A stretch of DNA of 64,000 nt, taken from positions 1,408,001-1,472,000 of the forward strand of contig CP169074.1 in assembly GCA_041891055.1 (NCBI GenBank), in the 5' to 3' direction. Shown here piece after piece: positions 1-64,000 of this stretch (its first letter is position 1; each line of letters begins with the position of its first letter). The translations under genes were made by a program, and so were the position numbers. This DNA is from Halorutilales archaeon Cl-col2-1. Its GTDB lineage: Archaea > Halobacteriota > Halobacteria > Halobacteriales > Afararchaeaceae. Below the pieces are notes generated by a model, which was not told the origin of the DNA, searched no databases, and was given only the letters and a program-made list of their open reading frames with translations.

Positions 1-2
1 TA

Positions 3-929
3 GACTGGAGCCCTGCAGTAGCGCGTCTTATAGGGTCGGTGCTCGGCGACGGCTCAGTGAGGTACGACGAAAGCGAGAACACAGTCGACATACGGTACCA
101 CAACACCGACGAGGCTCTGATACAGAGGTTCGTCAGGGACATCGAGTATATCTTTGGAACCGAGCCTTCGGTCCACGAGCGCGAATACGATGACAAGAAG
201 GATGTCTATTATGTTCAGCTACCGTCGGCGGTTTCGAGGATAGTAGTCGAAGTACTCGGGGAGTTTGAGGAGAAGGGAGCCGAATACATACCCGAGAAGC
301 TACAGCCAGTATTCGTGGGTGCCCTCTTCGACGATGAGGGTCATGTGTCGACCGACGGCAAAGCCTTCATCTCGAACATCGACCACAGTCTCCTCTCAGA
401 AGCCGGAAAGATGCTTTCGAACTACGGCATAGACTCCAGTCTCAACGAACCACAGCACAAGCTCTATATCAGAGGAAGACGTGATCTCGAACTCTTCCTC
501 GACACGGTTCCGGTACTCTCCGACAAGAAGTTCTACCGTGGCATAGAACATCTCACAGACTACGGAGTGACACGTAGAAAGGCGCGTCTCCTCGAGCTCA
601 TAGACGGTGAAAGCCTCACGTCGGACGAGATCTCCGACGTTCTGGGTGTTTCGAGGAGTGTCGTCAACTCGTACCTGCGTGAACTCAAGCAGGATGGATA
701 CGTTGAGACGGAGATAGAAGGTAGTAACAGGAGCCACGACTCGAACAGGAGCTTCCTTTACAGTTCGAAGGGGTACCGGAACTCGGTATACTCTCTCGTT
801 CTCGGATATCCCTCGACATCTGAAGTCGTATCCGTCGAGAGACGGGACTACGACGGCTATGTCTACGACCTGACAGTCGACGAGACAGCACCCAACTTCG
901 CGGTCGAGGGCGGCGCAGTCGTCCATAAC
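3..929 (+). mobile_element. Intein with LAGLIDADG homing endonuclease (N-terminal part outside window)
   Basis: Blocks RLIGSVLGDG and FVGALFDDEG; block F YVYDLTV; terminal VVHN followed by Ser (codon 930-932). Confidence 0.92.
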
Positions 930-1928
930 TCCACCCGCCACAATACGATACAGAAACTCTACGACCGCGGCTACATAGAGGAAGACCCGCCGCGTCCGAC
1001 GGGTCTTGCGCGCGCGGTGATAGAGGCGATGGAGGAGTACGCAGACGTAGTCACAGATCCCGAGATGACGAGACGTCTTGAGAAGGACATGGAGAGGATA
1101 GCCGAAGGGGAGATCTCGGAGGAAGAGGTCATGGAAGAATCCCGCGAGATGCTCGAAAGGATCTTCGAGATTCTCGAGGAGAAAGAGGAGGAGATAGGCG
1201 AGTCTCTCCGTGAGGGTCTCAAGGAGGACAGGACACTCGGAGACTGTCCCGAGTGTGGCGGAGACCTCGTGATAAGAAGGACGAGAGGCGGAAGCCAGTT
1301 CATAGGCTGTGACGCCTACCCCGACTGTGAGAACACCTACCCGCTTCCGAACAAGGGCGACCCCGTCTTAGTCGACGACAAGTGTGACGAACACGGGCTC
1401 CAGAAGGTCAAGATGCTCGCGGGACGTTCGACGCATATACACGGCTGTCCTATATGTAAGGAGGAGGAAGCGGAGGACGACGAGGAGACGGTGATAGGCG
1501 ACTGTCCCGAATGTGGAGACGACGAGGGCGGAGAGTTAGCGGTCAAACGCACGAGAAGCGGGGGACGTCTCGTGGGCTGTACGCGGTACCCCGACTGTGA
1601 CTACTCACTTCCCCTACCGAGACGTGGCGACCTCGAGATTACCGACGAGATCTGTGACGAACACGACCTCCCCGAGATGGTGATACACTCGGGAAGCGAG
1701 CCGTGGGAGCTCGGCTGTCCTATCTGTAACTACGAGAACTATAAGAAACAGCAGGAGAAGGACAAGGGTCTCCAGGCGATAAAGGGTATAGGCGACGCGA
1801 CCGAGGAGAAGCTCAACGACGCCGGAATAGAGGAGGTCGACGACCTCAAGGAGGCAGACCCCGAGGATCTCGCCGAGAAGGTCGACGGCGTCTCGGCTGA
1901 CAGGATACAGAAATGGCAGTCGGCGTAG
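3..1928 (+). CDS. topA: DNA topoisomerase IA, 3' part (5'-truncated by window edge), intein-containing
   Basis: After the intein end: STRHNTIQKLYDRGYI (TopA GT-x-STR region), repeated CPECG/CPIC zinc ribbons, C-terminal helix-hairpin-helix (IKGIG). Frame is open from base 3. Confidence 0.93.
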   Translation, partial: DWSPAVARLIGSVLGDGSVRYDESENTVDIRYHNTDEALIQRFVRDIEYIFGTEPSVHEREYDDKKDVYYVQLPSAVSRIVVEVLGEFEEKGAEYIPEKLQPVFVGALFDDEGHVSTDGKAFISNIDHSLLSEAGKMLSNYGIDSSLNEPQHKLYIRGRRDLELFLDTVPVLSDKKFYRGIEHLTDYGVTRRKARLLELIDGESLTSDEISDVLGVSRSVVNSYLRELKQDGYVETEIEGSNRSHDSNRSFLYSSKGYRNSVYSLVLGYPSTSEVVSVERRDYDGYVYDLTVDETAPNFAVEGGAVVHNSTRHNTIQKLYDRGYIEEDPPRPTGLARAVIEAMEEYADVVTDPEMTRRLEKDMERIAEGEISEEEVMEESREMLERIFEILEEKEEEIGESLREGLKEDRTLGDCPECGGDLVIRRTRGGSQFIGCDAYPDCENTYPLPNKGDPVLVDDKCDEHGLQKVKMLAGRSTHIHGCPICKEEEAEDDEETVIGDCPECGDDEGGELAVKRTRSGGRLVGCTRYPDCDYSLPLPRRGDLEITDEICDEHDLPEMVIHSGSEPWELGCPICNYENYKKQQEKDKGLQAIKGIGDATEEKLNDAGIEEVDDLKEADPEDLAEKVDGVSADRIQKWQSA

Positions 1929-1930
1929 AA

Positions 1931-2341
1931 TCAGACGTCTCTTTTTAGAAAGTCGTCAGGAGTTAAGATAGGGATACCGTCGTACTCCGTGAGATCCAGA
2001 AGATGTCTGTCTCCCGAAATAACATAGTCCACGTCGACTGAGACAGCACACTCCAAGAACACACTGTCATCGGGGTCGTCGACTGCGTCGATATCGAGAT
2101 CTGGATCGGGTCTCACAACGTGAAACTCGGTGACTACTATCTCGAGGAATGACTGCCTTTCGTCGGGAGTCAGACCAAGTCGATCGTACTCCAATACTCG
2201 AGACAGTTCGTCTATTATGGCAGGTGAGGAGTAAGCGTCAATCGAGTTGTCGAAAACAAGTTCGAGACAGTCCTCGGGCTTGCCGTCCCATCCGAGAGCC
2301 GAGACGAGGACGTTGGTATCGAAGACTACTCGCGTGCCCAT
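1931..2341 (-). CDS. PIN-domain (VapC-like) toxin
   Basis: VVFDTNVLVSA, DPDD..FLECA, ISGDRHLL; overlaps upstream antitoxin. Confidence 0.88.
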   Translation of the reverse strand: MGTRVVFDTNVLVSALGWDGKPEDCLELVFDNSIDAYSSPAIIDELSRVLEYDRLGLTPDERQSFLEIVVTEFHVVRPDPDLDIDAVDDPDDSVFLECAVSVDVDYVISGDRHLLDLTEYDGIPILTPDDFLKRDV

Positions 2342-2580
2342 TCTACGGCTTCCTCGACCTCATCTTCAGCCACTCCCTTCTCTTCAAGACGTCGCTGAAC
2401 CCTCTGGCTCAGCTCCTCGTACTTCTCCTCAACATCTATGTCGAGCTTCTTGAACAGGACACCGTCCTCGACAGAGACCGCAATGAATCTGTCGGATGGA
2501 TCAAACCCCTCGCTATCACGTATCTCCTTCGGAACCACGAGCTGACCCTTGTCGGACATCTTGACTACCTCGGAGGTCAT
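2326..2580 (-). CDS. AbrB/MazE/SpoVT-family antitoxin
   Basis: KMSDKGQLVVPKEIR swapped-hairpin motif; coupled to PIN gene. Confidence 0.87.
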   Translation of the reverse strand: MTSEVVKMSDKGQLVVPKEIRDSEGFDPSDRFIAVSVEDGVLFKKLDIDVEEKYEELSQRVQRRLEEKGVAEDEVEEAVEWARE

Positions 2581-2684
2581 AATAAGAATATTAGAAAGTT
2601 GAACTGTTAAACCTTACGTCAGTTTCAGAGAGATACAGACTCGAACCAAGACACGTTTAAGCCTCGACTAATTACTTTCTGAGC

Positions 2685-3086
2685 ATGTCCGAGGACGCAG
2701 AAGCCACAGAGAGGGTCTCGATAGGTCTCCGAGGCTGGACCTTCGACCCCGACAACGTCTTCGACGACGACGGCGAATTAAAGTCAGTAGACGACATACC
2801 CGAGGACGACCGTCTACGAGTCGTCCGTCTCACAGAGATAATAGGAAACGCGTGCCACGTCTGTATGTTGCGCCATCCCAACGAGGGCTGGGACGTCTGG
2901 AAGAAAGCCGACGCTGTCTACGGCGAGCCCACGACGGAGGTTCTCGTCTGTGACGAACACGAGCCCGACTTCCTCTACTGGTACTTCGAGGAGGGTGGCG
3001 AGGCATACAAGGGCGAGGAGGAGCTTCCCGACGAGTTCCACGCGTGGATCAGGGACGGCGGCGAGGCTCCCGAAGGATACTCATAA
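2685..3086 (+). CDS. Conserved haloarchaeal hypothetical protein (CxxC, CxxH)
   Basis: 133-aa acidic ORF, TTTAA box about 28 nt upstream of ATG. Confidence 0.7.
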   Translation: MSEDAEATERVSIGLRGWTFDPDNVFDDDGELKSVDDIPEDDRLRVVRLTEIIGNACHVCMLRHPNEGWDVWKKADAVYGEPTTEVLVCDEHEPDFLYWYFEEGGEAYKGEEELPDEFHAWIRDGGEAPEGYS

Positions 3087-3177
3087 TAACTTTAACGATA
3101 ATTACGTAACCTATAACTTGTTCGAGTATCGATTTGGTAACTACTGACGTAGTAAGGAAGACAGGTGAATCCAAATA

Positions 3178-4014
3178 ATGGATGACAACTATCCGAGCCA
3201 AGGGCGAAGACGTTTCGTAAAGAGCATGGTCGGGGCTGGAGTCCTCGGAAGCGTCGCAGCGGTGGGATACAGCAGCGTGGATATGCTCACACAGAAGACG
3301 GGAGTCGGAGGAGGACAGGTTCAGTACAGAGGTATAGAGATAGTCGACGGTCCCGCTCCGCGTGGGATGTCACAGATTCCTCTCTCGATAGAGGGCGGCG
3401 AGATAGTCGGAAGGGCTCCGTCGCCTTCGGGCGGTGAAGAGAACCCGACGTTAAGCATAGCGGGTTTCGATTACTCGCTCGACTGGTTCCAGTACTGCGG
3501 AGTCCAGAACTACCCCGGAGTACAGCCCGGCTTCGAGAGCGACAACAAGTTCAAGTACTCTGCTAGAGGCTGGCACTCCGACAGGGAAGGTGACGTGATG
3601 AAGGTAAGCGACTTCGACGACTGGGAGTCTTACGTCGGAGACGCCGACAACGCCACCGAGGGTCTCGGTAAGCCCGCGTGGGGTACGTGGAGAAGCGAGG
3701 GCGTCGACAAGAATATACCTGTCTCAGTCATAAAGACTGACAAGCAGAGGCTCCTCGACAATGCGAGCAACGACCAGCAGAGACAGTGGATAGACGAGAC
3801 GTGTCCTCAGGGATTCATAGGCTGGATCAACAAGTGTACTCACTTCTGCTGTGTCCCACAGGGATTCCAGACATCCGACTTCGGCTGTGGAGGAGGAGTC
3901 TGCTCCGCCGATAAGGTCTACTGCCAGTGCCACCAGTCGAAGTACGATCCGTTCAACGTAGTCGACGGCACGATGATTGCCCTGCCTCGACCCCCCGCCG
4001 AGGACGTACTGTGA
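3178..4014 (+). CDS. Rieske [2Fe-2S] protein with Tat signal (bc-complex type)
   Basis: GRRRFVK Tat motif plus TM helix; CTHFCC and CQCHQSKYDP boxes. Confidence 0.88.
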   Translation: MDDNYPSQGRRRFVKSMVGAGVLGSVAAVGYSSVDMLTQKTGVGGGQVQYRGIEIVDGPAPRGMSQIPLSIEGGEIVGRAPSPSGGEENPTLSIAGFDYSLDWFQYCGVQNYPGVQPGFESDNKFKYSARGWHSDREGDVMKVSDFDDWESYVGDADNATEGLGKPAWGTWRSEGVDKNIPVSVIKTDKQRLLDNASNDQQRQWIDETCPQGFIGWINKCTHFCCVPQGFQTSDFGCGGGVCSADKVYCQCHQSKYDPFNVVDGTMIALPRPPAEDVL

Positions 4015-4048
4015 AGACTTAGCTCGTCATTATCTTCTCAATTCAAAC

Positions 4049-5380
4049 TTAACTCAGTCTCTCGACTACCTCCTCGACGCGCTCGACCGCGGTTCCTATG
4101 TAGTCGTCAGGATTGAGAAGAGTCTCGACCTCGTCGGCGTCGAGGTACTCAGCTATCTCGTCGTCGTCGAGTACCGCCTCTTCCATGTCTATCTCCTCGT
4201 CGTGTACTCTCATAGCCGCCTGTCTCACCCTCTCATGTGCCTTCTGACGTCCCATTCCCTTCCTAGCGAGCTCCATCATGACCGCTTCAGCCATGTTGGC
4301 TCCGTCGAAGATGCCGAGATTCTCACGTATCTCGTCGTCGTGGAACCCGAGGTTCTCGATGACGTCAGTGGCGCGCGCTAGGAGATGGTCGGCTACTACA
4401 CTCGTCTCTGTGAACGTAATCCTTTCAGTCGACGAGTTGGTGAGGTCACGCTCCTCCCATAGGGTGTTGTTCCTGAGCTCTGTGTTTACCGACTCACGTA
4501 CGACGCGCGCTAGCCCACAGATCTGTTCGCTCTTTATGGGGTTGCGTTTGTGGGGCATAGTCGACGATCCGACCTGTTTCTCTCCGAATCCCTCTTCGAC
4601 CTCGCCGATCTCGGTTCTCTGCATGTTACGTATGTTTATGCCTATCTTGTCGAGTGTCGTAGCGACGTTGGCGAGGAAGAAGACGTACTCGGAGTGTCTG
4701 TCGCGCTGTATTATCTGGTTCGAGATCTCCGCCTCGTCTAATCCGAGTATCTCGGTAGTTCGGCGGGATATCTCGCGCGCGTTGTCGCCGAAAGATGCCT
4801 GAGTACCCACAGCACCGCTCATCTGTCCGACCAAGAGACGTTCCCTGAGTTCGTCGAGACGGTCGAGATGTCTGTCGGTCTCCGACGCCCAGATAGCGAA
4901 CTTGTGTCCCCACGTCGTCGGTACTCCGACCTGTCCGTGTGTCCGTCCCGCACAGACGGTCTCCTTGTGTTCGTCCGCCTTCTCAACGAGAGCGTCACGG
5001 AGGTCGAGAAGCTTCTCCTCTATGAGGTCACACGCCTCCTCTAACCGGAGAGCGTCGGCTGTGTCTATTATGTCGTTCGACGTCGCCCCGAAATGTATGT
5101 ACTCGCCGTAGTCGTCGGAACAGTTCTCCTCTATCGCACGGACGACAGCCATGACGTCGTGGTGGATCTCCGCCTCTATCTCCTTGACGCGATCAAGTGT
5201 AACGTCGTTGGCGGCTTCCCGAATCTCGTCCGCCGCGCCCTTAGGTATGTCTCCCGTCTCCTCCTCGGCGCGCGCGAGAGCGACCTCGACCTCGACCATC
5301 TTCTCTAACTTGTTCTCCTCGTCCCAGACCGATCTCATCTCTTCGGTTCCGTATCTGTAATCTATCGGATGGACTGCCAT
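4049..5380 (-). CDS. purB: Adenylosuccinate lyase
   Basis: GSSTMPHKRNP signature, GRTHGQ, HFGATSND. Confidence 0.96.
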   Translation of the reverse strand: MAVHPIDYRYGTEEMRSVWDEENKLEKMVEVEVALARAEEETGDIPKGAADEIREAANDVTLDRVKEIEAEIHHDVMAVVRAIEENCSDDYGEYIHFGATSNDIIDTADALRLEEACDLIEEKLLDLRDALVEKADEHKETVCAGRTHGQVGVPTTWGHKFAIWASETDRHLDRLDELRERLLVGQMSGAVGTQASFGDNAREISRRTTEILGLDEAEISNQIIQRDRHSEYVFFLANVATTLDKIGINIRNMQRTEIGEVEEGFGEKQVGSSTMPHKRNPIKSEQICGLARVVRESVNTELRNNTLWEERDLTNSSTERITFTETSVVADHLLARATDVIENLGFHDDEIRENLGIFDGANMAEAVMMELARKGMGRQKAHERVRQAAMRVHDEEIDMEEAVLDDDEIAEYLDADEVETLLNPDDYIGTAVERVEEVVERLS

Positions 5381-5441
5381 GGACGAGATTACTCCGAGAC
5401 CGAGAAAAGGACTGTGTTATGCTGCTGTGCTATGCTATTGT

Positions 5442-6116
5442 TTATATTCTAGTTTCGGTGCCTTCGAGGGCGTCGACGTAGCCCTGTGCGTAGAGACGGT
5501 TGGCGACGACAGCGAAGTAGAAGGTCACGAAGACGCCGATGATCTGTCCTAGTAGGGGTATAATTCCCAGAATTCCTGTTATGAAGCCGCCGACGAGCAT
5601 CATCACGAGTCCGAAGACCCATGCCATGGCGTAGTCTCCCGTGGAGACGACAGACTTGATAGTACCGACGTCGAATGCAGATCCTATCTTACCAGACTTC
5701 GAGAAACTGGTGAGTGCGGCGGGTAGGAGGTACCAGAAGACGAGGAATAGGAGAGCCGAGACGAGGAAGCCGATGGCTCCCATTCCCGCGCCTAATGCAC
5801 CGCCGGCTCTTCCTCCACCCATCATCGCCATCATGGAGCCGCCGACTGTCACAAAAAAGACGACAGCGGGTATTATCATGTATATTATTCCGATAACTGT
5901 CGCCTTGAGACCTTCTACGAGTAGGTCACCCCAGTCGCCGAAGCTTGGGGGTCTCTCGTCCCCCTGAGTAGTCGTCCTCAGAACCCTGACGTAGTATCCC
6001 GAAACTACGAATATAGGGAGTATCAGAACGCCGATTAACGTAAGTATACCGCCTATCAGGATGTTCTTAGCGGCTTCGTCGCTGTTCATAGGATATCTTA
6101 CGGCGTCTTCTATCAT
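5442..6116 (-). CDS. DUF4013-like membrane protein
   Basis: DAVRYP...GYYVRVLR...PSFGDWGDLLVEGLK pattern, multiple TM helices. Confidence 0.75.
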   Translation of the reverse strand: MIEDAVRYPMNSDEAAKNILIGGILTLIGVLILPIFVVSGYYVRVLRTTTQGDERPPSFGDWGDLLVEGLKATVIGIIYMIIPAVVFFVTVGGSMMAMMGGGRAGGALGAGMGAIGFLVSALLFLVFWYLLPAALTSFSKSGKIGSAFDVGTIKSVVSTGDYAMAWVFGLVMMLVGGFITGILGIIPLLGQIIGVFVTFYFAVVANRLYAQGYVDALEGTETRI

Positions 6117-6239
6117 TGTACTTTATAATTCAGACATAGATAACACATAAATCTATGGTCTGTTTGGCTATATAGGTCAAACCTCCTACCGTTGACAAAA
6201 CCTGAAATGTTAACCCCGACGAGTACTATCTTCGTATGT

Positions 6240-7412
6240 ATGAACTTCGACTACGACCATCCCGACACTAGCCTGCGTTTCGGACGCGGGAGAAGGAACG
6301 AGATAGGTGAGATAACGAGTGAGTACGGAGACACAGCCGCCGTCGTCACGACGAGAACCGCGATGCAGGAGGCGGGCTTCTTGGACGACGTCGAGGAGAG
6401 TCTAGACGAGGCAGGCGTCGAGTACCTCGTGTATAACTACGTCCAGCCCAACCCGACCGTAGAGAACGTCGAGAACGGCATCAGAGAGCTCTGGGACAAC
6501 GACGTAGACGTCGTCGTGGCTATGGGAGGCGGAAGCGTGATGGACACAGCAAAGACGATGGCACTCGGACTCGCGTCTCTCGACTCTCCCGACGAATCGA
6601 TCTGGGGATACTGCACAGGAGAGGAAGAGATCGAGGAAGCGTTACCGATAGTCGCAGTCCCAACGACGAGCGGAACCGGGAGCCATATTGACCCGTGGGC
6701 TGTGATCTCGAACGAAGAGGCGGACGCCAAGCCCGGATTCGGAGGTGATCCTCTTATACCTAAAGCCGCTGTCGTCGACCCCGACATACCCGGTGAGATG
6801 CCACCTAAGCTCACGGCTAGGACGGGATTCGACGCCCTGTGCCACCTCAACGAGGCGTACGTCGCAGAAGGAGCAAGCGGTATGTCGGATGTCTTCGCCG
6901 AGAAGGGTATAGAGAAAGTAGGGGACTACCTCAGGGACGCGGTCGACGACGATACCGAGGCGAGGGAGGAGATGGCTGTCGCCGACACGCTCGCGGGAAT
7001 CTGTGAGACGACGAGCATGGTCATAGTGACCCACGCGCTCGCACATTCCGTGAGTGCTCTCCATCCGGATGTCGCACACGGAGACGCTCTCGCGGCACTC
7101 ACGTCCGAGGTCGCGAGATTCAACGTCGAGAACGGTGACAAGGAAACGAAGAAGAGGTACTCGAAGATAGCTGAGCTTCTAGGCGTCGAGATAGCCGACC
7201 CCGTCCTCGACGCTATCTACGTCGTCGACGCGTTCGAGGAGCTAAAGAAAGACATAGGACTCAACGTGACACTCGAAGACCTCGGAGTAGAGGAGGACGA
7301 GATAGAGGAGCTCGCCGACAACTCCGAGGAGTACATGGAGATGGCGATAGAGACGAACCCCGTCGAGCTCGACCACGACGACCTCGTCGAGATACTCGAA
7401 GAGTCGTACTAA
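6240..7412 (+). CDS. Iron-containing alcohol dehydrogenase
   Basis: GGGSVMDTAK, PTTSGTGS, DALCH..HALAH..HG metal ligands; ATG at 6240 preferred. Confidence 0.9.
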   Translation: MNFDYDHPDTSLRFGRGRRNEIGEITSEYGDTAAVVTTRTAMQEAGFLDDVEESLDEAGVEYLVYNYVQPNPTVENVENGIRELWDNDVDVVVAMGGGSVMDTAKTMALGLASLDSPDESIWGYCTGEEEIEEALPIVAVPTTSGTGSHIDPWAVISNEEADAKPGFGGDPLIPKAAVVDPDIPGEMPPKLTARTGFDALCHLNEAYVAEGASGMSDVFAEKGIEKVGDYLRDAVDDDTEAREEMAVADTLAGICETTSMVIVTHALAHSVSALHPDVAHGDALAALTSEVARFNVENGDKETKKRYSKIAELLGVEIADPVLDAIYVVDAFEELKKDIGLNVTLEDLGVEEDEIEELADNSEEYMEMAIETNPVELDHDDLVEILEESY

Positions 7413-7420
7413 CTACTACA

Positions 7421-8287
7421 CTACGGACGGCTATGTACCCAGTAGTCGCCTGACTCTGTGACCTCCTTCTTGAATATAGGAACCTCGTCCTTGAGACGGT
7501 TTATGCCGTCCTCGACGGTCTCGAAAGCCTCATCGCGGTGTCCCGCGAGTACGACGACGTGGACTATGTCCTCCTCGCCCTCAACGACACCTGTCTTGTG
7601 GTACATCAGTACCTCGTAGACTCCGTCTCTCTGTTTGAGTTCGGAACGTATAGAGTCGAGCCTCTCATCGGCGACTCCCTCATACTTCTCGAACTTAAGA
7701 TGTGTAGTCTCGGCGTCTTCGTGGTTCTCGACACGCACCCGTCCCGTGAACGTCGCCACAGCCCCCGCCTTTGGCGAGTCGGGATGCGACTTCGCGCGCC
7801 GGACGAGTGATCCAACTGTCTCGTACTCCTCGGCGTCTTTTATCACATCTAGTACCTCGGTGACGTCAATGTCGGAGACCGTGTCAGCGCTCAGAACCAC
7901 GTCACCGTCGAGGACATCGTGGTTCAGATCTCCGAGAACCACCTTCGGAAGACGGCTCGTCTTGAATCCCTCGACGAGGACGTAGTCGTAGCCGTCGTCG
8001 GCGAGTCGGTCGAGGCGTTCGGAGAGTCTGCGTGACTTCGAGACGTCGGCATCTTCGTCGGAGTCACGCGCCTCCGTAATCTCGAAGCTATTCGACGGCG
8101 TGACCCCGACGACAGTCTCGGCTCCCGCCTCGGCGTGTCTGTATGTGTCCTTCCCCTCTTCGTCCACATCGATGTCGTGGTGTATCGACTTGAGAGTCGC
8201 CACAGAGCCGTCGAGTTGGCTCACGAGACTTTCAATGAGTGACGTCTTTCCCGAGTCAGAGTGCCCCACTACCCCGAGAACTTTCAT
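7421..8287 (-). CDS. moaE: MobB-MoaE fusion (molybdopterin synthase catalytic subunit)
   Basis: N-terminal GHSDSGKT P-loop/VEGFK; C-terminal GAVATFTGRVR, GHR.EAF, LKDEVPIFKKE. Confidence 0.9.
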   Translation of the reverse strand: MKVLGVVGHSDSGKTSLIESLVSQLDGSVATLKSIHHDIDVDEEGKDTYRHAEAGAETVVGVTPSNSFEITEARDSDEDADVSKSRRLSERLDRLADDGYDYVLVEGFKTSRLPKVVLGDLNHDVLDGDVVLSADTVSDIDVTEVLDVIKDAEEYETVGSLVRRAKSHPDSPKAGAVATFTGRVRVENHEDAETTHLKFEKYEGVADERLDSIRSELKQRDGVYEVLMYHKTGVVEGEEDIVHVVVLAGHRDEAFETVEDGINRLKDEVPIFKKEVTESGDYWVHSRP

Positions 8288-8313
8288 ATACGTAACTTCT
8301 CGCGTTTCCTATT

Positions 8314-9333
8314 CTATCCTTCGGTCTCAGCGATCCCGTCGAGTATCTCCTCGGCGGCCTCGTTCGATCCGCCCTCGGCTTCTCTCCGGATAGCTTCGAG
8401 GGCGCGTTCCCTTACTTCGCCGTCTTCGAGGTTCTGCTGTGTGACACGCAGAAGCTTCTCGGTCGAGTCAATAGCCTGGGATACCGCGTCTGAGACTCGG
8501 TCGGCGTCGGCTTCCGACTCGACCACTACGCTGTCGTCGTCGACTTCAACCCCCTCGATACCGTTTTTCTCGACGTACTCCTCTAGCGATGTCATGAAAG
8601 GTATATCACCCGAGACATCCGAGAGGCTGTCACGGACAGCGTCGACGGTACGTCTGTATCCGTATCCTCTCCCGTAATCCTCGGTTGCGGTGGGTTCCGA
8701 GACGTCAGTGGCGTCAGCAGCTTCGTTCGAGTCGTCGAAGACCTCGAAACCGTCGTAGTCGTAGACGTCTAAGAGTACGTCGTTCGAGTCGTCGTCGATG
8801 ACCTCGACTACACCTCCTACTCCTTCGAGTGTCTCGTCGGAGGTCTGGATCACCGAGGAGAAAGGTTCACCGTCGGTGAGATGGACGGCCCCGTATGTCT
8901 CCGAGTCGTCGGAGTTGAGAACGACCGATCCCATGAAGCCCTCGTCCCTGAGGTCGTCGAGGAATCCCCTCGGGTCGACGTAGTCGGTGTGTAGACCCTT
9001 GTGAACCGAATCGCCAAGAACCGATGCCTCGACACCTGCGGTGAGATCCTGCTCCAGTGAGACAGCGCGGATACGTGAGTCGTCGTCGAATAGTTCTCCA
9101 AGGTCGGAGTCTCGAACCTCCTCAGGCTCAAAGACGACACCGTTGTAGACGCCTCCGACGGGATCTCCGTCGGAGAAGACGAAGACGCCTCTCAGTTCAT
9201 CCCCCGCCTCAACCGCAACGTATCCTGTCAGATCCCTATTCTCGACGTCGTCGATCAGCGGTACGAACTCGACGAAGTCAGCACTCAGACTGCCGTACAG
9301 ACTCTTCCCCCCGGGAAGACTTACCCCACCCAT
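8314..9333 (-). CDS. Hypothetical protein, DUF2226-like tandem domains
   Basis: Two similar halves (LPGG..LTGYV..GVFVFSDG / L.DEGFMGSV..GAVHLTDG); ATG at 9333 avoids overlap with panB. Confidence 0.55.
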   Translation of the reverse strand: MGGVSLPGGKSLYGSLSADFVEFVPLIDDVENRDLTGYVAVEAGDELRGVFVFSDGDPVGGVYNGVVFEPEEVRDSDLGELFDDDSRIRAVSLEQDLTAGVEASVLGDSVHKGLHTDYVDPRGFLDDLRDEGFMGSVVLNSDDSETYGAVHLTDGEPFSSVIQTSDETLEGVGGVVEVIDDDSNDVLLDVYDYDGFEVFDDSNEAADATDVSEPTATEDYGRGYGYRRTVDAVRDSLSDVSGDIPFMTSLEEYVEKNGIEGVEVDDDSVVVESEADADRVSDAVSQAIDSTEKLLRVTQQNLEDGEVRERALEAIRREAEGGSNEAAEEILDGIAETEG

Positions 9334-9442
9334 ACTCACACCTACACACTCATCCCGAATAAGTATTTGTTCGGTACTGTCAGATCCGCACTTCACAGGT
9401 CTACGGTATGGTTTATCTGTGCTCGGCGCGACAGAGACGGTA

Positions 9443-10255
9443 ATGACACGTACTTCGGTAAACGACCTCAGACGGATGAAGGAGAACAGTGAGAAGATCA
9501 CGATGCTGACGGCGTACGACGCGCCCACGGCAGAGATACTCGACGGCGAGGTCGAGATACTCCTTGTAGGCGACTCAGTCGGCAACACGCGTCTCGGCTA
9601 CGACACGACTCTCCCTGTGACTATTGACGAGATGGTCTCCCACACTGGCGCAGTCTCACGCGGTTCGGAGGAGTCGATGGTAGTGGCTGACATGCCCTTC
9701 GTTTCAGTTGGAGCCTCTGTCGAGAAGTCTGTCGAGAACGCCGGGAGGCTCCTCAAGGAAGCGGACGCGAACGCCGTCAAGATAGAGACACCACCCGGAG
9801 GCGAGGTCTCGGTCGAGGTCACTGAACGTCTCGTCGAGATAGGAATTCCGGTAATGGGACACATAGGTCTCACTCCCCAGCGGATCAACCAGATGGGGGG
9901 ACACAGGATACAGGGACGCGATTCAGAGACTGCCGATCTACTCGTTGAGACTGGGCGCAAACTCGAAGAAGCAGGTGTCTTCTGTCTCGTTGTCGAAGGG
10001 GTGCCCGAGGGAGTCGCGGGCGCAGTCACCGACGCGATAGACGTCCCGACTATAGGCATAGGCGCGGGAAGACATGTCGACGGACAGGTTCTCGTAATCG
10101 ACGATCTCATAGGTCTCTCAGAGGACTCACCGTCGTTCGTGAAGGAGTACGCAGACGTCAGGTCGACAGTAGAGGAGGCGGCGAGGGAGTACGCCGAAGA
10201 CGTCAAGAAGGGAGAGTTCCCCGCCGAGGAGCACGTCTTTGGAGACGAGACGTAG
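9443..10255 (+). CDS. panB: 3-methyl-2-oxobutanoate hydroxymethyltransferase
   Basis: MLTAYD, LVGDS, GHIGLTPQ, PTIGIGAG. Confidence 0.96.
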   Translation: MTRTSVNDLRRMKENSEKITMLTAYDAPTAEILDGEVEILLVGDSVGNTRLGYDTTLPVTIDEMVSHTGAVSRGSEESMVVADMPFVSVGASVEKSVENAGRLLKEADANAVKIETPPGGEVSVEVTERLVEIGIPVMGHIGLTPQRINQMGGHRIQGRDSETADLLVETGRKLEEAGVFCLVVEGVPEGVAGAVTDAIDVPTIGIGAGRHVDGQVLVIDDLIGLSEDSPSFVKEYADVRSTVEEAAREYAEDVKKGEFPAEEHVFGDET

Positions 10256-10305
10256 ACGTAGAAGACGAAGATTGAAGGCGCGAGATGCCACATCTCAGGC
10301 AAGAA

Positions 10306-11001
10306 ATGAAATCCACATCGGGATCAGAGAGGGAAAAGAGAAACGCGGGTGAGTCGGCGGCGGATCTCGTGTCCGACGGCGACGTAGTGGGTCTCGGGAC
10401 GGGAAGTACGACCGCCTACGCGGTAAGACGTCTCGGCGAGCGGATCAGAGAAGAGGGTCTCGAAATAAGGGGAATACCGACTTCGTACCAGTCGCGCCAG
10501 ATCGCTATCGAGGAGGGGATACCTCTAACGTCGCTCGACGTCGAGACTCCCGACATAGACATAGACGGAGCCGACCAGTTCGACGACGACCTCAGCCTAG
10601 TAAAGGGCGGAGGTGCCGCACATCTGAGGGAGAAGATAGTCGCGTCGGCGTCCGACAGAGTCGTCATAGTCGCCGACGAGTCGAAGTACTCCAAGACTCT
10701 CGACTATCCGGTTCCCGTCGAAGTCGTCGGAGACGCCGTCGATGTAGTCGAGTCACGTCTCTCGGATATGGGAGGCGACCCCGAGTTACGCGAGGCAGAG
10801 AGAAAAGACGGTCCCGTGGTCACCGACAACGGAAACCTCGTGCTCGACGTCGACTTCGGCGAGTTCGACGCTTCGAGTCTCGAACCGCGTATATCCGAAG
10901 TTCCGGGTGTCGTAGAACACGGCGTCTTCGAGGGGATCGCCGACGAGATACACATAGGAAAGGAAGACGGAGTCAAGGTCAAGAGGAAGCAGAATGGATA
11001 G
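10306..11001 (+). CDS. rpiA: Ribose-5-phosphate isomerase A
   Basis: GLGTGST, DGAD, KGGGAAHLREK. Confidence 0.96.
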   Translation: MKSTSGSEREKRNAGESAADLVSDGDVVGLGTGSTTAYAVRRLGERIREEGLEIRGIPTSYQSRQIAIEEGIPLTSLDVETPDIDIDGADQFDDDLSLVKGGGAAHLREKIVASASDRVVIVADESKYSKTLDYPVPVEVVGDAVDVVESRLSDMGGDPELREAERKDGPVVTDNGNLVLDVDFGEFDASSLEPRISEVPGVVEHGVFEGIADEIHIGKEDGVKVKRKQNG

Positions 11002-11010
11002 AGGTGTACC

Positions 11011-13071
11011 ATGAAGAAGGAGATGACGAGTGTCGATATAGCCGCAGTCGTGAGCGAACTCTCGGAGCTCGAAGGCGCGAAGTTCGACAAGTTCTACCAG
11101 TACGAAGACGGCAAGGTTCGGGTCAAGATACGTGACTACGACAGAGGGCGTCTCGACCTCATAATCGAGACGGGCGACTGGAAGAGGATACATCTCACAC
11201 AGAACCCCGAGGAAGCACCCCAGAGACCCCCTAACCTTCCTATGCTGATGAGGAAACGTCTCTCAGGGGGCGAGATCGCGTCGGTAGATCAGTACGACTT
11301 CGACAGGATAGTCGAGATAAGAGGCGAGAGAGAAGACGAGTACTCAATGGTCGCGGAGCTATTCGGCGACGGCAACTTCGTCTTCACCGAGTCGGACGGA
11401 ACTGTCCTGAGATCGACCGAGACGGTACGTCTCAAGACTAGGACTGTCGCGCCGGGAGAGGAGTACGTCTTCCCGCAGTCACGTCTCAATCCTCTCGAAC
11501 TCACGTACGACGGCTTCGTCGAGACGATGGAGGACTCCGACACCGACTTCGTGAGGACGCTCGCGTCACAGCTCAACTTCGGGGGTCTCTACGCCGAGGA
11601 GATCTGTGCGCGCGCGGGGATCGAGAAGGAGAAAGCGATATCGGACGCCGACGAGGACGACTACGAGGCACTCTTCGAGGCGATGGAGGATATATTCTCT
11701 CCCCTCAGAGACACCGACGGCGGCGTGGGAGCCGAGGATCTCGACCCCCAGATAGTCTACGACGGAGACGGAGATCCCGTCGACGTCGTTCCTTTCAGCC
11801 TCAAAAAATACGAAGACGACCAGAAGGAGAAGTACGAGAGCTTCAACGACGCCCTAGACGCCTACTTCGACGAGGCGAAGGAGAAGGAAGAGGAGGAAAG
11901 CGAGGAGGCGGAGTCGGCGCTCGAAGAGGAGATACAGAAGTACGGACACATAATACGTCAGCAGGAGGAAGCCGTCGAGGAGTTCGAGGAGGAGGAAGAG
12001 GAGCTAAAACAGAAAGCCGAGAGGCTCTACGCGAAGTACGATGTCGTCGACGAGCTTCTGTCGAACGTCAGGGAGGCGAGATCGTCGGGACAGACGTGGG
12101 ACGGGATAGAGGAGACTCTCGAAGAGGCGAGTCAGAAGGGTATAGAGTCAGCCGAGATAGTCGAGTCGGTGAGAGGACAGGATGGAGTGATAGAGATAGA
12201 CCTCGGGGAGGGAACTGTCGAGATCGATGTCGGCGAGGGCATAGAGGAGAACGCGAGCCGTCTCTACGACGAAGCGAAGAATCTGAGGGAGAAGAGAGAG
12301 GGAGCGATAGAGGCTCTCGAAAACAGCAGACAGGAGCTTGAGGAGCTAAAGAAGAGGAAGGAGGAAGAGGAGACCGAGGAAGACGAAGAAGAGGACAAGA
12401 CAGTCGTGAAGCCTCGGGGCGAGATGTGGTACGACAGATTCCGGTGGTTCAGAACCTCCGACGGATTCCTCGTGATAGGCGGCAGAAACGCCGATCAGAA
12501 CGAGGAGATATACAAGAAGTACACCGAGTCGAACGACCTCTTCTTCCACACTCAGGCACACGGTGCTCCCATAACCATCCTGAAGGCTACCGAACCAAAC
12601 GAGCCGAAGAAGGACGTCGATTTCCCCGAGTCGAGCAAGAGACAGGCGGCGATATTCGCGGCGTCGTACTCGTCTGTCTGGGACGCTGGACACGGAACCG
12701 CGGACGTCTACTCCGCGACCCCCGACCAGCTATCGAAGACGCCCGAGAGCGGCGAGTACATAGAGAAGGGTAGCGTCGTCGTGAGGGGAGACCGAGAGTA
12801 CTACACGGTTCCCTTGAGCGTCGGCGTAGGTCTACGTCTCGACGAGAAGGCGGGTGTGATAGGCGGCCCGCCCGAGGCGATAGAGGACAGATCGAAGTAC
12901 TACGTCGAGTTAGAGCCGGGTATGTACTCACAGAACGACACCGCGAAGAAGATATACAGGAGGTTCAGGGAGGAAGCCGAAGGCAGGGACGAGAAGCTAG
13001 TCAGGAAGATGGCGAGTCCCGACAAGATACAGAAGTTCCTCCCGACGGGTGGGTCACGTCTGAAGGAGTAA
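11011..13071 (+). CDS. rqcH: Ribosome rescue protein RqcH (NFACT/NEMF family)
   Basis: N-terminal QYDFDRIV/ELFGDGN, coiled coil, WYDRFRWF..GGRNADQNE. Confidence 0.92.
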   Translation: MKKEMTSVDIAAVVSELSELEGAKFDKFYQYEDGKVRVKIRDYDRGRLDLIIETGDWKRIHLTQNPEEAPQRPPNLPMLMRKRLSGGEIASVDQYDFDRIVEIRGEREDEYSMVAELFGDGNFVFTESDGTVLRSTETVRLKTRTVAPGEEYVFPQSRLNPLELTYDGFVETMEDSDTDFVRTLASQLNFGGLYAEEICARAGIEKEKAISDADEDDYEALFEAMEDIFSPLRDTDGGVGAEDLDPQIVYDGDGDPVDVVPFSLKKYEDDQKEKYESFNDALDAYFDEAKEKEEEESEEAESALEEEIQKYGHIIRQQEEAVEEFEEEEEELKQKAERLYAKYDVVDELLSNVREARSSGQTWDGIEETLEEASQKGIESAEIVESVRGQDGVIEIDLGEGTVEIDVGEGIEENASRLYDEAKNLREKREGAIEALENSRQELEELKKRKEEEETEEDEEEDKTVVKPRGEMWYDRFRWFRTSDGFLVIGGRNADQNEEIYKKYTESNDLFFHTQAHGAPITILKATEPNEPKKDVDFPESSKRQAAIFAASYSSVWDAGHGTADVYSATPDQLSKTPESGEYIEKGSVVVRGDREYYTVPLSVGVGLRLDEKAGVIGGPPEAIEDRSKYYVELEPGMYSQNDTAKKIYRRFREEAEGRDEKLVRKMASPDKIQKFLPTGGSRLKE

Positions 13072-13089
13072 AGACGTTCACAGACGTTC

Positions 13090-13161
13090 GCTAATCGAAG
13101 ATTAGCTAGTCCTCGAAAACGCGTAGCGTTTTCGGTTGCAACGAGACGCGAAGCGTCTCGT
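13090..13161. repeat. Three tandem perfect hairpins with GNA triloops between convergent genes
   Basis: GCTAATC-GAA-GATTAGC (13090-13106), CGAAAACGC-GTA-GCGTTTTCG (13114-13134), ACGAGACGC-GAA-GCGTCTCGT (13141-13161). Confidence 0.85.
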
Positions 13162-13182
13162 CATGCCCTGTAAATCAAAGAT

Positions 13183-15648
13183 TTACAGACGCGTCCAGAG
13201 GACGAGCGTCGGCGGTAGGACGATCACTGAAGTGAGATACGAGTAGAAGACACTCAGACCCGTCATCAGACCGAACTGTCCGAGTATCGGGGTTATCGCG
13301 AGTACGAGGACTCCGATTCCCGTTGTCGTCGTGAGCATACTTCCCGTGAGTGCTCCTCCGGTTCCCCGGAGAGTCTTGAAGAGCGCGGCGTAGGTGTCGT
13401 GGCTCTCCTCGTACTCGTCTACGAACCTGTGTGTCGTATGTACCGAGTAGTCGACTCCTAATCCGATGGTTATAGAGAGTATGGTCGCAGTCATCGCGTT
13501 GAACGAGACACCGAGGTAACGCATCGACGCCGCGATGAGTGCTAGTGTCGTCACGACGGGGACGAGGTTGGCGATCCCGAGAGACGGTCTTCCCTCTATC
13601 ACGGAGTAGACGATCACAAGGAAGACCGCTGTGGCTCCGAGGGCTAAGACCAGGCTCCGGAGAGCCGACTCGAATATGACGTCTGAGACAGCCTTGAAGA
13701 CCACAGTCTGCCCCGTGGCTATCGCAGTGTACCTGTATCTGTCTGCGACCGACCTCGCGTCCTGAGTGACCTCGGCGTCAGAGGCGTCGCCCTCGACGGA
13801 GTAGACGACACGTGTTGACCGTCTGTCATCAGTAATATAGCTGAGAGCACGGTCGCGGTACGGCGACGTGAGGAGGGCGTCGTAGATCTCGCCGAGGTTT
13901 TCGTCGGGGACTCCGTTCGAGTTCTGATCGTTCCTCTCTACGAGCCTCCCGAAGCTCTCCGACTCGCGCGCGTACTGACGTATGACGGTCACGATGCTCT
14001 CGGCTCTCGCGTCACGTCCGTCCCGTAGGAAGGTTCCAGGCGGGTTCGTTCCCGCCCTCACGATGCTTTCGAGGGCGGAGTCGTCTTCGAGATGACCCTC
14101 GACGTAGACCGTAATCTGTGCGTCCTCGTTCGACTCGAACTTCTCCTCAAGGTAGTTCGTGGTCTCTGTGACCGTGTACTCGCTCGGGGCGAAGGGTTCG
14201 GGTAGATCCCTCACGAGGGGCGAGACCTCCTCGGGGGGCAGGAAGTCGTCACGTGAGAAAGACGTGTCGACACCGGTGCCGTAGTAGGCGGTTCCTGCGG
14301 TGAGAACTAAGAGGACTGCGAGGAAGACCCCGGGTGACGGACGTGAGACACGCGCTCCTAAGGGAAGGAGTCTTCCGAGGACGGAGTCCTCCGATCCGAG
14401 AGGCTGTGAGCCGAACTCGGGGAGAGAGAGGGCTTCGCGCTTCCTGTCGAGATAGAGCTTCGCGGCGGGTAGAAAGACGCCGAACACGAGCGTAGTGAAG
14501 ACCATTCCTACGGCGGCGACACGTCCGAAGTCACGTATCGGACCCAGCGCGCTCGTAGTGTTCGCCGAGAAGCCGAGCACAGTCGTGCCTGCGACTATGA
14601 AGAAGGCGACGAGAAGCTGGTCTGTCGCGGTTCTCATAGAGTCGTCGACCCCGTTTCCGGCGACCCTCTCCTCCCTGTACCTGTTGACCGCGTGTATCCC
14701 GAAGTCGATTCCGACGGCTAGGAGTAGAGGTGGAATCGCTATCAGCATCTGTGAGAAAGCGATTCCGGCGAGACCCATGTAGCCGAATGTCCATACCATC
14801 GCCATCACGAGTGAGACTACACCGAGGAGGAGATCGAAGGGATCGCGGTAGGCGACCACGAGGAAGACGAGTATGAGTACCGACGCCGCGGGGACGACTA
14901 TGAGAAGAGAGTCGGTTACGACGTTCGAGAACTCGTCGTCTATGATTCCGCTTCCGAAGACACGTATGTCGCCGCCGACGGAGTCGACGACTGTCTGTGA
15001 CCTGAGCTGTATGTCGGTCATAATAGAGCCGCCGCCTCCGCCCCCTCCACCTCCGCCGCCGCCAGTCTCGCCCGGAACCCTGTGTGTGACTACTCCGAGT
15101 GCTGCGGATGCAGTAGCCGACTCCGAGTTGAAGTCCTTAGAGACGAGGCTCGTGAAACGTATGTTATCAGCCGACTCCCTCACAGCCGACCTTACTTCGG
15201 AGGAGGTCGCCGACTCGACGGCTTCGATCTGTTCTTCAAGTGTCGAAGCCGAGGGATCGAGTTTAGTCGCGACGAGCCTCGCGGCGGAGTTCGCCGACTC
15301 GACCCTCAGAGACTCCCTCTCCGACATCCTCTTCTGTGCTCTCAGCATTCTCAGAATCCCGTGTTTCGAGACGACGTTCTCGCCCGACTGTATTAGCTGA
15401 GTGCTCGCCTCGTCGCCCTCGAATGAGTACTCGAACTTCTCCTCGACCTGGTCGAGAGCCTCCTGGGCGGGCATATCCTGTGTGAACTGTTCGGTTCCGG
15501 TCTCGGTTCCGCTCGCTCCGAGACCCGTCGCGAAGACTAGAGTGACTGCTAAGAAGACGATTAGGACGTACTTCGTCCTGTTGACAATCCAGTCGTCAAC
15601 CCTGTCGATAGCCTTCTGGTATGTCGGGACTGTGTCGTCTTCGGACAC
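13183..15648 (-). CDS. RND/MMPL-family efflux transporter
   Basis: Two repeats with GIDFGIH and GLGVDYSVH motifs, about 12 TM. Confidence 0.9.
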   Translation of the reverse strand: MSEDDTVPTYQKAIDRVDDWIVNRTKYVLIVFLAVTLVFATGLGASGTETGTEQFTQDMPAQEALDQVEEKFEYSFEGDEASTQLIQSGENVVSKHGILRMLRAQKRMSERESLRVESANSAARLVATKLDPSASTLEEQIEAVESATSSEVRSAVRESADNIRFTSLVSKDFNSESATASAALGVVTHRVPGETGGGGGGGGGGGGSIMTDIQLRSQTVVDSVGGDIRVFGSGIIDDEFSNVVTDSLLIVVPAASVLILVFLVVAYRDPFDLLLGVVSLVMAMVWTFGYMGLAGIAFSQMLIAIPPLLLAVGIDFGIHAVNRYREERVAGNGVDDSMRTATDQLLVAFFIVAGTTVLGFSANTTSALGPIRDFGRVAAVGMVFTTLVFGVFLPAAKLYLDRKREALSLPEFGSQPLGSEDSVLGRLLPLGARVSRPSPGVFLAVLLVLTAGTAYYGTGVDTSFSRDDFLPPEEVSPLVRDLPEPFAPSEYTVTETTNYLEEKFESNEDAQITVYVEGHLEDDSALESIVRAGTNPPGTFLRDGRDARAESIVTVIRQYARESESFGRLVERNDQNSNGVPDENLGEIYDALLTSPYRDRALSYITDDRRSTRVVYSVEGDASDAEVTQDARSVADRYRYTAIATGQTVVFKAVSDVIFESALRSLVLALGATAVFLVIVYSVIEGRPSLGIANLVPVVTTLALIAASMRYLGVSFNAMTATILSITIGLGVDYSVHTTHRFVDEYEESHDTYAALFKTLRGTGGALTGSMLTTTTGIGVLVLAITPILGQFGLMTGLSVFYSYLTSVIVLPPTLVLWTRL

Positions 15649-15651
15649 GTA

Positions 15652-17256
15652 CTATCTCCTCCGCCACCAGACGGCTCCGCCAGCTATGACTAAGACGACC
15701 ACGACGGCTATCGGAACCAGTGGAAGACCTCCCGACTCGTCGGGCTGAGTCACATCGATCGGAACGCTGTATGTGTCAGAGAGTTCCTGGTCTCCGTCCT
15801 CGTCGTAGCTGAAGTCGACCGAGACAGGGTAGGTCTTCGGAAGTGCTCCGCCGCCTGCGCTCACGCCGAAGGTGACAGTCTCCGACTCACCGGATTCGAG
15901 AGACGAGATGAAAGCCTCGTCGTCGCTGCTCGAAAGAGGATCATTCGTGAAGAGCTTAGCGTTTATGTTGGTGAGTGTCTCGTCGCCGTTGTTGGTGACC
16001 CTCATCTCGACCGACTCCGATCCTCCCGCGCCCACAGTCGCGTTTAGGGGCTCGACTAAGAACTCGTCACGTTCGTCTCCGATGTCGACCTTGACGTCGA
16101 CGGCATCACTCCTCCTGACGTCCCCGTTCTGGTTCCTGTAACGAACGACGTAAGAGAGCTGACGGCTTCCCGCCTCAGCCTCGTCGTTGATCTCGGCAGT
16201 GAAGTCGAACCCCTTCGACTCGCCGGCTCCGAGGTCTCCGACTGCGTACTCTGTCTCCTTCGGATTGATGTTGGGGCTCGAAGTCTGAAGCGTAACGACT
16301 GCGTTCGAGACTGTACTGTTGGCGGAGTTGACGACCTCGCCCGAGACTCTTCCCTCGTCTCCGACACGGAGGTCGCTCTCGTGGTTAACGACCTCGAACT
16401 CCTGTTCGGGAGACGGAAGCAGACCCGCAGAGAGGTCGTCGGACACACGGGGTATTCCGTCTGTGTCGTCGAAGTTCACTCTTGTTGTGACAGAGTAACG
16501 TCGGGGTATCGCGTCCTCGTTGACGCCGACCCTGTACTTGACCGTCTTAGTCTCCCCAGCCTCCCAGAATCCGACCTCGCTCCTCGCGGTCGACGATCCC
16601 GAGAAGCTGAGCTTCGCGTCGTTCGACGTCACCGAGACCTCGGGGTTACGTGCAGGCTGCGTACCGACGTTTTTTATATCGAGGGTCATCGTACCAGTGT
16701 CTCCGACGAGGACGTCAGAGGAAGAGTCGGAGACCTCGAACCTCGCCCTGTCTATGACACGGATCTCGACGTACTTCGTCTCCTCGCGCGAGAAATCGTT
16801 GTAGTCGGGAGAGGTGACGTCACTGTACTCAACCGACCGCGTGTACCTGTACTCTATGTCGACACGGAGACGGTAGACACCGGGCTCGGCGTCCTCATCC
16901 ACCGTGACAGTGAAAGGATACGGTCCTTTGACCCCTTCAGGAACTGACCCGACAGCGACCTCTCCCGTCTTTATATCGACGGGAGCGTTACGGCTCGTGG
17001 CCTCCATCGTCATCCCCCTTGCAGTCTTGACACGCTGCTCGTGCTGGGCGGGTCCGCCCTGTTCTATGTTGCCGTCGTTGAGTACGTCGATCCGTAGCTG
17101 TCTCTCCTCTCCCGGCAGAAACCTGTGATCCGACGCCGTGAGGTCTATCTCGGGGCTTCCTATCACAGAGTTCGCCGCCGAGACTGTCGCCGGAGCCGTC
17201 GAGACAGTCACGGTCAGTACCAGAAGAGTCAGAAAAGCGGCTCGTCTATCTCTCAT
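15652..17256 (-). CDS. COG1361 S-layer-domain protein (RND partner)
   Basis: Signal peptide, repeated Ig-like beta units, C-terminal TM plus WWRRR. Confidence 0.8.
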   Translation of the reverse strand: MRDRRAAFLTLLVLTVTVSTAPATVSAANSVIGSPEIDLTASDHRFLPGEERQLRIDVLNDGNIEQGGPAQHEQRVKTARGMTMEATSRNAPVDIKTGEVAVGSVPEGVKGPYPFTVTVDEDAEPGVYRLRVDIEYRYTRSVEYSDVTSPDYNDFSREETKYVEIRVIDRARFEVSDSSSDVLVGDTGTMTLDIKNVGTQPARNPEVSVTSNDAKLSFSGSSTARSEVGFWEAGETKTVKYRVGVNEDAIPRRYSVTTRVNFDDTDGIPRVSDDLSAGLLPSPEQEFEVVNHESDLRVGDEGRVSGEVVNSANSTVSNAVVTLQTSSPNINPKETEYAVGDLGAGESKGFDFTAEINDEAEAGSRQLSYVVRYRNQNGDVRRSDAVDVKVDIGDERDEFLVEPLNATVGAGGSESVEMRVTNNGDETLTNINAKLFTNDPLSSSDDEAFISSLESGESETVTFGVSAGGGALPKTYPVSVDFSYDEDGDQELSDTYSVPIDVTQPDESGGLPLVPIAVVVVLVIAGGAVWWRRR

Positions 17257-17340
17257 ACTCCGCCTCCGTGTAGATCATGTTGGGGATAAGCGGTCTACAC
17301 GGATAAAGGATTTCTCACTACGCGAGTCTAGATTCCTACA

Positions 17341-17844
17341 CTAGACTAGAAGCTGTATGTCGCAGTCCGCCATCATCTCAAGAGCCGTCGCCGCGCCGAC
17401 TCCCGCCTCGGTTCCCTCAACGAAGTCATCCTCATCGTAGTCGAAGAGATCGGCTGTCATCTGACACGCGAGCATGTCAACACCGGCTTCGTTACACATC
17501 TCGACGAGTTCGTCTATCTCGGCAACGTTCTCCTCGTCCATCTCCTTCTTCATCATCTTCGTCGTCATCGATGTCATACCCGGGAGCATTCCGACGATGT
17601 TGGGCATCGGCGCGGGAAGATTGGGGTTGCCCACAGGAGACACCTTGAGGTTCTTCATCTTGTCCTTGTGAAGTATGTCGAGACCCCAGAAGGTGAAGAA
17701 GACGTGGACATTCCAGCCGAAAGCCGCGGCAGTAGAGGCGAGTATGAGAGGTGGGTAAGCCATATCTAGTGTTCCCTTCGTAGCTATAATTCCCATCGAC
17801 TTGGTATCGTCTGCCTCTGACATAACTACACAATACTCTTCCAT
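17341..17844 (-). CDS. DsrE/DsrF/DrsH-like sulfur-relay protein
   Basis: KGTLDMAYPPLILASTAAA, FFTFWGL, ACQMT; true start may be the second Met (17823). Confidence 0.85.
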   Translation of the reverse strand: MEEYCVVMSEADDTKSMGIIATKGTLDMAYPPLILASTAAAFGWNVHVFFTFWGLDILHKDKMKNLKVSPVGNPNLPAPMPNIVGMLPGMTSMTTKMMKKEMDEENVAEIDELVEMCNEAGVDMLACQMTADLFDYDEDDFVEGTEAGVGAATALEMMADCDIQLLV

Positions 17845-17893
17845 GACGCTACTTAACGGTTGTCAGTCCGTGAAATATACTACCTGCGTAGTA

Positions 17894-19240
17894 CTACTCG
17901 ACTACTTCGGGAGAGATATGTGTGGCAAAGACGGAGCCGAACTCCTCGACGAGACGTGTACAGTCGTCGTCGACATAGACATCGTAGCCCTCGTGGATCT
18001 TCTCCTCGACGTGTTTACCCATGCCTATATCTAAGAAGTCGTCGCTCTCGACGAATGAGGCGACTGTAGGATAGTCACGTTCCCTCTCTACGACGTACCT
18101 CCCGTCGTCTATGTAGGGTCCGACTACGTCGGCGTCGGCGTACTTCGACCTGAAGCTCTCGGCGTGTTGACGGACGTGGACGGGCGGACCGAGATGTCTC
18201 TCGACCCTCGACTGTTCAGCTATGTTGAGCTCTAAGAGTATCAGCCCGCGGTCGTCAGCAGCTACGTCGGATCTCAGAACCTCGAAGCCACGTCTCTCGA
18301 CCTCGTCGACTAGAGAAGACTCGGTCTTTCTGAGCTGGGGATAGAGCTGATCCTCAACTACGTCGGGCGACTCGAAGGTCACACAGACGACTGTGGTCTG
18401 TCTGTCTTCGATGTACTTTTCGAGTTCCTCTCGGCTGACTGTCCCGGGGTTCGACTCGAAGAAGAGAGACTTCCGGGGCTCGGCGGAGAGACGCCGGCAC
18501 GCGTGTACGAAACGCGCGAAGTTGTCGAGGCTCAGGACGGCGGCGACGTTTCTCTCGGGATCTGTGGGGTCTACGACGACTAGAGGGTCGTCGAACTCCT
18601 TCGTACCGTGATCCTCTATGTCGATGGTGACCTGTGGGCTCCAGTCGGAAGCCGCCTCGATAGCCTCCTCGAATCCGCCGTAATGGAGGACGAGAAGCTC
18701 ACACAGGTATCCGCTGAATCCCCTCGTACGTAGCTCGCTCCCGTAGACACCGATCCCCTTCGTGAACGACTTGAGGAGACGGGCATCGTCTGTGTCTTCG
18801 AGTCTCTCGGAGACATACCGGTTGTGGAAGGGCGTCCTGTCGACAGCGGTCTTCGCCTCGGTCGCCGACTCGACGTCGTAACACGGCACGAGGTCGATGT
18901 CGTAGCCTCGGTCGTGTCCCTTGACGTAGGGGTGTTCGGCGTACTCGACGACACCGTCGGGGAAGACCTGCTTACCGACGTCGAGACCCGTCTCTTCTAG
19001 ATCGTCTCTGGGGAGGTCGTCGGGTAGAAGAAGGAAGACGTCTATGTCCCTGTCACCCGAGATCCAAGTGTCACGCGCAGCACTTCCGACGAGTTCGACG
19101 TCGGCGTCGATCCCCCTCTCGTCGATAGCCTCTCGTGCCCTCCGTCTTACGTTCTCGAAGACATCGCGGAGACGGTCACGCTCGTCGTCGTCGGGGATTA
19201 CGTCTTCGAGAACCTCGTCGGTGACCTGGTCGAGTCGCAT
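17894..19240 (-). CDS. cca: CCA-adding enzyme (archaeal class I)
   Basis: VGS.ARDTW..GDRDIDVF, YAEHPY, AVDRTPFH, GFSGYLCELL. Confidence 0.96.
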   Translation of the reverse strand: MRLDQVTDEVLEDVIPDDDERDRLRDVFENVRRRAREAIDERGIDADVELVGSAARDTWISGDRDIDVFLLLPDDLPRDDLEETGLDVGKQVFPDGVVEYAEHPYVKGHDRGYDIDLVPCYDVESATEAKTAVDRTPFHNRYVSERLEDTDDARLLKSFTKGIGVYGSELRTRGFSGYLCELLVLHYGGFEEAIEAASDWSPQVTIDIEDHGTKEFDDPLVVVDPTDPERNVAAVLSLDNFARFVHACRRLSAEPRKSLFFESNPGTVSREELEKYIEDRQTTVVCVTFESPDVVEDQLYPQLRKTESSLVDEVERRGFEVLRSDVAADDRGLILLELNIAEQSRVERHLGPPVHVRQHAESFRSKYADADVVGPYIDDGRYVVERERDYPTVASFVESDDFLDIGMGKHVEEKIHEGYDVYVDDDCTRLVEEFGSVFATHISPEVVE

Positions 19241-19276
19241 ACCCGAACTTCGGAACTAACCTAAAAAGGGCTTGCT

Positions 19277-19702
19277 TTAGGACTCCGACTCTATCTCGTC
19301 CATCAGAGACTCGACACGTCTCCGTATCTCGTCACGTATCTCTCTGACCTCTTCGAGAGGCTGCGAGTCGGGATCGTCGAGATCCCAGTCACGGCTCTCA
19401 GCAGTCGCGGTCGAGGGACAGACGTCAGAGGCGGAACATCCCATCGTAACGACGTAGTCGGCGTCGTCGAGTTCGTCGAACTGTATCTCACGTGGCTCGC
19501 GGTCTATGACATAGCCCGTCTCGGACATAGCCTCGGCGACGACCTCGTGTACCTCGTCGGCGGGCTGAGTGCCTCCCGTGATCACCTCGATCTCGGAGGT
19601 GAGACCTCGCTTCTCTGTCTCCCTCCGGGCGAACTCGGTTGCGATCTGTGAACGTCCCGCGTTCTGAACACAGACGAAAGCCACAGTAGTCTTATCCGAC
19701 AA
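19277..19702 (-). CDS. arsC: LMW-phosphatase-family arsenate reductase
   Basis: CVQNAGRSQ loop, MGC...CP, WDLDDP. Confidence 0.85.
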   Translation of the reverse strand: MSDKTTVAFVCVQNAGRSQIATEFARRETEKRGLTSEIEVITGGTQPADEVHEVVAEAMSETGYVIDREPREIQFDELDDADYVVTMGCSASDVCPSTATAESRDWDLDDPDSQPLEEVREIRDEIRRRVESLMDEIESES

Positions 19703-20741
19703 CGCTGATCACCCCGGTTTCGTCGTCGTCGAAGAGACGGTCTTTCGTCGCGAGAGCGACACGGACGAGACCCAGCATCACGGGAACCTCGATCAGAGGT
19801 CCTACGACCGTCGCGAGGGCGACGTTCGATCCTATTCCGAATACTGCGACCGCAACCGCTATCGCTAGCTCGAAGTTGTTCGACGACGCCGTGAAGGCGA
19901 CACTCACACTCTCGGTGTAGTCGAAGTCGAGTGCGGCACTCACGAGGTATGCGATGCCCCAGATTCCGACGAAGAATATCAGGAGGGGTAGAGCTATCAG
20001 ACCTATCTCACCCGGATGTCTGACTATGTACTCGCCCTTGAGTGCGAACATGATTACTACCGTGAAGAGAAGCCCGAGGAGACCGAGGGGGCTGATACGT
20101 GGAACCACCTTCTCGTAGTAGGCGCGTCTGCCGATCCTTCGGAAAGCGACTTTCTGTGTGAGGTATCCGAGGGCGAGCGGAAGTCCGAGGAAGACGAACA
20201 CCGTCTGGGCTATGAGTGAGACGGTTACGTCGACGGCGGTGTCGTGGAGAAACCTGAGGAAGAGGAAGGCATAGGGCACGAACAGAAGTATCTGGAGAAG
20301 GCTGTTGACACCCACACAGACCGCACACATCTCCTGGTTTCCAGAGGCTAGGTCGTTCCAGACGAGAACCATCGCTATACACGGTGCTATTCCGACTATT
20401 ATGAGACCCGTGGCGAAGTCGGGATATCCCGAGAGGAAGTAGGTGGCGAGACCGTACATGACGAAAGGAGCTATCAGCCAGTTGAACGTGAGTGTCAGAC
20501 CTATCTCACGTCTCGACTTACGCGTCACGAGAGGGACTCGTCCGTACTCTATCTCCGCCATTATGGGATAGATCATCACGAAGAGACCGAGGGCTATCGG
20601 AAGGCTCGTGCCGTGCCACGTCACGGCGTTTAGGAGGTCGGCGACCCCCGGGAAGAGACGTCCTATTCCGACCCCGGCTACCATAGCGAGACCTATCCAG
20701 AGGGTCAGGTAACGGTCGAGTATGTTTAGGCTGTCGCTCAT
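19692..20741 (-). CDS. acr3: ACR3-family arsenite efflux pump
   Basis: LDRYLTLWI, APCIAMVLVW, SNNFELAIAVA, GPLIEVP. Confidence 0.93.
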   Translation of the reverse strand: MSDSLNILDRYLTLWIGLAMVAGVGIGRLFPGVADLLNAVTWHGTSLPIALGLFVMIYPIMAEIEYGRVPLVTRKSRREIGLTLTFNWLIAPFVMYGLATYFLSGYPDFATGLIIVGIAPCIAMVLVWNDLASGNQEMCAVCVGVNSLLQILLFVPYAFLFLRFLHDTAVDVTVSLIAQTVFVFLGLPLALGYLTQKVAFRRIGRRAYYEKVVPRISPLGLLGLLFTVVIMFALKGEYIVRHPGEIGLIALPLLIFFVGIWGIAYLVSAALDFDYTESVSVAFTASSNNFELAIAVAVAVFGIGSNVALATVVGPLIEVPVMLGLVRVALATKDRLFDDDETGVISVVG

Positions 20742-21139
20742 CTCTCAGCCTCACTGTCGAGGGCTCCGAGAAGCGACTCCCCAAGCCGGGTGGCTGTGTA
20801 GAAACGCCATCTCCCCTCACGTCTTCTCTCGACGAGACCAGCGTCTGTGAGATCTGAGAGTGCGTGGCTCACACCGCTCTGACTCACGTCGACTACGGGC
20901 TCAATCTCACAGACACAGAGGTCGCCGTCCGACTCGTCTAGGAGACGGAGTATACGGTGACGCGTCGGGTTTCCGAGTGTCGAGAGTGCATTTAGGTCGT
21001 CGGGGTCGGTTCTGTCCTCGGCAGACTCGGAGAGTCTCTCAAGCTCTTCGAGTCTCTCTCCGACGTCGGCGTCACAGACGTCGTCACGACACGACTCGAT
21101 ATAACGGCTCAGACGTTCGTGTTCGGGCTCTGACTCCAT
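20738..21139 (-). CDS. arsR: ArsR/SmtB metalloregulator
   Basis: LCVCEI box, VSQSGVSHAL HTH; first gene of ars operon. Confidence 0.9.
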   Translation of the reverse strand: MESEPEHERLSRYIESCRDDVCDADVGERLEELERLSESAEDRTDPDDLNALSTLGNPTRHRILRLLDESDGDLCVCEIEPVVDVSQSGVSHALSDLTDAGLVERRREGRWRFYTATRLGESLLGALDSEAER

Positions 21140-21142
21140 CGA

Positions 21143-21158
21143 ATGAATATATGTTCAT
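21143..21158. promoter_or_regulatory. Candidate ArsR operator
   Basis: Imperfect palindrome ATGAATAT/ATGTTCAT immediately upstream of the arsR ATG. Confidence 0.55.
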
Positions 21159-21176
21159 ACGGACATAAGTGTTGGG

Positions 21177-21575
21177 TCAGAGGTCGGTCTCGATTCCGTA
21201 CTCCTCCAGCTTCTCGCGCGTCTCACGTCTGTCCTCCCTCTCGCTCTCACGCGTCCTTCCTATGAGACGTCTCCACTCCGACCTGGGCCAGTCGCCGAGA
21301 TGGGTTCTCTCTATGTCTACGGCGGCGGAGTGGGAGACACCGAGTGCGACGAGTAGGCTGACGGCTTCGTCGTCGGAGAGTCCGAACTCCTCGACGACTT
21401 CTTCGAGGCTCCAGCCTTCGAGTTGACCGTCGGTAGCTGATCTCAGAGCGGCGTGAATACGTGAGAAGACGTGTCGACAGCCACAGATGTCACAGACTCC
21501 GTCGTCGTGGATCCAGTCCCGGAGACTTCTCTCGGCTCCACAGCCGGCGCAGTCTATGGCGTTGTCGAGCCTCAT
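21177..21575 (-). CDS. Hypothetical Zn-finger protein
   Basis: CAGC...CDICGC; 4 nt downstream of mscS. Confidence 0.6.
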   Translation of the reverse strand: MRLDNAIDCAGCGAERSLRDWIHDDGVCDICGCRHVFSRIHAALRSATDGQLEGWSLEEVVEEFGLSDDEAVSLLVALGVSHSAAVDIERTHLGDWPRSEWRRLIGRTRESEREDRRETREKLEEYGIETDL

Positions 21576-21579
21576 TCCA

Positions 21580-22395
21580 TCAGTCCATCTCGCGCGCGAC
21601 CCCCTTCTCGAAGACCTTGTAGTTGGGGATCACGTACTCGTTTTCTCCGTCGTCTATACGTGTCGTGAATGTGTCTATCTCCTGTACGACGCCCTCGACC
21701 TCGCCGACGTGGACTGTGTCACCTATCTGATAGGGCTGTGTGAGGAGGAGGTAGATACCGCTTGCCGCCGACCTGAGAAGTGAACGGGTCGCGACAGCGA
21801 CGAAGAGTATCACGCCGAAGAGGTAAGACGCGAGGAGTATGTAGAGTGCAGTCGTCGAGACGCCTATCTGGCTCAGAGCCATAAGAGACGCGACGAAGAA
21901 GACGGTGTACTTGACATACGACGGTATAAAGGAGACCTCGGGAAGCTTGACGTCTTCGAGCTTCTCTGTGACGAGCGTCTCCGCCTTGTCTCCGACTACG
22001 GCACCGACGACAAGTATCAGAATGGCGACGAAGAGACGTGGTATCAGAACCGAGATGGGGAGGAGGACGTCTGTGAGAAGACTCTGAAGCCGGAGTATCT
22101 CTATCGCGGTCACGACGCCGCCGAAGTAGATGAACCACGCGACCGACCTAGCTATGACCTCAACGGTTCCCATCCCTAACGACTGCATGCTTCTCTCGAA
22201 CGAGGTACCCTCTGCGAAGTCGTCGACACCGAGTCTACATCCGATACGTAGAAGGAGACGTTCGACGGTGTATCCGAGAATAATACTGATAACTACGACT
22301 ACGGCAGCGTCGACGGCTCTGACCCTCAGGAGGCTGGCTACGTCCTCGGGGCTTATCTGAGCCGGGAGAAGTACATACTGTAGATCCGGAATCAT
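21580..22395 (-). CDS. mscS: Small-conductance mechanosensitive channel
   Basis: TM helices, PYQIGD.V...EGVVQEI..F.T, IPN. Confidence 0.85.
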   Translation of the reverse strand: MIPDLQYVLLPAQISPEDVASLLRVRAVDAAVVVVISIILGYTVERLLLRIGCRLGVDDFAEGTSFERSMQSLGMGTVEVIARSVAWFIYFGGVVTAIEILRLQSLLTDVLLPISVLIPRLFVAILILVVGAVVGDKAETLVTEKLEDVKLPEVSFIPSYVKYTVFFVASLMALSQIGVSTTALYILLASYLFGVILFVAVATRSLLRSAASGIYLLLTQPYQIGDTVHVGEVEGVVQEIDTFTTRIDDGENEYVIPNYKVFEKGVAREMD

Positions 22396-22399
22396 CGTA

Positions 22400-23179
22400 T
22401 CAGTACTCCTCAGGGTCTAATTCGAGGACGAGTTCGCCGCTCTTGAAGACCCTCACGAGCCTGTCGCTCTCGCTCAGGACTACCGAGACGGCATTGGTGT
22501 CACGCGTCACCGACGCAGCCGCCATGTGTCGTGTCCCGAGACCCTTGGGTATGTCTATTCCCTCGGCGTCGGCTTCGAGGTAACGGTAGGCACTCACAAT
22601 CTTCCCTGAGTCGGATATCACAAAGGCTCCGTCGAGGCGCGAGAACTCCTTGAGCATCACGTCGACTATCGGATCGCCGACGTGTACGTGTGACTTCTCG
22701 AACGGGTTATACGACAGTGGACGTGACTTTGACATGACCTTACCCGCGTCGCCTATCACGAAGAGCGCGCCCACAGGCTCTCCCTTCTGACCCTTCTTTC
22801 CGAGCTCGACTGCGAGCTCTATGACGTCTCTTATGACGCTCGGGTCGGGCTTCGAGTTCATGAAGAGACCGTAGAGACCCGTCTGCATCGACTCGGTAGC
22901 CTCGACACGTGTGACCGTGTCAGTGGTTCCGAAGACTCCGTCTATACACGCGACGTAGTCGCCCTCGTCGACGTGTCCCTCCTCGAGACAGCCTCCTATC
23001 CCGAACCTCAGACGGTCTTCGAGTCTGTCGAAGTCGAGTGGAAGCTCGACGTCTCCGTCGTCACCCACCTTCACGACGTCGACGTCTGTCTCCTGCTCGA
23101 CGTCTATCTTCGCGGGCGTGAAGACTAAGACAGCAGAGATGTCCGAGACTAGGTCTCCGACGAACTCATCGAGATCCAT
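22400..23179 (-). CDS. dacZ: Diadenylate cyclase DacZ
   Basis: DAC motifs SRLDGA and GLGTRHMAA; ATG at 23179. Confidence 0.92.
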   Translation of the reverse strand: MDLDEFVGDLVSDISAVLVFTPAKIDVEQETDVDVVKVGDDGDVELPLDFDRLEDRLRFGIGGCLEEGHVDEGDYVACIDGVFGTTDTVTRVEATESMQTGLYGLFMNSKPDPSVIRDVIELAVELGKKGQKGEPVGALFVIGDAGKVMSKSRPLSYNPFEKSHVHVGDPIVDVMLKEFSRLDGAFVISDSGKIVSAYRYLEADAEGIDIPKGLGTRHMAAASVTRDTNAVSVVLSESDRLVRVFKSGELVLELDPEEY

Positions 23180-23277
23180 GTTATGTTTAAGACGACTCAC
23201 GGACGCGAAAAAAGGCTTACGGGTACGAAGGCGAGATGTTTGAACAGTTTTATAGGTTTTTGAGAGGAGTAACAAGT

Positions 23278-23661
23278 ATGACAACTGAACAGAGAGAGGT
23301 CAGAGATCTCCAGGAGGGCGGCTATGTCATGATCGACGACGAGCCGTGTGTCATAAACAGCATCTCGACGTCTAAGCCCGGAAAGCACGGTAGTGCGAAG
23401 GCGCGCGTTCAGGGACGTGGCGTCTTCGACGACCAGAAGAGGGAGTTCGTCCAGCCCGTCGACGCGAAGATACGTGTTCCCATAATAGAGAGGAAGGACG
23501 GACAGGTCGTGTCGAGAACGAGCGAGGACATCGTACAGGTCATGGATCTCGACTCGTACGACACGATAGACATGAAGATTCCCGAAGACATGGAGGTCAG
23601 TGAGGGTGAGACTATAATCTTCCTCGAAGGAATGGGTCAGAGACGTGTAGTCGAGGACTAG
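23278..23661 (+). CDS. eif5a: Translation factor aIF-5A
   Basis: SKPGKHGSAK hypusine motif. Confidence 0.96.
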   Translation: MTTEQREVRDLQEGGYVMIDDEPCVINSISTSKPGKHGSAKARVQGRGVFDDQKREFVQPVDAKIRVPIIERKDGQVVSRTSEDIVQVMDLDSYDTIDMKIPEDMEVSEGETIIFLEGMGQRRVVED

Positions 23662-23692
23662 CTACGATACATCCGTTAGCTGAGTTTTTAAA

Positions 23693-24523
23693 ATGAGATT
23701 CGCCGACGCTGACGACGAGTACGGGGAGTCGGAGTTCGTAATAGCAGGGATTCCACTCGAAGCCACGGTCTCGTTCAGACGAGGGACGGCTTTCGGACCT
23801 CAGAGGACACGTGAGGCGTCTTACGGCTTCGAGCCCTACCTTCAGAGATACGGTGTGGGTCTGGATGAGATCGGCGTACACGACTACGGCGACTTGGACG
23901 TCTGGAACTCGCCCGAGGAGGTGATCGGGTTCGGAGAGGACGTCATCGAGGGCTTTGTCAACGACGGTAAGACTCCCGTACTTATCGGGGGCGAACACAC
24001 AGTATCTCTCGCAGGAGTGAGGGCTACTCAGCCCGATGTCTTCGTCTCGATCGACGCACATCTCGATCTCAAGGACGAGTTCGAGGGGAGCCGTTACAGC
24101 CACGCGTGCGTTACACGGAGGACGTTGGAGGAGGAGGTAGACGCCGTCGTAGTCGGGGCGAGGGCAGGTTCGAGACAGGAGTACAGACGTGCCAACGAAG
24201 ACGATGTCAGAGTAGTTACCGCGGACGGATTCAGCTTCGAGAAGGTCGAGGAGGCTCTCGAAGGCTACGACAGACCCTACATCTCTGTCGACCTCGACGC
24301 TCTCGATCCGGGTTACGTCCCGGGTGTTGGAACTCCAGAGCCCTACGGTCTCGAACCCCGAGAGGTTAGAGACGTTGTCGAAGACACTGCATCGGAGTAC
24401 GACGCCGTGGGATTCGATGTCGTCGAGGCGTGTCCGTCACACGGATCGGGAGAGGCTTCTCTTCTCGGGGCTAAGCTTCTCCGCGGCTTCGTGGGAGCGT
24501 CTGTGTCACAGTCTCAGCCTTAG
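23693..24523 (+). CDS. speB: Agmatinase
   Basis: GGEHT, DAHLD, DLDALDP...GTPEP. Confidence 0.9.
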   Translation: MRFADADDEYGESEFVIAGIPLEATVSFRRGTAFGPQRTREASYGFEPYLQRYGVGLDEIGVHDYGDLDVWNSPEEVIGFGEDVIEGFVNDGKTPVLIGGEHTVSLAGVRATQPDVFVSIDAHLDLKDEFEGSRYSHACVTRRTLEEEVDAVVVGARAGSRQEYRRANEDDVRVVTADGFSFEKVEEALEGYDRPYISVDLDALDPGYVPGVGTPEPYGLEPREVRDVVEDTASEYDAVGFDVVEACPSHGSGEASLLGAKLLRGFVGASVSQSQP

Positions 24524-24590
24524 GTCTTCGTTCTCACACCGAACCAAAGCCGAATAGTTTACAAAGACGAGTACGAATAGAGTAACAAGA

Positions 24591-24764
24591 ATGCCGATAA
24601 AGCCAGCCTACATCAAGAAAACCGGAAGAGAGCTCCTCGACAGGTATCCCGAGGTGTTCACAGCTGACTTTGAGACGAACAAAGAGAAGGTAGAGGAACT
24701 CACGAACGTCGAGTCGAAGGACGTACGTAACAGGATAGCGGGCTACATAACCAAGCACGTCTGA
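24591..24764 (+). CDS. rps17e: 30S ribosomal protein S17e (57 aa, absent from ORF track)
   Basis: Manual translation [57 protein letters not shown]. Confidence 0.93.
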
Positions 24765-24799
24765 GGGGCGGAGACACGGCTACCTAAACAGAAGACACC

Positions 24800-25498
24800 T
24801 TGACTCTAGACATATCTGAGCTACTCGAAGGTAACCAGAGCCACGTCGAGAATTTCGAGGGTCGTTTCGACGATGTACAGGAGTCACAGAGCCCCGACTA
24901 CGTCACTGTCTGTTGTTCCGACTCACGCGTCTTACAGGACGCGGCGTGGAGTAACTCGACTCCCGGGAAGATCTTCACGTGCGGAAACATAGGTAACCGC
25001 GTCGCGCAGGAGACACCGAAAGGTGAGGTGGTCTCGGGAGACGTCGTCTACCCCCTTGCACATACGGATACGGGGACAGCAGTTGTGATGGGACATACGG
25101 GCTGTGGCGCGGTGACCGCGGCGTACAACAGCATAACTGACGGCTTAGACGAGGATGAGCCCGACGGCATAGAACACTCGGTGAGTCTGATAGAACATGA
25201 CCTCGAAGAAGATGTCGAGAGGCTCCCCGGCGACATCGACGACGACGAGGCTGTCAACAGGCTGGTTGAGAGGAACGTCGACACACAGGTCGAGAAGCTG
25301 ATGGAGAGCGAAGACGTCCCAGACGACGTCGATGTCGTGGGCTGTGTCTATGACTTCCAGGACGTCTACTCCAGCCAAAGAGGTAAGATTCACGTCATAA
25401 ACGTCAACGGAGACAAGGACATCGAGAGTCTGAGAGACGACTATCCCGGGATAGACGACACGGACACGGTTAGGCGTCTTACCTCCCCGGGTCAGTAG
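24800..25498 (+). CDS. Beta-class carbonic anhydrase
   Basis: CSDSR and HTGCGAV zinc motifs; start uncertain (TTG). Confidence 0.88.
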   Translation: MTLDISELLEGNQSHVENFEGRFDDVQESQSPDYVTVCCSDSRVLQDAAWSNSTPGKIFTCGNIGNRVAQETPKGEVVSGDVVYPLAHTDTGTAVVMGHTGCGAVTAAYNSITDGLDEDEPDGIEHSVSLIEHDLEEDVERLPGDIDDDEAVNRLVERNVDTQVEKLMESEDVPDDVDVVGCVYDFQDVYSSQRGKIHVINVNGDKDIESLRDDYPGIDDTDTVRRLTSPGQ

Positions 25499-27044
25499 AC
25501 GAGTCCGACCCGCGCGACTGAGCCTGAGACTCGTACGCTGCGACGCTCTCCTCGGCGACATCGGGCGTCACACCTCCGTGTTCGGTCTCCCTCTGTCTTA
25601 TTCCTACGAGAACAGGTGTGTTAATGAAGCTTCCCGCGAGAACCGCCTGTCCGGTCGTGAGACCCGGGAGGTCACGTATGAGATCCTCTCCCGCCGACTC
25701 AACGGTTCTCTCTATGGCGTCCTGGTCGACACCGTTTCTGACTTTCATTATCACGGATGAGTTGCACTGAGACAGGACGTCCTCGTCGAGGCGTGACGGA
25801 CGCTGTGAGACGACAGCGAGACCCACACCGAACTTACGTCCCTCGCGCGCTATCTCCTGTAACAGATCACGCGTCTTGAGATCCCTCTCCGAAGGAGCGA
25901 AGTTGTGTGCCTCCTCGATGAAGAGAGTAACCGGGATGTCGATAGTGTTAATCTCGTCTATTCCGGGGTTTCTCTTCTTCCGCATCGCCCTCTTACGTGC
26001 TTCGAGTATACGTCTCGTGAAATGCCAGAGTATGAGGTTCCTCTCCAGCTTTCCCGCCCCCGACGGAAACTCGACTATGTTACACATCCCGGGAACACAC
26101 AGATCTTCTATCGGGGTCTCCTCGTCGGCGCGGAGAGACTGGAAGTCGAGGAGGGATTCGAGACGCCAAGCCACCGACGCGTCGAGCTCGTCCGACGGGT
26201 TGAGCTTCTCTATCATGTCCCCGACAGAGTAGTTAGTCCTGACCTCATCCCTCCACGGCTCCGTCTGTGAGGGATCGCCGAGGTCGAGAGTACGCAGAAG
26301 CTCCCTGAGACGTTCGCGCTGGAGGCTAGTCATCTCCTCGGGGAAGGCGACGTCGAGATCCTCGACGCCGAGGCTGGATATCTGTATCTTCGGCTCGGCT
26401 ATGTGATTGAAGGCGTCGCCGTACCTCTCGTCGTCAGCGAGTGTCGAGTACTCGGCGTGTATGTCGAAGACGACAGAGGTTCCCCTGTTGTGAGGCTTAG
26501 CCATCTCCTCTAAGAGGACACCGACTGTGTAGCTCTTACCCGCTCCCGTACTCGCGAGTACGCTGAGGTGCTTAGTGGCTATCTCGTCCATGTCTACGTC
26601 TATCTCGACCGCATCCCCGGGGCGGTTGAGAAGGCTTCCGACGCGGAGGGTTCCCTTCTCCTTCTCGGGAGATATAACATCGGAGAGGAACGAGTCGGAG
26701 GTCAGAAAGACGTCCTGCCCCATAGCGGGCGGACTCCTGAGATTCTGGAAGCTTCCGAACTGTCTGTCGTACTTTCCGAGAACCCTCGCTGTCGCGCGGT
26801 GACCGTGGCTCGACCTGAAGAGGTCGAGGTCGTCATCGGGTATATACCTCGACATCGCGTCTATGATCTCATCTGACGACTCGACACGGTCTCTCTGTGT
26901 CACGCGGCAGAGTATATTGTCGCCCTCGTGGTCGTAATGCACGAACTCTCCCACCTTGACGTCGACGGCGTGAGGGGTCAGGAAGTCGAAGCTCTCCTCC
27001 GTCCTCCCGGGGCCCAAGGACCAGCCGATGACATCCGTGTCCAT
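25479..27044 (-). CDS. HerA-like ATPase/helicase
   Basis: N-terminal HAS-barrel-like region, HLSVLASTGAGKS, IEEAHNFAP, IAREGRKFG, SQRPS. Confidence 0.85.
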   Translation of the reverse strand: MDTDVIGWSLGPGRTEESFDFLTPHAVDVKVGEFVHYDHEGDNILCRVTQRDRVESSDEIIDAMSRYIPDDDLDLFRSSHGHRATARVLGKYDRQFGSFQNLRSPPAMGQDVFLTSDSFLSDVISPEKEKGTLRVGSLLNRPGDAVEIDVDMDEIATKHLSVLASTGAGKSYTVGVLLEEMAKPHNRGTSVVFDIHAEYSTLADDERYGDAFNHIAEPKIQISSLGVEDLDVAFPEEMTSLQRERLRELLRTLDLGDPSQTEPWRDEVRTNYSVGDMIEKLNPSDELDASVAWRLESLLDFQSLRADEETPIEDLCVPGMCNIVEFPSGAGKLERNLILWHFTRRILEARKRAMRKKRNPGIDEINTIDIPVTLFIEEAHNFAPSERDLKTRDLLQEIAREGRKFGVGLAVVSQRPSRLDEDVLSQCNSSVIMKVRNGVDQDAIERTVESAGEDLIRDLPGLTTGQAVLAGSFINTPVLVGIRQRETEHGGVTPDVAEESVAAYESQAQSRGSDSSTDPGR

Positions 27045-27076
27045 AAGAGACCAGAGTGACGCTCGGCGTATATAAG

Positions 27077-27577
27077 TTAGCTCTCGACGTGTCTGACGTC
27101 GAGGTCTACATTTCTGCGTCTCCCCTCCAGGTCGCCGACGACGCGTCTCAGGACACGGCGTCCTTCCTTTATTACGACGGGCTTAGCCAGAGATACGAGC
27201 TTAGACGTCGGTAGGCTCGACAGTCTGTCGGCGTGCTCGGGGTCGTACTCGGCTTCGAGGACGACACGTGTCGCGTCGTCGTAACGTCTGTCTTCGGATT
27301 CGGTGTCTTCGAGAATCCACGAGCCCCAAGCATCGACGTCCTTGGTGATCTCCCAGTCGATACGTTGGTTCTCGACGCGTTGGGTGACAGCCGACCGCGC
27401 CGTGTAACTCAGGAGCCACCACGAGACCGAGATCTCCCACTCAAGAGGATCGTCTCCTACGACGGTGACGTCATCTATCTTGTCACTGTACCTGCCGTAG
27501 TTCTCGAACTCGACGAGGAAGTCGTAGACGTCGCTCCGGGGGGCATAGACGGTAGTCTCGAACTCGACCTTATCCAT
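27077..27577 (-). CDS. SRPBCC (polyketide cyclase/START-like) protein
   Basis: VYDFLVEF..Y.RYS, WW.LSYTARS, IDWEITKD. Confidence 0.75.
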   Translation of the reverse strand: MDKVEFETTVYAPRSDVYDFLVEFENYGRYSDKIDDVTVVGDDPLEWEISVSWWLLSYTARSAVTQRVENQRIDWEITKDVDAWGSWILEDTESEDRRYDDATRVVLEAEYDPEHADRLSSLPTSKLVSLAKPVVIKEGRRVLRRVVGDLEGRRRNVDLDVRHVES

Positions 27578-27644
27578 TAACGTCCATAAGACACCGAGAG
27601 CCAAAAGGGTAACCTTGACGTTGACGACCGAGAAATCCAGTCTA

Positions 27645-28907
27645 ATGACTCTCGACGGGAAGACAGTCGCTTTCGGAGTCACCGGAAGCATAGCCGCCGT
27701 GGAATGTGTCAAGATAATACACGAACTCAGACGCCGCGGCGCGGAGGTTCACGCCGTGATGACCGAGTCAGCGCAGAAGATAGTACACGAGTGGGCGCTT
27801 GAGTTCGCGTCGGGGAACCCCGTCATAACCGAGATCACGGGCGAAGTCGAACACGTCGACCTCTGTGGCACCGTAGAGAGCGACTTCGAGTCGATACGTG
27901 GTTCGGGTTCAGAGACAGAAGAGTCCGGGGCTGAGGTCGAGAGATCTGAGGACTCTTTCAGAGACACCGACGCGAAGGCAGACCTCTTCCTCGTCGCACC
28001 CGCGACCGCGAACACCGTCGGAAAGATCGCAAACGGAATAGACGACACGACTGTGACGACCTTCGCGACGACTGCTCTCGGAAGCGGTCTCCCGGTTCTG
28101 ATAGCACCCGCGATGCACGAGCCGATGTATGACCATCCCGGCGTCATAGAGAACCTCGACAAGCTCGACGACTGGGGCGTCGGTGTGATACCGCCGAAGA
28201 TAGAGGAGGACAAGGCTAAGCTCGCAGACAAGGAGGACATAGCTATGGAGTGTGAGAGGTTCCTCTCGCACGGTCCCCTCGAAGGGAAAAGAGTCGTCGT
28301 CACGAGCGGTAGAACCGAGGAGTCGGTCGATCCCGTGCGTGTACTCACGACACGTTCGTCGGGAAAGATGGGACGTGCTATCGCCGAGGAAGCCTACGTC
28401 AGAGGAGCCGACGTCAGTATCGTACACAACTACGACGACGAGGTCAGGTACGCCGACTCAGTCGATGTCGAGAGCGCGCACGAGATGATAGACGCGGCTT
28501 TGGAGGAGGTCGAGAAGGGCTGTGACATATTCTTCTCCGCCGCCGCTATCTCCGACTACACGGTAGACACGTCCGACTCGAAGATATCGAGCGGAAAGGA
28601 TCTCGTCTTGGACATGGAGAAGGTTCCGAAGCTCATAGACCAGGTCAGGGACGAGGTCCCAGACGCCTACATAGTCGGATTCAAGGCTGAGACGGGACTC
28701 GACGAAGACGACCTCGTGGGAGAGGCGGAGAAGGTCATGGAGAGGGCAAGCCTCGACCTCATAGTAGCGAACGACGCGAGCGTTATGGGTGACGACGACA
28801 CTTCGGTGAGGATCTTAGGTGTCGACGGGGTCGAAACTGAGAGGGGCAGTAAGACCGAGGTCGCCAAACGCATACTCGACGAGGTCGAGGAGTCGCTTGA
28901 AGGATAA
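27645..28907 (+). CDS. coaBC: Phosphopantothenoylcysteine decarboxylase/ligase
   Basis: GVTGSIAA, APATANT, APAMH, DPVR...RSSGKMG, VGFKAE. Confidence 0.95.
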   Translation: MTLDGKTVAFGVTGSIAAVECVKIIHELRRRGAEVHAVMTESAQKIVHEWALEFASGNPVITEITGEVEHVDLCGTVESDFESIRGSGSETEESGAEVERSEDSFRDTDAKADLFLVAPATANTVGKIANGIDDTTVTTFATTALGSGLPVLIAPAMHEPMYDHPGVIENLDKLDDWGVGVIPPKIEEDKAKLADKEDIAMECERFLSHGPLEGKRVVVTSGRTEESVDPVRVLTTRSSGKMGRAIAEEAYVRGADVSIVHNYDDEVRYADSVDVESAHEMIDAALEEVEKGCDIFFSAAAISDYTVDTSDSKISSGKDLVLDMEKVPKLIDQVRDEVPDAYIVGFKAETGLDEDDLVGEAEKVMERASLDLIVANDASVMGDDDTSVRILGVDGVETERGSKTEVAKRILDEVEESLEG

Positions 28908-28952
28908 GGTCTGAAGGCTGAGCTTTAAGTAGGTAGCACCGGAAAAGCCGGT

Positions 28953-29468
28953 ATGGTTATGTCTATAAATCCCCGTGAGTACGACGTCGACGAACTCCGG
29001 GAGGCGGCGAGCCTCGACGAGGCTCTTCTGACACAGAAGGAGGACGGCGAGGCGTATCTCGAAGGTATGCCCGACTCGAAGGCGAAGGAGATCGTCTCTC
29101 TCAAATGGGCTGACTACCTCGTCTCGTCGATGGGTATCAGACGCGCTTACAAGGCTCTCGACCTCTACCTCGACCTCGGCTGGATATCCGACGAGGTCAA
29201 GTCGTCGATGGAGAAGAGGCTACGTGAGGTGGACGGCTCCTCGACGAATGGGGTCAACGAGAAGCCCGTCAAGCTCGTCGAGGAGATCACAGAGACCCCT
29301 TTCATGACCAAGATTCCTTTCGACGAACACATAACGAGCCTCGTATTCATAGCACATCTCGCGGGCGACGACATAGAGGCTTTCCTCAACTCTGTACAGC
29401 CTTTGGAGTCACGTACCAACGTAGAGGTAGTCGATGTCTTTGCGGGCGACAAGGAGGGTGAAAGATGA
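28953..29468 (+). CDS. FlaD/FlaE (ArlD/E)-C-terminal-like protein
   Basis: INPREYDVDELR; YL..MP...W..YLV...ALD.Y..LGWIS; H..SL.FI. Confidence 0.65.
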   Translation: MVMSINPREYDVDELREAASLDEALLTQKEDGEAYLEGMPDSKAKEIVSLKWADYLVSSMGIRRAYKALDLYLDLGWISDEVKSSMEKRLREVDGSSTNGVNEKPVKLVEEITETPFMTKIPFDEHITSLVFIAHLAGDDIEAFLNSVQPLESRTNVEVVDVFAGDKEGER

Positions 29469-30580
29469 GTGACGACCCCGAAGATACTGAAGCAGAGGAT
29501 GTCGAGGATGAGACACAGACAGAATCGGGGTCGGAGTCGGATCAGACCTCGATGCGCCAGAGTCAGGCTCCGATAGGAGTCAAGCTAGGGAGTACGCGTA
29601 CTATCATAACAGTCCCGGAGCCCGACGGGAGTCTTGAGATAATACGCGCTCTGACGTGTGTAGCGACCTACGAGGACGTCATAACAGGCGAAGAGAAACT
29701 CCTCTACGGCGAGGAGGCGGCGAACGAGTACCCCGACAGAGTCGAGTTCATGTTACGGTCGGGTCTCCCCGAGGACGACGAGAGCGCCGATCTCGCGAAG
29801 AGGTACCTCGATGAGCTAGTCGAGGAGAACGGCGTCCCCGATACCGACGTCGTCGTCTACGCAGTCCCTAACATAGACAACGAGGAGGGACTCGAAAGGC
29901 TCGAAGAGATAGTTGAAGGGAGTGAGATAGGCAGCGAGACGGTGAGAAGCTACCCCGAATCTTTCTGCGGCGCTATCCCGGCGTTCGGCGAGGGTCTCGA
30001 CGCAGTTGACAAGACATTCATCGCAGTCAACCTCGGCTCGACCAACTTAGAGGCGAACGCCTACAGGAGAGGCGAACAGATATCCCCCCTCTCGACGGGC
30101 GCTGTAACCGGAAACGAGGCGGACAGGCGTATCGCTAACCTCGTCGAGGAGGAGACACAAGGCAGGGTAAACATAGACCTCACGACTGCGCGCGAGTACA
30201 AGGAGGAACACGCCGACTTCGACGACTTCGAGCCGTTCACCGACGTCATACAGCAGCCCGGCGGCGGATCACACGAGTTCACTATAGAGAGGAGCGTGAT
30301 GGACGCCGTAAACGAGTACCTCGATGACGCAGTAGACGAGGTCGCCAACAACTTCCTCCCACAGCTAGCCAACGACCACATGAAGGTCTACCAGAACGCT
30401 CTCAACGAGGCGATAGTCCTCACGGGTGGAATGGCGTGTATACCCGGAATAGTCGACGAGTTCGAGGAACGTCTCAGCGACGAGATACAGAGGGACGTCG
30501 ACGTCATAGCCGCCGACAGACCCGACCTCTCGGCTGCACAGGGAGCCTACCGGATTGCCGAGAGACTGTCGGAAAGATGA
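29465..30580 (+). CDS. Actin-like ATPase (salactin/volactin-like)
   Basis: Phosphate-1 GVKLGSTRT, phosphate-2 VNLGSTN, adenosine IVLTGGMACIPG; ATGA-coupled to upstream gene. Confidence 0.72.
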   Translation: MSDDPEDTEAEDVEDETQTESGSESDQTSMRQSQAPIGVKLGSTRTIITVPEPDGSLEIIRALTCVATYEDVITGEEKLLYGEEAANEYPDRVEFMLRSGLPEDDESADLAKRYLDELVEENGVPDTDVVVYAVPNIDNEEGLERLEEIVEGSEIGSETVRSYPESFCGAIPAFGEGLDAVDKTFIAVNLGSTNLEANAYRRGEQISPLSTGAVTGNEADRRIANLVEEETQGRVNIDLTTAREYKEEHADFDDFEPFTDVIQQPGGGSHEFTIERSVMDAVNEYLDDAVDEVANNFLPQLANDHMKVYQNALNEAIVLTGGMACIPGIVDEFEERLSDEIQRDVDVIAADRPDLSAAQGAYRIAERLSER

Positions 30581-30581
30581 T

Positions 30582-31049
30582 TTAGCTCGGGTTCTTACGC
30601 GTCGTCTCGCTTCCACAGACGGGACACGGCTTCTTGTTGTCGTAGACCCTTCCGCATCCCTGGCACTGGAACTTCCAGTCTCTCTCCTCCTCGATTCCGT
30701 CCTCACGTATCACGTCGACGTCTACGCCTATCCTCTCGGCGACATTCTGCATCGCGTAGTCGTCGGTCACAAGAGTACCGTCGGTCTCTAGGGCGACGGC
30801 TAAGAGGCGGAGGTCGGTGACAGAAAGCTCGTCGAGGTCGCCCGTCTCGCGCGCCGCGCGTCTGACCCTCTCACGGCTAGTCTCCGAGGGAACCTCTATA
30901 CGCATTCCGCTTCCCTCCATCGCGTCGAACCTGAACCGCGACGAGTCCTCAAGCTCCTCTCTCACGCGCGGGACTGTCGCCGTGGGCTCGTGTTCGTGGT
31001 TTCCGGGCGAGTATCCGTCGATAAAGGCACACGAGTCGAGAACGTACAT
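30582..31049 (-). CDS. nob1: Nob1 rRNA-maturation endonuclease
   Basis: VLDSCAFI PIN, LSVTD, TDDYAMQN, C-terminal CQGC..CPVCG. Confidence 0.92.
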   Translation of the reverse strand: MYVLDSCAFIDGYSPGNHEHEPTATVPRVREELEDSSRFRFDAMEGSGMRIEVPSETSRERVRRAARETGDLDELSVTDLRLLAVALETDGTLVTDDYAMQNVAERIGVDVDVIREDGIEEERDWKFQCQGCGRVYDNKKPCPVCGSETTRKNPS

Positions 31050-31060
31050 ACAACCACCGA

Positions 31061-31300
31061 CTATCTGTTGACGACTATGACGTCCTTGACCGCGTTTATA
31101 CGCCGTGTGGGTATCTTGACCTCGCCGTTCTCTGAGCTTGAGCCATACATCTCTCGTCCCTTATCAGTGGGTTCAAGGACGAGGTCGCCGAGTCTTCCGG
31201 TACCGAGGTCACACGTGATGCCCGTGAGTCTTCCTAGCTCTGTTCCGTCGTCACCCATTACTTTCTTGTCGATTAGGTTCCTCGCGAGGACTTGTGTCAT
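31061..31300 (-). CDS. PRC-barrel protein (CdpB-like, nob1-linked)
   Basis: L.DKKVMGDDGTELG.L..I.CD..TG.L PRC pattern; ATG at 31300. Confidence 0.8.
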   Translation of the reverse strand: MTQVLARNLIDKKVMGDDGTELGRLTGITCDLGTGRLGDLVLEPTDKGREMYGSSSENGEVKIPTRRINAVKDVIVVNR

Positions 31301-31379
31301 TGATGGTAGTTGGACGTAGACAGTTTTTAATCTTTCTCTGATTCGGTTCAGTTCTGTTCCTCTGGCTGAAACGGCATAT

Positions 31380-32453
31380 TCAAACACCGCGTGACATCAT
31401 CTGACTTCTGAGGACGTCGGCGTACGCCCTCCCCGAGGCGGGAGTTATGACGACGACAGTGTCGTCCTCGTCGAAGTTCTCGGAGAGCCTGAGAGCACCC
31501 GCGACCGCGACGCCTCCCGACGGTGAAACTTCGGTTCCGTCTGTCGACGCGAGGTCAACAGCCGAGTCGAGTGCCTCCGAGTCGTCGACGGCTACGGCGT
31601 CTCCCCTGTCGAGTTGAGGGATTACATGTCCTGCAGGAGTGTCAGCAACTTCGAGGTCTCCTACGACAGTGTCAGGACTATCGCAGGGTTGGTACTCCGA
31701 GCTAAATGCATCGACTACGGGAGAACAGCCCGACGACTGTACGGCGTGTATGCGCGTGTCTTCGTCGAGCGACTTGTCCAAGCCCAAGAAGACCTCGCCG
31801 TTTCCGACGGGACAGACGACGTGGTCGATCTCGTCTAACTCCTCGCGTACCTCGTAGCCGAGAGTCTTGAGACCGTCGTGTCTGTACGGCGTCTCAAAGG
31901 GAGCTACGGATGCTGACACCGTGTCACCGCGTGCATCCTCGAAGCTCTCGCGCGCGTCTCCGAGACGTCCCCTGACGACATTCATATCGCCGCCGTGGAC
32001 ATTTATAAGAGACTTGGCGTCGTGTCTCGCGCGGCTTGGGAGATAAACCTCAGAGTCTATTCCCGCACGTGCGGCGTACGCAGCAGCCGAGACCCCTCCG
32101 TTTCCGGTGGAGAATAGAGAGACTCCCTCGGCTCCCTCAGAGGCGGCTACGGAGACTGCGACAGTCATACCCCTGTCCCTGACGCTCCCCGTCGGATTCC
32201 TTCCCTCATCCTTGACGTAAAACTCGGAGACACCACACTCATCGGCGAGCTTAGGGGAGGCGACTAAGGGCGTGTCGCCCTCGCCCATCGAGACGGGATC
32301 TACGGAGGGAAGGTCGGCGTACTCCCAGATCCCAGTGAGGTTGGCATCGGCGTCGGTTTCGTCACTCGGCTTCGGCTCTTTGTAGACGGGGTCGAGTATA
32401 CCGTGTTCACAGTCGCAGTCCTCGTCTCTGCACGTGTAACAGACGGTCCTCAT
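31380..32453 (-). CDS. Threonine-synthase-like fold-type II protein
   Basis: MGEGDTPL, NPTGSVRDRG, STGN, G.KT.GYE, PVGNG. Confidence 0.8.
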   Translation of the reverse strand: MRTVCYTCRDEDCDCEHGILDPVYKEPKPSDETDADANLTGIWEYADLPSVDPVSMGEGDTPLVASPKLADECGVSEFYVKDEGRNPTGSVRDRGMTVAVSVAASEGAEGVSLFSTGNGGVSAAAYAARAGIDSEVYLPSRARHDAKSLINVHGGDMNVVRGRLGDARESFEDARGDTVSASVAPFETPYRHDGLKTLGYEVREELDEIDHVVCPVGNGEVFLGLDKSLDEDTRIHAVQSSGCSPVVDAFSSEYQPCDSPDTVVGDLEVADTPAGHVIPQLDRGDAVAVDDSEALDSAVDLASTDGTEVSPSGGVAVAGALRLSENFDEDDTVVVITPASGRAYADVLRSQMMSRGV

Positions 32454-33067
32454 TCGAGACCCTCAACTATCTCCTCAACCTCAGTAACGTCGTCTATACG
32501 GTAGTCGGGCTCCTCAACGACCTCCTCGTACGAGTTCTGTATCCAGACCGTCGTCGCGCCGAAGTAGTCAGCCATCAAGAGGTCGTCGTTTAGCTCGTCA
32601 CTCACCATCACGGCATCGTCACGTCCGTCGATCGCTCTGACGTAGCCCTTCGGATGGGGCTTCTCCTTCGCTATCTCGCTCGACACTACGACGTCCTCGA
32701 AGAGATCCGATATACCGAAGCTGTCGAGGGCTTCATCTATCCAAGGCTTGACCTGGTCAGTGAAGAGGACGAGTTCGTGGTCGTCGGAGAGACGTTCGAG
32801 AGTCTGCCTTACCTCTGAGTCGAGCGTAGGCGCGGCGACCCTCTCGTCGAGGTACTCCCTACATCTCTCCTCCGGCACCCCCGTGAGACGTGAGAGGACG
32901 GTTATGTACTCGTCGACTGTGTCAAGGAGACCGAGCGAGAACGCCTTGTAGGCTATGTATCCCGGGTACGGCACCGGATGTCCCTCGCTGACGTCGAGCA
33001 TACGTGTGTACTCGGTCTCGTCGACCTCGTCGATTACTGTTCCCCCGTAGTCGAAGATTAGTCTCAT
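32450..33067 (-). CDS. HAD-family hydrolase
   Basis: IFDYGGTV, EKPHP, MVSD...DL. Confidence 0.8.
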   Translation of the reverse strand: MRLIFDYGGTVIDEVDETEYTRMLDVSEGHPVPYPGYIAYKAFSLGLLDTVDEYITVLSRLTGVPEERCREYLDERVAAPTLDSEVRQTLERLSDDHELVLFTDQVKPWIDEALDSFGISDLFEDVVVSSEIAKEKPHPKGYVRAIDGRDDAVMVSDELNDDLLMADYFGATTVWIQNSYEEVVEEPDYRIDDVTEVEEIVEGLE

Positions 33068-33148
33068 CTACCGTAGATAGACGTGTGGCTTGTTTGTGTC
33101 TTTCTCTTGATCCGTAGACGTTATTCGTCGGGGAATCGAACTCCGTCC

Positions 33149-33691
33149 ATGAAGATACGGCGCGCTGTCTCCGACTGGTACGCCGTCGTGACTCAGCCTC
33201 GTGAGTTCTTCTCGCGTGTCAACCACGAGAGAGCGGGACAGAGAGACGCCCTCGTCTTCGTCGTACTCGTGGCTCTCGTCTCGGAGGTTCCGACGGCAGT
33301 CCCCGAGGGAGTCGTCGACGCCGCGGGGGTCTCTGTGGCTGTGCTCCTACTGTCTCCCGCAGTTCTACACATAGCGAGCGGCGTCGTATACGGTCTCGTA
33401 TGGCTAGCGACCGAGAGGGACGAAGGTGTAGACACGACCGTGAGGGCGGTGGCGTACAGCACAGCGCCCGCGGTCGTAAGCTGGCTCCCATATGTGAGGC
33501 TACCCGCGGCGGTCTACGGATTCTATCTTCTGTACACGGGTATAAGAGAGGGACACGGAGTAGGACGGGCGAGAGCCCTCGGAGTCGCGTCGGTTCCGGG
33601 ACTCCTCGTATTCGGGGTAGTCTTCTCGGGATTCGAGGGGGCTCGGGAGGTATTTGGGGCTCTACTCGGGGTCGGTGTTGGAGCGGCGTAA
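33149..33691 (+). CDS. Yip1-family membrane protein
   Basis: W..V.T.PREFF, TVRAVAYSTAP, GIREGHG. Confidence 0.7.
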   Translation: MKIRRAVSDWYAVVTQPREFFSRVNHERAGQRDALVFVVLVALVSEVPTAVPEGVVDAAGVSVAVLLLSPAVLHIASGVVYGLVWLATERDEGVDTTVRAVAYSTAPAVVSWLPYVRLPAAVYGFYLLYTGIREGHGVGRARALGVASVPGLLVFGVVFSGFEGAREVFGALLGVGVGAA

Positions 33692-33781
33692 GCTTGATAA
33701 CTCCTAACACATTAGTTTCTGATATCAGTGTGTCCGAGAGTCGAGGAGATACAGACCACACCCAGCGTTCTGTCAGGCGAG

Positions 33782-34057
33782 ATGGGTCTCGGTGAAGTCG
33801 TATACAGTGTCGAGAGGCTCGACGGCGTCCTATACAGAAGAGAGGGATCCTCTGAGTACCATCTCGTGGTCAACGAGAACACCGTGATAGTCTGGAAGGC
33901 TACGGTCGACGACGGATCTGTCAAGGCGGTTCTACTCTCACAGAAGGACATCTCGTCCGAGAGATACTCGAAGAAGGTGGAGGAAGGCTTCAAGAAGGTC
34001 GAAGTCGACGGCGGTATAGGCTCGGTGAAGGTCGATGTCGGCGGTATAAAAGAATGA
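33782..34057 (+). CDS. Hypothetical protein
   Basis: Acidic ORF, ATGA overlap with J-domain gene; start uncertain. Confidence 0.45.
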   Translation: MGLGEVVYSVERLDGVLYRREGSSEYHLVVNENTVIVWKATVDDGSVKAVLLSQKDISSERYSKKVEEGFKKVEVDGGIGSVKVDVGGIKE

Positions 34058-34461
34058 GAAGACGTCTCTTCAAGATACAGGGGATACTGTTCACTGCTTT
34101 CGGAGTCACACTTGTTGTTCTCGGGGTTCTACACAACCCGGTTCTTGTCTTTCTCTCGTTTATATTCTTTCTCGCGGGGATCGTCTTTGTCTCTGTGGGT
34201 ATCAAGACTGAGACGAAGACGAGAAGACGCCGGGTAGGCGGAAGGGGATCGGGAGGATTCTCCGCGGCGGAAGGAAGAGAAAGAAGGAGTCAGCCCCACG
34301 AGATTCTAGGGGTCGAAAGAGGCGCTTCTGAAGACGAGATAGAGTCGGCGTACAGGGATCTCGTCAAGGAAGTCCATCCCGATCTCAACGACTCCGAGGA
34401 CGCAGATGAGGAGTTCAGGCGCGTCCAGGAAGCCTACGAGACCCTCAAGAACCGGGGCTAG
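34054..34461 (+). CDS. Membrane-anchored J-domain protein
   Basis: Two TM helices then J-domain with HPD motif. Confidence 0.85.
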   Translation: MRRRLFKIQGILFTAFGVTLVVLGVLHNPVLVFLSFIFFLAGIVFVSVGIKTETKTRRRRVGGRGSGGFSAAEGRERRSQPHEILGVERGASEDEIESAYRDLVKEVHPDLNDSEDADEEFRRVQEAYETLKNRG

Positions 34462-35462
34462 GGCTTCGGAGCCGCGGATTCGAGGGCGGTCTCGGCTATG
34501 TTAGCGCCGTAGTCGGCGGCTCTGTTTATGCTGTCTATCACGAGCCCGAGAGCCTGCGCGGTCTGGGGGTCGAGATCACGTATCTTCTTGTCTATCTCGC
34601 GTGTGTGTTCCTCCTCTATCTCGGAGACGGAGTCGAGTACCTCGTTCGCCCTCTCAGTCGCGGCGTCGTCGTCGAGATCCATGAGTGCGCTCACGGCGTC
34701 GTCGACTATCTCGACTGAGTCCTGACTCGCCTCGTATAGTGCCTCGCCTATCTCGTCGTCAATCTCGTCGTCGATCTCCCTCGATATCTCGGCGATCTTC
34801 GCGGCGTGGTCGGCTACCCTCTCAAGCTGTCTCGCCGTCGTGTAGTAGTCGAAACACGTGTCACGTGTCACCCCCATCTCCTCCTCCGACCTCGCGTCGT
34901 GTAGCGACGACCTGAAGGTGCGTGAGACCATCGCGAACATCCTGTCGACATCCTCGTCTCTCTCTACGACGTCGTCGGAGATTGCGTCGTCGTTCTCGAC
35001 GACTGCCTTGACCGAGTCCTCGAACATGCTCTCGGCTATGAGACGCATACGCGATACACTCCTGTGAATACTGAGCTGTGACGAGTCGAGTAGGTCCTGA
35101 AAGACGACGACATCCCCGGTCTCCTCTATGACTTCGAGCCCCGCTAATCTCTGACTCGCCTTTCTGAGGGTTCTTCTCTGGCTACTCGTGATCCTGTCGG
35201 ACTCAAACTTCATGACGTCGAATCCCGAGACGTACATCGTGATCACAGCACGGAGGAGATGATCTCCCTCTAAGCCTGTTATGTCCATCACACCCTCTCT
35301 GTCTTCGTCGGCGGGGTCGAGTGTCTCTATCACGAGAGACGAGTCGCTCGGGAACATCCCGACCTCGCTCCCACCCTCGACGTCATTCTCGCGCGCCCAG
35401 TCCTTGGGTATAGAAACCGTGTAGGTCGATCCACCCGTGACCTGTACCTTACGTGTCTCCAT
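34458..35462 (-). CDS. phoU: AbrB-PhoU phosphate uptake regulator
   Basis: METRKVQVTGGSTYTVSIPK, LERVADHA, ADYGANIAE. Confidence 0.92.
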   Translation of the reverse strand: METRKVQVTGGSTYTVSIPKDWARENDVEGGSEVGMFPSDSSLVIETLDPADEDREGVMDITGLEGDHLLRAVITMYVSGFDVMKFESDRITSSQRRTLRKASQRLAGLEVIEETGDVVVFQDLLDSSQLSIHRSVSRMRLIAESMFEDSVKAVVENDDAISDDVVERDEDVDRMFAMVSRTFRSSLHDARSEEEMGVTRDTCFDYYTTARQLERVADHAAKIAEISREIDDEIDDEIGEALYEASQDSVEIVDDAVSALMDLDDDAATERANEVLDSVSEIEEEHTREIDKKIRDLDPQTAQALGLVIDSINRAADYGANIAETALESAAPKP

Positions 35463-35511
35463 ATACCTACTTGGGCAAAAGAATAAATAAACCTGCTGTC
35501 TCTAAGTTGTA

Positions 35512-35736
35512 TTAGTCACGTATATATAGCTTTGACCCAGGCTCGATACGTCTTCGTGAGTCTACGACGACTGAGACATACGGCTTCTCGACGGGCCCGA
35601 AGACATCGACCGTCCTCCCGACGCGGTCGAGCGACGAGTCGACGACGTCGACGTCGAGTGGAGGACGCGAGTCGAGTTCGGAACGGACGACCGTGACCGC
35701 GCCTACGGTGTGGAGACTCTTACCCAGACGTCTCAT
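35512..35736 (-). CDS. gar1: H/ACA RNP subunit Gar1
   Basis: VGR.VDVFGPVEKPY. Confidence 0.85.
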   Translation of the reverse strand: MRRLGKSLHTVGAVTVVRSELDSRPPLDVDVVDSSLDRVGRTVDVFGPVEKPYVSVVVDSRRRIEPGSKLYIRD

Positions 35737-36377
35737 CTAGAATCGATCCTGTCGAGAAGCTCCTCCGAGTTACCGTCGACTACCTCTATAGCCCTCTCAC
35801 GGCTCAGACCCGCCGACTGCGCGACCTCTATAGCCTTCTCTCGCGTGATGAAGTCTGAGGGTGCGTGCGAGTCGGTGTTGACTATCAGGCTCGCGCCCTC
35901 CTCCTCAGCGAGTCTCGCGACGTGTCCGTTTGCGAGAGAGTGTCCGCGCCTCGACGAGAGTTCGAGGTAGACGTCTTTGTCGGCGGCGAGTCTGACGTCC
36001 TCACGGTCTATGAGTCCGGGATGTCCGAGTATGTCGACTCCCGCCTCTATCGCCGCACGGTTCGTGCCCTGAGTGACCGGCTCGGCGGTCGTCTCTCCGT
36101 GGGCTATCACGACGTCGGCGCCGGCATCCCTCGCCCTCTCGACGACTGAGGCGAAGTTCTCGGGAGGGACGTGTGTGACCTCGACCCCCGCGAGGAGACG
36201 TATCGAGGCGGTTTCCTTGGCGTCTAAGACACGTTCGACGGCGTCCTCGACGTTGCTACCGTCGGCGTGATCAGTAATTCCGACTACGTCGACGCCCTGT
36301 ACCTCGGCGCGTCTCGCCTGTTCGGCTGGGACTAGCTCTCCGTCGCTGTAGAAGGTGTGTGAGTGGAAGTCGATCAT
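35733..36377 (-). CDS. PHP-domain phosphoesterase
   Basis: DFHSHT..SDG, ITDH, HGET, ILGHPG, TDSH. Confidence 0.85.
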   Translation of the reverse strand: MIDFHSHTFYSDGELVPAEQARRAEVQGVDVVGITDHADGSNVEDAVERVLDAKETASIRLLAGVEVTHVPPENFASVVERARDAGADVVIAHGETTAEPVTQGTNRAAIEAGVDILGHPGLIDREDVRLAADKDVYLELSSRRGHSLANGHVARLAEEEGASLIVNTDSHAPSDFITREKAIEVAQSAGLSRERAIEVVDGNSEELLDRIDSR

Positions 36378-36655
36378 GTCTCTTGCCTCATAGCGTCTAT
36401 GTATGCGGCTACGGCTCTGAGTACGTCACGTTTCGAGTCGTCGGCGTCGAGACGGACACGTCCCTTTGCCTCCCACCACGACCTCGGGTACTTCTTGTCG
36501 GTCTCGACTACGGGGTCATAGCCTATCTGCCTCACGGCGTTAGCTACCTCCTGTAGAGTCGGAGAAGAGACCGCGGTGTCTTCGGGAATACGTCTGCCCT
36601 CCGACCTCGACTTGTCGGCGTCGAGATAAGCAGGCCAGATAATGGTCTCGGTCAT
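36374..36655 (-). CDS. srp19: Signal recognition particle protein SRP19
   Basis: IWPAYLD..KSRSEGRR, YPR.WWE..GRV. Confidence 0.93.
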   Translation of the reverse strand: MTETIIWPAYLDADKSRSEGRRIPEDTAVSSPTLQEVANAVRQIGYDPVVETDKKYPRSWWEAKGRVRLDADDSKRDVLRAVAAYIDAMRQET

Positions 36656-36697
36656 ACTCTATATAGACGCTCGTAAATCATTTAGCTTACCATTCGC

Positions 36698-37201
36698 TCA
36701 CCGGAGATCGACCTTCTCGACGAAGTCGAGCGACGTGAGCTGGTTGACGAGCTCCCCCGGAACCTCGCCGTTAGTGATGACTGTGAACTTGGGCTCGTCG
36801 GTGAAGTAGGGGTCATCGCTGACAGCCTGACGTATAGAGACGTCGTGTTCGGAGATCACCGAAGCCATCTCGGCGAGTAGACCCGTCGACGACGCGTCTT
36901 TGACCTTTATCGTGAGAACCGAGAGACCGAGCACGGGAGCGACGTCCTTGAGCGACGGTATCGACGAGATGTTCTGGAAGATATCTCTGAGCTCTTCGTC
37001 TTCGAGTATAGTCGAGGTCGTCGAGTCGACTACACGTCTGTCTACGTCGATCTCGCGGGCTATCTGTGTGTTGGGTATCTCTATGCCTCCCGAGACGACA
37101 CGTCCCTCGTCGTTGACCGAGAATCCTCTTTCGAGAAGGAGTTTTATGACCTTCTTCTGGCTCGGCGATCCCTCGAACCTCTCGATTATGCTCTCCCACA
37201 T
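36698..37201 (-). CDS. HTH + ACT-domain regulator
   Basis: IEIPNTQIAREIDVDRRVV; C-terminal ACT fold. Confidence 0.8.
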   Translation of the reverse strand: MWESIIERFEGSPSQKKVIKLLLERGFSVNDEGRVVSGGIEIPNTQIAREIDVDRRVVDSTTSTILEDEELRDIFQNISSIPSLKDVAPVLGLSVLTIKVKDASSTGLLAEMASVISEHDVSIRQAVSDDPYFTDEPKFTVITNGEVPGELVNQLTSLDFVEKVDLR

Positions 37202-37202
37202 G

Positions 37203-37946
37203 TTACTTTGTTTCGAGTAGGGCTCGTCTGACTAAGTCGTTCTCCTTGGGACGGAAGAGGTTCGATCCTTTATCCGCGTCGAGGTCGAGTCCCGAGAGGG
37301 CGACTGCAGGGACACCGTCTCCGCCTTCCCCCATCAGAAGGTTGGCGAAGCCGGCTATCTCGTCGGCGGCCGCCTCGCGCGTGACCTCAAGCTCTCTTCC
37401 GTTTAGGTCAGTCTCGCCGCGCCATTCCCTCATGGGATCGAGACCGTGCCATCCGACTGCGACGCCTGTCTGCCCCTCACGGAATGGACGTCCGCACGTG
37501 TCTGTGATTACGACCGGAAGATCCACTTCGTCGGAGATACGCCGCGCGCTCTCGCTGGGGTCTTCGGGAAGAAGGAGGACTGTGTCGTCACCCTCAACGT
37601 TTGACCTGTCTATTCCGGCGTTGGGAGCGACGTGTCCGAAACTCGTGACAGCGAGCATGAAAGGGTCTTCTATCAGAAGCTCCACTGACTCGTCGAGGAC
37701 AGCCTCTACGAAACGCGGGTCGGCGTCTTCAAGGCTCTCGGATACCGAACGCGCGCGGTCGGATACGTCGTAGCTTTCGAGACTTCTTCTGCGTCCCTCG
37801 GACTTAGAGATGACTGTACTCGCCACACACAGAAGGTCGAAGTCGTCTCGGCAGCCGCGTAGACTGTCGTCGATCAGACTCCCGAGGTCGTGGCTCTCGT
37901 CTACGAGAGGGAGACCGTCGATACGTCTGGCTGTGACCGTGTCCAT
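37203..37946 (-). CDS. cofE: Coenzyme F420-0:gamma-glutamyl ligase
   Basis: ISKSEGR, NAGIDRSN, DTCGRPFR.GQ, ADEIA..ANLLMGE. Confidence 0.92.
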   Translation of the reverse strand: MDTVTARRIDGLPLVDESHDLGSLIDDSLRGCRDDFDLLCVASTVISKSEGRRRSLESYDVSDRARSVSESLEDADPRFVEAVLDESVELLIEDPFMLAVTSFGHVAPNAGIDRSNVEGDDTVLLLPEDPSESARRISDEVDLPVVITDTCGRPFREGQTGVAVGWHGLDPMREWRGETDLNGRELEVTREAAADEIAGFANLLMGEGGDGVPAVALSGLDLDADKGSNLFRPKENDLVRRALLETK

Positions 37947-38003
37947 GTAAGGGATACGACCCGAGCCTCAATAATACTGGAGAAAGAAGATGAGTACGAA
38001 TTC

Positions 38004-38134
38004 ATACTGGAGGACAGAAATAATTAGAGACTGAATACAGACCTGTCTGAGAAAATCGGATACTGTATCCGAATTAGCATCGGTATCTCTCTTTCAGACC
38101 GATTCCGTATTCAGGTTCTTCTGTCCTTGAGTAT
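38004..38134. repeat. Nested inverted-repeat (fold-back) element in intergenic DNA
   Basis: AGGACAGAA/TTCTGTCCT, CTGAATAC/GTATTCAG, GTCTGA/TCAGAC nested around palindrome TCGGATAC-T-GTATCCGA. Confidence 0.7.
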
Positions 38135-38185
38135 CAGTTAAGACGGGGGATAAGCTTTTAGACTAGCACGGAAAACTCTCAGAGT

Positions 38186-38881
38186 ATGTCTGACAGTCAG
38201 AGTGACGACGAAGAGGGTAATGCGACGACAGAGGCGGAGGAGGACGTCTTCGGCTACTCGAAGAAGGGAAGCTGGGACGATGTCGTCGAGTTCGCGAAGG
38301 AGATCACACGGTCTTTCAAGGACGCCGGCATCGACCCCGATGTCGTCGACGAGTGGGAAGGATGGCGTCCGAGATCGAAGGAAGAGGAAGGCAAGATGAG
38401 GGAAAAGACCGCCGAGAAGGCGAAGACAGAGAAAGGCAAGAAGCCCTCTGAGAAGGCGGGAGAGGCGGCTGAGCATCTCTCCGACACGAGCAGACACACC
38501 GCAGAGGGTGACGTGAGTAAGGCGGCTGAGAAGGCTACGAAGTCGGCAAAGTCGGCGGGTGAGGCGGCAGGAGGCGCGGGTAGGAGTGTTCTGCGTACCG
38601 TCGAGGACTGGGTTTACAAGAACATCACGACACAGACAAGCCCGCTCTACATCGACACTGAGAGTTTCAACGCGTCTCTGACCGTCCCCACCCCGATAGC
38701 TAAACGCATAAAGGGAATAGTGGGAAGTGGGAGCGAGGAGGAGTACACACTCTCGATCAACCCAGAGTCCGAGGATGTCGAGGACGCACTCGATGAGACC
38801 TTCGGCTCGGAAGCGGAGTCAGAGATATCGGAGGAGATGGCGAAGGACGACGATACCGAAACGGGTTCGGGGAACGAGTAG
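38186..38881 (+). CDS. DUF5828-like haloarchaeal protein
   Basis: G.W.DVVE....IT......G.......W..WRP, REKTAE pattern. Confidence 0.6.
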   Translation: MSDSQSDDEEGNATTEAEEDVFGYSKKGSWDDVVEFAKEITRSFKDAGIDPDVVDEWEGWRPRSKEEEGKMREKTAEKAKTEKGKKPSEKAGEAAEHLSDTSRHTAEGDVSKAAEKATKSAKSAGEAAGGAGRSVLRTVEDWVYKNITTQTSPLYIDTESFNASLTVPTPIAKRIKGIVGSGSEEEYTLSINPESEDVEDALDETFGSEAESEISEEMAKDDDTETGSGNE

Positions 38882-38887
38882 ATCTGA

Positions 38888-39037
38888 CTACTCCTCGTAG
38901 CCCTCGTAGAACCCGCTTCCCTGTGACTCGTATATGTTGAGAAGCTCCTCTATGAACTCCTCGTAAGTCTCACCGTCTTCCTTGTGAATCTCCATCCTTT
39001 CCTTGAGTTCGTCACTGATCTCTATCTTAAAAGACAT
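38888..39037 (-). CDS. Small RHH-like acidic protein (49 aa, absent from ORF track)
   Basis: Manual translation MSFKIEISDELKERMEIHKEDGETYEEFIEELLNIYESQGSGFYEGYEE. Confidence 0.7.
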   Translation of the reverse strand: MSFKIEISDELKERMEIHKEDGETYEEFIEELLNIYESQGSGFYEGYEE

Positions 39038-39130
39038 ACACGAACAAAGTCCTTCGAGTCGCATATAACTTGCGCCAGTCTTCTCGTGAACAGTAACTCT
39101 TTTCGAGGTTGACAGATACTCTCATCTAAG

Positions 39131-40192
39131 ATGAAACAGAGAGACGAACTCAGACGTATGGTCTATGCGGCTCTGTTTGCCGCGCTCGCGGGAGCCGGGT
39201 CGCTTTTGGCTGTTCCGATAGGCCCCGTTCCGGTTACGCTTCAGGCTTTCTTCGTCTTCCTTCCGGGGCTGGTCTTAGGAGCGAGATGGGGCTTCATCTC
39301 GATATCTCTCTACCTTCTCTTAGGAGTCGTTGGATTCCCCGTCTACGCCGGGGGGTCGGCGGGTATAGGACATCTCCTGGGTCCGACGGCGGGCTACCTC
39401 TTCTCGTTCCCGATAGCCGCGGGGATTATAGGCTACGCGGGCGAGATGGGTAAGGGACGTCCGGGATTCCAGAGACTCGGCTTGAAGGTCGCCGGAGGAA
39501 TCGTGGGTCTCGGAGTCAACCACGGAATGGGAGTCGCACAGCTAATGAACTACTACGGCATGGGACTCAGCGCGGCGGTCGCGGCGGGCTCCCTGCCCTT
39601 CATAGTCCCTGACCTTATCAAGCTCGGCGCTGCGGTCGGTGTCTCGGAGAGTCTCGGGAAGTACGGCGTCGAGACAGAGTCGGGTGGACCTGACCTTAGA
39701 GGAAACGAGGAGAGGTCATTCTACGCGACCGTCCTCGGGATAGGTCTCGTTATGGGCGGTCTGATACCGTGGGCGTACCTAGAGAACTCCGAGGGGCTCT
39801 CAGCAGGTATAAAAGGCATCTCGTCGGGTGGCTCTGTGACACTCACGGGTGAAGAAGCCGAAGCGGTCGTGACAGGGGTTCCGTCGTTACAGCTCTACGG
39901 AGTCACAGCCATGGTTCTCGGAGCCGTAGTCCTCATGACCGCCTTCGCGGGTCTGAGATGGTTGGAGAGAAAGGAGGTGTACACAGCCGTCGTATACGGT
40001 ACCGCCGGTGTAGCAGGTGTTCTACTCGCGGCGGTATCGTACTCGGCTGTGTCGTCGTGGGAGTTAGGAGCTACCGCGAGCGTGGGTTACGGGGTCTATC
40101 TCGTCGGAATAATGGGTCTCGGACTCGTCGGACTCGGCGTCCACACGGTGAGATCGAAGGGAGAGGCGGGAGTCATATCGTCGTCGGCATGA
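39131..40192 (+). CDS. bioY: BioY biotin ECF S-component with extra C-terminal membrane domain
   Basis: PVPVTLQ, G.PVYAGG, GPTAGYL, LPFIVPDLIK in first about 175 aa. Confidence 0.85.
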   Translation: MKQRDELRRMVYAALFAALAGAGSLLAVPIGPVPVTLQAFFVFLPGLVLGARWGFISISLYLLLGVVGFPVYAGGSAGIGHLLGPTAGYLFSFPIAAGIIGYAGEMGKGRPGFQRLGLKVAGGIVGLGVNHGMGVAQLMNYYGMGLSAAVAAGSLPFIVPDLIKLGAAVGVSESLGKYGVETESGGPDLRGNEERSFYATVLGIGLVMGGLIPWAYLENSEGLSAGIKGISSGGSVTLTGEEAEAVVTGVPSLQLYGVTAMVLGAVVLMTAFAGLRWLERKEVYTAVVYGTAGVAGVLLAAVSYSAVSSWELGATASVGYGVYLVGIMGLGLVGLGVHTVRSKGEAGVISSSA

Positions 40193-40992
40193 GCATAGTA
40201 GAGATCGACGGCCTCGTCCACAGATACGAGAACGACGGCGACGCAGCCGTTAGTGGCGTAAGTCTCTCGATCGACGAAGGTGAGTTCGTCCTCGTCTGCG
40301 GAAGAAACGGAAGCGGCAAGACGACACTTCTGCGCCATCTCAACGCCCTACTCGAACCCGACGAGGGTGAGGTCAAAGTCGACGGGAAGATAGCACACGA
40401 GAACAAGACCCACGCAAGGACGACTGTCGGTATGGTCTTCCAGGACGCGAGGTCACAGATAGTCGGAGAGACCGTCGAAGACGACGTCGCATTCGGTCCC
40501 GAGAACCTGGGTCTCGAAGACGACGAGATAAGGAGACGCGTTGACAGAGCACTCTCCGACCTCAGCATACGCCATCTTTCTGACAGGTCACCGAGGAGTC
40601 TTTCGGGAGGTGAGGTTAGACGCCTCGCAGTCGCTGGAGTCTTAGCAATGGAGCCGCGCGTCGTCGTCCTCGACGAGCCTCTCGCGGGTCTCGACTCCGA
40701 GGGTGTCGAAGACGTACTCGAAGCCCTCGAATCGCTCAAACGGAAAGGTATGACAGTACTCGTCGCCACCCACTCGACCGGCGATTTTATCGAGTCGGAT
40801 GTCCCCGACAGGATGGTAGTAGTCGACGACGGCAAGGTGGTCGAGGACGGCGAACCTTTCGAGACTCTATTCTCAGGTGTCGAGGAGTACGGAGTCCCCG
40901 AGCCCTACGTCGTGAGGCTTCTGAGACGTGCGGGAGTCGACGCCGAGGCTGTCGAAGGAGCACAGCCGAAGGAAGTCGTCGATCTAATATGA
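40189..40992 (+). CDS. ECF transporter ATPase
   Basis: GRNGSGKTT, LSGGE, LDEP; ATG at 40189 overlaps bioY stop. Confidence 0.9.
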   Translation: MSIVEIDGLVHRYENDGDAAVSGVSLSIDEGEFVLVCGRNGSGKTTLLRHLNALLEPDEGEVKVDGKIAHENKTHARTTVGMVFQDARSQIVGETVEDDVAFGPENLGLEDDEIRRRVDRALSDLSIRHLSDRSPRSLSGGEVRRLAVAGVLAMEPRVVVLDEPLAGLDSEGVEDVLEALESLKRKGMTVLVATHSTGDFIESDVPDRMVVVDDGKVVEDGEPFETLFSGVEEYGVPEPYVVRLLRRAGVDAEAVEGAQPKEVVDLI

Positions 40993-41720
40993 AGCCAAGA
41001 TACTCTAAGGACGAGACACATCTCCACGGTCTCGACGCGAGATCAAAGCTCGTGAGTCTGACACTCGTGTCGGTAGGCGTTATGGTCTCACCGCCCCAGA
41101 GCGGTCTACTTCTGGGTCTTACCGCAGTTGGCGTCGGTGTCGTACTCACAGGTATCCGTCTCGGAAGTCTACTTAGAGACATCTGGATAGCTCTTCCTAT
41201 AATGGTAGTCGGAAGCCTCGGAAGATGGTACACGACGGGATTCGCGACGTCGGGACTCATAGACGGCGGGGTCGCGAGCGCGCGTTTCGGTATAGTCCTC
41301 TCACTCGCGTACGTCTTCTCCTACACGACATCGCCGACAGAGACACGTCTCGCAGTCGAGTACTTCCTGGGACACGTGCCTTTCGTCAACGAGACCGACT
41401 GGGGGGCGATGGTCGAGGTCGCGGCGCGTTTTGTTCCTCTCGTATCCGACGCGACACGTGAGGTCAGGGAAGCAAATAAGGCACGTCTCGGGGACACGAG
41501 AGGCTGGACACGGAGAGTAAGATCGGTATCGATACCTCTCGTGACACGTATGGTCGAAAGGGCGGACACTCTCGTTCTTGCGATGTCGTCGCGCGCCTAC
41601 TCGGAGGACAGAACCAGTCTGAGAAGCCTCGGATGGAAAAGAGACGACACGGCTCTCGTCGCCGCGTCGGTGGTGGGTGTCGTGTTGTCGTTGTCTTTTT
41701 CTCTGTCCCAGTATCTTTAG
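40989..41720 (+). CDS. ECF transporter T component
   Basis: LDARSKL, ARFVP, ARL/SRAY coupling motifs. Confidence 0.88.
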   Translation: MKPRYSKDETHLHGLDARSKLVSLTLVSVGVMVSPPQSGLLLGLTAVGVGVVLTGIRLGSLLRDIWIALPIMVVGSLGRWYTTGFATSGLIDGGVASARFGIVLSLAYVFSYTTSPTETRLAVEYFLGHVPFVNETDWGAMVEVAARFVPLVSDATREVREANKARLGDTRGWTRRVRSVSIPLVTRMVERADTLVLAMSSRAYSEDRTSLRSLGWKRDDTALVAASVVGVVLSLSFSLSQYL

Positions 41721-41721
41721 T

Positions 41722-42012
41722 TCAGCCCGTGAGAAGGAGCGTCCACGATATGAACCAGAGGTCGAATGTCATGAAGCCTACGTAGAGCCAGTCCTTCGTG
41801 TCCATCTCTTCCTTTCCGAGGTACGGCAGAAGTGGCTTCTGTGCCCCTATGGCTCCGACGAGGAGGTAGAGACCCCAGATGTCGCCGAGTCCCATCGAGG
41901 TAGTCACGAACCAGGAGGCTGCTGCGGCAAGAATGCCGAAGACGGATGAGAGTGCGGTGACCTTGACGCCGCGTATGTGTGCCTCTCTCTTTTCGTGGGC
42001 TTTGGCTGCCAT
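41722..42012 (-). CDS. EMC6-like archaeal membrane protein
   Basis: Three TM helices, KDWLYVGFMTFDLWFISWT. Confidence 0.65.
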   Translation of the reverse strand: MAAKAHEKREAHIRGVKVTALSSVFGILAAAASWFVTTSMGLGDIWGLYLLVGAIGAQKPLLPYLGKEEMDTKDWLYVGFMTFDLWFISWTLLLTG

Positions 42013-42105
42013 TAGGCTGACTCAGTCTTCGAGTTCCTTAATCCCTTTCTTTCGGTAGTCGGAACGTACCACTACGCTCATACGGCAAAGAGACGTACTC
42101 GGAAC

Positions 42106-43350
42106 ATGAACGACGTACTCGAAGAAGCCAGATGCGTCCTCGACGAGGGCGACGTCTGTGACTACTGTCTCGGGAGGAGGTTTGCGACTCTGTCGTACGG
42201 TCTGTCGAACCGTGAGAGAGGTAAGGCTGTCAGGACTGCTGTCGCCCTCGAAGACGACGACGAGTTCGAGGACGCAGCCAGCGACGACTGCTGGGTCTGT
42301 GACGGCGCGTTCACACGTCTCGACGACTGGGCGGAGAGAGTAGTCGAGAGCTTAGAAGGATACGACTTCGACAACTTCTTAGTCGGCACACGTACGCCGC
42401 CGCTCGTAGAAGAAAACGAGAGCCTCCTCGACAGTATCTGTGGCGACGACAACGCCAAGAGCTTCAGACACGACTACAACCGCGAGGTCGGAAAGAGGGT
42501 AGGCGAGAAGGTCGGAAAGGACGTCGAGTTCGAACGTCCCGATGTCGTCGGCATACTCAACCTCCAGGAGGACGAGGTCGAGGTTCAGATAAACCCGGTC
42601 TTCATCTACGGCAGGTACAGGAAGCTCGAACGGGGAATTCCCCAGACTGAATGGCCCTGTCGTGACTGTGGGGGAAGAGGCTGTGAGAGGTGTGACGGCA
42701 CGGGATATATGTACGACGAGAGCGTCGAGGAGATAATACGTCCCCACGTGATAGAGGCGACCGAGGGCGACGAGATGGTCTTCCACGGTGCGGGAAGAGA
42801 AGACGTCGACGCGAAGATGCTCGGATCGGGGAGACCCTTCGTAGCCGAGGTCAAGGAGCCCCGAGTGAGACGTCCCGGCTTAGACGAGATACGTCAGAAG
42901 GTCAACGGGACGGGTAAGGTCGAGGTCGAGGATCTCCACTTCGTGACGCGCGACACTGTCGAGAGGGTCAAGAGCCTCGACTCGTCGAAGAGATACCGCG
43001 CGAAGGTCGTCTTCTCCGAGGAGGTCTCCGACGACGAACTCGACGACGCCCTGAGTGAGATAGAGGGAGAGATAGAACAGAGAACACCCGACAGGGTCTC
43101 ACACAGACGCGCTGACAAGGTGCGAAGGCGTGAGGTCTACGACGCCGAGGGCGAAACAGAAGACGAGACGACCGCGACAGTCGAGGTACACGGCACGGGA
43201 GGTCTCTACATAAAGGAGCTTATCTCGGGAGACGGGGGCAGAACGAACCCGAGTCTGTCAGGTCTCTTGGGAGTCGACGCCGAGGTCGAGAGCCTCGATG
43301 TCGTCGACGTCATAGGCGACTACCTCAAGGACGACTACATCAAGGAGTGA
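42106..43350 (+). CDS. pus10: tRNA pseudouridine 54/55 synthase
   Basis: CDYCLGR, FHGAGREDVD, GGLYIKELISGD. Confidence 0.95.
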   Translation: MNDVLEEARCVLDEGDVCDYCLGRRFATLSYGLSNRERGKAVRTAVALEDDDEFEDAASDDCWVCDGAFTRLDDWAERVVESLEGYDFDNFLVGTRTPPLVEENESLLDSICGDDNAKSFRHDYNREVGKRVGEKVGKDVEFERPDVVGILNLQEDEVEVQINPVFIYGRYRKLERGIPQTEWPCRDCGGRGCERCDGTGYMYDESVEEIIRPHVIEATEGDEMVFHGAGREDVDAKMLGSGRPFVAEVKEPRVRRPGLDEIRQKVNGTGKVEVEDLHFVTRDTVERVKSLDSSKRYRAKVVFSEEVSDDELDDALSEIEGEIEQRTPDRVSHRRADKVRRREVYDAEGETEDETTATVEVHGTGGLYIKELISGDGGRTNPSLSGLLGVDAEVESLDVVDVIGDYLKDDYIKE

Positions 43351-43381
43351 AAGCGGGGGAAATAGAGATAGTAGAACACAA

Positions 43382-43447
43382 GACGGCTCGGTTTGGGTTT
43401 TCATTCACACTCGGGCTCAGTGGGGGTAACGCGTCGTCATCGCCGTC
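43382..43447 (-). ncRNA. Box C/D guide sRNA (predicted target 23S rRNA GGGGGUAAC, sR41-like)
   Basis: Minus strand: GACGGC-GAUGACGA(C)-CGCGUUACCCCCA-CUGA(D')-GCCCGAGU-GUGAAUGA(C')-AAACCCAAA-CCGA(D)-GCCGUC with 6-bp terminal stem. Confidence 0.8.
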
Positions 43448-43601
43448 AACTCGGCTACGTCGCTTAGGAGGATTAAGCCAGCGGTTTCTGCCGGCGTCAG
43501 GCAAAGTTTTTTAACCACAAAGCCGCGTGGTATAGATAGACACAAGAGATACGGTATAGCTCTATCTTAAAAGTTAAAGCCGTATAACTGACAGATCAAG
43601 T

Positions 43602-43883
43602 ATGATTGACCGTCTAGAGAAGGAAGTCGATATGCTGGAACGCCACCTGACCGTCCTCAAGATGGTCAGCGAGAACGCTCCGATAGGGATAGTAAAGCTG
43701 AGCGACGAGACGGGGTATCCCCACCACAAGATACGTTACTCGCTTCGTGTCCTTGAGGAGGAGAACCTCATAGAGCCGTCGTCACAGGGCGCTATAACCA
43801 CGGAGGACACTGAGGAGTTCATAGAGTCTCTCGACGACAAGATCGACGAGATGACTCAGCGTCTTCAGGACATGAAGATATAG
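43602..43883 (+). CDS. Conserved winged-HTH protein
   Basis: PIGIVKLSDETGYPHHKIRYSLRVLE. Confidence 0.8.
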   Translation: MIDRLEKEVDMLERHLTVLKMVSENAPIGIVKLSDETGYPHHKIRYSLRVLEEENLIEPSSQGAITTEDTEEFIESLDDKIDEMTQRLQDMKI

Positions 43884-43923
43884 TACAGAAACAGAAAAAG
43901 CGCGTGGATCTGTTTTTCTGTCC

Positions 43924-44904
43924 TCAGTATCCCTCGGCGGACTCTATCTTACCCCACATCGTGGTATAGAGTATTCCGAAGTAGACGAAGATGAGGGGCA
44001 TGAGTATAGCCGAGCCTATAGTCATCAGGTTGAGCGGAAGCGTCGAGACTATAGCCTCGTCGTATCTGAGCCCGGTCGCTGGGTCGACGAGAGGGAACAT
44101 CACCGCGGCGACGTAGGCGACGAGTCCGAAGGCGAGTCCCGCCGCCGACGCGAATGCGACGTAGTTCCTCTTTCTGGATACCGAGTAGACGTAGATGACC
44201 GTCAGACCGAGACTGAGTGCGACGAGTCCAAGGGGTAAGGGGGAGACTAGCGACCCCCTGATTCCGGGGTAGAAGACGTATATGTATCCGAGACCCGCGA
44301 CGAGGAGACCGAGGTACGCCACCGCCGAGATGACGCCGTACTTCGAGACGTCGATGTCGGTCTTGACGCTGAGGAAAGCCGCGCCGTCGAGAACCGTGAG
44401 TGCGACGAGGACGGCTCCGACGACTACTGCGGGGAGGTTGACTATACTCGTCGCGCCGAGGAGCCAGTTAGAGGTGAAGGCTCCGAGGAAGAAGGGCGAC
44501 GCCGTGCTTCCGAATATGAAGGCACGTCCCCACCACTTCTGCCACGTCTCGTCGTGTCTCTGTTCGTAGAACTCGGGTGCGAGCCCTCGTATTATGAGAG
44601 ATCCGAGAATGGCGAACATAAGGAGGTAGTTCCGGCTGAAGAGGTTGGCGTACACCTCGGGGAAAGCAGCGAAGAGGGCTCCTCCGAAGACGACTAACCA
44701 GACCTCGTTTCCGTCCCAGAAGGGTCCTATTGCGGCGAGTATCTTCTCCTGTGCCTCGTGATCCTCGAAGGCGAATATGATCCCCGCTCCGAAGTCGAAT
44801 CCGTCGAGGAAGACGAACATCCCGAGTATGAAGAAGATCAGACCGAACCAGATCTCCTGGAGCGGGAGTCCGAGTATGTGGTGTGTGCTTAGTGTGAGTA
44901 TCAT
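43924..44904 (-). CDS. cydB: Cytochrome bd oxidase subunit II
   Basis: LDGFDFG, GPFWDGNEVWLV. Confidence 0.95.
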   Translation of the reverse strand: MILTLSTHHILGLPLQEIWFGLIFFILGMFVFLDGFDFGAGIIFAFEDHEAQEKILAAIGPFWDGNEVWLVVFGGALFAAFPEVYANLFSRNYLLMFAILGSLIIRGLAPEFYEQRHDETWQKWWGRAFIFGSTASPFFLGAFTSNWLLGATSIVNLPAVVVGAVLVALTVLDGAAFLSVKTDIDVSKYGVISAVAYLGLLVAGLGYIYVFYPGIRGSLVSPLPLGLVALSLGLTVIYVYSVSRKRNYVAFASAAGLAFGLVAYVAAVMFPLVDPATGLRYDEAIVSTLPLNLMTIGSAILMPLIFVYFGILYTTMWGKIESAEGY

Positions 44905-44913
44905 TGTTGTCGT

Positions 44914-46353
44914 TTAGTCGTCACTCGGGACGCCGTAGGGCGTGTCTCTGTCTGTGTCCTTGTCGGTGTCGGTGCCTGCGTCTGTTCCTCTCCTGCCCTC
45001 CTCATCAACTCCGTCAACCTCGGGAGGACCCTCACGTATAATCCTGTATACGACGTACGAGTAGACGCCGAGTATCGCTGCGTATCCGAGGACGAAGCCC
45101 GTGAGTGTTAGAACTGCATCGCCTGAAGTAAGCGTGGGTGAGACTGCATCCTGTGTCTTCATGACTCCCTGTATGACCCACGGCTGTCTGCCGACCTCTG
45201 TGACGACCCAGCCTGTCTCTACTGCGACAATACCGAGAGGTGCCGAGGCTACCATCGCCTTGTGGAGTAGGTCGTCCTCGAAGAGTTCGTCCTTCCACCA
45301 TCTGTAGGCTCCCCAGAATGCGAGGACGACGAACCAGGTTCCTATCGCTACCATGACCCTGAACGCCCAGAAGACTATCGCTACGGGCGGAGCCTGGGTG
45401 TCGAATGACTCCAGACCCCGTATCTCGGCAGTCGGATCGCCCCCGCTCGCTAGCCACGAGGCTCCTCCGGGTATTCCTATTCCGAATATCTCCTTAGCGC
45501 GCGGGTTGGTTATCTGATCGAGACTCGTCGGAACAGCAAAGAGGTACTCGGGGACGTACGACTCGGTCTCCCAGACAGCCTCCATCGCCGCGAACTTCTG
45601 TGGCTGTGTCTCGACTACGTGGCGTCCGTAGGCGTCTCCGTGGATGACCTGGAACGGAGCGACGAGAACCATGACTAGGAGGGCTATCTTGAGAGTCTTC
45701 CTCCAGAACCGCGAGTCACGGTTAGTCCAGACGTGGTAGGCGGCGACGCCTGCCATGAAGACGGCGACCGAGAGGACGGCGGCACTCTGCATATGCGTGT
45801 ACATCCACGGGAACCTCGGGTTGGCGTATGCGGCTATCGGGTCGACGAGTGTGATTATGGGCTGTCCGTCCTCCATGACTGTCTCGAATCCCCTCGGCGT
45901 CTGCATCCATGAGTTGGCGATGAGTATCCAGAGCGCGGAGAGCCACGACCCGAGAGCGACCATCACTCCCGCGAAGAAATGGAGCTTGTCGGAGACTTTC
46001 TCCTTGCCGAAGAGGAAGATTCCGAGGAATGTGGCTTCGAGCATGAAAGCCATCATCCCCTCGACCGCGAGGGGTCCTCCGAATAGCTCTCCGACCGACT
46101 CCGAGAAGGCGGCGAAGTTGGTTCCGAACTCGAACTCGAGGACTATTCCTGTAACTGTGCCGACGACGAAGCTGACTGCAAATATCTTCGTCCAGAAGTC
46201 GCGGAGCTGTTCGTAGACTCCGTCGTCGGATCTCATGCTCTTCCACGTGAAGTAGACGAGGAACGGACCGAGTCCCATCGACATCACGGGGAAGATTATG
46301 TGTACGACCGTCGTCAGCGCGAACTGAAGACGGCTTGCGAATACTGGGTCCAT
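44914..46353 (-). CDS. cydA: Cytochrome bd oxidase subunit I
   Basis: SRLQFA..HI, EFGTN, QPQKFAAME, EVGRQPW. Confidence 0.96.
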   Translation of the reverse strand: MDPVFASRLQFALTTVVHIIFPVMSMGLGPFLVYFTWKSMRSDDGVYEQLRDFWTKIFAVSFVVGTVTGIVLEFEFGTNFAAFSESVGELFGGPLAVEGMMAFMLEATFLGIFLFGKEKVSDKLHFFAGVMVALGSWLSALWILIANSWMQTPRGFETVMEDGQPIITLVDPIAAYANPRFPWMYTHMQSAAVLSVAVFMAGVAAYHVWTNRDSRFWRKTLKIALLVMVLVAPFQVIHGDAYGRHVVETQPQKFAAMEAVWETESYVPEYLFAVPTSLDQITNPRAKEIFGIGIPGGASWLASGGDPTAEIRGLESFDTQAPPVAIVFWAFRVMVAIGTWFVVLAFWGAYRWWKDELFEDDLLHKAMVASAPLGIVAVETGWVVTEVGRQPWVIQGVMKTQDAVSPTLTSGDAVLTLTGFVLGYAAILGVYSYVVYRIIREGPPEVDGVDEEGRRGTDAGTDTDKDTDRDTPYGVPSDD

Positions 46354-46461
46354 ATTGGTTACCTCCTACTCTTGTAGTAGCTTCCGTAGACGCTTAACCC
46401 CTTCTTAAGAGCCAAGATTTAGTATGTGGATTGGTCTCAGCATGAAAGGAGCAATATTTGG

Positions 46462-47586
46462 CTAGTTCTCGACTGGTACGTCGACGAGGTTACCCCACTC
46501 GGTCCAAGAGCCGTCGTAGTTGGCGACCATGCCGTAGCCGAGTAGCTCTGAGAGGACGAACCAGACGAGAGACGACCTTTCGCCTATGCTACAGTAGACG
46601 ATGACGTCCCTGTCAGGGGTGATACCGCGATCCTCGAATAACGACTTGAGTTCGTCGCGGCTCTTGAACCTGCCGTCGTCGTCTATCGTCTTCGACCAGT
46701 GGAAAGCCTCGGCACTCGGAATATGTCCACCGACCTCGACCTGAGGAACCTCTCCCGGCGGCGCGAGGCTCTCACCTCTGAACTCCGACGGACTCCTGAC
46801 GTCGAGTATCTTGGTGTCCTGTCTGAGAGCCGCCTTTACGTCGTCCCTGTACGCACGTATCTGTTCGAGTGTCTGTCCGGCGTCGTAGTCGCGCTGGGTG
46901 AAGTCGGGGGTATCACACGTCTGGTCGTAACATCTCTCGTCCCAGTAGTTCTTGCCGCCGTTCATGAGGTATACGTCGTCGTGTCCGTAGTAGGTCATCA
47001 TCCAGTAGGCGTACGCAGCGAACCAGTTCCACTGGTTACCGTAGAGAACAACAGTCGAGTCCTCGGTGATCCCCTTCTCACCCATTATCTCCTCGTACGA
47101 CTTCTTGTCGGGGACTCCACGGCAGTTCTTCTGGGCTATGTCCTCCTCCCACGTCATCCTCGCCGCACCTGGTATGTGCCAGTCGTCGTAGGTCTCCCTC
47201 TCGGAGTCGACCTCGACGAGGCGCATAGACGTGTCATCTGTGGCGAACTCCTCGAGACGATCCTTCACCCAGTCAGCCTCTACGAGGACGTCGTTGGCGT
47301 ACTCCGACTCCTTTCCGAGAGCCTCATCGGAGAGCTCGTAACACGTCTGTCTCGCGTCGTGGACAGCGGGACTCGTATCGACGAAGCCCTCCTCTTCGAG
47401 GCGTTTAAGACCGTACCTAGTCGTACGTGTCGAGAGAAGTGTCTCCTCGGATATCTTCTTCTGAGTCATCCGTCCACATCTCTCAAGTGTCTTGTATATG
47501 AACTTAGAACTAGGTGGGAGTTCACGGAGTCTTTCTGTGATGGAGGGAGTCTCGGAGTCGGTGTTGGGACTGGAGTCTGATGACAT
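46462..47586 (-). CDS. MarR-like wHTH fused to tandem-domain thiosulfate sulfurtransferase
   Basis: aa about 15-85 LPPSSK..MTQ..I.EETLL..RTTRY.L..L...DARQ; then YANDVLV.ADW, HIPGA, YCSIGERSS, NYDGSWTEW. Confidence 0.85.
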   Translation of the reverse strand: MSSDSSPNTDSETPSITERLRELPPSSKFIYKTLERCGRMTQKKISEETLLSTRTTRYGLKRLEEEGFVDTSPAVHDARQTCYELSDEALGKESEYANDVLVEADWVKDRLEEFATDDTSMRLVEVDSERETYDDWHIPGAARMTWEEDIAQKNCRGVPDKKSYEEIMGEKGITEDSTVVLYGNQWNWFAAYAYWMMTYYGHDDVYLMNGGKNYWDERCYDQTCDTPDFTQRDYDAGQTLEQIRAYRDDVKAALRQDTKILDVRSPSEFRGESLAPPGEVPQVEVGGHIPSAEAFHWSKTIDDDGRFKSRDELKSLFEDRGITPDRDVIVYCSIGERSSLVWFVLSELLGYGMVANYDGSWTEWGNLVDVPVEN

Positions 47587-47754
47587 GGCTAGATATACGG
47601 GCTGAGTTATAATACTCTATGGGTTCGTACATCTAGAGAAAGAACTATGAAACCCGGCAATAAATGTTGGAACTTCGGCGTTTCTCAGAAGTACTAAACA
47701 TATTTTGGGCTTAGAGAACGTATAAGCCCGAACGTGTAATAGATACACACGACT

Positions 47755-48942
47755 ATGGCAGATAAGATAACCGTAGAGGAACTCAGAGACAAGCAGGACA
47801 GTGACGACGACTACGTTCTCGTAGACACGAGGAACCAGGAGGACTACGAGAACTGGCACATCGGCGGCGCAGTCAACGTCGAGTACTCCCACTCCGACGA
47901 CGAACTCAGAGGTGACTGGGAAGGGCTCGTCGAAGACCTCGGAATAGAGACGGACGACGAGATAGTCACGATCTGTGCGAAGGGCAAGTCGGCGAAGTCG
48001 TTCGCCGAGTATCTCGAAGGAGAAGGCTATACAGACGTAAAGAGCGTCGAGGGCGGCATGGAGTCGTGGAGCATGGTCTACGACATAGTCCCCGTAGCCA
48101 CACAGAGTGACGAGATAGACATCATACAGCTTCAGAGGAGATCGAAGGGATGTCTCGGATACATAGTCGGTGACAAGGCGACCGGGGAGGCTGCGGCGAT
48201 AGACGTCACACGTGCGACCGAGACATTCAAGAACGCCGCCGCCGATTACGGCTACGACATCGCTTACGTCTTAGACACACACATACACGCAGACCATATC
48301 TCGGGAGGAAGAAGGTTCGCTGAGGAGCTCGGTGTTCCGTACTACCTCGGAGAGAGAGCGAGAACGAGAGACCCCGACTACGACTTCGACGGCTTAGACC
48401 AGAACGAGGTACTCGAAGTCGGAGAGAACGTAGACATCAAGGCGATCCCGACGCCGGGACACACGACGGGAATGACGTCTTATCTCATCAACGACGAGGC
48501 TCTGACGACGGGAGACACAGTCTTCGTCGAGTCGATAGGACGCACGGAGCTCCAGTTCGCGGGAGACGAGGCAAAGGGAGGTGCTGAGATGCAGTACGAC
48601 ACCCTCCACGACAAGATTCTGTCGGAGCCCGACACAGTCAAGATACTCCCGGGACATTTCTCGGTCACAGACGACGGCGAGTTCATCGACGTCACACCCG
48701 GTACACCGATGATGACGACTGTCGGTTACCTCAGACAGAACAACAGAGCGCTCCAGATGGACGAAGACGAGTTCGTCGATTACATGTTCGACAACATACC
48801 CTCGAAGCCCCCCAACTACGAGAAGGTCATCGCCACCAACAGCGGCGACTACGAGCCTGAGGACAAAGCCGAGGAAGACGAACTCGAACTAGGTCCCAAC
48901 CGCTGTGCCGCGACCGAGGAAAGTATGGTCGCTGACGACTGA
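47755..48942 (+). CDS. Rhodanese + MBL-fold protein (persulfide dioxygenase-like)
   Basis: N-terminal rhodanese (CAKGKSA), DTHIHADHISG, TPGHT, PPNY, GPNRCA. Confidence 0.87.
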   Translation: MADKITVEELRDKQDSDDDYVLVDTRNQEDYENWHIGGAVNVEYSHSDDELRGDWEGLVEDLGIETDDEIVTICAKGKSAKSFAEYLEGEGYTDVKSVEGGMESWSMVYDIVPVATQSDEIDIIQLQRRSKGCLGYIVGDKATGEAAAIDVTRATETFKNAAADYGYDIAYVLDTHIHADHISGGRRFAEELGVPYYLGERARTRDPDYDFDGLDQNEVLEVGENVDIKAIPTPGHTTGMTSYLINDEALTTGDTVFVESIGRTELQFAGDEAKGGAEMQYDTLHDKILSEPDTVKILPGHFSVTDDGEFIDVTPGTPMMTTVGYLRQNNRALQMDEDEFVDYMFDNIPSKPPNYEKVIATNSGDYEPEDKAEEDELELGPNRCAATEESMVADD

Positions 48943-49017
48943 GACGGCGAGACACACACATACACACAACGGTTTGAACCCAATAAACAAAAACAACACA
49001 ACAGAAAGGACAGATCA

Positions 49018-49167
49018 ATGCTCGGACTAGAGTCATTATCGGCGAACGTGAAAGCCCTCGCCATAATCGGGATACTACTGACGGAGGCTATCGTGCTGAA
49101 CGCCTTCTACGGATTTCTCGACCAGGCGTTTGCTCCAACCATAATGAAGTACATAAAGGGTGAATGA
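49018..49167 (+). CDS. Small membrane protein preceding TauE (49 aa, absent from ORF track)
   Basis: Manual translation MLGLESLSANVKALAIIGILLTEAIVLNAFYGFLDQAFAPTIMKYIKGE; stop 1 nt before tauE ATG. Confidence 0.65.
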   Translation: MLGLESLSANVKALAIIGILLTEAIVLNAFYGFLDQAFAPTIMKYIKGE

Positions 49168-49168
49168 G

Positions 49169-50170
49169 ATGGTATTAGGAGTAGGCACCTCAACGATAGC
49201 GATCTTCATTACGTTCGGGGTACTGATAGGAGTCCTCTTCGGATTCTTCGGTATGGGAGGCAGTCTCCTCATACTCCCTGCAATACTCGTAGCGGGATAT
49301 CCCGCAGACGTAGCCGCAGGTAACAGCCTCGCGTTCGTCTTCGGAACCGCAGTGATCTCGGTTCTCAAACACCGTGACCACGGACAGATAGACTACAAAC
49401 TCGGTGCCGTCTTCCTCTTAGGCGGCACGCTCTTAGGAGAGACAGTAGGACACGAGATACTCAACATGCTGAAGGCTCGCGGTCTCTCAAACGTCGTCGT
49501 GAGCCTCATACTCGTGACGATACTCGTCGTGATGGGAGTCATCATACTCAGGGACGCGCGTTCGAGCAGTGAGTCGGGAGATGGCGCCGAGTCGGGCGCG
49601 GGAATACAGGAGACTGTCGAGTCGTTCGACGTCCCACCGAAGATAGATATAAAAGGAGGCGTCGAGGTCTCGGTCTGGGTCACCCTCTCTATCGCTTTCT
49701 TCATAGGACTCCTCGCGGGTCTGATAGGCGTGGGCGGAGGCTTCCTCGTGATGCCCGCGATGACATACATACTCGGAGCCCCCGCGGCGGTCGCGGTCGG
49801 AACCGACCTCTTCCAGATCGTGGGTCTCGGAGCCTACGGAACCTTCCTCAACGTCTCGAAGATCAACCTCGGCATAGTGATGCCTCTCTTAGCCGGAAGT
49901 GCTCTCGGAGCACGTATCGGTGCGAGTGCAACGTCAGTCACAGACGGAGAGGAAATAAAGGAGTACTTCGCCGTGATGCTCCTGATATCGGCGGTCTCTA
50001 CCGCTAGTAAGCTCGCGGCTAACCAGTACGGCATCGAGATACTCAATACCGTGAGTATAGTCTTCGTCGTAGGTGCGGCGTTCCTCGTTACGGGCGTCAT
50101 ACTCTACACGAGCATACAGAACATAAGAGAGGAGAGTAGTTCGAGCACTGCTGCGGTCGCCGCGGACTAG
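49169..50170 (+). CDS. TauE/SafE sulfite exporter
   Basis: GFFGMGG and GLIGVGGGF repeats, AVGTDLF. Confidence 0.9.
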   Translation: MVLGVGTSTIAIFITFGVLIGVLFGFFGMGGSLLILPAILVAGYPADVAAGNSLAFVFGTAVISVLKHRDHGQIDYKLGAVFLLGGTLLGETVGHEILNMLKARGLSNVVVSLILVTILVVMGVIILRDARSSSESGDGAESGAGIQETVESFDVPPKIDIKGGVEVSVWVTLSIAFFIGLLAGLIGVGGGFLVMPAMTYILGAPAAVAVGTDLFQIVGLGAYGTFLNVSKINLGIVMPLLAGSALGARIGASATSVTDGEEIKEYFAVMLLISAVSTASKLAANQYGIEILNTVSIVFVVGAAFLVTGVILYTSIQNIREESSSSTAAVAAD

Positions 50171-51228
50171 AACTCGAACTCGGAGTAGTCGGCGACGTAG
50201 CGTCTGTCTTTCTGTTCGTTTTCTCGTTCTCGCGTCTTCTCTTCGACGCTGTCGACGGAGTAAAACTGTATCTGTCTCTCGTGTTTGGTCATGACCTCGA
50301 AGCCGTAGTTCTCGGAGATGTACTTCAGGCTCCTGTCTGTCTCGTCCACGAAGTCGGTGTGTCTACCGAGACGTCTCCCAACGACTTCGTCTGACTTTTC
50401 CTCGACTCGGTCGAGTCTCCGCTCAAAGCTCTCGACGAGGTCTCTGCGTATCTCGTAGCCGACGGAGTTACGTCCCGCTACGACCGCCGCAAGCGACGTG
50501 GTTCCTGTTCCCCAGAACGGATCGAGAACCGTGTCGCTGTAGACCGAGTACATATTTATGAGACGGTAGGGGATCTCGAACGGAAACGCAGCCGACGTGT
50601 CACGGAGAGTCTCAGATCCGTCGTTGAGGTCGAGTGACTGCGACTCACCTCTGACGTCAGTCCAGACGTCCGAGAACCAGTCGTTGCGTTCCTCCCAGAA
50701 GTAGGCACTCTCGTAACGTCTCTCGGAGTGGGGCTCGAACTCCCTCTTCGACTTGCGGAAGACGAGTATATGTTCGTGTTCGAGTGTGACGTAGGCGTTC
50801 GTCGGAAGCATCCCCGACCCCATGAACTTGGCGGCGGAGTTGGTGGGCTTTCTCCACAGAACCGTGGGGAGTGGCTCGTACCCCATCTCCGAGAACTTAC
50901 GTGTTATACGTGAGTGGTTGGGGTATCTCTCGAAGGAGCCGCCGATCTTACGTGTAGCGTCGCCGACGTTTACACAGACTACACCGCCCTCCGAGACTAC
51001 GTCGTCGACCGACTCCCAGACCTCGTCGAGCTCTCGGTGCATGAGACTGAAAGCAGTCCGGTCATCGCCGTCGTCGAGCGCGTCACGTATCTCAGGGTTT
51101 AGATCCGAGAAGACGTCGTCCCACATCTCTATCATTGGATACGGTGGCGATGTAACCACGAGGTTGACATCTCGATCGGATCTCATACGTCTAGAGTCGC
51201 CGAAGAAGACGTCGTGTTGTGTCCTCAT
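50167..51228 (-). CDS. Orphan beta-class amino DNA methyltransferase (m4C, CTAG-type likely)
   Basis: VVTSPPY motif IV precedes VLDPFWGTGTT motif I; no nuclease adjacent. Confidence 0.85.
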   Translation of the reverse strand: MRTQHDVFFGDSRRMRSDRDVNLVVTSPPYPMIEMWDDVFSDLNPEIRDALDDGDDRTAFSLMHRELDEVWESVDDVVSEGGVVCVNVGDATRKIGGSFERYPNHSRITRKFSEMGYEPLPTVLWRKPTNSAAKFMGSGMLPTNAYVTLEHEHILVFRKSKREFEPHSERRYESAYFWEERNDWFSDVWTDVRGESQSLDLNDGSETLRDTSAAFPFEIPYRLINMYSVYSDTVLDPFWGTGTTSLAAVVAGRNSVGYEIRRDLVESFERRLDRVEEKSDEVVGRRLGRHTDFVDETDRSLKYISENYGFEVMTKHERQIQFYSVDSVEEKTRERENEQKDRRYVADYSEFEF

Positions 51229-51356
51229 GTCTCGGCTACTCGACATCCAATCACGAGTTCGAGTATCGGCTCTGTCTCCGGGAGACACGCCACGCATAGA
51301 AACTTCGGTTTTTCAAGTGCGTAGTTCATACTTAGTTAAGAAGAGGTAGTCCGAGG

Positions 51357-51947
51357 TTACTTAACATCGGCGAGGCGAGCGAGAGCGGCGACCGATACGA
51401 GCGCGAGGACGGCGACTACGGCTCCGAAGCCGGGGAGCGAGTTAGCGTTCGATGTTGAATCCGACCCCGACGGCTCTGATGACGAAGAAGTAGTCGAGGC
51501 GTTAGACGAGTCCGAGCCCGAATCCGACCCCGACTCCGACTTCTGAGCCAGAGCGACTGCTGCCTCATCAAGCTGACTCTGTACCGTACGTGTCGTGTTC
51601 TCGACCTTCTCAACCGACGCGTTGTTCTCGATCTGGGACGGAAGCTTCTCGTGTATATTCCTCTCTAAACTTGCGACTAAGCCGGGGTCGATACGGCTTA
51701 GCTCAGCCTCGTATCCCGGGTCCTCCCAGTTGTCGTGGTGGGACTCGTGAGAGAGGTTGTGTGCCCTCTGTCTGTCACCCTGTCTGTAGAGTTCGAGTGC
51801 CTCGTCTAAGTCCGACTGAAGATTCTCGACTGTCTGAGTCACGTTCGAGTCGCCGCCCGTCTCCTGTGCCCCGACTGGCGCGGAGACGAGTCCAACTACG
51901 GCTATCAGTAACGCTAGTGTCACGGATACGGTATGATCGGCGTTCAT
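51357..51947 (-). CDS. PGF-CTERM surface protein with His/Glu-rich helical domain
   Basis: Signal peptide, Ser-rich linker, LPGFGAVVAVLAL..R tail. Confidence 0.8.
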   Translation of the reverse strand: MNADHTVSVTLALLIAVVGLVSAPVGAQETGGDSNVTQTVENLQSDLDEALELYRQGDRQRAHNLSHESHHDNWEDPGYEAELSRIDPGLVASLERNIHEKLPSQIENNASVEKVENTTRTVQSQLDEAAVALAQKSESGSDSGSDSSNASTTSSSSEPSGSDSTSNANSLPGFGAVVAVLALVSVAALARLADVK

Positions 51948-51948
51948 T

Positions 51949-51988
51949 TTAGGCTGACCTAATACGACCTTCAATTAGGTAAGCCTAA
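51949..51988. promoter_or_regulatory. Two DtxR/Idr/SirR-type palindromic boxes
   Basis: TTAGG-CTGA-CCTAA (51949-51962) and TTAGG-TAAG-CCTAA (51975-51988). Confidence 0.7.
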
Positions 51989-52055
51989 AAGATTGTGGTT
52001 CGAGTTTGGGTGTCCGACAGTATTATTGAGCGACCGATGTAACTAAGCAGTAATA

Positions 52056-53264
52056 ATGCGAAAACAGCACGGTTTCAGAAGTAACACACGTCTCGACGAC
52101 GCCCTCGACGTCTTTCTCGACCACGTCTCACGTATCGAGAGGTCGGAGACCGTCGGGCTCGAAGATGCCGACCGCAGAGTTGCGGCGAGCGACGTCGAGG
52201 CGGAGAGGGACGTTCCGGGCTACGACAGAGCGGCAATGGACGGCTACGCCGTGAGGGCGAAAGACACCTACGGCGCGAGTACGGAGTCGCCCTCGTCACT
52301 CGAAATCACCGAGGGAGAGGTCGAAGAAGGCGAGGCAGTGGCTGTGAGCACGGGAGAGGAGATACCCGACGGAGCCGACGCAGTCGTGATGGTCGAGGAC
52401 ACGAGACAGGTCGGCGGGATGGTCGAGGTCGAGACCGGGGTGTCGAGGGGAAAGAACGTCGGCGAGGCGGGCGAGGACGTCGCTGTGGGGGACTCCGTCG
52501 TCGACGAGGGGCACCGTCTGCGTCCGAGTGACATAGCGGTTCTGAGGAGTCTCGGAATGGACGAGGTCGAGGTCTACGACAAGCCCGAGGTCGCAGTAAT
52601 TCCGACGGGCGAGGAGCTCGTCGAGTCAGACCCCGATCCGGGTGAGATCATAGAGACAAACGGCGAGATGGTCTCGAACTACGTCGAGAGATGGGGTGGA
52701 AGACCGCGTTACGAGGATATAGTCGAAGACGACTTCGATGCTATCTCGGAAGCCGTCGTAGACGCCGCCGACGCCGATCTGGTCGTGACTACGGGGGGGT
52801 CGAGTGTGGGCGAGAGAGATCTGACCCCGGAGGTCATAGACGAAAACGGCGAGATACTCGTCCACGGAGTCGGAATAAAGCCCGGACATCCCGTGGGTCT
52901 CGGTGTCGTCGAGGGTACACCGGTCGTGATGCTTCCCGGATACCCCGTGTCTTGTGTGGTCAACTCGTTCCTTTTCGTGCGCCCCGCCGTCCGCGAACTC
53001 GGAAGCATAGACGCGCCGCCAGACCCGACGGTCGACTGTGTCTTAGACGAGAAGATAAACTCCGAGGTCGGAAAGAGAACATTCACACGTGTGAGTGTAG
53101 AGAGACGTGACGGAGAACACGTTGGGGTTCCGACGAGAACGAGCGGCGCGGGAGTCCTGTCGAGTGTCTCGGAGGCTGACGCAGTTATCGAGACGGGCGA
53201 GGAGAACGAGGGCTACGACGCGGGTGAGGTCGTAGAGGCAGTCTACTGGGAGTGGGGATGTTAA
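52056..53264 (+). CDS. moeA: Molybdopterin molybdotransferase
   Basis: AAMDGYAV, TGEEL, TTGGSSVG, IKPGHP, LPGYP. Confidence 0.93.
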   Translation: MRKQHGFRSNTRLDDALDVFLDHVSRIERSETVGLEDADRRVAASDVEAERDVPGYDRAAMDGYAVRAKDTYGASTESPSSLEITEGEVEEGEAVAVSTGEEIPDGADAVVMVEDTRQVGGMVEVETGVSRGKNVGEAGEDVAVGDSVVDEGHRLRPSDIAVLRSLGMDEVEVYDKPEVAVIPTGEELVESDPDPGEIIETNGEMVSNYVERWGGRPRYEDIVEDDFDAISEAVVDAADADLVVTTGGSSVGERDLTPEVIDENGEILVHGVGIKPGHPVGLGVVEGTPVVMLPGYPVSCVVNSFLFVRPAVRELGSIDAPPDPTVDCVLDEKINSEVGKRTFTRVSVERRDGEHVGVPTRTSGAGVLSSVSEADAVIETGEENEGYDAGEVVEAVYWEWGC

Positions 53265-53265
53265 G

Positions 53266-55149
53266 ATGAGCACGAGAAAAGAGTTCAGGGACTTAGCGAG
53301 TCTCGAAGAGGCTGTCGAGGTCGTAGAGGAGCTAAAGACCGAGAGACGTACCGAGACAGTCGGTATAAGAGAAGCCGACGGACGTGTTCTGTCGGAGGCT
53401 GTCGACTCGCCGATAGACGTTCCTGGATTCGACCGGTCGGTGATGGACGGATACGCTGTGAGAGCGGAGGACACCTACGGAGCGACAGAGGACGACCCCG
53501 TCGAACTCGAAGACACGGGGACGGTACGCGCGGGAACTCGTCCCGAGATAGCCGTAGACGAAGGCGAGGCAGCCGAGATACCCACCGGAGCGGTGATACC
53601 TGAGGGTGCCGACGCAGTCGTGATGGTCGAGGAGACTCAGGAGACCGACGGAGGTGTCGAGGTCTACAAGGCGGTCGCACCCGGCAACAGCATAATGTCA
53701 GCGGGCGCCGACGTTGCCGCGGGCGAACGTGTCCTCTCGAAGGGTACACGTCTCACGCCGCGCGAGATTGGTCTCCTCGCGGCGCTCGGGTTCGACGAGG
53801 TTGACGTCTACGAGAAGCCAAAGGTCGGCATCGTGAGCACGGGAGACGAGATAGTCAGACCCGGAGGGGGTCTCGAAGCCGGACAGATCTTCGACGTCAA
53901 CACATTCTCTGTCGCCGCCGCGGTCGAGGAAGCCGGCGGAGACCCGGTCGTATACGAACACGTCGGCGACGACTACGACAGGATGGAGGAGGTACTGAGA
54001 AAGGCGAGCGAGGACTGTGACCTCGTCCTCTCAAGCGGTTCGACGAGCGCGAGTGCAGTCGACGTAGTCTACCGAGTTATAGAGGAGAAAGGCGAGATGT
54101 TACTCCACGGAATCGCCGTAAAGCCCGGAAAGCCGACTATATTCGGAAGACTCGGCGACGCGTCGTATATCGGTCTTCCCGGGAACCCGATCAGCGCCCT
54201 ATCGATCTTCCGTCTCTTCGCGTCGCGCGTGGTAAGACACGCCGCGGGTCTCCCCGAGGTACCCGAGTCGCGGAAGACAGAGGCAGTGATGGCGGACTCG
54301 GTGCGCTCGGACGTCGGAAGGACACGTCTCCTTCCCGTCGGTCTCGTCGAGTCGCCCGAGAGAGGTCTCCTCGCGTACAGCCTCGACAAAGGAAGCGGAG
54401 CGACGACTTCTCTCTCGGAGGCGGACGGATACGTCGTCGTAGAGTCAGAGGTCAACTACCTCGCTGACGGCGACGAAGTCGAGGTGGTTCTCCTCGGAGA
54501 CAACGTCGAGGCTCCGGCTCTTCTCGGCGTGGGCGGGGCGGACAGCGTCGTAAACGAGGCAGTCGAAGATACCGACGCAAGGTCCAGATGGCTCGACGTC
54601 GGATCTGTCGCTGGAGCGAGGAAAGTCAGGGACGGCGTCGCGGACATAGCGGGGGTTAACCTCTCCCCCGACTACCTAGACAGCCTCGGTGTCGAGGACG
54701 CGTGTCTCGTAAGGGGATACGAGAGACATGTGGGTCTCGTAGTCGAAGAGGGTAATCCCGAGGGGTACGAAGGAATAGGGGATATCGAAGACGGCGTCAG
54801 GTTCGCGGGACGCACCGACGCGTCGGGTACACGCGTCCTACTCGACGAGATTCTCGAAGAAGACGAAAAAGAAGTCGAGATTCTGAGCTTCAGGTCACAC
54901 GACGGGGTCGCCAACGCAGTCAAGAACGGGAAGGCAAAGGTCGGCATAGGTCTCGAAGACGTCGCCGAGGAACACGGTCTCGGGTTCGTGCCTCTGAGAT
55001 GGGAGAGCTTCGACTTCCTCGTCGCCGAACCGCGCGCCTCGAAGGACGGTGTCGAGAGATTCTTGGAGACCGTAGAGTCGCTGGATCTCGAAGACGAGGT
55101 CGGCTACAGGTCGGTCGAGAACGCCGGAGAGGTCGTCGAGGACTGGTAG
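53266..55149 (+). CDS. moeA: MoeA with C-terminal periplasmic-binding-like domain
   Basis: SVMDGYAV, VKPGKPT, LPGNP, then SGTRVLLD/HDGVA PBP region. Confidence 0.92.
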   Translation: MSTRKEFRDLASLEEAVEVVEELKTERRTETVGIREADGRVLSEAVDSPIDVPGFDRSVMDGYAVRAEDTYGATEDDPVELEDTGTVRAGTRPEIAVDEGEAAEIPTGAVIPEGADAVVMVEETQETDGGVEVYKAVAPGNSIMSAGADVAAGERVLSKGTRLTPREIGLLAALGFDEVDVYEKPKVGIVSTGDEIVRPGGGLEAGQIFDVNTFSVAAAVEEAGGDPVVYEHVGDDYDRMEEVLRKASEDCDLVLSSGSTSASAVDVVYRVIEEKGEMLLHGIAVKPGKPTIFGRLGDASYIGLPGNPISALSIFRLFASRVVRHAAGLPEVPESRKTEAVMADSVRSDVGRTRLLPVGLVESPERGLLAYSLDKGSGATTSLSEADGYVVVESEVNYLADGDEVEVVLLGDNVEAPALLGVGGADSVVNEAVEDTDARSRWLDVGSVAGARKVRDGVADIAGVNLSPDYLDSLGVEDACLVRGYERHVGLVVEEGNPEGYEGIGDIEDGVRFAGRTDASGTRVLLDEILEEDEKEVEILSFRSHDGVANAVKNGKAKVGIGLEDVAEEHGLGFVPLRWESFDFLVAEPRASKDGVERFLETVESLDLEDEVGYRSVENAGEVVEDW

Positions 55150-55805
55150 TCGCCTGAGTTCGAAATACGTGCCGCGTCAAGAGACGCGATCTCGTCGACT
55201 GACTCGACGTTTATGTCGGCTTCTACGGGATGTCCGAGACGGTCGATATGGCTCGCAGTAATACCTGCGTTCCAAGCGCCTTTGACATCGGAGGTCGAGT
55301 CGCCCACCATGACGGTAGACTCGGTGTCAGCGTCCGACGAGGGCTCGGCACCGATCTCAGACATACATCTCTGTATCGGATTAGGGTCGGGCTTGAAGCC
55401 TATGTCGTACGAACACGAGACGACGGTGTCGAAATGGTGGTCGAGTCCCGCCTTTTCGAGAGCGGGGACGGCGAGTTCAGGTGGTGAATGTGTCACGACC
55501 CCCTTCTTCGCGTCGATCTCCTCTATCGAGTAGGCGTCGTCGTAGGCGTAGGTGTACTCTAAACGTCTCTCGACTGTGTCGACCTCGTCGAAGACGTCCC
55601 AGAAATCCCGCGGCTCGTCGTACCCCCACGACCGGAGTATCTCGTCACGTGAGTCTTCGCCGATTCCGTGCCACAGATTACGTATCTGGTCGTCGGAGAA
55701 GGAACGCCCGAGACGATCCTCGACCTCGTCGAAGACTGCCCTCCTGTACTCTTCCTCGACGTCGACTATGACACCGTCGAGGTCGAAGAGGTAGTAGTCG
55801 AACAT
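55104..55805 (-). CDS. HAD-family phosphatase
   Basis: FDLDGVIVD, KPDP, MVGDSTSD. Confidence 0.88.
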   Translation of the reverse strand: MFDYYLFDLDGVIVDVEEEYRRAVFDEVEDRLGRSFSDDQIRNLWHGIGEDSRDEILRSWGYDEPRDFWDVFDEVDTVERRLEYTYAYDDAYSIEEIDAKKGVVTHSPPELAVPALEKAGLDHHFDTVVSCSYDIGFKPDPNPIQRCMSEIGAEPSSDADTESTVMVGDSTSDVKGAWNAGITASHIDRLGHPVEADINVESVDEIASLDAARISNSGDYQSSTTSPAFSTDL

Positions 55806-55898
55806 CTACTTCTACGTACGTCTCCACCGATATAATGCCTTGTGCCTTCTGCTAAAATCCGATACATTCTTTAATCCGAGAGACTAAGATGTGGGTGA

Positions 55899-55972
55899 GG
55901 GTTCGTGGTCTAGCTGGTTATGACACCTCCTTGACATGGAGGAGGTCCCCAGTTCGAATCTGGGCGAACCCA
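55899..55972 (+). tRNA. tRNA-Val(GAC), CCA not encoded
   Basis: Acceptor GGGTTCG/CGAACCC, anticodon arm CCTCC-TTGACAT-GGAGG, T arm CCCAG-TTCGAAT-CTGGG; TTTAAT box at about 55870. Confidence 0.96.
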
Positions 55973-56944
55973 TGAACGATTTTACGAGTGAATGGTGAGA
56001 ACAGATTCGGATCAGGGAACGTCGTGACCGTGGTTCAAATCTGGGCGAACCCATGAACGATTTTACGAGTGAATGGTGAGAACAGATTCGGATCAGGGAA
56101 CGTCGTGACCGTGGTTCAAATCTGGGCGAACCCATGAACGATTTTACGAGTGAATGGTGAGAACAGATTCGGATCAGGGAACGTCGTGACCGTGGTTCAA
56201 ATCTGGGCGAACCCATGAACGATTTTACGAGTGAATGGTGAGAACAGATTCGGATCAGGGAACGTCGTGACCGTGGTTCAAATCTGGGCGAACCCATGAA
56301 CGATTTTACGAGTGAATGGTGAGAACAGATTCGGATCAGGGAACGTCGTGACCGTGGTTCAAATCTGGGCGAACCCATGAACGATTTTACGAGTGAATGG
56401 TGAGAACAGATTCGGATCAGGGAACGTCGTGACCGTGGTTCAAATCTGGGCGAACCCATGAACGATTTTACGAGTGAATGGTGAGAACAGATTCGGATCA
56501 GGGAACGTCGTGACCGTGGTTCAAATCTGGGCGAACCCATGAACGATTTTACGAGTGAATGGTGAGAACAGATTCGGATCAGGGAACGTCGTGACCGTGG
56601 TTCAAATCTGGGCGAACCCATGAACGATTTTACGAGTGAATGGTGAGAACAGATTCGGATCAGGGAACGTCGTGACCGTGGTTCAAATCTGGGCGAACCC
56701 ATGAACGATTTTACGAGTGAATGGTGAGAACAGATTCGGATCAGGGAACGTCGTGACCGTGGTTCAAATCTGGGCGAACCCATGAACGATTTTACGAGTG
56801 AATGGTGAGAACAGATTCGGATCAGGGAACGTCGTGACCGTGGTTCAAATCTGGGCGAACCCATGAACGATTTTACGAGTGAATGGTGAGAACAGATTCG
56901 GATCAGGGAACGTCGTGACCGTGGTTCAAATCTGGGCGAACCCA
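55973..56944 (+). repeat. 12 x 81-bp perfect tandem array, each unit ending in a copy of the tRNA-Val 3' end
   Basis: Unit TGAACGATTTTACGAGTGAATGGTGAGAACAGATTCGGATCAGGGAACGTCGTGACCGTGGTTCAAATCTGGGCGAACCCA; last 21 nt match the tRNA 20/21. Confidence 0.97.
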
Positions 56945-57084
56945 CTGATCTAACTTTTGTGAGGGGAATACTGAATACAGTTCGAACCAGAGAAGAGAGC
57001 GCGCTGTGACCTTATTCTTCTAACAGAGTTAGACTCTTATCCCACCAGCACCCTTAAGGTGTATGGCTACGTCCATACACATAG

Positions 57085-57387
57085 ATGCAAGACGGGGGTG
57101 TAGACGAGGAGCCCGACTACCGTATAAATCTACCATCGGGTACTGTCGTCGACGTAACCATAAACAAAGTTGAACCTTGGGAGAAGTATCCAGAAGGATG
57201 GCATTACGGTCTCCATTACGGAACACGCGAGGGTGAAACACTCCTACGGTATGACAACGGACACAACGACGACGAACACCACCGCCACACCCCAGACGGT
57301 GACGAGACTGTGGAGTTTCCGGGTATGGAAGAGCTATACAGACGTTTCCTCGAAGAGGTGAGACAGCATGAACAAGAAAGAAACTGA
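57085..57387 (+). CDS. DUF6516/TumE-like toxin
   Basis: YPEG.HY.LHYG...GETLLRYDNGH....HHRH; leaderless, TTAAG box about 28 nt upstream. Confidence 0.75.
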   Translation: MQDGGVDEEPDYRINLPSGTVVDVTINKVEPWEKYPEGWHYGLHYGTREGETLLRYDNGHNDDEHHRHTPDGDETVEFPGMEELYRRFLEEVRQHEQERN

Positions 57388-57769
57388 ATCCGAGACAGAG
57401 ACCGAGACCACGCTTCACGTCAAGTATATGGAGTCCGACAAGGCTCTCGAAAAGCCGCTCGAAGGCATAAGGGAGATGGAAGAGGGCGGCGAGCCCGACG
57501 AGACACCGATGGTGATCGTCACCACGAAGGAAGACCTCAACCGCGTGACACGTGACACGACTATCGACCTCATAAACGCCGTCGCGAAACACGAGCCCGA
57601 GAGCATACGTCAGACTGCACGTCTCGTCGACAGGTCGCCGATAGACGTAAAGAAAAACCTCGACGAACTGGAGAGAATAGGTCTGATCCGTCTCGAGGAG
57701 GAGGACGGCGCGAAACGTCCCGTCGTATGGTACGATACGCTCGACCTCGAAGTTCCGGTTTCGGCGTAA
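57368..57769 (+). CDS. wHTH antitoxin-like protein (HVO_A0114/TumA-like)
   Basis: PESIRQTARLVDR....V..NLDEL...GLI, AKRPVVWYD; overlaps toxin gene. Confidence 0.75.
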   Translation: MNKKETESETETETTLHVKYMESDKALEKPLEGIREMEEGGEPDETPMVIVTTKEDLNRVTRDTTIDLINAVAKHEPESIRQTARLVDRSPIDVKKNLDELERIGLIRLEEEDGAKRPVVWYDTLDLEVPVSA

Positions 57770-57882
57770 GCGTCAGACTCGTCTGACATACGGTTACGTT
57801 TAGATCTATCTCAAGACGGATAATTCTACTCGACACTACGCAACCTGTAAAGAGTTAAACCCGAGATACGTCTATCTTCTGT

Positions 57883-59304
57883 ATGGGAGAACTCCGTATC
57901 ACGAACACGCTCACGGGCGAGAAGGAGGTCTTCGAGCCGCGCGACTCGGACTCGGAAGACAGTGTTGTCTCTCTCTACGTCTGCGGACTCACGGTTAGTG
58001 ACGACCCACATCTCGGACACGCACGTACGTGGGTCTCCTTCGATGTCCTTCACAGGTACTTGGAGCACAAGGGCTACGAGGTCAGGCATGTCGAGAACAT
58101 CACCGACATCGACGACAAGATCATAGACAGAGCCCACGACGAGGACGTCTCCCCGAGCGAGGTCGCGTCGAGGTACTCGCACCAGGTCTACGACGACATG
58201 AGGGCTCTCAACCTCAGACGTGTCAACGTCCGTCCGCGCGTGACACAACACGTCGACGACATAGCCGAGATGGTAGGGACTCTGATCGAGAAGGGCTATG
58301 CCTACGAGTCAGGCGGCGACGTCTACTTCGACGTCTCGGAGTTCGAGGAGTACGGCAAGCTCTCGGGACAGAAGCTCGAAGAGCTCGAGTCGCAGGGCGA
58401 GGAGTCTGGAAAGAAACGCGATCCCGCCGACTTCGCTCTCTGGAAGAAGTCGAAGGAGGGCGAGCCTTCGTGGGAGTCGCCGTGGGGCGAGGGACGTCCG
58501 GGATGGCACATAGAGTGCTCGGCGATGAGCACGACACATCTCGGCGAGAGTATCGACATACACGGAGGCGGACGTGATCTAGTCTTCCCCCACCACGAGA
58601 ACGAGATAGCACAGACAGAGGCAGCGACCGACCACGACTTCGCGCGGTACTGGATGCACGTCGGTCCTCTCAGGGTCGAGGGCGAGAAGATGTCGACGTC
58701 TCTCTCGAACTTCTGGACCGTACACGACGCACTCGACGAGTACTCGGCGAACGAGATACGTGCCTTCCTGATATCGACACAGTACGCTAAGCCACAGAGC
58801 TTCGACGACGGGTCTCTCGAGGAGGGCGCGAAGAGATGGGAGAGGATCGAGAACGCCGTACGTACGTGTGAGGACGCGATGGACTCCGACGCCGCGAAGG
58901 CTAAGGAGACCGACGAGAGCCTGAGGGAGACAGCCTCGGTAGCCGAGGAGAGATTCGAGGAGGCGATGGACGACGACCTCAACACCCCCGAGGCACTCGC
59001 AGTTCTCTTCGATCTCGTCAACGAGGTAAACGCCCACGTCGAGGACAACGAAGTCTACGACTACGAGGGACTCTTCGAGGCGTGGAGGACTCTGAGAGAA
59101 CTCGGCGAGGTTCTCGGATTCGACTTCTCGGAGGGACGCAGTACTGAGGGTCTGTCTGACAGCCTCATAGAACTACTCCTCGACCTGAGAGAGGATGAGA
59201 GGCAGAAGGGCAACTACGAGACAGCCGACTCCATAAGGGACGGTATACGTGACCTGGGGGTTGAGGTCGAGGACACCGACGAAGGCACGACGTATAGATA
59301 CTAG
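57883..59304 (+). CDS. cysS: Cysteinyl-tRNA synthetase
   Basis: YVCG.T...HLGH, GRPGWHIECS, FPHHENE, KMSTS. Confidence 0.97.
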   Translation: MGELRITNTLTGEKEVFEPRDSDSEDSVVSLYVCGLTVSDDPHLGHARTWVSFDVLHRYLEHKGYEVRHVENITDIDDKIIDRAHDEDVSPSEVASRYSHQVYDDMRALNLRRVNVRPRVTQHVDDIAEMVGTLIEKGYAYESGGDVYFDVSEFEEYGKLSGQKLEELESQGEESGKKRDPADFALWKKSKEGEPSWESPWGEGRPGWHIECSAMSTTHLGESIDIHGGGRDLVFPHHENEIAQTEAATDHDFARYWMHVGPLRVEGEKMSTSLSNFWTVHDALDEYSANEIRAFLISTQYAKPQSFDDGSLEEGAKRWERIENAVRTCEDAMDSDAAKAKETDESLRETASVAEERFEEAMDDDLNTPEALAVLFDLVNEVNAHVEDNEVYDYEGLFEAWRTLRELGEVLGFDFSEGRSTEGLSDSLIELLLDLREDERQKGNYETADSIRDGIRDLGVEVEDTDEGTTYRY

Positions 59305-59888
59305 ACATCGACGGGACAGCCAGCGACCTCGCCGCCCCTCATTCCGTCGGCGATCCAGTAGACAGAGACTAGGAGAGCGAGCGCCGCAAGGACGGAAAAC
59401 TCGACGCCGTCAAACGGCAGGAAGGCGAGACCTCCGACGACTCCAAAGACCGAGAGGATTCCGGCGAGAACGGCGGTTCCACACGCCGCACATCCGGCTC
59501 CGAGGACGCCGAGAAAGAGACCCACAGCACTTCCGGAGCCCTCACGTACCGAGACTCCGTTTTCCTTGAAATGGTAGGCGAGCATCGAGAGGTTGACCCC
59601 GAAGAGTCCTGCGACGCCTACGATGAAAGTCGACATCACGAAGGGGTACGAAGGGCTCACGAAGGGGTAGAGACCCTGGAGGATTCCGAGGCGCGCGCCG
59701 AGGGGCAGGCTTCCGGTGACAACTGTGTCTAAGAAGAGCGCCATGTTCTGTGAGATTACGAGGACGTTTAGACCCACGAACCCCGCGACGGCTGCGAGTA
59801 CGGCATAGGCGGGGATCGAGAGAACGAGACGCGCAGTCCTCGCCATGAGACGGAAGTCATCCTTACGTTTGGGTACCGTGAGACTCAT
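59301..59888 (-). CDS. Membrane protein with CxxC in a TM helix
   Basis: GAGCAACG, C-terminal GCPV; 7 nt downstream of DsbA-like gene. Confidence 0.65.
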   Translation of the reverse strand: MSLTVPKRKDDFRLMARTARLVLSIPAYAVLAAVAGFVGLNVLVISQNMALFLDTVVTGSLPLGARLGILQGLYPFVSPSYPFVMSTFIVGVAGLFGVNLSMLAYHFKENGVSVREGSGSAVGLFLGVLGAGCAACGTAVLAGILSVFGVVGGLAFLPFDGVEFSVLAALALLVSVYWIADGMRGGEVAGCPVDV

Positions 59889-59895
59889 TGTTATG

Positions 59896-60624
59896 TTATA
59901 GCTGGAGAGCGTTCTCGAAGACGGAGTAGCCTCTCGCTCCCTCTACCTTGGTGACGTACTCGCCCGACTTGAAGAGTGTGAAGGTCGGAGTCGCCCTTAT
60001 ACCCGAGTTCCTTCCAGCCTCCATGTCGTCCTGTATCTCCTCGTCGTAGCCGTGGTTCCTCGCTTCCTCAACGACCGCCGCGGCATCGAGGTCGGTGTTC
60101 TGGCTGAGATACGACTGGGTCTCGTCGAGGACGTTGTCGGTCGATATCGAGTCCTGGTTCGAGAAGTAGAACTCCTTGAGATCCCAGTATGCGTCGGCGT
60201 CACGCGAGTAGACGGCTTCGAGCGACTGCGCCGCGGGATTGCCCCAGTCCTTGACTATGGGCATGAGACGTGAGTAGTAGGTTACCTTGCCCGTGTCTAT
60301 GAGCTCCGACTTTATCTGAGGGAGAGTGTTGTCGTCGAACCTCGCACAGAATGGGCACCCCGGACCCTCGAATGAGACAATGACCGCCTGTGTCTCGGAC
60401 GGCGGGTCTCCGAGGTGGGGCTCGTCTTGTATTCCGACGGTCGACGAGTGGCTCTCGAATGTCTCTGTCGCGTCGGACTGAGATTCAGAACCAGATCCAG
60501 ACCCGGAGTCAGAAGCCCCTGTCTCAGAACCGCCCCCACCTGTCATTCCTGTACATCCCGCGACCGAGACGGCTCCTACGGCACCCGCTATACGGAGGAA
60601 GTTTCTTCTGCGTCTGTCGTCCAT
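59896..60624 (-). CDS. DsbA/thioredoxin-fold Tat lipoprotein
   Basis: RRRNFL plus VAGC lipobox, CPFC, ATPTF. Confidence 0.85.
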   Translation of the reverse strand: MDDRRRRNFLRIAGAVGAVSVAGCTGMTGGGGSETGASDSGSGSGSESQSDATETFESHSSTVGIQDEPHLGDPPSETQAVIVSFEGPGCPFCARFDDNTLPQIKSELIDTGKVTYYSRLMPIVKDWGNPAAQSLEAVYSRDADAYWDLKEFYFSNQDSISTDNVLDETQSYLSQNTDLDAAAVVEEARNHGYDEEIQDDMEAGRNSGIRATPTFTLFKSGEYVTKVEGARGYSVFENALQL

Positions 60625-60675
60625 ACTCAGTCTTGTACTTCGAGTAATAAATCCCTGTTCCCTCTTTCGGGTTCT

Positions 60676-61236
60676 CTACTCACACAGAGAGATGAAGTTC
60701 TCGAATACTTCGAGACCCATCTCGGTGTGTGACACCTCGGGGTGCCACTGGACGCCGTATAAGGGAAGAGACTCGTGGCGCATAGCCTCTATCTCACAGA
60801 TCTCACTCGTCGCTGTCTTGACGAAGTCGTCGGGTAGCTCCTTGACCTCGTCGCCGTGGGACGCCCACGTCGATATACTGTCGTCGAATCCCTCGAACAG
60901 ACCCTCTTTTTCGAGTATCTCGACCTCGACGTCGGCGAAACCTCCGTAGTTCCCCTCGTCGACTACCCCTCCGAACTCGTCGGCTATTATCTGATGACCG
61001 AGACAGATTCCGAGGACTGGAACCTGTACGTCGGGCGAGAGGTAGTCGCGCGAGTTCCCCGCCTCTTCGATAGAGGGTCCGCCGCTGAGTATTATGCCGT
61101 CGGGGTCGTCGGTGAGGACGTTCTTGGACGGAACCGAGTTGTCGACTATATCGTGTTCGACTCCCAGGTCGCGCATCGCCCTGCCTTCGAGATGTGTGAA
61201 CTGTCCTCCGTTGTCGACTATAACGATACGTGTCAT
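60676..61236 (-). CDS. guaAA: GMP synthase glutaminase subunit A
   Basis: DNGGQFTH, LSGGP, GICLGHQ, QWHPE. Confidence 0.93.
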   Translation of the reverse strand: MTRIVIVDNGGQFTHLEGRAMRDLGVEHDIVDNSVPSKNVLTDDPDGIILSGGPSIEEAGNSRDYLSPDVQVPVLGICLGHQIIADEFGGVVDEGNYGGFADVEVEILEKEGLFEGFDDSISTWASHGDEVKELPDDFVKTATSEICEIEAMRHESLPLYGVQWHPEVSHTEMGLEVFENFISLCE

Positions 61237-61292
61237 TGGTGGCTCTTAGTCCCGTCTCACATTAACGTCTGTCATTCAGTCTTCTGTGCTCG

Positions 61293-62039
61293 TCATGCAC
61301 CCGAAGCCTCGGGGGGCTCTTCCTCGGCTGAGCCGGACGTGAACCTCAGGAGAAAGAGTGTAAGCTCGAAGAGTGTGACCATAGTAGCCGCGACGATTAT
61401 CGCCGCCATTCCGCTCGGGTCGGGAGCGAACAGGAAGGCGACGCTCAGGAAAGTGAGCCAGACGATTATCCTCTTCGAAGCTAGCCAGTCGCGCGAGGTG
61501 ACGTTCATCTTGACAGCGAGGAAGATCACGAGAGGAATCTGGAAGACTACACCGAGTCCGAGAGACAGGAGGATTATGAGGCTGAATGTCTCGGAGAGTC
61601 CAAGACCCGAGTCGGCGACTGGCTCGGAGTACCTCAGGAAGTAGTCGAAGACCGCGGGAAGTGCGACGAAGTAGGAGAATACGAGTCCGAGTGCGACGAG
61701 GATCACCGAGACGGGCGCGACAGCGATGTAGTACTTTCTCTCGTGGGGGTAGAGTCCGGGCTTCATGAAAGCGAATGTCTCGTAGACGAGAACGGGTACC
61801 GCCGCGGCTACGCCAGCCATCGCACTGAACTTGAGACGCGTAAGTATCAGACCGAACGGCTTGTAGACACGTATCTCGGTGTTCGGGAGGAAGTTGTACC
61901 AAATCGTCCGTATCATCTCGGTCGAGAAGTAGAAGACGACGATCATTCCGACCGAAATCACGAAGAGGACGACGAGGAGACGTCTGACCATCTCCTCTAT
62001 GTGTGCGGTGAGAGGGAGCTCCTCGTCCTCAAGCGACAT
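61293..62039 (-). CDS. tatC: TatC, single-domain
   Basis: PLTAHIEE, F.KPGLYPHE, FQIP, PDP. Confidence 0.92.
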   Translation of the reverse strand: MSLEDEELPLTAHIEEMVRRLLVVLFVISVGMIVVFYFSTEMIRTIWYNFLPNTEIRVYKPFGLILTRLKFSAMAGVAAAVPVLVYETFAFMKPGLYPHERKYYIAVAPVSVILVALGLVFSYFVALPAVFDYFLRYSEPVADSGLGLSETFSLIILLSLGLGVVFQIPLVIFLAVKMNVTSRDWLASKRIIVWLTFLSVAFLFAPDPSGMAAIIVAATMVTLFELTLFLLRFTSGSAEEEPPEASGA

Positions 62040-62178
62040 TACGAAGGCGTAGTCGTCAGATGGGTTTATAGCTTGTGTCTCACGTCAGACCGTCCTACTC
62101 GGGTCTGTGGAATGTACGGTGTCGTCCGAGTTCGAGTAAGTCGAAAGAGTTGATAGTCTCAAGAAGAAAGACACGGTA

Positions 62179-63927
62179 ATGGCTGAGGGTCTCGACGCCG
62201 GCGTCTTCTACAACGGTGTCGCCGAAGTCGCCGACTCGGCGCGGAAGCATCTCATCAAGATAGTCGTGACTTTCCTGATCGGGATGCTGGCGACGATAGC
62301 CTTTCTACGTGTCTACTTCTTCGAAGCCGTCGAGAAAGAGCAGTTGGCTCTCGTCAAGGGCGTCAGGATAGTCTATGTCGAGCCTTTCGAGGTCATACTT
62401 CTTCAGGCGAAGATAGGTATGATCGCAGGCGCGATACTCGTTCTACCTCTGGTTGTCTACTACGGCAGGAAGCCTCTCAGAGAGAGAGGTGTGCTACCGG
62501 ATCCGAGCGATATACCCAACAAGAAGACGTTAGCCGTCTTCGGTGTCTTCGTGGTAGCTCTCTTCGTCGGCGGCGTGGCGTATGCCTACCTCTTCATGCT
62601 GCCGTTCATATTCCGTTTCGTCTCACAGGCGGCTACACAGCAGGGAATCGAGCCCACCTACCGTATATCGAAGTTCGTGACCTTTGTACTCGCCTACTCG
62701 GCAATATTCGGCTTCGCTGCGGAGCTGCCGTTGGCTATGACGTTCGCGGTCAAGTCAGGAATCACGACCTACGACTTTCTCAAGTCGAAGTGGAGACATT
62801 TCACCGTAGTCGCGGCGTTCGTCTCGGCTATGATCACTTCTCCCGACCCGATGACTCAGTTAGTCGTCCTGGGTCCGATAGTCGGAATCTACTTCGTGGG
62901 TCTCGGCGTCATAAGAGTGGTCGCACCGAGAAAGATCAAGCGCGACAGGGAGATGAGACGTAATCTCTCCGACGAGGACTCGGGTCTTGGACTCTTCGAG
63001 GGGTCGGACGACAGTAGCAGTGACAGTGAGAGTGTAGTCGAAGGGTCGGAGACGGAGTCCGAGGCTTCGAGCGGGACTGAGAGTGGAGACACGGAGGACT
63101 CAGAGCCGAAGTCCTTAGAGGACAGGGGTCTGATAGACGTAGCTTCGTCGGTCGGAGGTGCTCTTAGGACACACACCGCAAAGCTTCTGGGTGTCTTCTT
63201 AGTTGTCACGGGTGGCGTCTTCTACTGGCTCCTCTACGCGGGTATAGAGATTATACAGAGGCAGACTGTGTCGCACATGTCGGGGAGTCTCCAAAGCCAA
63301 GTTAACCTCGTGATGCTAGAGCCCTTCGAGATGGTCTTCCTCGTTGTCAAGATCAGTCTCATAGCGGGCGTCGTCGCGCTGGTTCCCGTGGTACTCTACT
63401 ACTCGTGGAGTATACTCGTCTCCGAGGGCATCGTCTCAGGAGACGGCTCGAAGCTATTCTACGTCTCACGCGCCCTGATACTCGCGGCTCTATTCGCGGG
63501 CGGAGCCGCCTACTCGTACTTCGGGATGGTTCCTGTCCTCGTGAGTCTTCTGTCACAGTCGATAGTCGACAGCGGTATGCTCGCGACCTACACGATACAG
63601 GAGTTCATCAACTTCGTCCTGATGATCTCGTTCGTCTTCGGCGTAATAGCCGAAATGCCGGCGGTGATGTACGTACTCGTCTCGACGAAGGTAGTGAAAT
63701 ACGAGACGCTCAAGTCGAAGTGGCGCGAGTTCACTGTAGGAGTCTTCGCACTCGGAGCTATAATCACCTCGCCCGACCCGTTCACGATGGTAGTCGTCGC
63801 GGTTCCGCTCTCGGGGTTCTACCTCGTCTCTCTCGGAATCACGAGAGTGGTCTGCCACACCAAGATAAAGGAGGTGCGTGAGGAGAACGAGAGCTTCGGA
63901 GTCGTAGAGGACGGAGGTGGAGAGTAG
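62179..63927 (+). CDS. tatC: TatC, duplicated-domain
   Basis: Two TatC repeats (AELP..ITSPDP twice) joined by acidic linker. Confidence 0.9.
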   Translation: MAEGLDAGVFYNGVAEVADSARKHLIKIVVTFLIGMLATIAFLRVYFFEAVEKEQLALVKGVRIVYVEPFEVILLQAKIGMIAGAILVLPLVVYYGRKPLRERGVLPDPSDIPNKKTLAVFGVFVVALFVGGVAYAYLFMLPFIFRFVSQAATQQGIEPTYRISKFVTFVLAYSAIFGFAAELPLAMTFAVKSGITTYDFLKSKWRHFTVVAAFVSAMITSPDPMTQLVVLGPIVGIYFVGLGVIRVVAPRKIKRDREMRRNLSDEDSGLGLFEGSDDSSSDSESVVEGSETESEASSGTESGDTEDSEPKSLEDRGLIDVASSVGGALRTHTAKLLGVFLVVTGGVFYWLLYAGIEIIQRQTVSHMSGSLQSQVNLVMLEPFEMVFLVVKISLIAGVVALVPVVLYYSWSILVSEGIVSGDGSKLFYVSRALILAALFAGGAAYSYFGMVPVLVSLLSQSIVDSGMLATYTIQEFINFVLMISFVFGVIAEMPAVMYVLVSTKVVKYETLKSKWREFTVGVFALGAIITSPDPFTMVVVAVPLSGFYLVSLGITRVVCHTKIKEVREENESFGVVEDGGGE

Positions 63928-64000
63928 TGGGTCACGGATACGGGGACGAGGGAAGCGAGGAGGACTCTGTCCGTCAGTATAAGTAAGACGAGCGCGAACT

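Follow-up and report, generated by a model that had tools for sequence, protein, structure and literature searches.

Why should one tRNA gene be followed by twelve identical 81-bp units, each of which rebuilds the 3′ end of that same tRNA? The question is raised by the tRNA-Val gene of Halorutilales archaeon Cl-col2-1, and we addressed it in the window, that is, the whole 64,000-nucleotide stretch of DNA analysed here (C1:1408001-1472000 of a 2.06-Mb genome). Four contigs, of 1.94 Mb, 116 kb, 10 kb and 3 kb, make up the assembly, which is 99.5% complete and has a G+C content of ~55%; the relatives of this genome are small-genome haloarchaea. We conclude that the array is probably a 12-fold tandem amplification of one 81-bp haloarchaeal cassette, a hairpin based on the tRNA 3′ end that would originally have been inserted in the T loop.

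The tRNA-Val locus and its repeat units

The tRNA-Val(GAC) gene is the only tRNA gene in the window, on which ARAGORN and Rfam agree. Two MoeA genes and a HAD hydrolase gene lie upstream of it, and the array is followed by a TumE/HVO_A0114 toxin–antitoxin pair and then by cysS. The features of the locus are listed below; the sister species mentioned here and later is G001, the only other genome of the genus and a 120-contig draft.

55899–55972, forward strand: tRNA-Val(GAC) gene (ARAGORN; Rfam tRNA at 65 bits)
55952–55972, forward strand: block D, the last 21 nt of tRNA-Val, from G53 to the discriminator
55973–56944, forward strand: array of 12 identical 81-bp units (Tandem Repeats Finder and unit comparison)
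55973–55994, forward strand: trailer part of unit 1, with a T4 run at 55980–55983 (sequence)
55995–56013, forward strand: left arm of unit 1, an imperfect complement of the tRNA 3′ end (cmsearch alignment to covariance model R1; RNA fold)
56014–56032, forward strand: conserved loop of unit 1, AGGGAA-N-GTGACCGTG, common to modules at other tRNA genes
56033–56053, forward strand: tRNA 3′-end copy of unit 1 (A57 form), the right arm of the hairpin
56924–56944, forward strand: final tRNA 3′-end copy, abutting the native trailer
56945–56961, forward strand: native tRNA trailer ctgatctaacttttgtg, 17 nt, conserved in the sister species after its last 3′-end copy
57085–57387: TumE, within the segment 56962–57848
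57368–57769: HVO_A0114-like, within the segment 56962–57848

An earlier, sequence-only reading of this DNA had described a tRNA-Val gene followed by 12 identical 81-bp units, and both the description and its coordinates proved correct. ARAGORN located the gene, Tandem Repeats Finder returned a repeat at 55952–56944 with a period of 81, 12.3 copies, 99% matches and no indels, and only one distinct sequence was present among the 12 units, which also bears out the statement that the array has no unique spacers. The trailer part of unit 1 accordingly recurs every 81 bp. Genome-wide, the 81-mer had 12 matches, every one of them inside the tRNA-Val array. Each unit consists of 60 nt plus a 21-nt copy of block D, and this 21-mer occurred 13 times in the window (12 exact copies, and the tRNA's own with one mismatch), where none was expected by chance (100 shuffles). 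The sole difference between the tRNA and the repeat copies is at T-loop position 57, which is G in the tRNA and A in the units. Perfect identity had been said to start inside the T-loop, in agreement with the start found here, at G53 of the T arm. The same reading had reported no integrase gene in the window, and we agree: the genome has 11 matches to PF00589 (Phage_integrase), none of which falls within it.

Two candidate features of the array were rejected. An older, degenerate copy of the tRNA T arm hidden in the 60-nt core was not supported, as 284 of 2000 shuffles scored equally. A minus-strand open reading frame runs through the array (55884–56945, 353 aa), and stays open because 81 is 27 × 3. 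Its product is a very basic 27-aa repeat, unlike the acidic proteins of haloarchaea, and its Pfam hits included no passing stretch; this frame is probably not a gene.

Beyond the native trailer, and before the cysS promoter, lies an 887-bp segment (56962–57848) that contains the TumE/HVO_A0114 pair. It is missing in the sister species, where its flanks abut, and its G+C content drops to 51%.

Related modules at other tRNA genes

In a whole-genome scan, 10 of the 43 tRNA genes had their own 3′ end repeated exactly 40–119 nt downstream (Phe, Thr-GGT, Lys-CTT, Ser-TGA, Leu-CAA, Tyr, Val-GAC, Ile, Arg-GCG and Leu-TAG). The copies at all ten start at G52/G53 (GTTCRAATC...) and reach the discriminator, and at several they extend into the trailer (by 40 nt at Arg, 30 nt at Thr and ~68 nt at the Ile locus of the sister species). 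The inserts follow a common plan, in which a T-rich trailer comes first, then an inverted and imperfect repeat of the 3′ end of that same tRNA, and then a conserved loop (yAGGGAA, 5–7 nt, GTGACCG, 1–2 nt). The Val unit conforms to this plan, with its trailer, left arm, loop and 3′-end copy. The sister species has no loop with 3′-end copy at Lys-CTT, and no copy at Phe.

Larger spacings were seen at three tRNA loci of the same genome. At tRNA-Phe (C1:527727-530403), past the small module, an extra 3′-end copy with one mismatch lies 2.5 kb downstream; several open reading frames of 70–176 aa fill the interval, with no integrase domain listed, and we take it to be a gene-bearing unit with the same boundary. 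At tRNA-Glu-CTC (C1:1277907-1335129), a 3′-end copy of ~40 nt, as judged from context, lies 57 kb from the gene, and three integrase-domain genes are found near the tRNA end of the interval, which has the appearance of a classical island. A pair of tRNA-Gln(TTG) genes is separated by 5 kb (C1:1799511-1804508).

The same anatomy recurs across haloarchaea: a copy of the final 21–22 nt of the tRNA, from G52/G53 to the discriminator, a T-rich trailer, an arm complementary to that end, and a loop of the form CAGGGA...GACCGNG. A strict pattern was present in 4 of 101 genomes, only in this genus and one other family (reversed control, 0), and a relaxed pattern in 130 of 201 genomes of the order (reversed control, 0 of 201). 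From 14 other genomes we took 60 pattern-selected loci, 52 of which showed an ARAGORN tRNA followed by one to four 3′-end copies (≤4 mismatches) with inserts of 45–311 nt.

We then used a covariance model, R1, built from 45 hairpins of other genomes, with the source genome and the Val locus of the sister species left out. R1 recognized the left arm and loop in all 12 Val units (51.5 bits, E 7e-12), which lie directly downstream of the tRNA on the same strand and end in its 3′-end copy from G52/G53. It found 11 further tRNA-linked loci in the source genome. In a phylum-wide sample it matched 19 of 20 haloarchaeal genomes, with 1–30 matches each, and none of 130 genomes of other families. The suggestion that related cores with locus-specific 3′ ends might occur at other tRNAs was therefore confirmed, at 11 other tRNA genes in this genome and throughout the haloarchaea. 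In other genomes each tRNA has one to four units, often of differing types and in shuffled order, and among the R1 matches listed no other genome has more than two that are adjacent. The Val array is thus apparently the amplified tip of a large unannotated family.

A cmscan against Rfam 15 at E up to 1 returned tRNA only, and no family for the modules. The exact 32-nt core had no match in viral, metagenome and genome contig collections, from which the source genome and very near ones were possibly excluded. Weak core matches in two genomes (G058 and G011) lay in tRNA-free, apparently coding DNA and are due to chance. No description of the modules was found in the main text of openly accessible papers, and the family is, provisionally, apparently undescribed so far.

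Units of a second kind were seen in other haloarchaea (L081, L091, L083 and L089), where a different hairpin, resembling a two-way terminator, lies between T5 and A5 runs. As this hairpin replaces the CAGGGA...GACCG loop in some units, the modules carry several unrelated types of cargo.

The modules fold as long imperfect hairpins, with the tRNA 3′ end as the right arm. The left arm was a better fit to the 3′ end of its own tRNA than to the ends of other tRNAs in 104 of 113 modules. When a structure of 21 pairs was laid over the 45 hairpins, 82% of cells were paired, compared to 75% in shuffles, and the covariation score was 0.224, compared to 0.113 in shuffles; none of 500 shuffles reached 0.224, and controls in which the structure was slid gave ≤0.071. 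Compensatory exchanges were found between T-loop position 57 and its partner (UA 29, CG 12), at inner stem pair 1 (GC 26, AU 16) and at inner stem pair 2 (CG 23, UA 11, GC 9). A hairpin that is conserved and covaries in this way implies a folded single strand, of RNA or DNA, under constraint.

Is that strand RNA? The sequence-only reading had suggested, as one option, a tRNA read-through transcript cut into 81-nt RNAs. If the units were functional RNAs, read-through from the tRNA promoter would give a chain of hairpins, each with a 3′ strand resembling an acceptor/T arm, RNase P and tRNase Z would cut the chain into RNAs of ~60–80 nt, and the array would raise their dose. The conserved hairpin with its compensatory changes is what such RNAs would show, and the right arm stops exactly at the discriminator. 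The E. coli tyrT–rtT repeats provide a precedent. Strand tests for an RNA or DNA hairpin gave mixed results. The sense strand was the better fold in 93 of the 111 unique hairpins with a strand difference (112 were folded), and in the fixed structure G.T pairs outnumbered A.C pairs by 45 to 27 overall and by 42 to 11 in the core. In the outer stem, however, A.C pairs exceeded G.T pairs, and a count over the arm alignments gave 41 A.C and 8 G.T pairs, a count that is confounded by the C-rich 3′ ends. Many module loops contain GCGAAGC, which we take to be an unusually stable DNA mini-hairpin and treat as a hint only.

Other observations weigh against the RNA interpretation. Modules occur at only about a quarter of tRNA genes, they vary between sister species and are stacked in variable order, and every 3′-end copy, at the other loci as well as at tRNA-Val, is followed by a T-rich trailer, like the terminator region of an ordinary tRNA. 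The Val unit does adopt the hairpin of the family, of which it is a degenerate member: on its own it folded at −23 kcal/mol with a z score of −0.97, which is not better than shuffles. Overall, we consider it unlikely that the units are kept as functional RNAs.

A proposed route from one unit to twelve

The sister species provides the comparison for the copy number. Its locus runs from the HAD gene and tRNA-Val through a single 60-nt core (98% identity) to a 21-nt 3′-end copy of the G57 type, and continues with a different segment of ~144 nt, a third 3′-end copy, the 17-nt native trailer and, directly, cysS. Metagenome contigs from four runs were sister-like only, with G at 55979, a single core and the sister sequence after 56961; as assembled contigs, they are uninformative on array copy number. 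As the sister species has a single copy of this unit, one Val unit is ancestral and the 12 copies represent a recent amplification. The source genome lost, or never had, the second Val unit of the sister species; it gained the 887 bp with the toxin–antitoxin pair and amplified the first Val unit.

That second unit of the sister species (L012 1340-1479, ~144 nt) has a GC-rich hairpin and is absent from Halorutilales archaeon Cl-col2-1, and the tRNA-Val 3′-end copy that closes it has GG in the T loop.

Two substitutions help to order the events. A57 and a second A, at position 7 of the core, are present in all 12 units, whereas the tRNA still has G57 and both positions are G in the sister species; the amplification therefore postdates both changes. 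The presence of A57 in the 12 copies and of G57 in the tRNA also places the first duplication junction 3′ of position 57, within 16 identical bases and not at G53/T54. The left arm of the array still pairs with the G57 form of block D (R1 alignment); in unit 1 the pairing segment is CAGATTCG.

Unit amplification like that of the tRNA-Val array is also seen in a CRISPR array outside the window (C1:1678722-1680902, 35 exact 30-nt repeats). One repeat-spacer unit is present five times in a row, another three times, and a two-unit block twice, and all of these duplications are perfect. Unequal recombination or slippage is thus the simplest route to 12 units. Haloarchaea are polyploid and recombine readily. 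In this step of the proposed mechanism, one ancestral Val unit would have become 12 by unequal homologous recombination or slippage, for which the 21-bp repeats would have been the substrates first and the 81-bp repeats afterwards. The sequence-only reading had offered serial integration or amplification of a minimal, non-autonomous, tRNA-targeted element. Among its suggestions this one comes closest to our findings and is supported in part, with related cores present at 11 other tRNAs; serial re-integration is unneeded and less likely than repeat-mediated amplification, because all 12 units carry A57 and the CRISPR units are duplicated alike.

Alternatively, the copy number could be an assembly artefact, and the true locus might have one or a few units. 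The count of 12 is indeed read from the assembly alone, and the perfect CRISPR duplications in the same assembly could reflect a habit of the assembler. However, the genome is in four contigs and 99.5% complete, and duplicated units are also present in the assemblies of other species. Repeats of this kind tend to be collapsed, not expanded, by short-read assemblers, and single long reads would span an array of 972 bp. An artefact is thus unlikely for a four-contig assembly and an array of this length, and we regard a true locus of one or a few units as very doubtful.

Cassette behaviour, origin and known systems

Across genomes the modules behave as cassettes. Differing loop types are stacked behind one tRNA; in two congeners tRNA-Gly is followed by the same units in a different order, and at tRNA-Met in the same pair one of the species has two copies of a unit that is single in its congener. 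Where adjacent 3′-end copies differ, the left arm was the better fit to the preceding copy in 22 cases and to the following copy in 6, with 30 ties. This split is skewed by the many cases in which the selected tRNA is itself the preceding copy; with only the second and subsequent units counted, it was 8 to 4. At L086, the arm of the second unit agrees with the preceding variant copy at both variant positions. These comparisons suggest that a unit spans from a 3′-end copy to the end of the loop, in which case the break point would be G53/T54, the left edge of the overlap used by tyrosine integrases that target the T loop.

The position of the cassettes coincides precisely with the T-loop boundary of tRNA genes, which leaves the tRNA whole and displaces the earlier 3′ end downstream. 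We propose that a cassette would originate when DNA is inserted site-specifically at the T loop, where integrases that target this loop cross over, and that an incoming cassette would bring its own tRNA 3′ end. The cassettes would be non-autonomous and served in trans, possibly as folded single strands. The same loop type at different tRNAs has tRNA-specific arms, for which simple transposition between tRNAs provides no explanation.

Searches for a partner or a source gave negative results. We identified no recombinase partner for the cassettes, and found no fresh pair of filled and empty sites that defines an insertion. In searches that needed near-exact matches, no virus, plasmid or viral contig carried the loop motifs, and a free element with a matching attP was likewise not found among viral contigs, phages and plasmids or on the small replicons of the genome itself. 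The loop-motif scan of viral contigs gave one match, which has neither T loop nor tRNA and is irrelevant, and none for the type-B motif; a type-A module had no blastn match among phages and plasmids (E 0.01). The three small replicons of the genome have no site resembling a tRNA 3′ end. A Y1 transposase was considered as a partner and showed no link to the modules: the single Y1_Tnp gene (C1:979038) is 485 kb away, in an IS-like context, and is not flanked by modules.

Could the units instead be scars of large integrative elements, that is, viruses or plasmids that entered at the T loop, were reduced to their att-flanking arms and were then amplified? Direct repeats of a tRNA 3′ end are the signature of integrase-mediated insertion, and the extra tRNA-Phe 3′ end, with open reading frames before it, would fit such an element. 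For Haloquadratum, a published report ties a 22-bp partial tRNA duplication to prophage integration (PMC3119063). Random deletions, however, would not yield, at over 100 loci, inserts of 40–190 nt built on one hairpin plan, the viral contigs, phages and plasmids searched did not contain the loop motifs, and the arm ahead of the distal tRNA-Phe copy lacks the motif. We therefore think it improbable that the units are remnants of such elements.

The extra 3′-end copies might also, as the sequence-only reading had suggested, be kept as decoy landing sites, where elements targeting the T loop would insert into a downstream copy and spare the tRNA gene. This idea is compatible with T-loop insertion and amplification as proposed above, and some arrays of other genomes fit insertions into downstream copies, in that variant copies lie in mid-array while the tRNA and the last copy are identical (L086, L087 and L118). 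Copies nevertheless decay with distance in many arrays, the sister species has lost some of them, and no sign of selection was seen; A57 may, moreover, spoil the overlap that an integrase needs. That the copies are maintained as decoys is, in our judgement, highly improbable.

A broader version of the cassette model, which we put forward tentatively and consider less likely than not, is that haloarchaeal tRNA genes may serve as platforms for a widespread class of gene-less hairpin cassettes that are inserted at the T loop and recombined as single strands by a trans-acting recombinase. Such a platform would parallel, in archaea, the recombination of integron attC sites or of the CTX phage; each insertion would swap the tRNA 3′ end for the cassette's own copy, and among the platforms seen to date the 12-unit array would be the one with the highest activity or the latest expansion.

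Provided that the family is real and mobile, its members represent a novel type of small genetic element that would repeatedly rewrite the 3′ ends of essential tRNAs across a whole archaeal order. It would account for many of the 'partial tRNA' fragments in haloarchaeal genomes, and open a way to study recombination specific to the T loop in archaea. If RNA is made from the modules, they would be an unannotated RNA family of up to 30 copies per genome. As the family is missing from Rfam 15, it is easily overlooked or misread. The 12-unit array is a natural and readily assayed locus for the questions of both mobility and RNA.

How do the modules compare with known systems? The tyrT/rtT repeats of E. 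coli (Rfam RtT) are similar in that tandem repeats directly follow a tRNA gene, each ends in a copy of the tRNA 3′ end, and the number of units changes by unequal recombination. They form a bacterial locus with longer units in about three copies. The haloarchaeal family, in contrast, serves many different tRNAs, its units include an arm that can pair with the tRNA end, and the RtT covariance model had no match in the array (cmscan at E up to 1).

The att duplications of tyrosine integrases, and CIMEs (integrase-less islands bounded by att sites, in tandem accretion), have direct repeats of the tRNA 3′ part that bound an insert, an identity break in the T loop, the newest unit next to the tRNA and units that are non-autonomous. 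The Val insert is likewise flanked by directly repeated copies of the 3′ part of the tRNA. It is only 60 nt long, however, and no integrase lies inside or beside it, where the neighbours are the HAD hydrolase, TumE/HVO_A0114 and cysS genes. Across the family, units of 60–190 nt without genes or a nearby integrase, and with a conserved hairpin that has tRNA-specific arms, set the modules apart from these systems.

Integron attC sites and the CTX-phage attP(+) are recombination sites that act as folded single strands. They too form arrays of units at one fixed site, and their units end in an imperfect hairpin with the crossover at its base. The stem covaries despite sequence variation and the order of units is shuffled among relatives, as in the modules, for which single-strand recombination is putative. 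Unlike integrons, the arrays have no intI beside them, the core misfits the integron core-site consensus, and the repeat is at least 21 nt compared to 7 nt. At tRNA-Val, no integrase with attI adjoins the array, and the window contains no tyrosine recombinase domain.

REP and BIME elements with RAYT transposases are the subject of PMC2817692. Such elements share with the modules short palindromic units with alternating orientation, conserved linkers, tandem amplification and a position at gene 3′ ends. [quoted passage not shown]

Two further systems were rejected. The Val array resembles a CRISPR in its short direct repeats at regular spacing, but its 12 'spacers' are identical and the repeat is a tRNA 3′ end; the true CRISPR repeats of the genome are 30-mers unrelated to it. 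A MITE, which has a short target duplication, would not explain a duplicated block whose left edge is fixed and whose length is 21–40 nt or more, and the insert ends lack terminal inverted repeats. Thus, while none of the known systems compared fits the modules as a family, they belong among the insertions that duplicate tRNA ends.
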